Shown here: in pieces, positions 1 to 64,000 of the stretch | Layout of the letters: each line of letters opens with the position of its first letter | Position numbering within the stretch: position 1 is the stretch's first letter | DNA from: Syncephalis fuscata S228 | Taxonomy: Eukaryota > Fungi > Zoopagomycota | Reading direction: 5' to 3' | Assembly: GCA_025786725.1 (NCBI GenBank) | Contig: JAHLTZ010000002.1 | Span: forward strand, 806,001-870,000 | Length of the DNA: 64,000 nucleotides | The notes under the pieces: model-generated | Told to the model about the DNA's origin: nothing | Seen by the model: only the letters and a program-made list of their open reading frames with translations | The model's database searches: none | Made by a program: the position numbers and the translations under genes

Positions 1-416
1 TTCAATTAACTTACCAGTCCTTTAAATACATTCTCCACTAATGGCTGTATATGTTGCTTAAATATTTGGCCCTGAGAGGCGCGTGCATCGTAGCAGCCAT
101 CAAAGCTAAGCATAGCAGATAATGGTTAATTCACAACTGCAATAACATCAATTCACGCTTACTTGAATCGATAAATCTCGCTACGGCTGCGGAGATTTGA
201 AATCTCTACCGCGGTATTGTCAACCTTTACCGTCTCATCTTCATTCTCGTGCGCTAAAAAGGGACGTACACGACAAAGTACCTTGATCTGATGTTCGCGA
301 CTATTATGGTTGTCGCTAGTAGACGCGTTAGACGCGACACTATCGTTGCTAATAGCAGAGGAGTTGGACAGTCGGTTGTGTGAAGGTTTCTGCCCACGCT
401 TCCCAACAATAGTCAT
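1..416 (-). CDS. Kinesin motor protein, kinesin-10/KIF22-like, 5' part (continues past window start)
   Basis: Exon 416-163 ...IKVLCRVRPFL...EISNLRSRSEIYRF, GT-AG intron 162-106, exon 105-15 SFDGCY...SQGQIFKQHIQPLVENVFKGL: kinesin motor N-terminal motifs. Confidence 0.85.
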
Positions 417-1054
417 GCTGGCAGTGCAATGTTTACGTTAGTCGAGAAATCTTTGGTAATAAACACGATAACAAGACGTGTTGTAATAGTTAGTTAATAG
501 GATATGGATTTGGAGAAGAAAAGTAAATAAAGAAACAGGCGATTTTTATAAATAATAATAAACATTGATCTGTTTTCATATTCCACTTTGTTTCTATTCC
601 TTGTCTCCATCAATTGCAAAATAGACTTTTACTAGGTATGTTTAATCAAATACGTTTTTGCTTTTGCACTATTGCCGGTGGAGTAAATGATGAATAGTTT
701 TGTATCGTAATCTGTACCGTATAGCAAATAAGCTACTATATATATATTATATGTATTATATGTATATATAGTGCTTTGGCTACATGACGGATCTCAAATC
801 TTCTCTCTGATTAACTCCTACTGAGCCGTATAAAGATCAAGACTTTGTATGTTCATAGCTAACATATTGATTGACACTAGATGATAATTGATGCAAGTGA
901 ATGCCTTTATTATCTATTTGCCATAGAGAACGATTGAGCCAAATAAATGGTAGATTGTATTAGTTGTAATAGTGGCATTGGTATTAGTAGTAGATATTAG
1001 TTGTAATTATAATAAAACAATCAGCAATTGACCACAAGTGCATTAATATTTCTT

Positions 1055-1872
1055 TTATGCGCTGGCACGTGCTGTTTGCATCAGTTCTACTAGTCGCTTA
1101 GCGCCTACTAGCCAACGACCCTCTGAGTCAAAATCAGTTTGCATCAAGTCCAGATGTACTTGATTAGCTGTCGTGTAGTCTTGGCTGTTAATAGCTAATG
1201 GTTTGATGGTATTATGTGGCTATTAGCTTGCAAATGAGCAGTAAACGTGCATACTGTACTTACCATTTAGAAAAGTCGATAGTGCTGTTAATATATGGGC
1301 TTTCACTTGATTGTCTTTCAATCGCACTAACAATTCGTTCATGCGACGCTTTGTATCCTCTAGCATGCGCTTCTGCGTTGGCTGTGACAAATATGAGCAC
1401 AGATGCCGTGTTTAAGCTAGTATTTACAACTTACATTAAATACGGCAATTGCCGCAGTACATTCTTCCAAAATAGCTTGGATACTAGTGGCTAGCCCGTT
1501 TACATCGAGACTATCGCCTGTCTTTGTATTGGTGTCACTTTGTTTCTCGTCGTTGTCTGACGAAGGGAGCGTGCCTGAGCGCTTGCGTGCAGAGGCTAGT
1601 ACAGACGTTGGCACATCATTCCAGTGTCCATCCTCAGTATGATTGTAATCGCGGAAATCGCGATAATTGCCCGTCTGTGAGTACTGATATGGCGTGTCAG
1701 GCACTGTGCTGCGTCGTGGAGGGGCAGGAGGTCTATTAGCGGCATTTAGGCCGGTGAATGGCGGTGGTGGTGGCAAAGAAGGCTTCTCAGACAACAAAGC
1801 ATCATGATTAAGCGTAGATTGCACAGTAGAAGTGCTGGCGCAAGTATTAATCGTTGAAGCGTCGCCTACCAT
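1055..1872 (-). CDS. SRA1/Sec31 C-terminal-domain protein (3 exons)
   Basis: Pro-rich N-terminus, WNDVP motif; spliced C-terminus KRMLEDTKRRMNELL...DYTTANQVHLDLMQTDFDSEGRWLVGAKRLV matches the SRA1/Sec31 helical domain. Confidence 0.75.
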
Positions 1873-2067
1873 GATGTAGAGGAATAGATATAAAAGCTAG
1901 GAATGCAAGGGTGGTTTTATTTGTGAAGAGATTGAATATTTAATGATAGTGGGGAGATTTCCCCTTTTCTATTTAATTAATTTGATTCTCTATTGAACAT
2001 CGATTTTCTTGGCAATATCCTGTTTATTTGTAAAGTTCTAACTTGCTTTTTATTGTCCTAGTCAAAT

Positions 2068-2388
2068 ATGGAGAACATACAGTTGAACCATCAGATTAGT
2101 AGCAATAGTAGCCGTCTAGAAAGCTTAAAGTCTTTTGGAGTTTTCTTGGTTGGTGTAGCGGGGGGAGTTACTCTTGGTGCAATTCCAGCCATTCTGATAG
2201 GTATCGGTGTTGCACTGTCGGCTAAAGGCATGCAAAAGGTGGTTCCTAATAAAGGCGCAAAGAAGTTCTTTAGCTTTATTTATGAATGCGGCAAAGACAT
2301 AGCTATTAACGGAGCGCTTGGAGCGCTTATCAATAAAGCAGCTGGTAAAGCAGCCAATAGCGTAGCTGGAAGATTGCTGAAACGTTAG
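2068..2388 (+). CDS. Small Gly/Ala-rich hydrophobic protein (106 aa), family copy 1
   Basis: Intronless ORF with hydrophobic glycine-zipper segment GVFLVGVAGGVTLGAIPAILIGIGVAL; related decayed copies at ~3088 and ~5135. Confidence 0.55.
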   Translation: MENIQLNHQISSNSSRLESLKSFGVFLVGVAGGVTLGAIPAILIGIGVALSAKGMQKVVPNKGAKKFFSFIYECGKDIAINGALGALINKAAGKAANSVAGRLLKR

Positions 2389-3087
2389 TATTAAACAATT
2401 GGTTTAATATGCTAGAAAAATGATAGCTAACAACGAAATAACGAATGGATTTAGTGCTACGCTAATTGCTGTCTAAATAAGAAGAGAGATTGGACGGCGA
2501 ATGATGCTGTTGAAATGGGCATAAGTGTAACAAATCTTTAAAGTATAAGAAGCAAGGAATCGACTATGATCCGGAGTGTGGCTACTGTAACTAGCCTGAT
2601 GTTTTTTTATTTTATTAAACAAGAAAATAAAATAAACATCATTGATTAATATAACTTTTAACTTTTGTGAAATGCTTTTATTGAGGCAACATTGTAGTTA
2701 TTAGTAGTATTCTTACATTCCATAAAAGCCATCATTAAGTTGCTACTTAGTAAGTGCAACATAAAAGTTCTTTTTCAATAAAAATGGCAAAGTAATTGAA
2801 TAAGTTTAATAATTAATAAATAATATGAATAAATCAACAGTTAAAACGTACCTTGCCGGAAGTCACTATATTGATTTATAAATGGCACAGTATATGAGAA
2901 AGCAAATTTAAAGAGTACTTTTTATTATAATATTTTGACCTATGTGTAACACTATTAATATTCTAAGAATCACCAGTTTGATAAGGCTTACGTAAATAAA
3001 GTTGATTACATAAACTTTGTTTTCTTTTTATTTTTCATATTTTCTATTTATTATTATTGTTATTTTTATTCAAGCTCTATCATTACA

Positions 3088-3422
3088 ATGGAAAACGAAC
3101 GATCAAGCTAAAGGACTGGTAAAAATAACGGTGAATTAAAGAAGATGTTGAAAATTACTAGTAAAGTTATTGAAATAGCAGCAAGTACTTTTCTTACTCC
3201 AATTGAAGCCATTGTTGTAGGCACTGAAATTGGATTAATAGCTAGAGGGATACAAGAAATACTCGATGATGAAGAGCCAAACAATATTTTGGTACCATTG
3301 CCAACTATGGCAAAGATATAGTTATTGGAGAAGTTCGTAAAATTGCCACCAAAAAACTACCCAAAGTGGCTACTAAACAACTGGGTCAATGTGCTAGAAG
3401 GATGATAGCTAAAACGAAATAA
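3088..3422 (+). pseudogene. Decayed paralog of the 2068 Gly-rich gene (copy 2)
   Basis: ATG GAA AAC start, early TAA and a frameshift; translation AIVVGTEIGLIARGIQEIL...YGKDIVIG...KQLGQCARRMIA aligns to copy 1. Confidence 0.65.
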
Positions 3423-3639
3423 CAAACAAATCCGCAACTGTAATACTTGTTAAAAAAAGCAACAAACTTTGCTTTTGATAGTGATGGTGATAGTGATGAA
3501 TTTACTAAAATGGTGGCAATACATAAAAAACACCAAAAAGGCTTTGATTATAATCTTCTGTTATATATTATGAATAAACAAGTTTGTTTAACTACGTTGT
3601 GATATTTGTGGCAATAGTCAAAACCAAAAATAATCTAAT

Positions 3640-5075
3640 GCACTAATTTATCGATCTTGCGGTAACAATTTGAGATAAATTAAGCATATAGTTAGTTTTT
3701 GGATGGTGCGCAGAGCCGACGTTCTTGCCAATTTTTTGGCAATGATTGATTAACATTGCTGTAACGACCAACCTAATTATGCATAAGCTACATGTAAATC
3801 ACTTTCTGCCACTAATTACCAATCTATAACAAGAAACATATCATAGTTGATTGCATCCATATGCATAACTATAAGAATAGAACAAATGATGTTGCATAGC
3901 GTGGCCGAAGACACTGCTTGTATTCCATCATGTGCCAAGTTCTTCCATACTTCTGAACCAAATATACGGTACTGTTTTAGAGCGGTGTGGCAAAACACAG
4001 CTGAAAATAGTACATTAATCGGCAAATCAACTGCAAGCCAATACCAGATGAAAAAAGATGGGTAGTAGTCCATGCAACCAACTTTCTTTTCTAAAACTGT
4101 AAAGCTACAATGCATTATAATGAAAACATACGCAGACTGTGCTACTATGGATGGGGCACTAACATACAATACCCATGTTTTTCGACCAAGCACCAAATAA
4201 GCCTTTTGAAGAATTATCAAGCTGTTGCTGATTATAGTAAGTGATATGCTGAAAGCGGTAAACCATATCATCAGTCGACAGCTAATAGGAAAACCAATGC
4301 CCATTAATATGACTACTAGATTAGATATAACACCCGAAGCAGAAGGAACCAGGCAGCACCACGATATCATACTATGAGGTCGCGATAAAATCATTTTACT
4401 AGCAATAGCCAAATTACGTCCAAATAAACAAAACGCTATAACGAAAATCACAAGTTGAGTTTGTATACCAAACAGGCGAGAGCGTTGTTTGGGAATATCG
4501 CCATAAGCTTTCATGAAGAAATCAAAAATGTCTATTTCACCAAGTGGACGGAGCAAAGCACCCAGCTGTTTTACATTGCTGTTGATCCATTTAGCGTATA
4601 TCTGGCTATTATAATCAATGGTTGGCATTATAAACATACATATATATATATCAATAATAAAGTGTAAAATAATAAATATGTTGGCACAAGATATATAGAA
4701 AACACTAGTGGAACAATTGAAAAATGATTACAAATCAAAAAGTGCTCCATGGCTATCAGGATTTAAACCAATACAAGCGAATCAGCGAACTGCTGCAGTA
4801 AATCTGTTATGCATACCAAAAATCTGCGGCATAGACGGCAATACATTAAAATGAATAAAAATATGCACATTGTACTGTTTGCGGATCGTGTGATGTTATA
4901 ACTACCTATTGCGTATCGGTAGAAACAAAGGCCTTGTAAAATGAGCTAGTTAAATACGTTACAGTAGTATTAAATAAATGAAATGATTTAGCCATATAGA
5001 GTTATTTGTATTAGCTAACTCGGATATAAATATGGTCACGCATTCAACTGCTCTTCGCGTATTATATGACTGCAT
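3640..5075. repeat. Tandem segmental duplication unit A (7TM gene plus upstream region)
   Basis: Colinear similarity to 6140-7617 over CDS, intron (cctaattatgcataagctacatgtaaatca identical) and promoter. Confidence 0.85.
3643..4628 (-). CDS. Orphan 7TM / GPCR-like membrane protein, copy A (2 exons)
   Basis: ORF 3816-4637 with multiple hydrophobic helices and extracellular Cys (ISCR, VGCM); GT-AG intron ~3819-3773; last exon WLVVTAMLINHC...SIN*. Confidence 0.75.
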
Positions 5076-5134
5076 ATCTTAATAAAACATTGGTTTTACT
5101 GTATTGCTATTTTATTGTTATCTAAATTGAGTAC

Positions 5135-5410
5135 TTACCACTTAATGACAAACAGCGAATTAAAAGCAATATTATAATTTACCAAAAAATATAATATTAA
5201 ATTAATGGCAGGGGCCGCTCTTGGTACGGCTCGAGCTATTACGGCAAATATCGGAATTAAAGTAATATTTAAGGATAAAAATGTAAATAAAAATTTCAAA
5301 ATTGTTACCAATAGTGGCCAAAATATAAGTGCTGAAGGATTTGTTAAAGGAGCCGCGATAGCTAATGCCAGACAATTGGGTTAATGTTATGGAAATATAA
5401 CGCAGAAATA
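5135..5410 (+). pseudogene. Highly decayed third copy of the Gly-rich small gene
   Basis: MAGAALGTARAITANIGIKVIFKDKNVNKNFKIVTNSGQNISAEG...RQLG*C resembles copies 1 and 2; upstream gaattaaaagcaatatt matches copy 2. Confidence 0.45.
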
Positions 5411-6139
5411 AATATAATAATAAATAAGGATAGAAAGAAAAAAGGCATCGATTATGATCCAAATTGCAAAGTCTGCGCTTCATAGTTATTTGAAAGACAA
5501 GAATCATGCATCTATAAAGCCATTCATTATTATTATTTTTCACTTAAAACGTCTCAATTATAATATAATACAACTTAAACAAGACACACACACATACACA
5601 TACATATATATACCTGTTTATATTTTTGTATAATTTTATTTTTAAATTTTAAATAAACACGCCATGCTTTCATAAATGCATGTTTGAAGTTTTGAAACTA
5701 ATTAAAATGCTTTATCTTTATTCTTTATTAATCAAAAATAGTTTAATTATTTTACAAATGTCAGTATATTATAAAATTAGTAATAAGAAAAGCCAATACC
5801 AATAATTTGCACGCCAATTATAATTGCTAATCATGCTAAGCATATACATTTACAAATATCACTACAACAGTATTTATAATTTCTAATGCATCAACTATAT
5901 TACTTTTGGTAAAACAAGGAATTGTGATTGTGCTATTCTAGTACAAGCAAAAAGTAGCAACATAAACAGTAACTTAAATTAGTTTATAAACATCAATAGT
6001 ATAAAATATAGTTTACCAAAGTGGTGCTTATTGAAGTATTTATTTTAATATGATTCTCTGCGACATACTACTAAATTACTCAAGCTTATTTAGTTGAGCT
6101 ATAATATAAGCAATAATAGCTGAAAATAAAAATAATATA

Positions 6140-7617
6140 ATGCGTTAATTTATAGATTTCGCAGTAGCAATTTGAGATAAATTAAGCATATGGCTGGTTT
6201 TTGGACGATGTGCAGTACTGACATTTTTGCCAATATTTTTGCAATGATTGATTAATATTGTTGTAACAACCAACCTAATTATGCATAAGCTACATGTAAA
6301 TCAACATTTGACATCACTTACCAATCTATAGCAAGAAACATATCGTTGTTGATTTTGGTCATAGGTGTAACTATAAGCACAGAACAGAAGATGCTGCATA
6401 GCGTAGCCAAAGCCATTGTTTGTATTCCATCGCGTGCCAAGTTCTTCCATGCTTCTGACCCAAATACACGGTACTGTTTTAGGGCGATGTAACAAAATGC
6501 ACTAGAGAATAGCACGTTGATTGGCACATTGACTGAAAACCAGAACCAAATGAGGTATGAAGGATAGTAATTCATGCAGCCAACTTTTTCTTCTAAACTA
6601 GTAAAGCTGCAGTACATAATAATAAAAGCATAGGCTAGCTGTGCTATTATAGATGGGGCACTAATGTAGATTATCCATGTTTGTCGACAAAGCGCCAAAT
6701 AAACTTTTTGAAGAAGTATCAAGCTGTTGCTGATCATGGTAAGCGACATGCTAAGTGAGATGAGCCATGTCATCAGTCGACAACCAATAGGAAAACCAAT
6801 GGACATGAAAACTGCCACCAGGTTGGATACGATGCCCAAAACAGAAGGATTAAGCAGCACCACGATATCATGTTACGAGGTCGCTGTATAGTCATTTTAC
6901 TAGTGATAGCCAGATTGCGTCCAAATATACAAAACGACATAACAAACATTACAATCTCAGCTTGTACACCAGACAGCCGTGAGCGTTGTTTGGCGATGTC
7001 GCCAGAAACTTCCATGAAGAAATCAAATATATGCATTTCACCAAGTGGGTTAAGCTGAGCACCCAGCTGCCTCATATCGCTGTTTATCCATTCAGTGTAT
7101 AGCTGGCTATTATAATCAATGATCGGCATTGTGGACGAATAATATATATATATATTAATAATACAGTGTAAAATAACAAATGTGTTGGTGGACGAGATAG
7201 AAAACACTAGCGGAGCAAGTGAGCGCGTAAATGCAAATAAAAGTGTGAGTTTTGTGATCAGGTTTCAATTTATTATGAATGAATCAACAAATTACTGCAC
7301 TAAACCTGTTATGTAGACTAAAACTAGCGACACAGGCGACAATATCATTAAAATGGATATAATCATGCACATTGTACTTTTCGCAAGGCATATGGCACTT
7401 TCAATGCCAAATTAGACAAAAAAGGATTATGTGGCATTATGATCGCTTTTGCGTATCAGTAGAAATAAAGGGCTTGTAAATGAGCCATTTTAAAATATGT
7501 TACAATAACATTAAAACGGATAAACTGAATTAGCAATATAAAACTATTGATATTGGTTAGATCAAATACAAGTATAGTTACGCATTTGCCTGCCCTCTGT
7601 TTATTATATGGCTATTA
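6140..7617. repeat. Tandem segmental duplication unit B
   Basis: Diverged direct repeat of 3640-5075. Confidence 0.85.
6145..7129 (-). CDS. Orphan 7TM / GPCR-like protein, copy B (1-nt deletion at ~6850)
   Basis: ORFs 6773-7207 and 6318-6863 together align end to end with copy A; frame break at CCLI|PSVLG; same intron position. Confidence 0.7.
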
Positions 7618-8659
7618 TTTGTAAAAAACTAATTAGTAACAAAACATGGCTGATGATAGAATAGTAAAAGATATATTGATTTCAGTTTAAGGCCATATGG
7701 AACGTACCCTCAATAAAGTATATTGTAACACAAATAAATTGTTTGGTTTATTAGTCCGGCAATACTATTACGCCGTTATTGGTGCCGATGCGTAGTTAGC
7801 AGTCCAATATTTGCATAAATATCTGTCATTTATTATCCAGACTGATTTACTGTTTCATGTGCCTAAGTTTATTTCGTAAATTAAACAGCAATAAAATTAT
7901 TATTTTAGCACTGATTTAACAATATAGCTGGATTTTCAAAGTCAAAAAGTTAGTGCACTGATCTAAAAATCTAGATTAAGCACGTCAAATAATCAAATAA
8001 TAGAATATATACTGTATTATTATCAATATATGTTAAATGAAATTATTAAATACAATATGGCATTACAAATTAATTTAAATAATATAAAAAATGGAATCAG
8101 CTAGGTTATTACTCAACAATAAATGGCAAAACACAAGAAATTAGACAGCATCACGAAAATACAATAATTGTTATATTATCGTTTTATTGGAATATAATAT
8201 TGCTATTATCAAGTATAACGATGCCAACTATTTGACTCTTCCGCACTTTTAATACGTTTTCTATTGTATATCAATTACTTTTATTCATATGCACAGTGCT
8301 ATTTTAAATATAGGCAGAAATATCTATATAGCTGGTCATTTGTGATTGAATGGTAAGAAATAACATTTTTTTGCAATATTTATATGTCTCACGTTACATT
8401 TATTTTTACTTAATAATACAAATTAGTAAAAACATCTAGTGCTTGCTAATGAGAAACAAACTGTGTTAAAGTGGTACTAAATCATACAACAAAATGAACG
8501 AGACATACATGGTAATACAGTATCACGAATTAGATGACTCATGATGTATACACCGCCGCGATATGCTATATAATATGATTGGAACCAACTGTGTCATTGC
8601 TTTGTTTATTACGTCTTATTCAGGTTTATCGTAGTTAAAATTCAACTTTTATCACATCA

Positions 8660-9565
8660 ATGGCAACATACTGCAATACAAACTATGATGCTGCCGCATA
8701 TCGGACGTATCGTCCTTTGTACATGAAAGCACTGTATAATAGCATTATGCAATATCATAGAGCTGATACTGTGCAAGCTGTGGATGTTGCTACTGGCACT
8801 GGCCAGGCAGCAGTAGAGTTGGCCAATCTATTCGGCAATGTAAGGGCCACCGACCACTCGGCCACCATGCTATCGCAAGCCACGCCTGCTGCAGGAGTTA
8901 CATACGTTGAAGAGGCAGCCGAGCAGATTGGCTTGCCCGACGATAGCGTAGATTTAATCACTGTAGCATCAGCAGCACACTGGTTCAATATGGAAGCATT
9001 TCAAAAAGAAGCACTACGTATACTTAAACCCCAGGGAACACTGGCTATCTGGGGCTATAATGCACTGGTCAGCCCGTGGCATCCCGGCATAACCAAGGCA
9101 CTTTATCATTACGACGCCATAAGAATGGGGTCATACTGTGATGAAGGACGTGATAGTTTACGTAATTTTTATGCCGATGTCAAATTCCTGGATAGCTGGT
9201 CAGATTATCAACGAATTGTTTGGGATGAGGAGCGTATTGCTAAACATTGGCACGATCGAGGTGTGCCGCCCACTTCACAGCCGCTTGAAGACAACAGCGA
9301 ATTAACTGCTGCAACTGTGCCATTTATGCAGTTGCGTAGAATGCCTTTGGATGCACTGGAGGCATATCTACGCACATGGTCAGCATACAGTAATTGGAAG
9401 TCCAGTCCCAATGCGAAGACAGAGGTGGATCCCGTCGATGAGGCTATGGAGGTAATCAAACACACGCTTGAAGCAGCAGCAGCGGCGGCAGGAAAATCGG
9501 CCAACGATGCCGATAAATCAGTAGATGTAGTTTGGACGCATGCTTTACTATTGCTGCGTAAATAA
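8660..9565 (+). CDS. Class I SAM-dependent small-molecule methyltransferase (Methyltransf_11, Crg1/Tmt1-like), intronless
   Basis: YRTYRPLY, VDVATGTGQA (motif I), SVDLITVASAAHWF, RILKPQGTLAIW, YLRTWSAY. Confidence 0.9.
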   Translation: MATYCNTNYDAAAYRTYRPLYMKALYNSIMQYHRADTVQAVDVATGTGQAAVELANLFGNVRATDHSATMLSQATPAAGVTYVEEAAEQIGLPDDSVDLITVASAAHWFNMEAFQKEALRILKPQGTLAIWGYNALVSPWHPGITKALYHYDAIRMGSYCDEGRDSLRNFYADVKFLDSWSDYQRIVWDEERIAKHWHDRGVPPTSQPLEDNSELTAATVPFMQLRRMPLDALEAYLRTWSAYSNWKSSPNAKTEVDPVDEAMEVIKHTLEAAAAAAGKSANDADKSVDVVWTHALLLLRK

Positions 9566-9818
9566 GCACGATATTTGTATCGATGGACTATATATATTAA
9601 AGTTATCGCAATAAAATCCTTAATTGTTTACTTTAATTGTACAATCCATATTTAGTTTATAGGATAAAGCTTAACATTCAGTAAAAATGAATTTAATTAT
9701 TATGTAAATTATATTGTAATAAAACAATAACTATTTACATTGTAGATATTGGTTAAATGATTGTTTAATTAGTCGCAGATTTATTTTAATCATACTGCAG
9801 TTAAAGTTGGTTGTATAT

Positions 9819-10932
9819 TTATTGAGCAGTCTGGTCATTGGATTGTGGAATGAGGATATGTTTACTAAGTTCACAAAAAAGTGCTTGCTTGTTTCTCATT
9901 GTGGGATTATTCGAAGTGCCTTTTATGCATTTTGCTATAGTCTGGCGATCTTTAGGCAAAAACAGAGAGCTTAAGGATCCTGCAGTGTATCCATTAGCTA
10001 TTTTAATAAAATCGTTTCTATTGTTTGTTACTCCGGAAAAGTCTGTGCGATAAGCTCCAGTAAGTTTGAAAAATGATATGCTTTCACCATCGTTGTTAAT
10101 GCAGGCAGCTAGGTTGTACATTAGTGCTATAGGCCAAGCGATGCTATGTGGTGCACTTACAGTCCAAATTCCTATCGACATGCCAGCCTAATTCTCGCAT
10201 AGCAAGTACGACTAGTAGGTTGTTTAGTTGCTATTAAATAGTATAATAATAAATTTACTTACATTTCGTAAGTTTTTGTAACACTTTTAGGGCAACTATC
10301 TCAATCTTTTGCTCTGTTGACTCGGAAGCTTTTGGATATGGATATATCCATTTATTTCTCAAAAAATCCATTGAATTGTGATTCACGCTGTATTTCCCTA
10401 ATAGCTCTTCACCATAACCGTGTATTGTTCTCTCACATTGATATTTTGTGGCGTAACAAGTTGATATTTTCTCAATTGGAAAACTGAGAGTAGGAAGCGG
10501 GCTTATTTCTTGACCACTGTCATCTTTAATAGTCTGATCCAATAGGGTCTAAAAATTGGGTAAATTAGTTTCATTATACTGCTACAAAATAAAACATACG
10601 TCATATAGCTGTTTGATTTTTTTGTAATTAAGCATGCACGTAAGAAAAATATCATGTCCTGAAAACTTTGCAAGAGCATACTCAGAACCTCCTTCTATTC
10701 CAAGAGACTTGGTGATTTTTATGCCATGTTCATCAAATGGATTGGGCTTATTTAATTGATAGCCGTAAAAGCTTGTTACTATTATAAAGTCAGTATACGT
10801 GATTATAAGTGTTTTACTGAAGCGCAGCTCACCTGAAATTAATTGTGGTTGTGCGCTAGTATTAGAGAATAGCGAGACCAAGACTACCATAGTAGCAACT
10901 GAAGCAAAGGCAGATTTGATAACAGGTATCAT
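9819..10932 (-). CDS. Secreted protein, possibly a divergent kinase-like fold (multi-exon)
   Basis: Signal peptide MIPVIKSAFASVATMVVLVSLFSNTSA; three collinear ORFs separated by short GT-AG introns; GIKITKSLG...AKFSGHDIFLTC recalls a kinase N-lobe but no HRD/DFG is seen. Confidence 0.5.
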
Positions 10933-11477
10933 CTTGCTAAAAATTGGACCGTTTAATAAACGTAAAAGACGGATTGTTTATGAGATAAGACTGTAAAAAA
11001 TCTAGTAAAAAGGATTTCAAACGATTTTTGCGGTAAAAGAAGTAGTAGCTTGCTTTTGGTTTTTGGAGTAAATTATGGTTTATTTATACTGGGTACAATT
11101 TAGATTTGATGTTTGCAAAAATAGCACACGTGGTAATAATATAAGATTGCACTATTATTATTGTTTTAGTGAACATATATGGAACTCGGAATGGAATAAA
11201 GCATGTATTTAATTGCAAATAAGGGTATGCAATATAAGAAAATTCTAATAAAAATATTGCCTTTATTCAGTGTTCTAATATGTGGTTCAACAGTATCTTG
11301 ACAATTTGGAGCTGTCTGTGTAAACCATTGAACATTACGCTTACTTGTTTGAGTAAATTATAAAAATGCAGTACGATATGTAATTGTAGTGTGATGATTA
11401 TTAAAAATAAAAGATTGCCACTTTATGCCAATTTATTATCTCTTGCTTCCAATAATAATACCACTGTACAACTAAAT

Positions 11478-12084
11478 ATGTCGCAAACGTCGCCGTCTTC
11501 CTCAGAACAACAGGAGCAACAGCAACAACAAGAATCTGTGGAATTATCGTCAAGCCAATTGCCAATACCTGCATTTCCAATTCTACCTGATGACCGATTG
11601 AATAAATTGGCCGACACTGCGCTTAACAAGGCTGCTCGACAGCTTCAAGGAGAATTACTAGGCAGGTAAACTATACAAGCTAGCCGTCATTATAGTAACA
11701 AGCATGAAAACAATAGTGGCCTCTAATGACTATAAATTACTCGAGGATATAAATCAGCAAACGCTGACCGAATACAAGGCTATGGGCTCTAGCGTTAAAA
11801 AGATCAGCCAACAAGGACTGCCTATGCGCAATACTTGCAAGTCAATCAGCTATGCTTACTAAACAGCCATACTAACGACGATCATCGTATTAGACCAAGC
11901 TTATCGACCCGAGTTGGAGCAAATTGATGCCATTGTCCGACAAGTTGATCAGCTTGATAAAATGGCCAAACAACTGGACAGCTATACTCGGGCACTTGGT
12001 AAGCATAAGCAAGTGTTTTATATAGTTATTTATTGTTTTATAGAGCTACAGGTGCAGCAACAGTTAAATATTCAACGGCGATAG
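11478..12084 (+). CDS. BLOC1S2: BLOC-1 complex subunit 2 (4 exons, two GC-AG introns)
   Basis: Spliced product LQGELLVASNDYKLLEDINQQTLTEY...YRPELEQIDAIVRQVDQLDKMAKQLDSYTRALE matches the BLOS2 pattern. Confidence 0.85.
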
Positions 12085-12145
12085 TCATAGACATACATGT
12101 ATAATAAAACTCTTTATTAATATAAATGTATAAAAGCAAAGCAAA

Positions 12146-13851
12146 TCAACGACGCGGCTTTCCTCCAGTGCCATTACGACCACGCTTTGATTTAACAGTG
12201 ACCTTTTCTTCCACCTATATCATACTGCTTAATATCATATACGCTATCAGTCGACAAAATCTTACCTTTCGTTTGATAGATGATGACGATACAATACCTG
12301 ATGGCTTAAAAAAGCTATCTAATCGTCCTTGTGTTGAAGTAGAACGACTCTTTTGCAGCTTTTCAATACCACCACGAATACGACTCTCGCTATATAATGG
12401 TAATAATAAATAAATCAGTATTAATACGTATTATTACATTTTATCACTCTATCCTACCCAAATCCTTTTTCATTGACCATGAAATCAACGAGACCATCAA
12501 CGTTAGGATCATTCCATTTTAGCTATATTGATGATAAAGCTTGTTAATAAACAGTTATAAATTATAGATTACTTATTGCTTACGTCAATTGTATTGGGGT
12601 CTTGTACTTCAGGATTTCGAAAAAGTTCTCGTACTTCTTCCAATGGCCAGTCATCAGGTACAGTGTATTTGTTCTTGTCTAGTTGTTTCAACACTGCGTC
12701 CAGTGATTTATGCTCTCGTAGCAGTGACAATGCCCGATATGGTCCAATGCCGCGTATTGATTCGCAATAATCACATCCCAGAAGAATGCACATATCGATA
12801 AACTATTGATAGCACAAAATAGATGCCATTGAAAAATAAGTATAACAAAATGCCAAATGGTATTCAATGACTGTTACCTGATCCATTGTCATCTCAAGCC
12901 CGGCCAATACTCTATCTAAATGAATCTCATTAATGGGCATTTTACGCGCTTCACTAAAAGTTAAATGACGCAGTAGAATTGGCGCACCAAAGGTAAGCGT
13001 GTCCATATCCTCTGTGGCAGCTGCGTAAACCTATATAATGGCGTTAGTTTCGTAGTCCATTTATTATAAAATACTGAAACTTACTTTTCCGGCTTTAGCC
13101 AAAGCAGCACACTGAGCTTCTGCTTCACATGGGGCCTATTTATTTGAGTGTGTTATTACAATAGTCCATTTAAATTGTAAATTATTTACCTCTATGTAAG
13201 GAATACCCATTAGACTTAACAGCCGTTTAACTTCATTATTATGTTCACGGGTCACTTTAACGGTACGTCGATTAAACTTGTCAAACTTTTCCTTATCATC
13301 TATATCCAATAATAATCAGTCATCTAAATCGCTAACTTGTTAGAATCTTACCTTCAGCCAAGGCATCTTTCATCGATTGTTCCGCTTGTTCACGACGTTC
13401 AAGTCGTTTAGCAAGCTATTTATACGTCAGTTTACGAGTGACGTGTGCTGTAACTCAAACGCCTAGCTTACCTCACCCGACTTGAGCATCGGCGGTTTAC
13501 CATCGAATACATAGACGGGTTTAATACCATTTTCAATCATACGAATCGTTCGATAGAAAAAGCCCATTAAATGACTATTGTTCAATAACAATTGTATAAA
13601 AAGTCAGCATCATAATCGGCACAGCAGCACTAACTACTATAATGCTTTGTCAGTTAAATACGCTACCTAGTTGTTTCGCCGTTTTCATTTTGAAGTACTT
13701 GGCCTTCAGACCGGACAGCAATCAGAAACTGATAAATGGACATGGATGCGTCAATGGCTACTTTGCGACCAAAGTAGTTTTTGATTTCATTGCTTTTCAT
13801 AGAGCCGACCGCATTGTCGGCGATAACTTTAGTCAAACCCGTAATCCCCAT
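12146..13851 (-). CDS. FEN1: Flap endonuclease 1 (multi-exon)
   Basis: MGITGL...[59 protein letters not shown] box QGRLDSFF. Confidence 0.97.
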
Positions 13852-14271
13852 AATAATAAGTTAAATATATGATAGCGCACAGTTGAAGAAAAAAGTAAGA
13901 AAAAACGCCACTAAACCAATTATTTATGTAATCCACGCGCATCGTCACCTTTTTCGTGTTACTGCCATGTTAACAAATTATTTACAATCAAATTCTATGG
14001 ATTAATACTAAATTAACTGGTACTAAGCAATTTCTTTTATTGAGCTATTTTATTCTTATGAACTGCTATTGATTAGTAATAACGAGCAATTAATAATTAA
14101 TTGGTGGCAAAGCGTGTGAACTAATGTAACCAATCGTTTCGATGTTGATTCAGTATAAATATGTGTCATTCGTGTTTACCTAAATCATTCATTTACTCTT
14201 TCTCGTATCACTCGCTACTACTATTAGCTTCTGCTTGTTGACATCACTCTTAGCGATACTCTCATTCCATC

Positions 14272-14462
14272 ATGTGCATGCAAACCACCTGTGACAAGTG
14301 CGGCAAGATTACCTGGAGAGGCTGTGGCCAACACGTTGAACAAGGTATGGATGGATAGCGTTGTTTTTATCGTTACAGCAATAGCTAACCTACAACATGA
14401 TACTTGCAGTCATGAAGGATGTACCAAAGGAGCAGCGGTGTGAATGCCCGCGTGACAAGTGA
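14272..14462 (+). CDS. Tiny Cys-rich zinc-ribbon/metallothionein-like protein (41 aa, 2 exons)
   Basis: MCMQTTCDKCGKITWRGCGQHVEQ|VMKDVPKEQRCECPRDK*; intron 14345-14409 with GTATGG donor, GCTAAC branch and CAG acceptor keeps the frame. Confidence 0.8.
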
Positions 14463-14638
14463 GCCATGTTAATAGGATTGGAGGTGTTGGGGTGTATTAT
14501 TCAAGACACTTACCTGTTGTGCCTATGATCCTTTTGTCGTCTAGTGTTGGCTGCCATATTCTTTAGCAGCTTAGCAACACGAATTGCTGCCACATTTGTT
14601 TATAAACACAGTCATGGAATATTAATTACAAACGTTTA

Positions 14639-15994
14639 TTACTTTGAAAGCTGCCACTCATTCATAAGTTCTGCAAACTGAGTATCAGCTGTGTGCCAGG
14701 CCCATACAATGCCGTAGTGTTGAGCCAATAAATGCCACTCTTCAATTTCATCAACCATTCGCATTGAGCAATTCTATAGTGCATTCCGTGTAATAATATG
14801 TATACACATAATCAGATACCAAATATCTAGAGTTGATATTTATAACTTACCGTTTCAATTCATCTGCTGCAATATAGTTGTCATGAGCAGCGGCAATGGT
14901 TATTCCATGTGTTGCATTCCAATGACAGTCAAGAAATCGTGCTTGTTGAGATGCAAGACTTGGATAGACGGCAAGTCCTGGCAGTTCTATTTGTCGATGC
15001 TGCATATCCGAGCGTGTAAGATAATTAACATTATTCCCAGGACACTATGCCGTAATTACCCGTAGATTCTGGATCATCACTTGTCCAAAGGCATCGTGTG
15101 GTTCGCATGGATCATAAATAACAAATCCTACTTGATCGCATGTCTGGCCGACCCATCGAATAATAGCATCGGCATCAGGTGGTAACATATAGACAATGAC
15201 ACATTCAGCTATGAATAGTGTGGGTAGACTAATCCAATTGTTGTTCATTGTTATAAAACACACAATAAATACATTTTATTTATTCACCTTTTGTCAAATC
15301 CATGTTCAATTAATTGTGGCACTAGCGTTGATTCAAATTCACGTAAATCGCCAGACAATAAACAATACTGATCCGTATAGAATTCACATCCACCTCGACC
15401 TAATTTAATAATCATAAATAAGATTAATTATTGACTATTGATGATACAATAATACCTATTTACCTATACGCGATTCGGTAAATAAATTTGATTTGCTTAG
15501 TATTCGGACTTTGCGCGTAGTCACTTCTGGAAAATCAATTTCAAAATATTTTGTTGTTTGAAAGTCATCGCTCTAAATACAGTCTATAAATTACATATAC
15601 TTTGTTCTATGCGTCAAGTCACCTCTCTAAATCGAAGATAGCGTGTATCGGAACCTGCTCCCAACGAGACTACTTGACGCTGATGTCCATCAGATGTTGC
15701 CGTCTTTTTAGAACTACACTGTAGAAAGGATAAAAGTAGTTTATCCAGCATTGTAGTGCGTACAAATGTGCCCCTATGGATTACTGGATTCCGTTTATAG
15801 GCACTTGTACTTTGTCGACCTGCAAATAGTTTGGCATATGGGTCTTGTAGATAGCCAGCCTCTACAGTAGATCTACAGCCCAGTTAAACGGTCTATAAAC
15901 GCTTTTCATACAGTTCAACTTACAGTCGACTAGCTGTAGCATCTTCATTGGTATTTCTTACAATAGAATCACTAGAAACACGAATAGAACTCAT
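14639..15994 (-). CDS. PPM1: Leucine carboxyl methyltransferase (PP2A methyltransferase), multi-exon
   Basis: VRNTNEDATASRL, GYLQDPY, QVVSLGAGSDTR, FEIDFPEV, PTLFIAECVIVYM, DAFGQVMIQNL, DEIEEWHLLAQHY. Confidence 0.92.
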
Positions 15995-16159
15995 GAGGCC
16001 GAATGGTGAATAGCAACGAGTAGAGTGATGTCGTGGCAACAGAATAAGCTGTATAGTTGGTATAATACGGACACACGTCACCTATTACTATTTTTATTTT
16101 ATTTTATTTTATTTATAAATGAGTTTATAAATTTATTGCTTTTACTGATCACATTTATA

Positions 16160-17535
16160 ATGCACCTACTAACTAGAATTGTATTGGCAAGAAGGGGACT
16201 TGTTACTACACGGCGTCTATTGACTACGTCTAGTACTCGTTTTTCACTTGCAGCACCAGTAACTGAGGTTGTAACATGTCAACAACAACACAACAACAAC
16301 AGCAATCTACTACACAGTCAATATCTTTATCTTCAGATATTAATAATAGTGTAGACATCAATAATATACTAATACATTTCAATGGGGAGATATGGTATTG
16401 TTAAGAGATACGCGACGTGGAAAACGTACACTTGCTGGCCCATTGAAGCCTCAAGGTATTAAATTATATGATTAAATAGAATCACGCATTTATTTCGATT
16501 GACTTGTACTTTTGCAGATCATTTTAATTCACATCGTGGTAGGATTGAACATGAATTAATTAATGGCAAATTACCGCGTAGTAAAATAAAAAGTAATAAT
16601 GGTGCCGAATACACAGCACATCATCCTACATTGGAAGAGTAAGTTGTATCAGTTCATAATTGCTATAATTAATATCTGTAATTAGTTATGTTTTGCTGGC
16701 TAATCGTCATTGTACGCCTATTTATCCCAAGGATGCCTCGGCTATTGTAAGTAAAAGTCATGTATTTAGAAAGTGTTATGTAATGCAATAGTAGATAGCA
16801 ATGTTAGATATCCATCCTGGAGATAAAGTGTTGGAATGCGGGACGGGAAATGGCGCACTTACATTATACTTGGCCCGTGCCATTGTCAACGGTATCGCTT
16901 ATAGTGATAACGGCGCAGATAATGGATGTGTTGTCACAGTAGAGAAACGAGAATCACACGCTAAACAGGCTCAAAAATTTATTGGACAGTATCGCCGAGG
17001 CTGTTTATTGCCGTGGATACAGTTTAACACAGGTGATCTGGTTACTGATATAGCACAGCAGTGGGTGCCGTCTTCTTTCGATGCCATTGTACTTGACATG
17101 CCCGATCCATCCACGCCTCAAGTGATGCAGGCTACTAGACGACTTTTACGCAATGATAGTCGTTGTATCTGCTATTTGCCTAATATGACACAGGTGATAG
17201 AGACGGCGCGTGGGGCTACCGAGTTGGAGGGCGGCGGACTGACCGTTGAGCGTGTTGTTGAAGTAGATTGGCGCGAATGGGAGGTACGGGCCACACAACC
17301 AGCTTGGTTACGTCGATTAAGGAAAAAAGATGCAGAAGCTACTAAAGAACAAGACACAGTGGCCGTTAAAGAACAAACACCTGAAGTGGCCAGTGCTGAA
17401 GCAACAGTATTAGCAAATACCGATACTGAACAACAGGATCTATGGGTATGTCATCCATCTCATATGCCACACGGACATACAGGATTTCTTGTAGTTTTAC
17501 GTAAATGTGAATCAGTTAAAGACGAGGATCTATAA
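16160..17535 (+). CDS. tRNA (adenine58-N1)-methyltransferase catalytic subunit, mitochondrial TRMT61B-like
   Basis: Arg-rich presequence-like N-terminus; HPTLEE, PIYPKDA, MLDIHPGDKVLECGTGNGALT, FDAIVLDMPDP, HTGFLV; two apparent 1-nt deletions in exon 1 (~16290, ~16365). Confidence 0.85.
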
Positions 17536-17549
17536 TGATAACGACATGA

Positions 17550-19109
17550 TCATTTATTATTGTGGAGTGGCCGCACTAGCCAAATAGTTTTGCCACCAAT
17601 CACGGAAAGGCACATGTTCAACACTAATAGAAAGCTCTTGCAATTGACGCGTAGATAAAGCGGCATTCTTTGGACGTGTTGCTATTTAACCACAGTTAAT
17701 ATAAACTATTAATAGGTCATCATTTACTTACTGGTAGCCGCGGCAGGTGTGTCTGTCACTGGTTTAATATGATCAATGGATCGATTATAAGTGTGCCTAA
17801 CATGGCTGTGGAATTGTTAATAAATAGGATGGCTATAATAGGTATTACTATTGTACTGTAGATACATACCACATATATCATACTTTGTCATTGCTTCGGA
17901 TGCACTGTAATGAAGGATATTAGGCATTTCTGGTGACTTGTTTTGCTGTAGATCTAATAAAATCATAAGTATAGTTATTTTACAACAATTAATATAACCA
18001 ACATTGAATGATATCAAAGCAAACACGAGCTACATCGTGCACTATATAAATATGAGTATTAGTGTAAGTGGATAGAGTGAATAAATAAGCAACCAATTAC
18101 CATTTGTTGGATATCGTGTTGATTCGTGATCCATGCTTACTGGTGATTCCGAATGCTACAAGTATAGTTATAATTAAATTTATGTATTCATTATATAGAC
18201 TTTACCATAACAATCTCTTGTAAAACATTGATGCTTGATTCACTAGGATAAGTGACCTGGCCATATCTATTAATTTTAATAATACAGTCAGTTGATTATA
18301 AAAGTCAGAAATATAAATAATAACGCTATTTACAGAATGGGAATACGTAGAACAATAGCTTTGGGATTCACTCGATGGCAGCCTCTTCACCGGCCAGTTT
18401 AGATTTACCTATTGTATGGTATTAGTTAAATTACTTGCCTATATTTAGTAGTAACTAGTTATTACCATAGAAATTTAATGGATTAGGCTTATCAGTCGTA
18501 TCGTATGGTGGATGAGTGCCATCAAATACGTAGTCTGTAGAAATGTACACCAATTGGGCATCAAATGATTTACACAATTGGGCCAGTTCTTCAGTGGCTT
18601 GTACGTTCAACTAAATATACGTCATTGCTTATTAATACATATTATTCGCCTATTAATTTACCTTCAAAACAGCATCATGATCCCGTTCTGCTACATCAGG
18701 TCTACGTTCTGCAGCACAATGGATAACCGCTGTAATAATATATAGTATTTATTACTTGATAAGTATTGGCTAGATATATTATTATACGTACCTTCTGGTC
18801 GATGTTCTTCAAATAGCTGTTTAACTGCCTCTTTATCCATTAAATCGAGCTATTAAAACATATAAAATATCTGCTAGCAATACATTCTAGACTAATAAAA
18901 GTATCAAAACAAACCTTAACTAAACGTCCAGTTGTGCGCGAGAATGCAGTGCCAATAACTAAAATGGTATGCCAAAGTCAACCAACTATTCACGACAATA
19001 GTAACGTAACAACAACAATAATAATACCTTGATCGCCATAGCTCTTTTCAAACCGGGCATAAACTGCTCGACCCAATAGACCTGAAGCACCAGTAACTAA
19101 TACGCGCAT
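17550..19109 (-). CDS. RmlD-family NAD(P)-binding protein / methionine adenosyltransferase 2 beta-like (many small exons)
   Basis: MRVLVTGASGLLGRAVY, IHCAAERRPDVAE, YISTDYVFDG, PLNFYG, ILHYSASEAMTKYDIC, RPKNAAL. Confidence 0.88.
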
Positions 19110-19261
19110 AGTAAATAGATATTCTCTTATGTAGAAATAAATGAAGATAAGTGGGAACAGTTGAAAGTATCAATATGAATAAAGTGTAGCAGCTCCTAAT
19201 AAGTAAATGGATGACGAGTTCATTTTACTTCCCCTTTTTTAGTTGTATGGATATACTAAGT

Positions 19262-19294
19262 ACACACACAGACACACACACACACACACACACA
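19262..19294. repeat. (CA)n microsatellite in the divergent promoter region
   Basis: acacacacagacacacacacacacacacacaca. Confidence 0.9.
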
Positions 19295-19559
19295 AATATA
19301 CATACACCTACTGTCCTTTTATTCAGTTCTTCTACTACCACGCGTAGGCCAAGTCTTGTCCCCCATTACCGCTAAGACCGTCGTGGTTTCTGCTTAGATT
19401 TGCACGCATTCACGCAATACGCACTTCCACGCAGTCCTTTTAACGTCTTTCCGTTTTATCATCTTAGTGTTCGTATATAATTGAAGGTTTGACAGCAGCT
19501 TATTGCATTGCCGTAAATTGCTGCACTGTATAAGAATAAAGCCACACTTTGCTTTCGTG

Positions 19560-21318
19560 ATGGGCCAACTACTCTCTTCGCTCTTCCGAAGGGTAAGTAG
19601 CTGCTGCATTGAACAGTCATCTAGTGCAGGCAATTGTATAAACAGAGACTAATCGTATAAATTCATTCTATAACATCTAGGGAGACGATAGTGATTTTGA
19701 ACGTATTCTATCGGATCTAGACGAACAGATTCGTACAGCTGAGCTTCGTTTATCAGATATTAAGATGCGCGAAAAAAGAGCAACAGTTATGTTTCTGGTC
19801 TATTCAATATTGTTCTATCTACTCTATGTTGCGGCATACTATACATATTTACGACAATCAAATGATACTATGGAGCTATGGCTGGTTAAAGTACTGCCTT
19901 TAGTGTGCATGCCTCTTATGTAAGTAGATATAAGCAATATCAATAGTACTGATGTTTCTATACAATAGCATTTATTCTGTTAATTACATTGTTACTCTAT
20001 GGTATCGTCGTAAGAAAACAAATGAAGGTAAGAATAAACGAATGAGCTAGATAAAGTAAATTAAGTATTCAAATGTAAATAATTGTTAAATAGTGGAGCA
20101 TCTTGATAACTTGAAAGCAAAGCAAAAATTAAAGGTAGTTAACACAATATGTGAATTAAATACGAGCAGCTTACATCTGGATTTAGGTGGAGGAATTGAA
20201 GAAAAAGACCGCGTATTATGCTACGCGTAACTTACTGGAACGATATGATCCATCAACACGCGGCCCACCCAATCCTACACTATTAACGCCCGATCAAAAA
20301 CAAAGAGCTCAACACGGCGCACCGTTTGGTAATTCACGTGCCATGACCACAGGTCGTATACAAGGTCAAGGAGGAGTAAGACAGCGCGGTAAAGTAGCAC
20401 CGGGAAATGGCACGCCAAATGATGCCACTTTACCTGCGGGTCCTATCAATGACCCAGTAAGCCCATTTGAGGCAAATCAATCAAATATACGCAATATGGA
20501 TACACCAGGCAGTAAGTGACATGAAAGAGACTATTAAAGGATACGATAGCTTGTGCTAATTAATGCTGATCATTCTACTGCTTATTACAGCTACCTTTGC
20601 CTACTCACCAGTCACGCCACAGCCTCGTACTTGGGTAGATCGTGTGGTTGATGCTATTGTAGGAGAAGAGGGACCTACTTCAAAATACGCACTTATTTGT
20701 GAAAGCTGCCATACACATAATGGACTTGTATTACCCGAGGAACTAGAGGATATTCGTAAGTTATATTACAGGCTAATTGGAAAGCAAGCTGAGCTATTTG
20801 ATTAATTATTAGAATATTTCTGTCCCAAATGCAACTACTACAATGCCAGTCGTCGTAAGCGACGTCATCATCGCTCCTCACAGCTTAAACATGAGGCTGG
20901 TCGTGGCTCCAACCTAGACACACCATCTCCAATGGGCTCCTCACAAATGGGCAGTATTATGGAAGGTGGCGCAGATAATGCTACCGGTGGCCGTGGTCGA
21001 CATGCACATCGACCTTCTTTGCCGGACCTCCGTGTAGCCGACATGTCTGATGCTATTGAGGGGGCCAGGTCGCGTGTAGAACGTGATGCCATTTCTGAAG
21101 TTGGCGGTGATTCGGGAGATGAGCAAAGTTCTAGACGTGTTGGCAGTGATAACGGGTTGCTATCTCCCGTCTCGGCCGCCAACATGTACTACTACTCGGA
21201 CACCAACGATGATCTTCATAGAGGTGCCGTGAAGCAGCAGAAATCTATGGAGAACATACCACACCACACGACCGTTGCACCGGATGCAAATGACTTCGGT
21301 GTTGAGCATGCAGACTGA
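19560..21318 (+). CDS. LNP1: Lunapark ER three-way-junction protein
   Basis: Myristoylation-type start MGQLLSSLFRR, FERILSDLD, two TM helices, ELKKKTAYYATRNLLERYD, zinc finger YALICESCHTHNGL...YFCPKCNYYN. Confidence 0.9.
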
Positions 21319-22505
21319 CAGCGCATGTGTACACGTACCGGTAAAACAAGACCCACTAACCAGTCACCAGAACGACAAAAGCAAAAGCTATTGTGTGCAA
21401 CTTTTGTCACCTATTCACTCTTCTCTTAATCTCCAATCTAGCCAATAAATCATCAGTTTAGTCTTAAGTTTATGAATGATGTTTATGTCACCAGATGAGA
21501 CTACAGGTGGTACGAGCGTGTTTTTGGTGTAAGGTCACCTGGCCTATTTTCTAAGCTTACAGGTTTTAGTTCATATTCATATTAGGGAGAATTCATTAAT
21601 GATCTGCACGAACGTGTATCTTGTGACGTCGTGGGGTAACATAACTGCACATGATCCGACGCACTCTTGAAATGGCATTGAATTTGCAGGTCACATTGCC
21701 TATGTGTAACCATTGTAAATGCGAATAAACGAATGAATAATCTTTTAGTTAGTTATTAATGTGTGTAGCTTATATAGTTGTTTGATTCATACAACTAAAA
21801 TAGAAAATAAGAATAATGATATATATTAATGAATAGCATAATCGTTATACTATTTAGGATTTGAGTGTAATGTGTTAATACATGGAAGACAAATGTATGA
21901 ATGTTGAGCATTTATGTTACACAGCCGAGTTGCACAAAAAGTGAATAATATGTCATTATTGATGGTCATATTACAATTCGTTACACTATGGATGACTACT
22001 GCGCAATGTAATAAAGAAATTCGATGACCGCATCTAGAATCATTGCGTGTAGATGAATAATGGGTCATGTTATTTTCGAGTAATTTGTTGAATAAAATAT
22101 TGGCTATTTAATTCGGAAACATTTACCAACATTTACCATTTTGCCATCGCTACTGCTTACGACTTACGTCCCCTTCTACTCATCCACGCCATACGCTTTT
22201 TCTTGAAACGAATTTATTTGTATTGATTCAAAACTTCTTTGCTATTTTCCAGCTATTCAATCCACGAGTTTGTGACTTAATCACTTAACAACAACGATAT
22301 TAAGCATCATTGCTACTTGTGCTTTGATATTTGTATATTTAACGAATTATTGGTAAGTGTAAGCTTAAATTTATTAAATTTATATTTTCCTTTTTTGGTC
22401 TTTTTGCTACCTTTTTAGTACATATTACTTCATCAACATAACATAATTATAATACTTATTAACGTTTTTACTCTTTATTTATTATTGTTATTAGCTTTAT
22501 TCATA

Positions 22506-23871
22506 ATGAAGCTGTATCAGCTAGCACGGTTTGTACTGCCGCTAGTGCTGGCCAGCATAGCTAGTGTGACATTGAATTCGTCCCTGGCTGCACCTAATGG
22601 CAATAACACCGCGGGAAATACCCCTCAGCCTTCGGCAGCGAAGCGTGCTGTTGTTGCTTACTACGCCGATTGGACCACTGGTGTATTGCCACCAGAGAGT
22701 ATTCCATTCAAAAAGATTACTCACATTAACTATTGTAAGCAACGAATAACAATACTATTGTTTAAAGTAATTAACACATTTATTTTATTTAGCATTCGCC
22801 GTCTTAAAAGAAAATAACGAACCTTACTTTGAGACTGAGTGGATTCTGCCACGCGTAGTTAGGAGTGCTCATGCCGAAAATGTTAAGGTGCTGCTATCCA
22901 TTGGTGGCTGGACCGGCTCTCGTTGGTTCTCGCCCATGTCGGCTACTGCCCAAGGTCGTAATACTTTTATTACAAAAACATTATCGATTGTGGACCAGTT
23001 CTCGCTCGATGGCGTCGATATTGATTGGGAATACCCCGGGCGTCTTGGTATGATGTGTAACGTCTACAACGTGAATACCGATGCCGATAACTTCTACACG
23101 TTGCTTAATGAGCTGCGTGCTGCGTTGGACACCAAATATGGCAGGGGCAATAAGGAGATTACTCTTGCTGTACGCGTACAGCCATTCGACGTGACTGGCG
23201 GTCCTTTGAAGGATGTTAAGCGATATGGCGCGTCCCTTGACCGTATTAATATCATGGCCTATGATATCAATGGCTCGTGGAGCACAACAACTGGGCCCAA
23301 CGCACCATTTAACTATGATACACCTGGTAAAGGAGATCCATTTTCGGTCGTGCAATCGATTAAGGCGTGGACCGATGCCGGATTCCCTCGTGAAAAGATT
23401 ACACTTGGTCTTGGCTTCTATGGTCGCTCGGCCCGTGCCACCGTCGATATGACCCAAGGCAACGTAACTCAGTATGCGCCATTCGATAAAACAACCATTC
23501 CTCGTGGTGATCAAAACGATGCCCCATGGGGCGATCCATGTCCAGGCGCACCATGGGGCTACTCTGGCGTGTGGCAGTGGCGTAATCTACGCGCGCAAGG
23601 AGTGCTTACAACGCCCGAAACAGCCGGTGCTCCATGGGTTCGCTACTGGGATAATGTATCCAAAACGCCTTGGCTTTTCAACACTAACGATAAGACATTT
23701 ATCAGTTACGATGACCGCCGTTCGCTTGCCATTAAAACCGACTATGCTCGCTGCCAAGGCTTAGGTGGTGTTATGGTCTGGGCTCTCCATCAAGATAATG
23801 GTGAATTGCTCGATAGTGTCCAGTCGATTCACAGCCAAACTCGTTGCAATGGCTATATTGATGACGTATAA
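22506..23871 (+). CDS. Secreted GH18 chitinase (one coding intron ~22735-22792, probable 5' UTR intron 22353-22494)
   Basis: Signal peptide; LSIGGW, catalytic DGVDIDWEYP, NIMAYD, ISYDD, LGGVMVW. Confidence 0.95.
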
Positions 23872-24440
23872 TGTTAATAATGATATGCTAGTTGTTAGTT
23901 ATGATTTTACAGCTTGTTTACCCAAACATAAATTGCAATGGTTTAGCTGAGCGTAATTGCACAGCCTTCCGTATACATTTATTTTAGTATATTCTATACC
24001 AAACTTTCTTGATTTTTGGTAAATGCAATAGTTATCAAATAAAGATATGAATATTAAGTAAAAATATCAGTACTTGTATTAATTAAAGCTTGTTAAACAT
24101 TTTATTAACAATTTGATGTAATTTGGTGGTCAAATGACTAACATTTAATAGCACCCAATCTATCGAACATGATGATGGGCGGTGAGTGACATCAATCATC
24201 AAATACTCATCATCATAGATTCATTGTCCATCCATCATTTTATAATTTGCTAATCACATTCTACTTAGTAGTCTGCTAGTTGTGATATATAAAAACGACA
24301 GTTATTGTGTTCTATTAAACGGTTTATTACAGACTGTGATAAAAATACTGATCAGGCGTTAGTACAACTGTATTGGCTTATTGCGCTATTTAAAATATAA
24401 TAGAAAGGTATGTAGCCTATCCTAATACCAAAAAGCAGCC

Positions 24441-24518
24441 TCAGTCGCATATTGCGTCGGCGCCTTCAGCGAAGGTGGCGTATTGATCTTCCTCAGACGC
24501 GAGAGTCGTTAAGGCCAT
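24441..24518 (-). CDS. Candidate 25-aa small ORF (MALTTLASEEDQYATFAEGADAICD*) in a structured, spliced transcript divergent from U2; may be non-coding
   Basis: GC-rich island, many C-ending codons, hairpin ending 2 nt before the ATG, canonical intron 24428-24348 (GTATTA...TACTAAC...CAG) 12 nt after the stop. Confidence 0.5.
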   Translation of the reverse strand: MALTTLASEEDQYATFAEGADAICD

Positions 24519-24816
24519 AGGCTGTCCCGTTGCCAGAACGACAACGGTGCAGCGGCACAAAACAAGCAGTAGAGCGTAGAGGAGTTGTACACTTATACAA
24601 CAAACGAGTAAGTATGTGGTGTAAAAGATTTATTGAAGAAAGAGTGAAGAAAAAACGCAAAAACCAAAAGCTGGCGATTAAAAAGGCAGGGGCTGTCGTA
24701 AATGTTGCACGCGCATATTCAATTGGATGATTGGTCTGGCCTTTTACAGTCCAATCCCACTAGAGATTAGTGTGCCATAAAGGGACGCGCGTAACGGCAG
24801 CCGATAGAGCAGGGTA

Positions 24817-25003
24817 ATCCTCTCTAGCCATTGGCTTAGATCAAGTGTAGTATCTGTTCTTATCAGTTTGATTGCTGATATCTCTCCAACGGAGAGAAGT
24901 AATCAGACCGATTTTTGGGAAGGTCGGCAGTTGCAGTTGCTTGCAACGGACTGTCGGACGGTGCGCCGGTCTTTTCACCTTCGACCGTGTGCGCCGAACC
25001 GCC
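24817..25003 (+). ncRNA. U2: U2 spliceosomal snRNA
   Basis: GGCTTAGATCAAGTGTAGTATCTGTTCTTATCAG core with branch-recognition sequence; stem IIa, stem IIb (TCTCTCC/GGAGAGA), compensated IIc (GTTTGATTGC/GTAATCAGAC), Sm site GATTTTTGG, 3' stem-loops III and IV. Confidence 0.97.
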
Positions 25004-25668
25004 TTTTTATTCTAATAAAAAAAATACAAATACAAGCAAGCTATTGTTATTAAGTAAACATTGTTTATGTGGTATTGCATTGCTTTAGGTTTTATAGTAA
25101 TTAGAATAAATAAAATACAGTTTCAATAGTACGTCATTGCCAAGTTTATAGCAATTAGTACATCAAGTGACGCTGCATATAGAGTTTAAATATTAATTTG
25201 CTTTATTGGATTACAAATAGTACGAGTTAATCTAGCACTTGTTCAGAATAGTGTATAATGGTGCATATCAAATATTTTATTGTATAAATCTACGAACAAT
25301 CAGCTATGCATTAGCACGATTTCTATTTTTGTAATGTTAGTTACATTTTGCACACATTGTTGTTATATTCGTGTTTGTCAAAGCAACAATAAATATTAAA
25401 CTGTATTATATGTTTATATTGTGCCTTTGCAATATCTGTTGATGAAAACTAAATCAGGGTAAACAGGTGAACTTGTTGATTGTTCTATAAATAATTGAAC
25501 AATCACAAAAAACTAAACAGGAAATTATTCTTTGTTTTAATTTAACTAGACATTATACACCTCTGTTCAAAGTTTTCGATATGTATATATTCAATGGTGA
25601 TATTAAAGTATTATTTCTTCATTTCTTCATTTTAGCCTACTTCTGTTTACTTTTGCATTTCTACTAGC

Positions 25669-27666
25669 ATGAAGCTTTCAACTTGTTTGCGTTTTTTGTT
25701 TTTATATTTGGACTACTTTTAACCAAATTCAGCATTACCAAAGGAGAACTGACTGTATTCTACGATGAAAACAAATCTATTACTCTTCCAACATACGATT
25801 ACTTTTTTTACTCACAGCCGTACTATAAATATGAAGGCGTAAGTATATTTTGGCCATGGGTAAAAAACTCAACCAACTGCACCTTGGAACGGCCTGAAAT
25901 AGTCATCGGATCTAATGCTGCGACTCTCGAAGCCATAAATACACTTGATAACATGACCGTCACTACAACAATAGGCGATTCCTACAACTCTGGATGTATT
26001 ACAATCGCTCAAGCAAGTAAATAAACAAAACAGCCAATGTTGTCTAATCAACTGTATATCTAGATTGGTCTGGCAGTTGAGCAACTTTCACGCCAACTTG
26101 TAGAACAAAAACTGCCACCAATAAAGCTAATAATTATGATGGCATTACTTGTTTCATTGGAAGTAAATAATACCATACCATATTGGGGACTAAACGCGCC
26201 TTGGTATGCCACAAGCTCTCCTTTCAAAATACCTGATGGGCCACCCTCCATTGATATCGCTTTATTGGACGACAAAGTATTACCAAAAATAGTTGATATT
26301 ATTAGAGAAGAGCTAGTCTTTGCTTTTCAAATTGAAGAAGGTAATATGCAGACATTTATTGTTTGAAAAATATTAAATATCGACTATAGAGCCTGGACCA
26401 TGGAATGAACTGTTTCTTTCAACTGGATATACTGCTTTTCGCTGGATTTGCTTTGTTCTGGTACTGTTAAACATAGACAAGCTGACTTATGCTTATTATT
26501 TATTGTGTATTATAGGTTCTCTGTGTATTTATATATGCATATGCACGTGTGGCCATGCTGATAAAATATGCTTCTATTGCTAAAAATCTACAATTGGTAG
26601 CATTTATATTCGGCTCTTTATCTTGTATTTGTAAGAGTATTTGCTGTTTAGCAATGCACAAATTAACTTTTTATATAGTATTTTTGGTTTATATAGACTT
26701 CCATTAGAAACATATAAAAGTACCATGCTCGATGGGGTTGCAGAAATATTATTTGCCATTTCTTTTGATGTATTCCTTTTGCATTGGTAAGACATTGTAT
26801 GTAACTAAGCACACTAGCTCATCATTCAATTCAAGGTCTTTTTGTAGTAAAAGGCATTTTTCCAAAGTCTTTCTTATATTCTTTCGAATTGCGGTGGGTT
26901 TAGTTTTTTTGATGGAAATTGCGACGTTTACCTTGATAATGCTTATGGTCAATGGTCTAATTGAAACCATTAATGGCAAAATATTTGCCATGTTTGATGA
27001 TTATATAACTTTCATAACACCAATCATAAGCGCTATCATTTTTGGAGTTTTTAGTAAGTATAATCAATTCTGGCAACTAGTATACTAATGGTTTAAATTA
27101 ATAGCTATCTGGTTTACCAAAAGTGCGTATCAATTAAGAAAACATCCCAAAGCATGGCCTCGTTTTATTCAGGTACTTTACCATGTATCGTATGCTAGCA
27201 AACCTCTAATCAACCTACATGGTAGCTGATAGCATTTTCAGTATTGGGGTTAGTCATTTATTTGATCAAGACGTCACTAAAGGCCATCAGCAAGTATAAT
27301 GATCATTATTCAATTGAGAAATCTATCAAAGATGTTCTAATTTCCAAGGCCACAAACGAGATTATATTTGTTCTTTATGCATTTGCATGTATGGCGGTTC
27401 TTGGTGTATACTGGCCTAAACCTGACAATGCAACAATAACAGCAGTGGCACACACACCACTTGCTGGCCTGACTACTATTGGATATGAGACAACTATGAA
27501 TGACATGGATACAAAGCCAGTCAACAATATTCTCCTACTAGCTAAACGTAACAAGCGACCGCGTAGTATTATTTTATCAGAAACTATTACAGTCGAAACA
27601 ATAACTAAATCAGCTACATCAACCATGCCAAGCTCATACCTAGATGTTTCTATTGTAAATAAATAA
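25669..27666 (+). CDS. Signal-peptide-bearing multi-TM (GPCR-like) protein with N-terminal ectodomain, multi-exon
   Basis: Signal peptide, ~200-aa ectodomain ending EEPGPWNELF, then successive hydrophobic exons; GC-AG intron 26013-26063; probable 1-nt loss in the T-run at ~25695. Confidence 0.65.
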
Positions 27667-28308
27667 AGAAACTTTGCACATCTAAATTTACTAAATAGTT
27701 ATCAAATCTACAGATTTATTCTGAATCTCACAGTTAGTTACATAGATACTGTTTATTGTTACTGTAAATATAAACTGCCGCGTAGTAAAAGTACTTGTTT
27801 GACAATTTATTTGGGCAGCAATGGTTTATAATCCAATCATATTAATACGAATTTATATATGGACTGTGAGCTTTTTGTTCTAGCAACGCTATATGAATAC
27901 AATACTAATCAACAATCTTGTACCATATACAAGTATCAGCCAGTATTGCAGCACCATTGAACCTTTAAAAATCGGGGAATAATTGCTTATATCCGATTTG
28001 TAGGTAATGTCTATAGATAATAGTCGCAAATAGCTGTTTTGTCAACTTTCTATTTTATTAGATTGAGCTTATAATGCATTTTATCCAGACGTTAGTGAAT
28101 CTAAACCACATCGTTTAATATCAATATATTTACATTTTATAAGGGCTATCATATAAAATTGTGCTATTTAATTGTTGATTTATCATATTTTGGGTTAAGC
28201 AAGATGTAATATAAAGATGTACACCCATGTTAAAAAATAGTAAAAAATATACGTTAGATACAGTGTAGTAAAAGTTATAAATGCTTGTGATAATAATGAT
28301 AAAATACG

Positions 28309-30172
28309 TTAAACATATGCTGTTGCTGGTTGAGGCAATTCTCTAGTGTTAACAGAGCGCCATTGCGCTATTAGACGTCTCCAAATGGCAACCATGTCTG
28401 GCCCATGAGGCGAGTGTCGCGACGCATTTAATAATAAACCGCACATTTGTATAAGACTGGCAGCATCCTGTTTACGTCGGTTGCTATCCTCGCTTTGTAT
28501 CAGTGCGAAAGCAACTGGTAAATAAAAATTAGCATGTGTATCGACAGCTTAATAATAATAATAATCGACATGCTTACCTTCAATTTCTGCTGCCAATGGA
28601 TAAATATCTGATCTCTAAATTTAGATAATAACAAATCACGCATGGGGATGTGACGCAATCCACGAAAAGCGGCACACAGATAGGTTATGATTTGAGAGTG
28701 GAAACGACGCCATAACTTTGCCATTTCCGCTAATAAGGCATAGCCGCTTAATCCAACAACACGGGGATAGAGTGCGTACATGCCAGCATCTAGAAATGTA
28801 TCCAGACTGCTTTTTATATTTTCCGGAAGCTTTCTTCCAATACAGCGTCTAATTGGCGTGATTAGTATTTTGTATAATCACGTAGATGTACTTACTTTAT
28901 AACAATTGCAACGTCTTCTAAACAAGCGCTTACATGCTGCTCGTTAAACAGTGCCAAAAGTCGAATAAACACTTCCTGCCATTCATCTGGTGCACCATAT
29001 TCTTTATTGGCAGCAATAATCTCTTGAACCAAACTGTCGCCATCTAACGAGTAGCCCGATTGTGTAGGCACTGAATCCGAATGACCATCTTCGTAATCCT
29101 CATCAGTATCGTTAATCAATATAATGTCGTGTGCAGTTTTTCGTTTTGCTTGATACGATGCTTTGTTTGTGTCTTCTTCCAAATCACTCATGCTAAATGG
29201 ACCCGGTGAGTGATAGCCTTGGTCCGGGGTTGCTACAGAATGGTTGGCCTCTGAGCAAGGCGAATGGGGCGTAGGGCTATTTAGGCGTAATATGGACAGA
29301 GAAGATGCGCAACGCTGCAAGTAAAGCTGTAGATTAGGCACGCTAATGGCCGGTTTGGGTCCACGCGGTTTTTCAAGATGTACTGGCGAGTGCTGTTCCG
29401 ACGAGCGTCGGAGCCAATGCTGCTGCTGCTGCTGTTGTTGTTGATGTGTGCTATAAGGACTAAGTAAATCCGTGGTTTTGCGACCACGTTCGACATGCGG
29501 TAGCGATGAGGTGCGTGGTCGATAATCGTAGAGCGAATTCAGCGGACTGGATTTAAACCAGCCAAATGCACCCATAGCTTCGCCAACATTGTCTATTATT
29601 GAGTCGTGCTGCATTTTGCCAGTCGTATCAACGCGTAGGCTGGGCTTTGATCGTTTTTTACCCGTCTTTTTTGTACGATCGTTTGATCCAGAGTTTAGCG
29701 AGAAAAACGAGCCTCGTGGTCGTAAAAAACGAAAGCCGCTTCGGGATGGCGGAGGGCTTTCGATTGTTATTGAGGCTGAACAGCTGTGTATAGCGGGGCC
29801 GACTGCTTCGTCGTCGATCGAGCTTGATAACGACACCGTATCCATATCTTTGGACAACCCATCTGATAGCTGATATCCACGTCCTGTTACGTGGTGGGAT
29901 GACCAGCCAACGGGGCCGGACAAATAGCGACATCGTTCGTCTAGCAGTAAACTGCCAGCAATGGCATCGACCGCAAACGACTCATTTTCAGTGCTCGATA
30001 GATCGACTGAGCGACGGTGAGGAAACTCAATAGGCTGCTCATCGATAACGGTACCTTCTGGCACAGGTTCTACATAGTCATAGTCATACAAAAAACTAAA
30101 AACATTATCTACATGGTTGGACGAGCGCAGACCAGTTTTTTCCCCCGAGGACATAAACTTGGACAGCGGCAT
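28309..30172 (-). CDS. HbrB-domain protein (TORC2 subunit Bit61/PRR5-like), paralog 1
   Basis: Long Ser-rich disordered N-terminus, then EWQEVFIRLLALFNEQ...CLEDV, LAEMAKLWRRFHSQIITYLCAAF, MRDLLLSKFRDQIF, LIQMCGLL. Confidence 0.7.
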
Positions 30173-31019
30173 AGTGGATGGTATATTTACTAACGAAATT
30201 AAATCTACGGGTGCAGGAGCGAAGTTGTTACAAAAACTACAAACGTATATGAACAGAGTATGTATTATTTGTTATTATGATGTATTATTATTATTGCTAG
30301 TGCTATTTGACAGACAAAAGGAGGAATAGGGAAACAAAAGGATGGTAGAGGCAGGGCAAGTCGGTGCATGCACGCACGCATGGCCAATATGTACTTCAAG
30401 TATTTGTGGCCGTGCCGACTCGTTAGCCGTGCGTGTGTCTATGTGCATGTCGCGTGGTGTTATCCACACAAGTATTGGGCATTGCATAATGGGATAAAAA
30501 TAAACCACACTGGTTCTATAGAGTTCATTTTCACGTTTTCTTTTTTTTATTATGGCACTAACGACGTCCAGTGTGGAATTGACCACTACTTTAGAGGAGC
30601 AAGTGTTGGCGCCTCTACGTGCTAATGCAGTAGCCAATGACGGCGTGGTGGCCACGTCTATCGGACAGTTGCCAGTCAGCACGCTACATTAAGGTAATTA
30701 TCAATAGGTTTGCTTTATTGTTTATTGGTATATCTATTTGTTGGTAATTAATACGCTATAAAGAAACCTGTTAATAGAAGACCAAACACTGTGGGGACTA
30801 CTCTGTTCATTAACAGAACTATTACGCGAACAGTGGCTTATGGATTGTAGTGTATTGGTGCTATCAACAACGGCTACTCTACGTCTACTACGGAATCTTA
30901 TGCCTAACGCGCCCCAGAACCAACTTGCAGCCATGTAAGTAGTTTGTAAAAGTGTTGCAAATATATTTAATAACAATTATAGGCAATATCGGTTACACGA
31001 ATTACCAATTGCTGTTTTA

Positions 31020-32501
31020 ATGACTGAGCCAACAACTATTCAAAAAAGTCTAGACTCTAGTTCAAGTAAGTCAATCGATTTAGTTTAAACCTTATTTAAT
31101 CAATAAAAGTCCAAATGGCTATTCGTATGGCTACACAGACATTATGTAATTTAGTGGCCAATAATGAATTGGCTGCATCGCAGCTATGGGACGAATATTT
31201 GATCAAAGATGATGATACGTTTAGGTATTTAATTATAATAGGATCAATTGACATCATATCTAAATAGCTACTAGATCTATAATACATACAGAAGATGCAC
31301 CCACTCAAACTGCTTTCCTCGTGTTTATTGTTAATTCCTGTAAATATAGTAAAAGCACAAGGTATGCTGTACATCAAATACAATAACTGTATTTACTTAA
31401 TGCTGGCAACTAGTCGATGGATAACAACGAATTTAATATGGTTATTGGGCGACATATATTCGTGGGCTGATAATTTACATAAAAATGAATTGAATGATGA
31501 TTTTGAATTATTACACAGTATTACATTGATTTTAATGGAACATCAATTATTACCATTATTATTAGAAACATTATATCAGCCACAAAATGTGTAAGTATTT
31601 GACTAATAATTAATTATTTAATATTTCTAATCAATATTGTAGTGCTCGTTGGTTAACATCGCCATTGGCTATTATTCTCAATTTGTCGATGGTCATTTAA
31701 ATAACGATGCTTCTTATTTACTCAAAAATGAAACGATAGAAATGATCAATTCTATCTATAGACAAATAGCGCAATGGTCTATTAATACGCTAAAATCTAA
31801 TTCGGCTTCTATCGAGTCTAAAACAAGTTCAACTTCTTCTATGCCAGTCATGTCATTTGATGATCATTGCACCTGTCTACTGCTTTTATTACAAATATTG
31901 ATTCACCAATCACTTGTACAACAAGAGAATATAAGCCGACTTGAACAACTGTTATCTTGCACTGTTGGTAGGATATATATACTTTGATATATAGTTATGC
32001 TAATATTGTTATAATAGAATTGCTAGCTGTTACTGAACGGGCAATTCCACGTACCACAGCTGTATCAAACAACACAGCCACTTCACCTACAAATCTAGCC
32101 TCAGTTAACCTTGATGGTTTTAACTGTGTTAAACGAGATACTGTACGACTTTTAGGCAATTTAGCCCATCAACAACCAACAGTTCAAGACCAGGTTAGTT
32201 GCAATGAAAGAAAGGATATTTAAACCATAATAACACTAATAATAACAACATTTAGATAAGAGAATTAGGTGGATTAGCCTTAGTATTAGGGCAATGTTCT
32301 ATCGATGATCGTAATCCATTTGTACGAGAATATGCTATTATGGCCATTCGATGCTTGTTAGAAGGTAATGATACAAATCAATATTTAGTGGCTCAAATGG
32401 CACCGATAGCCGCATCACAACATCCGGCACTGGCTGAAGCCGGATTCAAAGTAGCGCTTGATGATAATGGCAAGCCTCAATTACAAAAGTTGGAACGCTA
32501 A
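31020..32501 (+). CDS. ATXN10: Ataxin-10 / Ctr86 homolog (multi-exon)
   Basis: C-terminal KRDTVRLLGNL...[46 protein letters not shown]. Confidence 0.9.
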
Positions 32502-32540
32502 ACCTGTTGATTTATTAATTCATTGGATAGAAATAAAGAT

Positions 32541-34034
32541 CTATTCCGTTTTCTGTAGTTTACGCTGCTTTTCACGATATTCTATGGCTCTAATCATATT
32601 CAATTAATAATCTAGCATGGTTTAAAAATAAATAACTTACGTATACCAAGCACCTATTAATTAAAGTAATCGATTAAGCATGATATGTATCAATGACGGA
32701 TTAATTAATCTATTACAATGATCTACTTACCGCCAGCCAATGTAATAAAAATACCTAGCGCATTCATTCCGGTGATAGTCAGGTTGAACAAAAATACGGC
32801 CATAACAATTGATAATACTTGTTTTACGTTGCCTAAACCATTAAATATAAGATCATTGCTGTATTTAAAAAACAATACTACCTACCGGCTACCGTCATAG
32901 TAAGAGCTGATGTTTTCTTATTAGCCGTAAAGCTAACAACATTCAACAAGAATGCAATAATGCCGTTGACCGATAGTGCAATAGCCACTTGCCAATTCAA
33001 TTCTGTTGCTATAAATTTAGTCAAAGCAACCGATTCACCGGTAATGTAGGCGTAGACAACCGTTTGAATACAGGCCAATGGTGACATACGCAACAATAAA
33101 TCAAGAGGATGCAGCTGCAATTTACCAACTTGTACACGATTAGTGACAATCGTTTTTACAGCCGCCAGAACGGCACCCAACACCGTTAAGAAGAAACCTA
33201 TACAACAAATTAGCTATATATTGACTTGCTATTCATTCTATTTACCAAGTGCAGTGTAGCTGTATTCACCAAAAGTAGCCAATGAGATACCTATAATCAA
33301 CTATAAATAGGGTAAATACTGCATTAATACCACTACATTTAACTACACTTACTGGTAAAAGTGATAAAAAGGTCATGGCTGAATAAGTGCGGCCTAGGAA
33401 CCACCATGAAAGAGCCACGGTAAATACTGGAGTCATAGCCCGTACTACTTGGTGAAACTAGTTATATATACATTTCATTTAGCTATAATAGCTAATTGGG
33501 CGGTTAGCACTATTACTTACTGGTACAGTCACCATGTGTCTATATAATCAATAATCAGCACCAGTAATAAGGGTATCAATAGCTTACTTACAAAGATACA
33601 TTACTAATAGCAATATTCAACGTATAAAGAATCGAAAACATGACCATAACCGAATATTCTTGTGTAGTAAGCTTGGCTGGTTTAAATACACCAGTTTGTG
33701 CAAGTAGCCATGCACCCAGTGTACCGAAAAAGGCATGGATTCCCGTCAATGTCCATGGAAAGCCAAATCGTAAGTTTTGTAGTACCGCCTTGTTATATAG
33801 AGTCAAGGTAAGATTAAAGAAAAAATAGCAAGCTAGCCAAGTATAGGAGTGATCGGTTGCTGTTGTACTAGCCGTTGTACTATGAGTAGTATCAACTGTC
33901 GGAGTTTCGTTCTTTAGCGGTGCTACCTTGGACGACGACGACAACGACGATGAATCTAGACTAGTAGACGCAACATCTTTCTCTGATTCATTGGTGTCCT
34001 TTCCACGTCGACGAGTTGAGGCTCTTGTTTGCAT
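32541..34034 (-). CDS. TPT-family nucleotide-sugar transporter (multi-exon, includes micro-exons)
   Basis: WLACYFFFNLTLTLYNKAVL, FPWTLTGIH, LYTLNIAISNVSL, FHQVVRAMTPVFT, LDLLLRMSPLA, NVVSFTANKKTSALTMTVAGNVKQ. Confidence 0.92.
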
Positions 34035-34609
34035 GATAATAACAGAAATAGGACCTGTATAGTTGTAATAATAGCAATAACGATAGCAACAGTAAAGTGT
34101 GATAGCAACAATAGTAATACTAGTGTTTGGCTATAGAATAAGGCGCCACACATTCCGATTTAAATATTCCAAACGCCGAAAAGTACCACAGGTTTCATTT
34201 ACACTGACATGTGTTATGACAAAACAACACTATTTACAGTCTCATTTAAAGCTTTTTCTTTTCATTTGTGTGTGTGTATTTCACTCTACTTTTATTGCAC
34301 CACATACCGAGGCTGGCTACAAATATTGCCGCTTCTTTTCTTCTTTCATTCCATTATTTTGGTTACGCACACAAACACATATACCACTTACTGTGGGTTC
34401 ACTTATATCTTTTGACTTATTAGCACTTTTATTTTAACTACTATTTACTATTATTGTTATTACTGCGTTCTTCTGGTGCTGCGCCGGTACGCTGTTCCAT
34501 TTCTACCTACGCACACACACACACACCTATAACAACACAACACATCCCCACTTAGTACCCCTTCTTGTTTTCACCCTTATTCTCTTGCTGTTCGGTATTA
34601 CTCATCGTG

Positions 34610-36115
34610 ATGGATATCTTCGATATTGTTGCGGCATCGGCCCGGGTAAAAACACCGTCGTCGTCGGGTGTATCGCAACAGTCGTCGACGTATAGTAGCG
34701 GCGATGGATTTATGCGGTCTCGAACTGGATCGGCCGGGGAAACTTCGTTGTCGCATTCTATGCGGCCGGGTAAACCAAATCGACTACTGATGTCGCCTAT
34801 TACACAGCGTACTAAAACGATTCTAAAGTCACCACGTTCGCAAAGAAAGTATGCTAACCAACTGCCACCACCGCCAAGTAGTTTCTCGCCCGATGAGCTT
34901 GTACACTACTCGTTACATAGCAATCTATCGCCTGACCTAACCGTACCTACATTATCTTTTCCCTCTCGCAAGGGCAAGCAGCGGGCCGCCACCACCTCAT
35001 CGGTCGATAGAGATAACATTTCTATTATTCCCAATTCAAAATCAAATCCATTGTATAGGCATGACCATGACTTTCATACGACGACTACAGCCATAGCGAA
35101 TGGTAATAACGGTAATCTGATTGTTAATAGTAAAATGATCGGCAATAGTGTAACATCCTTGAATGCATTTGGCTTCAATCTTCAATGCTTATAGAACCAT
35201 CGATGAAAGACTTTCGTATGAGTCCCAATGCTTCTTCGCAGTCGCTTAAATCGTTATCGTCACTTGATGCTCGAGGCATTGTACGCGATGTAACACAGGC
35301 CACGGATGTTGCTCTTATTGATGACTGGACCCGAATTGGTATGACGGTGTTGCCATTATTTAACGGTGAAGCTGTACATGGTTGTATGGAAGATTTGGCT
35401 GCATTAGTCAAGTAAGTGTAACATAATATAGCATAATATAGTATTTAATAATAATAATAATATAATTAATATAATAATTAATATTATTTTTATAGACAAT
35501 GTATTCATGAACGTGATCGTTCTACGTTATTACCCGATTTTACCCGTATTCTTGATCATGGTATGTTAAATTTAAATGCGCAACTACAGCATTTACCGTC
35601 CGAGGATGCTTTATTACCTTGGCTAGCTGATACATGGCACTTCTTCCACACCGATGTTCTGTCCTATCTGCTATGTGTATTTATGCCCATGCAGACCCTG
35701 TTGAATCGTCGTTCTTTGGACACATTTAATGTACGCGAACAGATTCTATCTAGTTTCCGCGACCAAGTATTTCTACCGATATCCGATCGGATTGTTGGTA
35801 ATTAGCATAGGACTCGAATCAATTGCGTTAATTAATTCAAATATAATAGCACAATTTAGTAAAATACCCTCCAATACCGATGCAGAAACTCGGGAGACAA
35901 TGGCACGAATTGTTCAAATGACTGGTATCATTTGCAATACACTGGCCGCTCCTGAACAACGAAGACGTACCCTTAATGTGTGGCATGCCCTTATGCGTCG
36001 TTGGCATGTTGTTATGGCGCAACAACGTGATGTTCGACGCCCCAATGCCATGTATCGACGTTGGACCCGATCAACTACCGGACCTATTCCACCTTCTGGC
36101 CGCCGTATAGGCTAG
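34610..36115 (+). CDS. HbrB-domain protein (Bit61/PRR5-like), paralog 2; apparent 1-nt deletion at ~35180
   Basis: DDWTRIGMTVLPLFNGEAVHGCMEDL, LADTWHFFHTDVLSYLLCVFMP, VREQILSSFRDQVFLP, MARIVQMTGII. Confidence 0.8.
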
Positions 36116-36552
36116 ATCAGCTATCGTTATTAAACAATAGAAGCATAATAGTCTATTTGGCCAGATATGTATATAGAACTGCACCGAATATGGCCAACAC
36201 GTTGCATTGTATACTTTAACTTTGCGTATTCTATTTAATTACTACTGACCACGCCCCCCTCTCACCATTACCATCATTTTTATTATTATTACCATTAGTA
36301 TTTGCCATCAGTGTTATTATTGTTATTATTGTTATTAGTGATTTTATGATGATGATTGTATTTGATGTTTGTCATCAATACTTGTTACTAATAAATATAA
36401 ATTCAATTTAATGCAATTATTGATTTGTTTATTATTGTAAAGAAATCGCGTGTTTTCCTCTTTTAATTCATTTCAACGATACTTATTCTTTACATTCCTA
36501 TCAATCAACTGTTTTAGCCATAACAAATAGGGTCGACGCTATTATTGCAACT

Positions 36553-37639
36553 ATGCCACCACGTAGAACACGTCGAGGAACTGCTAAACGCGTGGTCAAC
36601 AAGAGATCTGCGGTTAGAAGCAATAGCAATAATAGCAGTAGTAATAGCAATGCAACACTAGTACATCTATCTACTGCTACGACAAGTGCTAGCGCAGAAA
36701 ACACGTCAGACAATACTACTATAACTACTATAGAAGAGACTGAATTGCAAAGAAAGTACAAGGCTGAGTGTAAGTTGTAGATTATAGTGACGTAATAGTA
36801 GTAGTAGTAGTAACGTGTACTAATGTGTTTGTGTAGTGGCATTAAGGTGTACAGCATTGGAACAGCGAACAGAAGCATTAATTCATTCATTGCAAATGGA
36901 TTATGAGACTAGATTGGCTGCCATGCCCATGGAAATACGTCAAATGCCCGTACGTGTATTCTGTGAGGAATATGAAGGCAGTGTTGCACTGTATTTGGCA
37001 CGAATTGCTCAGTCTACCGCATCAACTTCATCTACACCACCGACCACCTCGACCACTACTGCTACACCATCGTTTATGACGGCTAAGAACCGATTAAGCT
37101 ATAGCAATAGTAATAAGGGTGCTATTACGACAAATGAAGAGACACTATTCACCAAAGATCGTTCTACACGCTCAACTCGACCAACTCGTATTCCTCGATC
37201 AGCACGAAAACGTACAATGACTCGTTCGCGTACAGCATTGATGGCTGATTCACAGCCTCCACCACCATCGATCCATAGTCAGCATGGTACAGCAATGATG
37301 ACTACGCCTAAATTAGATACACGTTTGCCTAAAACACCGCTAATTACTAATCAGACCACAAATCAAGCGCATAATGCGATGAAAACACCACTGGCTCATG
37401 TTAAATCAACCCGTATGGGTAAACGATTAACGCTACGTCGTCAGCCTTCACTTGTATCGCTAGCCTCACCCGAAACGGTAATTACCTTGCCATTGGGTAA
37501 AGGTAATGTACTGGAATTGGATCCGGCCATTTCACCGTCAAATGTACGCCATTTAGGTGATACGGAACGACAGCAAGTTAAAGAGAAGCTAGCCAAGATG
37601 CAGTCGCAATTGGCACGTCTTATGCAAAGCATCGATTAG
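36553..37639 (+). CDS. Borealin/Nbl1-like chromosomal passenger subunit (2 exons)
   Basis: Basic N-terminus; LEQRTEALIHSLQMDYETRLAAMPMEIRQMPVRVFCEEY (Nbl1_Borealin_N pattern); TPKLDTRLPKTP; C-terminal helix. Confidence 0.7.
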
Positions 37640-37798
37640 TAGATTGGCATGCTTATGTTTGGTCAACCTGTATCTTCATAGTTTCTATTCTTGTTTCGTT
37701 TTTATTTTATTATAAATAACTATTAACTATTGCTAATGGTCACATCATTATTATATTGCTATTATTTAGATGTAAAATACCAATAAAATGACTATTTA

Positions 37799-38828
37799 TT
37801 ATTTATAAGATGGTCGTTTATAATTTGGTGTAGGTAGACCTTCAACCATAGTGGCTTCACCTTTACTGCTACCATGAGCATTGCGGTTGGTGCGTTTTGC
37901 TAAAAGTTTCTTTTTAGTATCGTCGCAATTTGCTTCATGTTTAAGTTTTGATTCGGCATTTGCTTTAGCGGCATCACGAGCCTGTGCCAGTCGTTGATCC
38001 AGTCCACCAAGTGCATCATCGATTCTATTACACCTATATATTAGATTAGTGTTGATCAGTAATTAGTAATAGATATTAATAGATGGGCAGCTTATGTACC
38101 AGGCATCTAACGTGGCCGCCAACTGATCCAATTGACCAGGCGATAAATCCCGACCCATAGCATAATCGACGTGTAATTGACTAGATCGTTGATCAAGACG
38201 ACCTCGTAAAATACCGCCGTAAATTGCTTCAATAACTAAACTTTCCATTTCACGTAATTCCGATAAATGTAATGCTTCCAATAAGTGTGGATAGGGCAGT
38301 GTCTATTCAATGACTGGTTAAAAGTGTTTATGACTAATTATAAATAATTACTTGACGTTGAGCGGCCAAAGAAACGACAGTTAATTGACGTAGTTTCGAT
38401 AACTGTTTGCTATCTAATGCTGGTAGATTACTTTGATTAGCTATACAGTATTAATAGGTTAGATTAATTAGTAATTGATAATTAGGCTTGTGGTGAAATA
38501 GCGAGTATTACCTAAATAATCTTCATAAGTGCCATAGGAGAATATTTTTAATAATTCTACATAAGCAACATGTTGTGGATCCTTAGTTAACTGATAATAG
38601 ATATAGTACATGTTATTAATATATTATAGGTGCACTCTATATTAGACTTACTTCTTGTACATTGGGTGCTTGAACGAATTCAGAAAATACATAGACACCA
38701 GGTGCGGATAGTGCTTGTTGGATGAGATTGACACAGCTGGCACCTCGAGTTGACTTTAGCAGCAGTAGTAGACGCTCTGCATTCTGCGCCACTACGCTGC
38801 TTGCTGCCGTTGATGGTTGTTCTGCCAT
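37799..38828 (-). CDS. CSN7: COP9 signalosome subunit 7 (PCI domain)
   Basis: LLLLKSTRGASCVNLIQQALSAPGVYVFSEF, LLKIFSYGTYEDY, KLRQLTVVSLA, LREMESLVIEAIYGGILRGRLDQ, AMGRDL. Confidence 0.93.
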
Positions 38829-39045
38829 AATACTGTTACAGCAAACGCTTAGACGAACAAGTATCGCTGGTTAGTTATAATGACAAGAGTATGAAAGAGA
38901 AGGTAACAAAATGACGTGCGCAAGTCTACAAAGGTGTCCTTATCTTTCTCTTTTATTACTACAATTCGCCTGTTACATCTTTTATTTACACTGCTGAGAT
39001 CTAGTCGTTTGTTTACTTGTTTATTAGTGTACTCGCCAGTGTATT

Positions 39046-39763
39046 ATGGCTGAATCAGATATTACAAAACCTATTATTGCTGCATCTGAAGAGGTGGCAG
39101 CAGCAGCAGCAACCACGACGGAAGTAGAAGAGAATGAGACGTCATCCGAAGCACCGACAGAACAAGTAGAAGGAGAGGAGAATAGCGAGACGTCGGCCGT
39201 AGAAGAAGCACCGCCACCGCCCAAGGTTAGTATATTGGTATATTAATACGTAGAAATATCAATGTATATGGACCATGTAGAGTACTTATCCGTCCGAACA
39301 AGTAGAAGCGATTGTTAAAGAGGTAAGCGCGTTATTGAATCAATAAATAGTAATGACTGAAAAACCTATATAGGTGACCGACGACGTGTTAAGTGGAGAA
39401 TACTACCAGCATAGTCGTCTACCAGGCTGGAATGCGGCCATTGTAGAACGATGTCTAGTTAAACTGGGCGAGTTAAAAAAGCCCTATAAATATATTGGTA
39501 GGTGTTGGTATATTAGTATGTGCAGTGTTTATTGACCCATAATAATATACGCTACTATTTAGTGACATGTGTGATTCTACAACGAACCGATGCTGGTATC
39601 CATGCTGCCAATTCATGCTATTGGGATAATACACGCGATGGTAGGTTGTTGTATATCTGTTATAGTCACAATGTTTACCTGTAATACTTTAGGCTACATT
39701 ACTTATCAATATGAATCTAAAAGCATGTACACCATTGTTAACGCATTCTGTCTTGCTGTTTAA
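39046..39763 (+). CDS. Dynein light chain Tctex-1 family with acidic N-terminal extension
   Basis: WNAAIVERCLVKL...[33 protein letters not shown]...YESKSMYTIVNAFCLAV*. Confidence 0.92.
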
Positions 39764-40364
39764 TAATAAACAATATTAACAAATATGGATACATTAATAG
39801 CAACTAATATAACGGTAATCGCTATCGTGCTTGAATAATTGTTATACAATTGCTATTCTTATTGATCAATGGTTTTGTTATCTTGAAAAAAAGACTTGTA
39901 TTTTCGATAATTATATTATTGAAGTTGTTATAGTTTTCTTTTGTTTAGTTAATTTAAATTTGATAATTTTTTGAGTACAGACGAGTCAGTCACGTTCTTG
40001 TACTGTTTGGAAATATTTCATACTACTATTAAAGATATTATAATTGCCAATAAAATAATAAATACTTAGATCAAGTGTATAAATAGTATACATTTGTTTA
40101 TTTAAATATTTATAACACTTATATTATAAATCTATTAACGCTTATTTATAATTTCTTATATTCGCTACTGCTATCTTGTTAAAAATAATAATTTGGTATA
40201 ATTAAGCGCTGACATTAGTATGTTATTGTAGGTGTAGCAAGTCTTTACCCCTGTGGGACTCAGTAAATAGTTTGCCAAATAGCTTTTGTTCGTATTTCTA
40301 CTCTCCTTTTCTTTTTCAACACTTGCTTTATAGCGTATTTTGATCTGTAATAACAGCGTTAACT

Positions 40365-40745
40365 ATGTCCAATTCACAAAAAGTATCCAATCAAAATGAA
40401 GAAGCAAATGAAAAGAAGAACACGAAAGAAGACTCGTCAGTGGACGACGAGCATTTCATAAAAGTCTCATTTCATCGCCATATTTATGGAACAGGTGGCA
40501 CACAAAGTAATAGCAGCCCGTCTCCACCAGTTGTCAATCCAACTACCGTAGAATCCAAATTAGATGACAAAGCTACAGATTCGGAAGATCAAGCAAAGGA
40601 AGCAGCAAAGGAAGAAGAGATTGAACAGCGTCGTGTAGAATTAGAGGCAGAGGAGGCAGCACTGATAAAACAATTGGCAGCGCTAAGAGATGAAAAACAC
40701 CAGCTATTTTCTACATTACGAGCTATACTGCCCGAACGCGACTAG
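40365..40745 (+). CDS. Hypothetical 126-aa acidic coiled-coil protein
   Basis: Single-exon ATG ORF with coding-like composition; C-terminal heptads ELEAEEAALIKQLAALRDEKHQLF. Confidence 0.65.
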   Translation: MSNSQKVSNQNEEANEKKNTKEDSSVDDEHFIKVSFHRHIYGTGGTQSNSSPSPPVVNPTTVESKLDDKATDSEDQAKEAAKEEEIEQRRVELEAEEAALIKQLAALRDEKHQLFSTLRAILPERD

Positions 40746-41325
40746 ATTGTGTTGTTGTTGTTGTTGTTGAATATATTACAATATAAATAAATGGAGTAAA
40801 CAAGTTACTTTTGCTATTATTGTCTACAGTGTGGCATAGGAATGTAGAGACGAACAAAAGTAGGACTCAACGGGTCACGGGTTCAGATGTGTGACCGGCA
40901 ACATTCCAATGTTGTTTTTAAGTAGCGATGACGACAAAGCTGACATTTACGGTTGGAGAGGAAAGAAAAGAACGGCCACACTTTCTTCTTATTCGCTATT
41001 CTTCAACAAGCATTCTCGTTTCTATTCATTATTCTTTTCCACGCTCTGTATCCTTCTATCTTTGTTCTCTAGCCAGTGCTGTTGCTACCTTGCTATCGTT
41101 GACATTGACATTTTACGCCTATTGATTCTACAACACAGACTATCCATCTTACTCCTCTGCATTACAAGAGATTCTGTATAGTTGCCTGTGCCAAGGAACT
41201 TTATTGGTGCTGTGCTTTACTGGTTATTAAGACAGGCCTGCTATTGTTGTAGATATTTGCCTAGCTCCGTTTGAGGTGACTAGCCTAGCGACACGTTAGG
41301 AATAAATAGCGAATATTGCTCAATT

Positions 41326-44084
41326 ATGTCCAAAACTCCGACTTCAATAGGCGATGAGTCGCTTAGTGGTCGGACAACGCCTACTGCGTCAGATTTACCG
41401 CCACGCACTGTACGAGCACTCTATTCATTCAACGGACACACCGAGTACCATGAGTTAACGTTTGAAGAAGGTGAACTGTTAACTGTGGTGCGTGAACGTA
41501 TTGCTGATGGATGGTGGGTATGTGAGAAGGATGGTGTACAAGGATTGGTGCCCGAATCATATATTGCAGTAAGTAATTTATTAGTAATTATTTATTAATA
41601 GTAAACATGAATATTAATGGTGTAATGTAATGTTAGTATGGCGCCGACTTTGATTTGGAGGCCCGACCTCCTTCGCCAACCTTTAGCCTGGCACCATCAA
41701 TGCTTTCATCAACCGGCACGGCTACCTCTACCATGGGTATGTCGCGTTCGGCCACATCAACATCGACCGCTTCCAGTATACCGCCAAGTATACGCAATCA
41801 GCTATTAGTGAAGCGACAGCTTAATCGATTCAGTCGATTTGTTACTTCAGGTGTTGAGGAGTTTATTCTGTATGGTGGACGACGCACTGTACCACCGGCA
41901 AACAATATGGCTGCTTTGCAGCATATTCACGAGGAAGAGGATGGCAACGGCGGTGGTGTAGCAGGCAACGGTATTGATAATAATGATAATACAGATGGCA
42001 ATGGTGTACCATCGGAATCCGATAAACACTATATAGAGGTAGGCAGTGATATATGAATATAAAAAGTGCATTAGTGTATTAGTAAAGCTAACGAATTAAT
42101 CAAATCTAATTAGAGTGGACCTGCCTGGCGACACAAGGCACCAGAGTTTTGTGTTCGTGTGCATGACCCGGAAAAACGAGCAAAAATGGCTGGCATGCAA
42201 GAATATACCGTCTACCAAGTGACTTCTGAGGTAAATGTTTATTAGTTTATTAGCGATGATTATTAAAATATGACCTAGTTCGCCCAAGGTGTATCTGTTA
42301 CGGTTGAGCGGCGATTTAGTCAATTTCAATGGCTACATCGACGATTAGAAATCAAGTTTTCTGCACTCATTTTACCACCATTGCCAGAAAAGCAGTTTTC
42401 AGGTAAATATGAATATAAATTGATTTTACAGTTTATTTATTCGCCGTATTTTTACAGGTCGGTTCAACGAAGAGTTTATTGAACGTCGTCGTCGAGCACT
42501 TGAACGATTCATGAATCGATTGGCTCGGCACCCAGTTGTGCGTTATTCAGATTTACTTACCCATTTTCTAAATTGCACTGATGATTCGGTAAGTAGTAGA
42601 AATAGTGTAGGATCGAAGCAATATACTTAGTCAATATAATGCAACAATATTAAAGGAATGGCGACGACAAGAGAAGAAGTTTGAAGCAGATCGTGTAGTA
42701 GGCCACTCATTTTTTCAACATGTATATCATCCAGAATTTAACGTTGATGATGATGGGTAAGTAAATAGTATGGCTTTTGAAATATAAAATATTAATTGTT
42801 TCTTTGCCTAATAGTGATGTGGAGACATTGGAGCGATTCCACGCTCATACACGAGCTATTGATCGGTATTTACCATCGATTGCTGAAGCGGCTCAAGGTT
42901 ACAAGGATTTTTACACAGGTTGGTATTGCTATTGATTATAATTATTATGAAAATGGTATACTTAACAAGAAGTGTATATAGAAGCCAAGAATCATTACAA
43001 ACGACTTGGATTGGGTATATTAAGGCTGATTACAGGAACAGAGACTGAAGGATATGAACCTGTCAACGATGAAGGTATTTGGTGCTGGCGAGATGGATGC
43101 CATGGCAAGTTATCAAACATATGTGTATGTATATATACTATTGCTAATACCATAGTTAATAGAATGTCTTTGCTTGACAAAATCACTACAATCGGCGGCT
43201 GAACTAATGCAGGATACATGTGAGCTTCGTGAGCAACATGTAAGCAAAAAAATACATACAGTTGTTATATTTATATATATTAATTACTGCTTATTGGTTT
43301 GTTTAATAGGTTCAGGAAAGTCTAACACCTTGGTTGGAAAGTATTCGTACTTATTCAGGCACTTCTATTGCTCAAGCAGTAAGTAAAAAGCATCATCAGC
43401 AAAATTGCATATAATCTACGTGTCTAATATCTACTGTTTATTAGCCATTGGTGGAAATGCACATTGGTGCGCATAAAAAATATCAAGAAGTACTTGGTGA
43501 AGGATTTGCCGAAGATGGCACTTTGGAAAGGCCAGAGGTGATTTATTTTGATTTAATATAATGAATTAGTAAGATTAACGCAATAATCATATTGTAGGAC
43601 TTTGATGCAGAGGACATCAAGTCACGTTGTGAAACCGTATATAACGTGACACTCGCTGAGGTAGATCGTTATCACGATGAACGAGCTCGTGATTTCCGCG
43701 ATTTTGCTGTCAACTTTCTAGATAATGAAATCGGGCATTATGAAAAAGTAAGCAGTTTTTAAACTAGTAACATCTATTAATAACTAATATTTGACGTTTA
43801 AGATGTTGGAGAAATTACGGCAGGCACGTGCGCTATTCGATGAGCCTACTTACTCTGAACAGGCCGAGTCTCCGCGTCAACCTACACGATTTGCCAAAGA
43901 GCTAGAGGAATTACCGTTGACACGGCCTACTTCAGTAGCTAGTGTGACCAGTGTTGTTGGTGGTATGGTCGACGGCGTTGGATCGGTTGGGTCATTCCTC
44001 AAGTCAAAAGCACGCGGTTCATACGTCGGTGGCAGTATGTTTTCGGATTGGGGCTGGGGAGCTCGGCGTACAAGTGCCGGTTAA
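41326..44084 (+). CDS. SH3-PX-BAR sorting nexin (SNX9/18/33-like), multi-exon
   Basis: SH3 ALYSF...ELTF...GWW...GLVPESY; LNRFSRFVTSGVEEFIL; PX VERRFSQFQWL...PPLPEKQFSGRFNEEFIERRRRALERF; BAR tail TLAEVDRYHDER. Confidence 0.92.
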
Positions 44085-44457
44085 TATGCTACTTGCTAGT
44101 TTATGAGTCTGCATATTGAAAGTTTGCATGAAAAATTAAGCTACCAGCAATATAATCATGAAGATGTGCATGCATATGTGTTTTCTAGCGATAATCGCTC
44201 GCTGTTTGAAATAATAATAATAGTATTAAGTCACGTTAAAGTTGATTAGTAGAAAATGTTGATTGCCAGTAATATTTACTTAATACGTGTATATCACAAC
44301 TCGTTACTGATGATGGTAAGGAAAAGTAAAACAAGTAGGAAAATGCACTATGTACATACATACACTATTGCCCAATAATGGTGCAATAGGAAAAGAAGTC
44401 GGAATTAAAGAAGCGAATAGATTAACGTTTAGTATCAACAGATACTAAAACATGCAA

Positions 44458-45153
44458 CTAATCGCAATAGCATATGCGGCCGCATTGGCAACCTACACCT
44501 GATCCACGACACTCACAAAGCGTGCTATGTTTCATAAAGACACGGACATCGTTTGGTGTGCCGGCCGACATCGTGCGACGACGCAAGTTGCGAATGCCGC
44601 ATTCTCGGGCGGCAATGGCCATTTCACGTTCTCGATCGGCATTTGAGTGAAGCGAATAGCTTTGGCGGCGACGGTAGTAAGGCGTAAATTGCGCTGCTTG
44701 TTGCTGTTGTTGTGCTAGCGAATTATCACCACCGCCGCCCATCACTTGGCTTGTCATGCCAGTATCTTGCGTTAAGCGGGTTTGCGTCCTTCCTCGAGTC
44801 GCAGCCGTTCGACCACTTCCTCCTTGTTGACGATATGGCTTACAAGTGGCACAGCTACAAGTTTCGGTGCAGTCGCAGCGCATGTCAGTATGTTGACCAC
44901 GCTCCGTATTAACACATGAGCAAAAATCGTGCAACACTTCAGATTTCTGACAGTAGGGGCAGTAGTCGTCCTCGCGCAACGTAATTGGGTCATAGTCCGA
45001 TTCAACGGGACGGAACTGATGGTTATAGTTAAGCCCGTTGCCTAGCGTCGCCACCGAGTGGCGTTGCCGGCGAGGCCATAAATTCTCTTCAGTTTGTAGT
45101 TCACCTTGAACGAAAGATAGGCCTGGATCCATATTAGCTGAAGAGCGGTCCAT
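44458..45153 (-). CDS. Hypothetical 231-aa protein with two Cys clusters
   Basis: Intronless ORF; CPYC...CSC...CDCTETCSCATC and C-terminal CECRGSGVGCQCGRICYCD. Confidence 0.7.
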   Translation of the reverse strand: MDRSSANMDPGLSFVQGELQTEENLWPRRQRHSVATLGNGLNYNHQFRPVESDYDPITLREDDYCPYCQKSEVLHDFCSCVNTERGQHTDMRCDCTETCSCATCKPYRQQGGSGRTAATRGRTQTRLTQDTGMTSQVMGGGGDNSLAQQQQQAAQFTPYYRRRQSYSLHSNADREREMAIAARECGIRNLRRRTMSAGTPNDVRVFMKHSTLCECRGSGVGCQCGRICYCD

Positions 45154-46219
45154 AAATTTGATGCTTGTATTCCTAGATACTGTAGGTAAAAATAATTTTT
45201 AATATAGTTGGCGACTGTAGAATGAACAAAGGTTTTTTAAAGAAGATGTGACTGTTGCGTTGTCATTAATACATAGTATTTCTAAAATTAACTGAAACCT
45301 GCATACATGTGCACGTATAATTATTCCCATAGATGCTTAAATGAAACAACAGCTTATCAATGAGCAAATATTTGTTCGGAACAGTTGATTCACATTTAAT
45401 AAGACAAAGATTAGCCATCGTTTTTATGCAGCTGAGATTGGCAATTGTTTCAGCTTTGCTAGTCTGGTAACAAAATAATAGCCAAAATAATAACGCAGCC
45501 AATGGTACTAGATAAGCGTGATTGCGATTTATCAATAACTAGGTATGCACAGTATTAAACTACTCAATGAGCATTTATAAAAGGATTATGTATTATTTGT
45601 CTAGTCATTTAAATATAAAAATTAAATATAGCCACAGCAACAATAAAATTGTCAGTAATTGCAGTATATCATTTAATCGTTCCATTTATATTGCAAATAA
45701 TTACATTTAAGCATATTTGCATAATTAAACTACACATTTGCTCTATTAAAAATAAAGCCGGGTGGCGAATGGCATCAGTCATTATGGGACATGTAGTAAT
45801 ATCCTGGCTAATTACTCTGTTTTATAAATACTGTGTGTTGTTTATTAATAATATTACAGATTTCATCTTTATTCAATTATATAAAAACGTATACATCCAG
45901 TGGAATAAATAAACTTAATTTACTTACATAAAAAGCAAATGTTTTAATATTGTATGTAATTTTATTATACATATTGCTATTTGACAAGCATGAAAATATC
46001 ATATAACAATTTGTATATAATTCAAATATAATCCAACTTCAAACTATCTAATTCATGTGTAATTATCAGTACAATAATGTAATTAATTAGTTATCTTTAT
46101 TATTGCTTTAATATATATATTGTCCTTTATTTAGTCAGATTGGCTATAGGGGAAATGACTGTTTAATAAACAACTTTATAATAATTATATTAGTTTTAGT
46201 CTTACATCACAAATATGTC

Positions 46220-46575
46220 CAAAATGCAATAGTAGAATATTAAAAAATAGAAGAATCCATTTATATGCAAGAATCCATGCTGATATAGATGCAACAACAA
46301 CAAATGCGAATTAACATGAATTGTAATCATATGGCTTCTATTAATACTCGATCAATCTTTCTACACATGGCCAACAACAGTAGTGATCAACCTCAAATGT
46401 TCCAAAGAAATCAAATAGTATGTTACATTCTTTTATTTAAATCAATTTATTAACATTATTTTAATAGAAATTAATATAACTATGTTTGTTGTGCACATAT
46501 GTGCGACTTCAAGTAAAACGAGTTTTGCTTTGAGGACTCAAAAAGTGGGAGTCAGAGTAAAATGGCGAATTTTAA
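46220..46575. repeat. Partial copy of the dispersed TIR-like element (right half)
   Basis: Diverged direct repeat of ~50758-51050 (aatccatgctgatatagatgcaacaacaacaaatgcg identical), ending in the gtgggagtcagagtaaaa motif. Confidence 0.8.
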
Positions 46576-48377
46576 AATTTTCACCATAATAAATTATGAT
46601 TTCAAATAAGCATATATAAAATTATTAAATTATTAATTCCTTTTATTAAAAAAATATATTTAAATGTCTACCAAGCTACTCAAAAAAGCTACGTTTACTA
46701 GTATCAAAGAATCGAGGTTGTTGTTGACAAATTTAAGCTTGTTGGCAGTTGTAAATGGTGTTGCTACATTTTTAAGTATAAAACCAAAAGATGTACAAGT
46801 AAAAGCATTAAGTGTATATTTGATTATTTAATATACACTAACAATTGTAATAGCATAATAAATGCCATTATTTCTTATTACAAAGCTAAAAATCTCTGAT
46901 GGTAAAAAAGTTAATTACAATAAATGCAGCAAATTTTAATTTAAAACTTTGCTTATTTATGTAATTTAATTAATTGTAGCAATATTAGCAGTAATGCCAA
47001 TCGTGTTTTAATTGTTAAAAGACTTTTGATGCTATACTTGTGACAAATGCAACTAATAATTACAATACAAGGACATGATCTGTAAAGATTGGTATTAATA
47101 ATATTAAACTAGTAGTTAATATTGAAATGAACGTCTTTATTGAGTAAATACAAACTGATAATGAAAAAGCTATTAAAATAAATAAAGTGTAATGCAAACA
47201 AAAATGATCTAGTCAATAAATAATTTAAAATCCAAAATTTAACCACGAATAAAATTAGGCTGGCTTATTTAGAGTATTTCAAATATCAGATATAGCAATT
47301 AAGCAATTCTGAATTACATAAAAGTATTATTGCTTTGATCAACCCAAATTAATTAGTTGGTGTATCAAGCAAGAGTGAAGATATGCAAAATAAACCCGTC
47401 AACATGGCATTTGTCATTGATAAACTAGAACAATCTACTCGTAACATCCATTATTAAATGTCTCAGTAGTCGCATCAATGTTCCAGTTTAGAAAGTCATG
47501 GACCATGGTGAAAGAGGCTTAAAAGGGTGTTGTAACAAATTATTTAAACCACTTGATTTTTATTAAATCTTATGATATTTTTATTAACTAAATAAACATA
47601 ACTTTTTCACAATATTAAGCACGCTATTGGTTGCATAATGTGCTTTGGTAGTTGAATAACTATAATGTTTTGCATTTAATAGATATCCATTTTATTAAAA
47701 TGAAACTGAGTGATGAGTGTCATTGGTTATTAAACTATTTATTTATCATTATTATTGTGCTGTACATAGCTGTCTTGTATACACATACTATATGTCCATC
47801 TATATCATTAATATTGTAAATTGTAAAATTATATTAATAAAAGCTAAAAGTTCATTGCTAACTGTATTCTTTTAGCAGATCTTGATTCATTTCGTTCATT
47901 ACTATTGGCTAATTACATACAGTATAGTCTCACTATTCCTATTTATGTATTTGATTTGCTTATTTATTTTGTTTTATAATATTCTATGCTTTATTGCCAT
48001 GTTTTATTAAAAAACATCTTTATTTTAATTTCAGCATACTATTATTTGGCTATATGATAATGATAGCTTTGCCACTATCCATACCAATCTATGCCTATAG
48101 CTTAGGCGATATGATCATACACAGTTTGTTATTAATTTAACTATTTGATTAATGGTTGTCAATTATTGGATGCAAATAGGACATGGTTATAGATATAGCA
48201 ATTTGATTGTATATAGTTAAAATGAAATCATAGGTTTATTACTATAAGCTTGTACAGTTGAATAGGGGCAACTAGATGTAATCTTGTTGATAAAATAGTG
48301 ATTCTATTGGTTAAAAACTGGATAAACCGGAGCATTGACCAAAACTTGATGTATAAATAGACTGAATGGCGTAGTTG

Positions 48378-48701
48378 TCAATGGTCTTGCTTTTTCACCG
48401 AATATATACCTAAAGTGTGTTGGACTAGTGGTTTGAGTGCACTACCAATGCTAATGTCTTGAAACCATCGATTATTAGCATCAGGACATTGACATGGAAC
48501 GTAGCACCAGCTTTCAGTCTTAATGCAATAAGCCTTGGTGCGAGACCAACCCATAAAACCGCTAGTGCATCTATCAACGCATTGAGCGCAATTTTCCCCT
48601 CTTATAGCACGACGAACTAAAGCTGGATTAGCATCCACCATGGTTGTGGTGGCTACAAGCGCCACAAAGACGGTGCAAACGACGGCAATAGAAAGCTTCA
48701 T
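48378..48701 (-). CDS. Small secreted Cys-rich protein (effector/antimicrobial candidate)
   Basis: Signal peptide MKLSIAVVCTVFVALVATTTMVDA, propeptide NPALVRR (Kex2-type site), mature region with 7 Cys. Confidence 0.75.
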   Translation of the reverse strand: MKLSIAVVCTVFVALVATTTMVDANPALVRRAIRGENCAQCVDRCTSGFMGWSRTKAYCIKTESWCYVPCQCPDANNRWFQDISIGSALKPLVQHTLGIYSVKKQDH

Positions 48702-50310
48702 GATGATATCAACTTGTTAAGACAAACAAACAGAGCAGACAATAAAGTGTGATTGCTGTAAATTGTATAGTAGTGCGTATATAGCAAGAAGTAGAGTGTG
48801 ATGATGATATTGCAGTTGGTTGTGTGTATTTTGTGGGCTATTTAAACTTACGGCTATGCTAAGATACTAATATACTGTAGTGTATGAGGTACACTATTGG
48901 TGTGTAATATGAGCCAATAAAGAAATTCAAATAATGGTTTGAGGTATGCATGCATCAATGGATTCAGAATGTAATAGAATACTTCCTAGGCTTAATTTCA
49001 ACCTACTCAGTTTCGATTTTAACCTGCCTGGTCTTTACTTCAATCTTTTAGTCATTTGCACGGGTACTGTAGCGGTGTTCATAATCCAGTACATGTGATA
49101 AAAATAGACATATTAGCCTGTATTTTTTGTTACACGGTCTAACTATTTGGTAAAAACAAGTATATTGCTTGATTTTTAAAACGATAATGATGTCTTTGCT
49201 GCCATTTCTACCAAGCGGTCCTCAATATCTGCATGCATACAAAATAACACACAACACTGATACAAAAACAAGTTTAATATATCAAACTGGTATTTTATAC
49301 AGGATTTACTGTCATGCATAAGACAATTATAATTCTTTAAATTATAAAGTTTGTTGATTGATACATGTGTGTATTTCATTCGACATTATGCCCATTGCTA
49401 TGGGGTAATTATTGTTTTAAATTCACAAATCCATCACATTCAGACATATCATGCCGCATGCTATGCAACTGCCATCATTTAAATGGCGGTTAATCTAAAT
49501 TACCTGAAATTGATTATACAATGTGTATTGTTTGTAGGGTGATGCATCACAGCATTTTGAGCAATGAAACATTCCAACAAGTCATTTTTATCAGTTTTAG
49601 CTGTAGACTAGATTGCATTGGCTAAATTACACACAATACAATATGAAGACACTGGATTAGACACCATAGAAAGCTCTAGCCAATTCCCAGTAATTTCGAG
49701 TACATAATGGCTGTGGATCACATATTAACCGGTAATCATCCAAGGCCTAGGTACTGCTTACATTTTTAAAAATTAATCCTGATAATTCAAGCAAGATAGA
49801 ATATAGGAGAACAAGCCAAACCAGAAATTAATGAAAAAACAAGTGGCAGCTTAAAGGCTTACTGATTTAACCTGTAGCAAATTATTATAGTTATGTTAAA
49901 CTGGACTGTGTTCATCAAAAGTCGACTGTTGCTGATGCGACCATAACAGCAGCAATGTTAAACCGAAATAACTCACAAAAAACAGAGAGATGTAAATATA
50001 ATTGAATCACCAAGTTTAGTAGGTAAATAACTGATTATTGTCACTATAGCTTATAATTCTGGTTGCTTGTGCAGATAAATATTTACAATCACATTGTAAT
50101 TCTTATATACTTACATGTCACAACCACCAACTAAGCTAACTATTATAAAACTTAATCTAATTATTTATCAGAGTAAACAGCTAATATTATACATTACTGC
50201 AACAATAGAAAGACAGATTAATTTTATTTATTGACTATAAATAAGAGCTGCATAGCTATATATTAAAATAAAATAAAATATCTGATTGAGCACGCAGTAT
50301 TTACATGATC

Positions 50311-51050
50311 AAATCGTTTTTACTTTGACTCCCACATTTTTATTTACTCATTTCACCGCCTTTTCTTATCGCTATCTTATCGTTCTATTCAGTAATACAT
50401 TATATGCTAATACCGAATATAACAATATAAATAGCATGTGTATTTGAACATCAATAAAGAACATTATTCAATTCCTAGTCTTTATTTCCCTTGTTTTACA
50501 TCAACACCTGTTCAAGTAACCTCAACGGCATGCCGTATTTTCTGGCTACAACTGCCGCCACAAGGTCTTTCTGGTGAAAACACTCAACCTATCATTATTG
50601 CATATGGTGGAAACCATTTGCTTTAGCAATGGTTGGCAAAGAAACTGCACCTACCAAGTTGATATCAAGGATATTTAAGACAATGGTGAACATCAGAAAC
50701 GCTAGTCATCCTGCCTTTTTGTCACCATAGACGGGTATTTTACATCGTAAATCTACCCAAAATGCAACAGTAGAATATTAGAAAATAGAAAGATCATTTA
50801 GATGCAATAATCCATGCTGATATAGATGCAACAACAACAAATGCGGAATGACATGGAATCGCAATCATATGGTTTCTATTAATACTTGATCAATTTTTCT
50901 ACACATAGTCAACAACGACAATAATCAGCCTCGTGAATTCCAAAGTAGTCAAATGAAAACATTATAACTATGTGGCGCATAGCAGCATTGACTTTGATTG
51001 GAACGAATTTTACTTTGAGGGCTTCAAATGTGGGGTTCGAAGTACAATTC
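50311..51050. mobile_element. Putative non-autonomous TIR (MITE-like) element
   Basis: Left end aaatcgtttttactttgactcccacattt is an imperfect inverted repeat of the right end aaatgtggggttcgaagta; right half duplicated at 46220-46575; no TSD identified. Confidence 0.5.
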
Positions 51051-51363
51051 AATCAAAAAAAGAAATAGCAGCACATTATAATTACCAAATTGAATTACTA
51101 AAGGCTTCTATAAAACTGCCGTTTGATCATTAGTGCTATTTTATGCACATGTTTTGAGTATCCTGTTTGGTGTTTAAAATAGAATCTAAAGCATGCCAGC
51201 ATTTTTATGGTATTTTTTATGAGTTCAAAAGCAACTGTAAAATATTTATTCAAAGTGTTTTTTCTACCTCGTATACAACGTTTCATCCTTTATTTTCTTT
51301 TTATCGACATTTTTTATACAGTTAGATTATACAATTATTTTCGATACAACAGTTAGTTGCACA

Positions 51364-53214
51364 ATGATAGCAAGAAAAGCAAAGCAATTGACAATCTTTA
51401 CACTGTTACTACTTTGTTCAACACAACATTTTGCCGTAGACAGTGTCAAAGCATATGAAAATGATTTTCACACATGGCCTATCCCATCTCGTCCCTACAT
51501 TGGTTCTAAAATTACTGAAAAGCCAGTTTATGTAACACCTTATTACGTATCCACTGGTGTTAAGACACTTCACGACATAGGCATCAAAGGAAAAGGTGTA
51601 AAACTTGGAATTATTGACAGTGGGATTCGCGTACACATGACTGCATTTAAGGGAAACTATAAGCATTATTATAAACATGTGCCTTATGAAGATAGCCAAC
51701 TTAAAGAGTCATCTGATTGTAATGAACGCGGTATAAGTCTGACTGGAATTGCCGTTGGAAAAACCGATTATTTTACTGGCGTTGCACCCGAGGCAACCCT
51801 TGGCTCCTATCGCGTATTTGACTGCCAAGGTCCAACTTCAACCTCACTGGTGTTGCAAGCCTTAACAACTGCAGTATACTATGATAAAATGAACATTATC
51901 GTGTTGCCGGAAATTGCAACTTTAGATGAAAATGGCACCAAACTGAGGCGGGCAATAGAAAATGCTGCGGGAAAAGGTGTAATTATGATTGTTGCAGCAA
52001 CAGCCAATAATTTTGTAAATCAGCAACACTTTTCATACAAAGACCTTCCTGTATTAAGCGTTGGTGGAGCTAGACAAGACTACCGTCTATCGCATTGGTT
52101 TAAAGAGAAAACAACTGGACGTCGTGTTGAGTTTACATCTCCATGTTCAAACCTGGAATATGATTTTGACAAAGAAATGGATATTATTCCTAATAGTTCT
52201 ATTGGTAACTTGAATGAGCATCTTAACGGGTTTAAAAAAGGTGGCATTGCACTTGTTTGGTATAAAAAGAAAGAAATAGATGCCATGCTACAGCTTGCTA
52301 AATCAGCAGAAATGACTGGGCTTATCATCGTAAATGGCATTTCAAAAAAAATAAATAAAAGTAAATGCGATATACCTTTATTCAATATTAGCGAAGATGA
52401 TGCTTTATTTATAGAAGAAGGTTACAAGGATGGACGTGGATACAAATACGCTTTCAAAGGAGAGTATGGCTACATTGAAGATGGCAATGTCACTGTCGAC
52501 ACAGCTGGACCGCAGGACAAACCATTTATACCGCCTTTCTATCCTGACATCTTGGCACCAAGTCATAGGATTTACACCACTACCATTAGTGAACTATTTA
52601 ACAAACCTTATTTCAGCGATATATCAGCTGCTGTTGCCTATGTTGCTGGTGCAGCTGCATTGATAGTTGAACACAATCAATATAATTTGAATAACGCTAT
52701 ATATGTCAAGAATTTTTTGCAAAATAATGCAATTCCAGTCAAACAGAATAATGTAGATTATTACGCTTCTGTCTTACACCAAGGTGCCGGCATAATTAAT
52801 CTTAACAAATTGATAGATGTTGCAAATATCCTTGTTGCCCCATCGTCAATTAATATGGGAGATACGTATGCCAACATAGTGAATGTACCAATTAAAATTT
52901 CACCTCTATCATCAACATTATTGTCGTATAACCTTTCACATATTCCAATTGCTGCAGTTCCAAAAGTATCATATTTTATCGATATGTCATTGAGGCCACC
53001 TGTGATTGCAGATGTTTTCCTTCCAAAATCAATTAATTTACTTCCAAATCAAATAAGCGAGGTTATTGTAACAATTATTCCTCCGACAAATATACTGCAA
53101 AATGAGATATGGTCATATTCCGGGTATATTGTAATTGATCCTAATCCAGGAGTCAATGGATCACCATCGAGGCAAGCTGTTTATGTTCCGTATCAAGGAA
53201 CAGTTAAAGGCTAA
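51364..53214 (+). CDS. Secreted S8 subtilase-like protein with PA insert, catalytic His lost, copy 1
   Basis: Signal peptide; GKGVKLGIIDSG, GVAPEATLGSYRVFDC, PDILAP, QGAGIIN, YSGYI; CNERGISLTGI replaces CNGHGTHVAGI. Confidence 0.88.
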   Translation: MIARKAKQLTIFTLLLLCSTQHFAVDSVKAYENDFHTWPIPSRPYIGSKITEKPVYVTPYYVSTGVKTLHDIGIKGKGVKLGIIDSGIRVHMTAFKGNYKHYYKHVPYEDSQLKESSDCNERGISLTGIAVGKTDYFTGVAPEATLGSYRVFDCQGPTSTSLVLQALTTAVYYDKMNIIVLPEIATLDENGTKLRRAIENAAGKGVIMIVAATANNFVNQQHFSYKDLPVLSVGGARQDYRLSHWFKEKTTGRRVEFTSPCSNLEYDFDKEMDIIPNSSIGNLNEHLNGFKKGGIALVWYKKKEIDAMLQLAKSAEMTGLIIVNGISKKINKSKCDIPLFNISEDDALFIEEGYKDGRGYKYAFKGEYGYIEDGNVTVDTAGPQDKPFIPPFYPDILAPSHRIYTTTISELFNKPYFSDISAAVAYVAGAAALIVEHNQYNLNNAIYVKNFLQNNAIPVKQNNVDYYASVLHQGAGIINLNKLIDVANILVAPSSINMGDTYANIVNVPIKISPLSSTLLSYNLSHIPIAAVPKVSYFIDMSLRPPVIADVFLPKSINLLPNQISEVIVTIIPPTNILQNEIWSYSGYIVIDPNPGVNGSPSRQAVYVPYQGTVKG

Positions 53215-53609
53215 GCAAACTAGATATAGATTTGCCTATCATTATTTTACTATTTCATTAGCATTATTGCTTTTACAAATAAATTAGCTAATAAATTATT
53301 TTACAACTTAATAGTTATTTAATGTAATTCAATGGTTTAATACTTGTATTTTTATAAGTTATTTTGCTTATACACACACTATAACTTCAGCACCATTATT
53401 CATACATTGTATTTGTCAAATCATTCACTTATATATTATTAATTATGTTTTGTTACTAATTATTTTATTTGTATACTTAATTCGTTTAATTGAATAAGTA
53501 ATTGCGCGCTATAATTGCATAGCAATGTCCATTTATTTATAAAAACGTATTATTCATCTGTACACTGCCGAATCTGATCGTGAGCAGATGATCCTAATGT
53601 AAAAGACAT

Positions 53610-55141
53610 CTAATCAAATCGTTTAATTTGCGAAGCGTCAAATCCTGGCATAGGGAAGGTTGTAGCAAAGTCAATAACGTCCTTGCGAAGAGCGGTAATA
53701 TCGTCATTGGTCTTCAATACAGCCACAAAGTCCTTAAGCAGCTTGCTGCCTGCCTTTTCTTGGGCAGACAAAGCAATCTGAACAGCACGGTGCAAGAATT
53801 CAGCAACCTTGACAAAGTCGTCATCCTTGAAGCTGCGGGAAGTAAGAGCAGCAGTACCGATACGACAGCCGCCTGGAGTTAAAGCGCTCACATCACCGTG
53901 TACCGAGTTTTTGTTAATGGTAATATGGACCATGTCGCAAATCTTTTCAAACTTGCTACCAGTTAACTTGACAGGACGCAAATCCCATAGGATAAGATGG
54001 TTATCGGTACCGTTGGTGGCAATCTTGTAGCCGTAGCCGGCCAATGCCTCGCCCAAACGAGTAGCGTTGGCACGTACTTGTTTAGCATATTGGCGGAATT
54101 CTGGTGTACCAGCCTGCTTTAGTGCAACAGCCACAGCAGCAATCGTGTTGTTGTGTGGACCACCTTGGTTCGAAGGGAATACGGCCTGGTTGACACGTGC
54201 CTCAAGGTCGGCTTTGTCGCCTTCGCCGTTTTTGCGGAAGAAAATAAGACCAGCACGTGGACCACGCAATGTCTTGTGTGTCGTCGTAGTAACGATATCG
54301 CAGTAAGTGAATGGGCTTTCAGCTTCTTCGCTAGCAACCAAACCGCTGATATGTGCAATATCGGCCATCAAATAGGCACCATGCTGATCAGCAATCTTGC
54401 GGAAACGAGCATAGTCCCATTCACGTGGATAGGCACTAGCACCGCAAATGAGCAGGCGTGGACGGAAAAGTTTGGCATTTTCCTCAAGACGATCATAGTC
54501 ATTAGACCAGTATCATGATCAACTTGGTACGGCATCGATTGGAAGTAGATCGAGCTTGACGAGATCTTCTTCTTTGCTGTTTGGTAGCCGTGGGTCAAAT
54601 GGCCACCCGATGGAAGATCTAGACCCATTAAACGATCCTGTGGTGAATCATAGCCGTGAGTGCACAAAAGTTGGCTGTGCTGCCTGAGTACGGCTGTACA
54701 TTGACGCCCCATTCCTCTGGATTCAAGCGGAAGGCCTTAAGAGCACGTGCACGACATAGATTTTCAATTTCATCAATATATTCATTGCCACCATAGTAGC
54801 GAGCACCGGGCAAGCCTGTAAATTATTTTATGCCATTAATCACTGCTGACGTCACAGTCATTTTTATTACTTACCTTCAGAGTATTTGTTGGTCAATGCC
54901 GAACCATTTGCCTCCATTACCGCCTGAGAAGTAAAATTCTCAGAGGCAATAAGCTCTAGACCAGAGAACTGGCGATACTTTTCCTTTTCAATCAAGTCAT
55001 AAATTTCTGGATCCTCTACTTCCAAAGAAGTATTCATGGACTTGTTCTAAGTTGTAATAGCATTGTTATGGTCAGTAACACGTGGACAACTATTATACTG
55101 GTACTTACCCAAGAATCGACAGAAGCGTTCGTGACAGACAT
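53610..55141 (-). CDS. SHM2: Serine hydroxymethyltransferase, cytosolic type (3 exons; two apparent 1-nt deletions)
   Basis: [49 protein letters not shown]-Lys motif [12 protein letters not shown]; no mitochondrial presequence. Confidence 0.95.
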
Positions 55142-55459
55142 ATTGATAGCTTTGTTGAATAAACAATAAGGCAGTAGCAGCAATAGCAACAGCAAGTGGT
55201 AGACCAAGTCCAGCAAATAAACAACGACAAGAGGTGAGAAAAGAAGTCGTTTAATGGTCTTTTTGTCAGGATGCTTTATAGCAACAGGTAAAAAAAATTT
55301 CTTACCATGCCAACTGTTGATTGGATATAGCGATCACATCATCGCATCTTGTACTTCACGTGACTTTTAGTTTTTAGTATGGATAAACAGTAGATCCTTT
55401 CTTGTAGTCGCTATTACTATTGTTATTGTCTAAACTGCTATTAAATACGCGTAACAGCT

Positions 55460-57213
55460 ATGGCGCAACACTGGAGCGAGCTACTGGATTCAATAGTGCA
55501 GGCCTCGGGACGCGTGGCAGCAGTTGATTTAAGTGGTAAACGAACCACTAATCACTCTACCAACTGGAATGCAGCTGGATCGCGTATAGCAGGCCAACAT
55601 GAACGCGCATTGTTTACCGACGAACAAGGAAACGTTATCTCTGGCGACCCTAGCAAAGCAGCTATTTACAAGTAAGGTGTAGAGGTAGAACAGCTATTGC
55701 TATACTAATTTCGCCGATTTGAATAGCCAAATCACACAGCTTAAATCGAAAACACCATCTGAAAATGAGCAAAATATCCACAAATTATTTGATGCTGTAT
55801 TGGCCTTAATGGAAGTTTGGTAAGAGTAGCGAGTATTGATGGTAAGGCAATATCTGATATAAACATAAACAAATAATAGCTATTCAGCTGAAGCGCAAGA
55901 GTTATTGGATGAAATGAAGAAGCGATATGAAAGCGTCTTTAATGATATACAAGGACTGGAGAATAAGCTGGAACAGGTAAAAATAAAGCCAAGTCATAAA
56001 TTTATTAATTGATTGCGTATCTAGAGAGAAAGAGAAGAAGAAAATAGAAAACGAAAGAGCGAAGTAATAGAAGATGAGGATGAATCGGGTCAAATTCAGG
56101 CAACCATAGAGAAAGAGCAAAAAGATATTAAAGAACTGGAGCGAGAAATATCAAAATATAAGAAAAAAGTAATTGTTTGTGCAATAATTGTATTAATGTA
56201 TTAATTATAAATTATATAGATGGAATCTATTGATGCGACTATAGCACAATTACAGGAGGTTAACGAACAAGCTGAAGCAGCTGAAGTGGCCGCAGCATCA
56301 ATTGATAACCAGACATCAAATATTGCCACCGTTGAGGTAAATACACAATAGGGATATTTTATGAATATTTATTAAATAAACTGTTTGATAGATGATCGAT
56401 GAAATGAAAGCAGCCATTAAGAAGCAAGAACAAGCACTGGCTAAACTTGGTTAGTTAGTGGATACAACTATACAGCTGACTATTTACTTTTTTGTTTATT
56501 TATCTGGTTATTTAGATGAAGAGGAAGAGGCTATGGCAGAAGAAACAGATTCTTGGATTGATTCTGTGTCTGCACCACTCGCTTCTACAAAAGCATTGGA
56601 GAAGCTAAGACTGGCAGTAAAGCGAGCAAAAGTAAGCTATTTCTACTAAAAGTAATGTATGAGTGTTAATAATACACAAATAAAGGGATCAATAACCAGT
56701 GAAGCATCAATGGATATTTCAAAAAATGTAAGTTATTTGTTATTATTACACACTAACTTATTTTTTGTCATTTAGACATCTGTAAAGGAGCAATTAGATA
56801 GTATTACAGCCGAGACTGAGCAATGCTTGCTATTAAATACTGATACTGAATTAGCCAGGTAACTATATATATATATATGTATATATTGTTCATTGATTCT
56901 AAATAAACACTGTCATAGAAATATTTCAGAATGGCTGGTCGATCGAGTAGCATCGGGTGATGTTAAAATGCCTGCGACAAGTGGCAGTGCAGCGTTATCC
57001 GGAGAAACGATTATGGCCGCGTTGGTTCTGCAAACCTTACAGTCCAACCAGGGAGAGCTTTCATTTATACAACTAAAGGAACAAGTGTTACATCACGCGC
57101 TTGACCAACAATGTGATGCCCAACAAGCAGTGCGAGCCGTCTATACACTCGTGGCCAATGCGCTCGTGGACATTGACCGCAGCACACGAGATAACACAGT
57201 ACGATTAATATAA
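55460..57213 (+). CDS. DASH/Dam1 complex subunit Spc34-like with long C-terminal extension (multi-exon)
   Basis: HERALF motif and KLFDAVLALMEVCYSAEAQELLDEMKKRYESV resemble Spc34; then coiled coils and a terminal AVRAVYTLVANALVDIDR domain. Confidence 0.6.
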
Positions 57214-57224
57214 AACAAAGCTAT

Positions 57225-57738
57225 TTAATGATGCAGCGGACGGAGCGGTTCCGCTTTAATATTTGGATAATCAATAACTGAATCAACTTCTGTGTCTACT
57301 TCACCAACGAGTACACTGTATTGTTTGTTATAAAGTTAATTAAAATGGTTGTCGCTGTCTATTTAGCACCTATTGCTACTACTACTACTGCTGCTGCTAA
57401 TAGTAATAATAATACTTACACGTTATCTCCACGAACGACGTATAGTCCCAATGGAACTACTTCGACACCTTCGTCGGCAGAAAATACGCGTTCATAGCAT
57501 CGCTCCATAATAATGTTTGTTGTCTGATCAAATCCTCGCAAGATTCCCTATTGGCGCTAATTAGTGATTCAACAAAAGATAACACGCTATAACTTACCAG
57601 GATAACACGCCCGTCGGCAGTTACCACCGATATGAGTTCTAAACTGAATTAATATATATACACCTCTTACAATGTCATAAATGCGCCAACAGATCAGTAG
57701 AAAAGGATACGATCAACAAATTTGTCAAGTGCTGACAT
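57225..57738 (-). CDS. LSM8: U6 snRNA-associated Sm-like protein LSm8 (4 exons)
   Basis: MSALDKFVDQLISVVTADGRVILGILRGFDQTTNIIMERCYERVFS...VPLGLYVVRGDN...VGEVD...IKAEPL. Confidence 0.95.
57639..57710 (-). other. LSM8 intron 1 with U12-type 5' splice site
   Basis: Donor GTATCCTTTT, phase 1, 72 nt, ends TTTAG; restores the frame D-Q-L. Confidence 0.75.
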
Positions 57739-58664
57739 GTTGCCACGCGGTAACAATAAAGGACACAATGGTCGTTTCTACCTTGGAGTAAAGATGTTAC
57801 TGGTTGTATGAATGTTCAACAAAGAAAAAGCAAGAGACGAGTGGTTGTTGTGTTGAAGCTACGCAATTGACGTGGTGTTTAATTTTCAATTTGTAATTAT
57901 CGAAATTGCATCAATTTACATGACACGCAAACAATCCAATAATTTTACTTGTTTATAATGTTTTAATAATCATTGATGGTGTAAATATACCGTTATTTAC
58001 TTTGAATATATGTTAGTATAGCATGGTTGTTGCTATCATGACTGAATAAATTGTTATTTATGTTTATATATTAAAACATGCATTTACTTTTATTAATTAT
58101 AAATTTGCTGTAATAGCGTTTGAAATGATTAAAGTCGTTTATTTGATCTATATTATTGTGCTTTATTATATATATTATTATTTAGCAGACATGAAAATGG
58201 CATGCAACAGTTTATGTATGTTCAATTTATTCTATTTATAAATGATTGCCAAACTATATATATATATTGATGTATAATCTACGACCAACCAATTTCGTTA
58301 AAGAAAAAACGATAAAAAGATGAGGTGGTTGATTAAAAAGAAATAACATCGCATGGTAATTACTAAACAGCGTTTAAAATAAAAATTTGAATTATCAATA
58401 ATTTGTATTAGCTGCCGCTTTATCCTTATATTATTCTGGACACATGCTTTGAACATTCTAATTGATAATATAAATTGGCATGTAACACATGCCAACACTC
58501 TTTTGTATTATTTCGTCATTTAAGTTTAAAAACAGCCACCAAATATTTATTCAAAGTATTTTTTCTACCTCGTATACAACGTCTCATCCTTTATTTTCTT
58601 TTTATCGACATTTTTTATACAGTTAGATTATACAATTATTTTCGATACAACAGTTAGTTGCACA

Positions 58665-60515
58665 ATGATAGCAAGAAAAGCAAAGCAATTGACAATCTTT
58701 ACACTGTTACTACTTTGTTCAACACAACATTTTGCCGTAGACAGTGTCAAAGCATATGAAAATGATTTTCACACATGGCCTATCCCATCTCGTCCCTACA
58801 TTGGTTCTAAAATTACTGAAAAGCCAGTTTATGTAACACCTTATTACGTATCCACTGGTGTTAAGACACTTCACGACATAGGCATCAAAGGAAAAGGTGT
58901 AAAACTTGGAATTATTGACAGTGGGATTCGCGTACACATGACTGCATTTAAGGGAAACTATAAGCATTATTATAAACATGTGCCTTATGAAGATAGCCAA
59001 CTTAAAGAGTCATCTGATTGTAATGAACGCGGTATAAGTCTGACTGGAATTGCCGTTGGAAAAACCGATTATTTTACTGGCGTTGCACCCGAGGCAACCC
59101 TTGGCTCCTATCGCGTATTTGACTGCCAAGGTCCAACTTCAACCTCACTGGTGTTGCAAGCCTTAACAACTGCAGTATACTATGATAAAATGAACATTAT
59201 CGTGTTGCCGGAAATTGCAACTTTAGATGAAAATGGCACCAAACTGAGGCGGGCAATAGAAAATGCTGCGGGAAAAGGTGTAATTATGATTGTTGCAGCA
59301 ACAGCCAATAATTTTGTAAATCAGCAACACTTTTCATACAAAGACCTTCCTGTATTAAGCGTTGGTGGAGCTAGACAAGACTACCGTCTATCGCATTGGT
59401 TTAAAGAGAAAACAACTGGACGTCGTGTTGAGTTTACATCTCCATGTTCAAACCTGGAATATGATTTTGACAAAGAAATGGATATTATTCCTAATAGTTC
59501 TATTGGTAACTTGAATGAGCATCTTAACGGGTTTAAAAAAGGTGGCATTGCACTTGTTTGGTATAAAAAGAAAGAAATAGATGCCATGCTACAGCTTGCT
59601 AAATCAGCAGAAATGACTGGGCTTATCATCGTAAATGGCATTTCAAAAAAAATAAATAAAAGTAAATGCGATATACCTTTATTCAATATTAGCGAAGATG
59701 ATGCTTTATTTATAGAAGAAGGTTACAAGGATGGACGTGGATACAAATACGCTTTCAAAGGAGAGTATGGCTACATTGAAGATGGCAGCATTACTATTGA
59801 CTCAGCTGGACCGCAAAACAAACCACCCATACCACCTTTCTATCCTGACATCTTGGCACCAAGTCACGAAATTTATACTATCGTTCTTCGTCAGAAAAGA
59901 AGCGAACCTTATTTTAGCGATGTATCAGCTGCCGTTGCCTATGTTGCCGGTGCAATTGCATTGATAGCTGAAGCAGATCCCAATAGCTCGCTTGACATTG
60001 TGTATATCAAGACTTTATTGCAAAACAGTGCAGTCCCAATTAAAGCCATCAATACAAATTTCTATATTTCTGCATTATATCAAGGTGCTGGCATGATTAA
60101 TCTTGACAGATTAATAGATACTGAAAGCATTTATGTTTTTCCATCTTCAATTGATGTGGGGGATGGTCGTGTCCACGTAATGGAGGAGCTGATCAATATT
60201 TTATCTCCATCTGCCACACCAATACCATATAAACTCTCACATATTCCAACTGCTGCAGTTTCAAAATCATCGCATATTATTGATATGTCATCAAGAACAC
60301 CTGTAGCAGCACTTGTTTCCCTTCCAGAATCTATTAACCTACAGCCAAAGCAGACCATCAAGGTCGCTATAAAAATTAGCCCTCCAACAAATATATTGAA
60401 GGGTGAAATATGGTCATATTCTGGATATATTGCAATTTATCCCGATCCAAAATTCAATAGATCACCATTAAATCCTCCTGTTTTTATTTCATACTATGGA
60501 ACAGTTAAAGGCTAA
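58665..60515 (+). CDS. Secreted S8 subtilase-like protein, catalytic His lost, copy 2
   Basis: 616 aa like copy 1; identical for the first ~374 codons, diverged after. Confidence 0.88.
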   Translation: MIARKAKQLTIFTLLLLCSTQHFAVDSVKAYENDFHTWPIPSRPYIGSKITEKPVYVTPYYVSTGVKTLHDIGIKGKGVKLGIIDSGIRVHMTAFKGNYKHYYKHVPYEDSQLKESSDCNERGISLTGIAVGKTDYFTGVAPEATLGSYRVFDCQGPTSTSLVLQALTTAVYYDKMNIIVLPEIATLDENGTKLRRAIENAAGKGVIMIVAATANNFVNQQHFSYKDLPVLSVGGARQDYRLSHWFKEKTTGRRVEFTSPCSNLEYDFDKEMDIIPNSSIGNLNEHLNGFKKGGIALVWYKKKEIDAMLQLAKSAEMTGLIIVNGISKKINKSKCDIPLFNISEDDALFIEEGYKDGRGYKYAFKGEYGYIEDGSITIDSAGPQNKPPIPPFYPDILAPSHEIYTIVLRQKRSEPYFSDVSAAVAYVAGAIALIAEADPNSSLDIVYIKTLLQNSAVPIKAINTNFYISALYQGAGMINLDRLIDTESIYVFPSSIDVGDGRVHVMEELINILSPSATPIPYKLSHIPTAAVSKSSHIIDMSSRTPVAALVSLPESINLQPKQTIKVAIKISPPTNILKGEIWSYSGYIAIYPDPKFNRSPLNPPVFISYYGTVKG

Positions 60516-60689
60516 GCAATTTAGATATAGACTATGTTTAACGCTATTCTGTTATTTTATTGACAATATTACAATAAATTAGCAAGTAAACCATATACAT
60601 TTTGTAAACAGTTTTATTTAACTAATTTTCTTAATATAATGTATTAATGATATAGTATATGTGTCATTTAGCATTATGCAGGTCATATA

Positions 60690-60870
60690 AAGCTTCAAGA
60701 ATCTATTTGAGGTGCTGGCTTAAAGCATATGCACAAAAGAATGGGTTTAACGTGCTTTTAATTGTTGAGTATAACAGCTCTAAACCTGTCCCACTTGTCA
60801 AGCTCGAAGTTTAAAAACATTCAAAACAATTGATAATTCAAGTTTGTATTAGCACCGTAATCATCTAAAA
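60690..60870 (+). mobile_element. Possible MULE/FAR1 transposase N-terminal relic
   Basis: Broken frames giving LKAYAQKNGFNV and a downstream H-x-N-H-like segment. Confidence 0.3.
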
Positions 60871-61429
60871 ATAAAGTGTCATGGGCTTCTAAGGTACTAT
60901 AGTTTATAGACTGAATACCAAATAAATATTTTATTTTAACATTTAACTTATTTGTAGGTGCACAAACCAAAATTTAAGAAAACTTATGAAACTTTTACTG
61001 GTGTATGATTGTGGCATTGTGACTTGGCTAATGCTTTGAGTTTTAAACATATTCTTGAAAGTCTACGATTGAGCGGTATTATATTAGATTAGTTTTGAAG
61101 AAGCTAATATTTCTTAACGTTTATCAACTTTAAATAATATGGCAACTATAATGATCACTTCTAATAACGGTTACTGATTTTATTAATACTTTTTTATTTT
61201 ATTTTACATTTTGTACCTTCAAGTAACCGCAACAACATTGCCGTATCTGTTGGTTGCATTAAGGACCTAATTAGACTTTTAAACAATAGACCTTACACTT
61301 GCCTATTTATTTTATTGTAAATCAATTGGCCATATCGATTGTGTTTATTAATGGCAGTACAAGGTTGTGAAACCCAGAAATCAAGGCTATTCACCTATTA
61401 ATAGGGGAGCTTGTTATAAGCATTTAGAT

Positions 61430-61867
61430 CATTTAGCCGGTCAGCCTTGGCCAGATCACATGCTGGAACAGGGGACTGCATGAATTACTGCATGCACGCA
61501 CGGGCATGCTTTGCCATATCCATGCGAACAATGATGCCCAAGAGTGTAGATACCAGCTAGACAGTATGAAAGCTACCCATGTACTGCATTTCGTGTATTA
61601 GCACACTGATATGTCTCGGTGCTTGTACACCAAGGATTTGTATCCATAGTTATGACTAAAACAGTGGCTACGGGCCAGCAACAAACTGGTTTGTGTTACA
61701 AATGGAGATTCAAATATCTCCTTGATGCCTAATCCGGTAAATACAGATCCAATTTTGGACAGGGAAGGAATTGTGGCTGCGCAAGCAAAAGACGAATAGA
61801 AAAAGCAACGAAATAAAAACGGAATTAAATTTTCTTCTTCATTCGTAGGTAGATTAGCCATTTTCAT
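61430..61867 (-). mobile_element. Possible MULE transposase C-terminal relic (SWIM finger)
   Basis: GC-richer island with broken frames; CSHGYGKACPCVHAV resembles SWIM CxC...PCxH. Confidence 0.4.
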
Positions 61868-62399
61868 TCATGGCTAAGTTATGGTTGGTGGGTTGATTGG
61901 CTGACTAGCTGACTAACTGACTGATTAATTCATCATTAGACGATTAAATAAGCAATAAAACTACGCGTATTTGTACAATAACGTAAAATAAATCATTCAT
62001 TTATTATGCAAGTAGAGATAATACAAGTATTATCGACATGGGGCATTTCAAAAACCACGACGAGTAATAGCGATCATGCCTATTTACCTGTATCTATACT
62101 TGTATGTAGATAGAAATAAAACCATGACCTATGTGTTCAATTCAGCACATGTTTAGAAAGCCATGTGTGCACCCTGATACACAGCATGCCATTAGATGAT
62201 TGATGTCGAGTAAAGCGTGCTAACCAGCAAGTAATTCCTGACACCGCATGAACAAGCATGGCAATGGCCATGGTAATTGCTGTTATCATTGCAGCATGGC
62301 TTGTGTATTATGCTATCCAACAACAAAAACAACACCACCAGTAATTATCCTTTTTCTCGACGTAGTCACCACATGTGGAGCAAATAGGCGAATGAGTTG

Positions 62400-64000
62400 A
62401 AGTTGTTGTGGTTAAGGTTTGATAATTGTGCCATATTGTTTCTTTCTCCTTCTTCCTCCTTCTTACTACGACGGTCGTTGTCGTCGTTTATACTATTACT
62501 ATTACTATATTGCTAGTTCGTTGATTCGTCATTTAGCAAGAATTTCATTCTTTATATACATAGTAATAACTCACATATACTTTATATTAGTTATTGCTAC
62601 TACAGCGACTACGTATTCCTTTCTTTCTCTCTCTCTCTCTCTCTACTCTCTTTCCCTTTCCTCTTCTCTTTATCTATCTATCTATCTATAGTAGTTATAC
62701 ACTATACTATCATAGCTTGTGTCTGCCACTATTATTGCTACCGCTCTTCTTTTCATTCTTCTTCTTTTGTTCTTCTACAATACCCCTAACACCACCACCA
62801 CTACTACTACCACTACTACTACCATATTACTACTATTTACACTATTGCTATACTACGTTTTAGCAATCAACGCTATACCTATTGTCACTGCTGGTGTAGG
62901 ACTAGAAATACACGATTTGTTATTTACAACAACTCTGCTGACCTGCAATTGGCAGCACTTACTTTTATACTCTTCTATATTCGCTCTTTTACAGCAACTC
63001 CGCGTGTGAACTCGTTATCAGCTATTTGGTGAATATTTACCTTTTTTTCTACTTCTTCTTCCTCTTCTTTCTCCACAGCCCCACACTGACACTTCTTCTT
63101 ATCGTTTTATAGTGTGAGTAAGTGTGCGTGCCTGTGCGTAGTTAGTATTGGCGCTATTTACTACGGTTACCTTTTTCTCGTTGATTCTTTCTCTTCTCGA
63201 CTCCCTCTGTGAGTGTGAGTACCAAGTACGAGTGAGTAAACAAGCCAGCTGAACTGTGTGTATGGGTGCACTTGAGAGTAGCCACTTGTTTCTATTCTAT
63301 CAGTGTATCTCTACTATTCACCCACCGCTTATAGTTCTTTCTCGCTTTACACACCTACTTTATATTACGCTTGCGCACTACAATTGCTTTTTTAACTGTT
63401 GCTATAACCATTCAACAACAACAGTCAATCAGTAGCACTACTACCAACAGCAACTACAATAACACTAGTTTCAACAACCATACACTTTATTTCGAGACTG
63501 TGATCTTTTGTTGACGATTGTCACGGCAAACTTGGTAAGTAACTACTATTGAAACCTTCTCTCTTTCTCTCTCTCTAGTTGCGGCGGTCACGTTTTTCTG
63601 TGCATACACTTGTATGCATCAATTGATGGATATATGCGGACATATGGATGATAGTACAATAGGCCGGTGTTTTTACTATGCCTACTTGCTACTATTACAG
63701 CTATCATTGCTGGTTTTTTTAGCCAATACTTGCTCATTAACGTCCCGCCTAACGCCACGCGGCAAAGGCAATACTGGCTTTTCTCATCTTCTTGACTTTG
63801 CTTGCTAGTGTCTAGATAGATTTACACTTGTGCTAGATCTATAGTCATAATTGCTACTTTTCTTTCATCTTAATCGTATCATCTAGTATTTCATCTATAT
63901 AATTGCCATTCGTTTATTACGACTGGGCTTCAACGACGGCTATTGATCAGCGATAACAACAACGACGTTATTGTTTGTGAGTCGATAGTGACCGCCGTGC
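62400..64000 (+). promoter_or_regulatory. Long pyrimidine/microsatellite-rich promoter or 5' leader of a gene beyond the window
   Basis: (CT)n, (TCTA)n, (ACC/ACT)n and (CTT)n tracts with strand bias like other leaders here; consensus donor G|GTAAGT at ~63535; no credible ORF. Confidence 0.45.

Follow-up and report, generated by a model that had tools for sequence, protein, structure and literature searches.

Genomic context of the element

The 64-kb stretch of Syncephalis fuscata DNA analyzed here (the window) belongs to contig C112 of the 29.4-Mb assembly, and its sole Rfam match at the gathering score is a U2 snRNA gene located at positions 24817-25003 of the plus strand (RF00004, 131.7 bits). 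Head-to-head with U2, on the minus strand, a U-rich stretch runs into a GC-rich island, which contains the divergent neighbor of U2 that is the subject of this work (hereafter, the element). The U2 gene, the element and their common upstream region make up a duplicated unit of 662 bp (24381-25041 in the window), which is present in two copies on the contig. The copies are located 104 kb apart and are 99% identical (window 24381-25041 versus L002 1501-2162). Their identity extends about 25 nt beyond the element in one direction and 38 nt beyond U2 in the other, and the few differences between them are all located outside the two RNA-coding stretches. At the second copy (copy B), the order of genes is GHMP kinase, NuiA, element and U2. 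By sequence comparison, copy B, which is syntenic with the loci of related species, is the ancestral copy, and the GHMP kinase and NuiA genes have been lost from the window copy. In S. fuscata these two genes are now found only beside the copy 104 kb away, and the window copy occupies the place where S. plumigaleata has the arrangement GHMP kinase-NuiA-element-U2, but without both protein genes. Paralogy of the element with U2 was also considered and was rejected, as the two have only short chance repeats in common.

Two other features were observed around the window copy. A U6 snRNA gene containing ACAGAGAAGATTAGCA is located about 3 kb to the left of the window (C112:803059-803151), where it surfaced as a weak match to the U6atac model. 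A hairpin ATGATGATG/CATCATCAT at 24173-24268 of the minus strand gives weak, sub-threshold Rfam matches to C/D-box RNAs (snoR43, E 2.8); it is restricted to the flank of the window copy and is absent from copy B.

Orthologous loci were collected through the neighboring protein-coding genes. The syntenic locus of S. plumigaleata (L034) was reached through the orthologue of the chitinase that neighbors the window element; there, a U2 gene (132 bits) faces a sequence 76% identical to window positions 24401-24582. Three more loci were reached via the NuiA neighbor: in S. pseudoplumigaleata (L041), in Thamnocephalis sphaerospora (L042), and in an environmental Syncephalis-like contig (L044). The element is located upstream of NuiA in all three, and divergent U2 genes are present at L041 and L042 (136 and 140 bits, respectively); in these two genomes and in S. 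plumigaleata, the element is thus found between the divergent U2 and NuiA. The environmental contig breaks off where the element has its 5' end and does not reach a U2. Searches for further relatives through the HbrB neighbor yielded S. plumigaleata only, a search with a spurious open reading frame (ORF) over U2 gave nothing useful, and metagenome scans with conserved words returned no matches and then six chance matches, none of them real. The conserved divergent pair formed by U2 and the element is a convenient synteny marker.

Two-hairpin structure and its covariation

A covariance model (R1) was built on the structure seen in plain alignments of these sequences. Both S. fuscata copies score 224 bits with this model, the three Syncephalis-type orthologues score 174-211 bits, and the Thamnocephalis sequence scores 54 bits (E about 5e-14); the model matches positions 24404-24592 and has no other match in the window. 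The alignment used for the covariation analysis (A6) contains five distinct sequences fitted to the model, which favors the structure, and 94.6% of its cells pair across the seven helices. Changes on both sides are found in 11 of the 40 pairs, compared with 3.7±1.5 in 500 shuffles, none of which reaches 11, and controls with slid partners give one or two such pairs (maximum 2). The same helices are visible in plain MAFFT alignments, and independent minimum-free-energy folds for four species have the same two-hairpin shape. The fold of the single sequence is only marginally better than those of shuffles (z = -1.97), and the evidence for the structure therefore comes from comparison and not from folding energy.

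The lower stem of the 5' hairpin (helix 1) is formed by the strands UCCUC-U-ACGC (24574-24583) and GCGU-CU-GAGGA (24490-24500), both given in the orientation of the minus strand, the second of which directly abuts the H box described below. It contains 9 pairs with 93% of cells paired, and double changes are found in two of them (U-A to C-G in one; A-U to G-C or U-A in the other). The upper part of this hairpin (24514-24556; helices 2-4) includes the paired segments GCC/GGC, GCUG/CAGC and CCGUUGUC/GGCAACGG and a terminal loop, GUUCU in three Syncephalis species, whose counterpart in the environmental contig is GUUUU. It encloses the hairpin that had been noted in the first-pass annotation of the locus as a strong structure ending just before an ATG (GCUG-CA-CCGUUGUC-GUUCU-GGCAACGG-GA-CAGC, 24553-24521). 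The existence of this hairpin is confirmed, and compensatory substitutions maintain it in relatives, where CCGUUGUC/GGCAACGG is replaced by CCACUAUC/GGUGGUGG and GCUG/CAGC by GUCG/CGGC; in total, five pairs of helices 2-4 carry compensatory double changes.

In the 3' hairpin, the lower stem (helix 5) pairs the strand GCCACCU (24473-24479) with AGGAUAGGC (24415-24423). All of its 7 pairs are formed throughout the alignment, and in Thamnocephalis it reads GUCUCCU/GGGAAGAC, which amounts to two double compensations. The upper stem (24435-24463; helices 6-7) consists of GCGCC/GGC(U)GC topped by CGCA-AUA-UGCG, and helix 7 contains two pairs with double changes, e.g. C-G to U-A in S. plumigaleata. 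The two stems are separated by an internal loop, whose 5' strand UCGCUGAAG (24464-24472) is invariant in the five distinct sequences; the 3' strand UUUUUGGUAUU (24424-24434) shows no variation among the four Syncephalis-type sequences, and Thamnocephalis departs from it at the last nucleotide only. A closing helix between CAGCCT and AGGCTG, previously proposed to enclose the ATG, finds no support in the covariation, and two hairpins of the H/ACA type form instead.

As judged from this conservation among relatives, the element is a real, conserved and structured non-coding RNA gene. The fallback offered in the first-pass annotation, an unknown RNA polymerase II non-coding RNA, was thus right in spirit.

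Box H/ACA features, candidate promoter and candidate guide pocket

A hairpin, an H box, a second hairpin and an ACA box form the defining layout of box H/ACA RNAs. In the element, the single-stranded hinge directly after the first hairpin contains AGAUCA (24484-24489, minus strand), which conforms to the H box consensus ANANNA. It reads AGAAUA, AGAGCA, AGAGCA and AAAGCA in the orthologues, so that variation among the five sequences is confined to the N positions, with all three A's fixed. The second hairpin is followed after 1 nt by an ACA box (24411-24413), which is invariant in the five distinct sequences, and sequence conservation collapses 3-4 nt after it. Because of the hairpin-hinge-hairpin-tail fold, the ANANNA motif in the hinge and the invariant ACA, we assign the element to the box H/ACA RNAs. 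The predicted RNA occupies about 187 nt on the minus strand (24408-24594); its mature 3' end is placed 3 nt after the ACA, at about 24408, and its 5' end is set solely by the spacing from a promoter box. With good confidence, the element can be regarded as an unannotated gene for a box H/ACA snoRNA, or for a guide RNA of the H/ACA class, of about 185-190 nt. Such an RNA, which probably assembles with the Cbf5, Nop10, Nhp2 and Gar1 proteins, belongs to an ordinary known class, although without a curated Rfam family. A search of Rfam with 201 nt gave no match to any family at E<=10, including the H/ACA families, and a permissive Rfam scan of the surrounding 721 nt (24100-24820) gave nothing relevant. 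The element adds an unannotated H/ACA RNA family, which no Rfam model recognizes, for the Zoopagales, a poorly annotated early-diverging order of fungi.

The pseudouridylation pocket of H/ACA RNAs is expected 14-16 nt from the box. In the 3' hairpin, as read from the sequence, G24428/29 is located 15-16 nt upstream of the ACA, at the canonical distance for a target uridine. The strands of the internal loop are invariant while the adjoining stems covary, which is the pattern expected of guide sequences, and we propose UCGCUGAAG and UUUUUGGUAUU as the 5' and 3' guides, respectively. The likely guide pocket would present UCGCU on its 5' side and GGUAUU on its 3' side, 15-16 nt from the ACA. In silico, however, this pocket closes with G-U-rich pairs, which counts against it and makes it no more than plausible. 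In the 5' hairpin, once the stems supported by covariation are formed, the conserved loop sequences are more distant from the H box than the 14-16 nt rule allows, and the internal loop at the right distance is not conserved; this hairpin is probably structural only.

The element has much in common with known box H/ACA snoRNAs, the pseudouridylation guides that include the snR RNAs of yeast and the human SNORA RNAs: the same hairpin-hinge-hairpin-tail architecture, an ANANNA motif after the first hairpin and ACA after the second, an invariant internal loop about 15 nt from the ACA, and a size typical of fungal H/ACA RNAs. It differs from them in its long 5' hairpin without a conserved pocket at the canonical distance, in the absence of an Rfam match, and in the divergent pairing of its gene with U2 across a fungal order. 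In snR30/U17, a non-modifying H/ACA RNA involved in 18S processing, the internal loop of the 3' hairpin is likewise the most conserved part; however, the element has no Rfam match, and its loop strands UCGCUGAAG and UUUUUGGUAUU appear unlike the m1 and m2 elements of snR30/U17.

Transcription of the element is probably independent and would start about 35 nt downstream of a conserved CAATAAA box. This box, CAATAAAT (24628-24635, minus strand), is a candidate TATA-like promoter element and is followed by a conserved TTTACACC at 24625-24618; the versions in three Syncephalis species are CAATAAA, TAATAAA and CAATAAA. In this genome, the snRNA promoters have a similar proximal box, which ends about 33-34 nt before the starts of U1 and U2, and this spacing would put the start of the element near 24594. 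The PSE ATCCCACTAG, which in snRNA genes is found about 54-63 nt upstream, is absent upstream of the element. The snRNA genes themselves have a common promoter layout, in which U1 and U2 are preceded by ATCCCACTAG with its end about 53-54 nt away, and U5 likewise has ATCCCACTAG upstream; for U2, this PSE-like sequence is located at 24754-24763 of the plus strand. Variants of the PSE precede U12 (ATCCCATGAC) and U4 (GTCCCATAAT). A box similar to CCATTTAAAT follows the PSE in snRNA genes and ends about 34 nt before the start at U1 and U2, and a sequence similar to TTTTATTCTAA is found 3' of U1, U2 and U5. There are two U5 genes (L004 C151:8447 and L005 C168:209574) with near-identical upstream regions of 300 nt; in one of these genes, loop I, which is otherwise invariant, has CCTTTAC in place of CCTTTTAC.

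The pocket of the 3' hairpin would select one uridine in the context 5'-RRURYY-U-N-RGYGR-3', probably in rRNA. A scan for targets of the guide type gave nothing above shuffles in the U1, U2, U4, U5, U6, U12 and U6atac snRNAs or in positions 1-1159 of the 18S rRNA, that is, in the 5' two-thirds of 18S as represented on the 1268-bp scaffold C298 (L054). The rDNA is fragmented in the S. fuscata assembly. Another view within the H/ACA class is that of an orphan RNA without an rRNA target, which would either serve as a scaRNA-like guide for some non-ribosomal RNA, spliceosomal or otherwise, or act without modifying a target, as snR30 does, and would have been divergently coupled to U2 since before the split of Syncephalis and Thamnocephalis. 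The scaRNAs, e.g. yeast snR81, which acts on U2, belong to the same RNA class as the element, and the linkage of the element to U2 and their common upstream region suggest co-expression. A UGAG motif is conserved in the upper part of the 3' hairpin, but it is not located in the terminal loop, as a CAB box would be, and the element, unlike scaRNAs, lacks guide-type complementarity to U2 or the other snRNAs tested in this genome. We consider the orphan reading unlikely. If true, it would imply a lineage-specific H/ACA function tied to the expression of U2, and an RNA with a non-ribosomal target would be of possible interest for snRNA modification.

Alternative explanations of the conserved sequence

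The position of the element upstream of NuiA suggests a second alternative, in which the NuiA pre-mRNA includes it: it would then be a conserved structured region acting as the 5' leader or as a regulatory element, or else an H/ACA snoRNA whose host intron is in the NuiA 5' untranslated region. The distance from the element to NuiA, on the same strand, is about 125-340 nt in copy B and all orthologues, the S. plumigaleata gene model begins inside the element, and the window copy has a TACTAAC...CAG arrangement 44 nt after the RNA. At the window copy, however, there is no NuiA downstream. The conservation ends 3-4 nt past the ACA, each Syncephalis-type sequence has an AT-rich box of the CAATAAAG type in the interval that separates the element from the NuiA ATG, several upstream ATGs in the element and the spacer would burden a leader, and no conserved 5' splice site of the GTAAGY type is found upstream of the element. 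The S. plumigaleata model (P0128; L034:14480-14638) has an annotated first exon that begins at an ATG inside the H/ACA RNA. This exon looks like an annotation artefact in the sequence comparison, because the N-terminus of the model is unlike those of all homologues, and the true start is likely an ATG further downstream, encoding MPPFQHF...; the H/ACA RNA explains this probably wrong exon. A place for the element in the NuiA transcript is accordingly improbable, and an independent H/ACA RNA gene is preferred.

Still less probable is an Sm-class RNA similar to the snRNAs, either novel, an undetected U4atac or a small telomerase RNA, in which CUUUUUGG would serve as the Sm site and a 3' hairpin would come after it; spliceosomal cleavage at the adjacent GU might then process the 3' end. 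In favor of this proposal, a U-tract followed by GG is almost invariant across genera and adjoins GUAUUA, the element and U2 have a common upstream region, and U4atac, alone among the minor-spliceosome snRNAs, was found in the genome neither with Rfam nor with a U6atac-derived pattern, whereas U12 and U6atac exist. The site itself, however, has the form C-U5-GG, and every snRNA of this genome has A in place of the C. The sequence after it pairs back to GCCACCU, in the helix GCCACCU/AGGAUAGGC with its two double compensations, and the putative Sm site is therefore a strand of an internal loop and not a site flanked by two hairpins. In addition, the snRNA-type PSE ATCCCACTAG is lacking upstream, no U4, U4atac or other snRNA model matches the element at E<=10, and the ATACTTAC word is not conserved.

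The particular members of this class fare no better. The U1, U4, U5, U12 and U6atac snRNAs were each rejected as the identity of the element, as all of them are found elsewhere in the genome, and neither the U1-like ATACTTAC nor the U5-loop-like CTTTTAC is conserved in S. plumigaleata. Against U4atac, the duplex energy of the element with U6atac is no better than that of shuffles (z = -0.15, versus -2.16 for the U4-U6 control), a K-turn-like motif conflicts with two covarying helices, and a 9-bp match at 24678-24669, which is not conserved, does not exceed what chance would give. The U12 gene is located at C157:67826 and scores 34.6 bits, which is below the cut-off, but it contains GAGUAAGGA; U6atac is present at C315:4451.

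With respect to telomerase RNA, the element resembles the 3' end of the fungal RNAs, in which an Sm site is followed by a 5' splice site (S. pombe TER1): its U-tract directly precedes GU, and the window copy has a perfect TACTAAC and CAG downstream. Unlike these RNAs, the element lacks a template and is far too short, its downstream signals show no conservation, and its U-tract is located inside a covarying hairpin. A sequence beginning with ACACCACATAC resembles a yeast telomerase template, but no template of 1.5 repeats is conserved. Template-like words and GTAAGTATGTGGTG were found nowhere but in the two gene copies, and tandem forms are absent. The array (TTAGGG)3 is absent from the assembly and 20 contig starts carry no telomere repeats, which makes the template test a weak one.

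The interpretation preferred in the first-pass annotation, a spliced mRNA for a 25-residue micropeptide with translation gated by RNA hairpins, is scarcely credible: the strings on which it was built exist, including an ATG-initiated ORF that is found here and, altered, in two relatives, and splice-like signals in the window copy, but substitutions in the relatives are compensatory for the helices and do not keep the codons, and neither the proposed branch point nor the proposed 3' splice site is conserved. The ORF, MALTTLASEEDQYATFAEGADAICD, opens at the ATG at 24518 and ends at 24441 on the minus strand, and a second open frame ending ...GTAYGLNDSRV at 24493 is likewise present as described. 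The ORF contains 25 codons in both S. fuscata copies, 11 in S. plumigaleata, where a 1-nt insertion shifts the frame and brings in a TAA, and 31 with a different C-terminus in both S. pseudoplumigaleata and the environmental contig; Thamnocephalis has no ATG. We judge it fortuitous, and with the ORF not conserved, the Spo24-like resemblance suggested for its start becomes moot. For the proposed intron (24348-24428), GTATTA at 24428, TACTAAC at 24364-24358 and CAG at 24350-24348 can all be read in the window; however, the branch point and the acceptor are unique to the window copy, as neither copy B, at 99% identity, nor any orthologue has them, and the canonical intron is rejected. The supposed donor has no G at position +5, unlike the GTAAGY of three verified introns, and falls in the 3' hairpin, within a covarying helix and an internal loop. 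The Sm-like U-tract and the GTATTA donor are thus accounted for by the 3' strand of the internal loop of this hairpin together with the beginning of its lower stem. The RNA's sequence gives rise incidentally to the ORF of 25 codons, the Sm site and the intron alike, and a false lead, that of a spliced micropeptide gene under RNA-structure control, is removed from the locus. Three S. fuscata introns verified against proteins start with GTAAGT or GTAAGC and have branch points of the CTAAT or TTAAC type.
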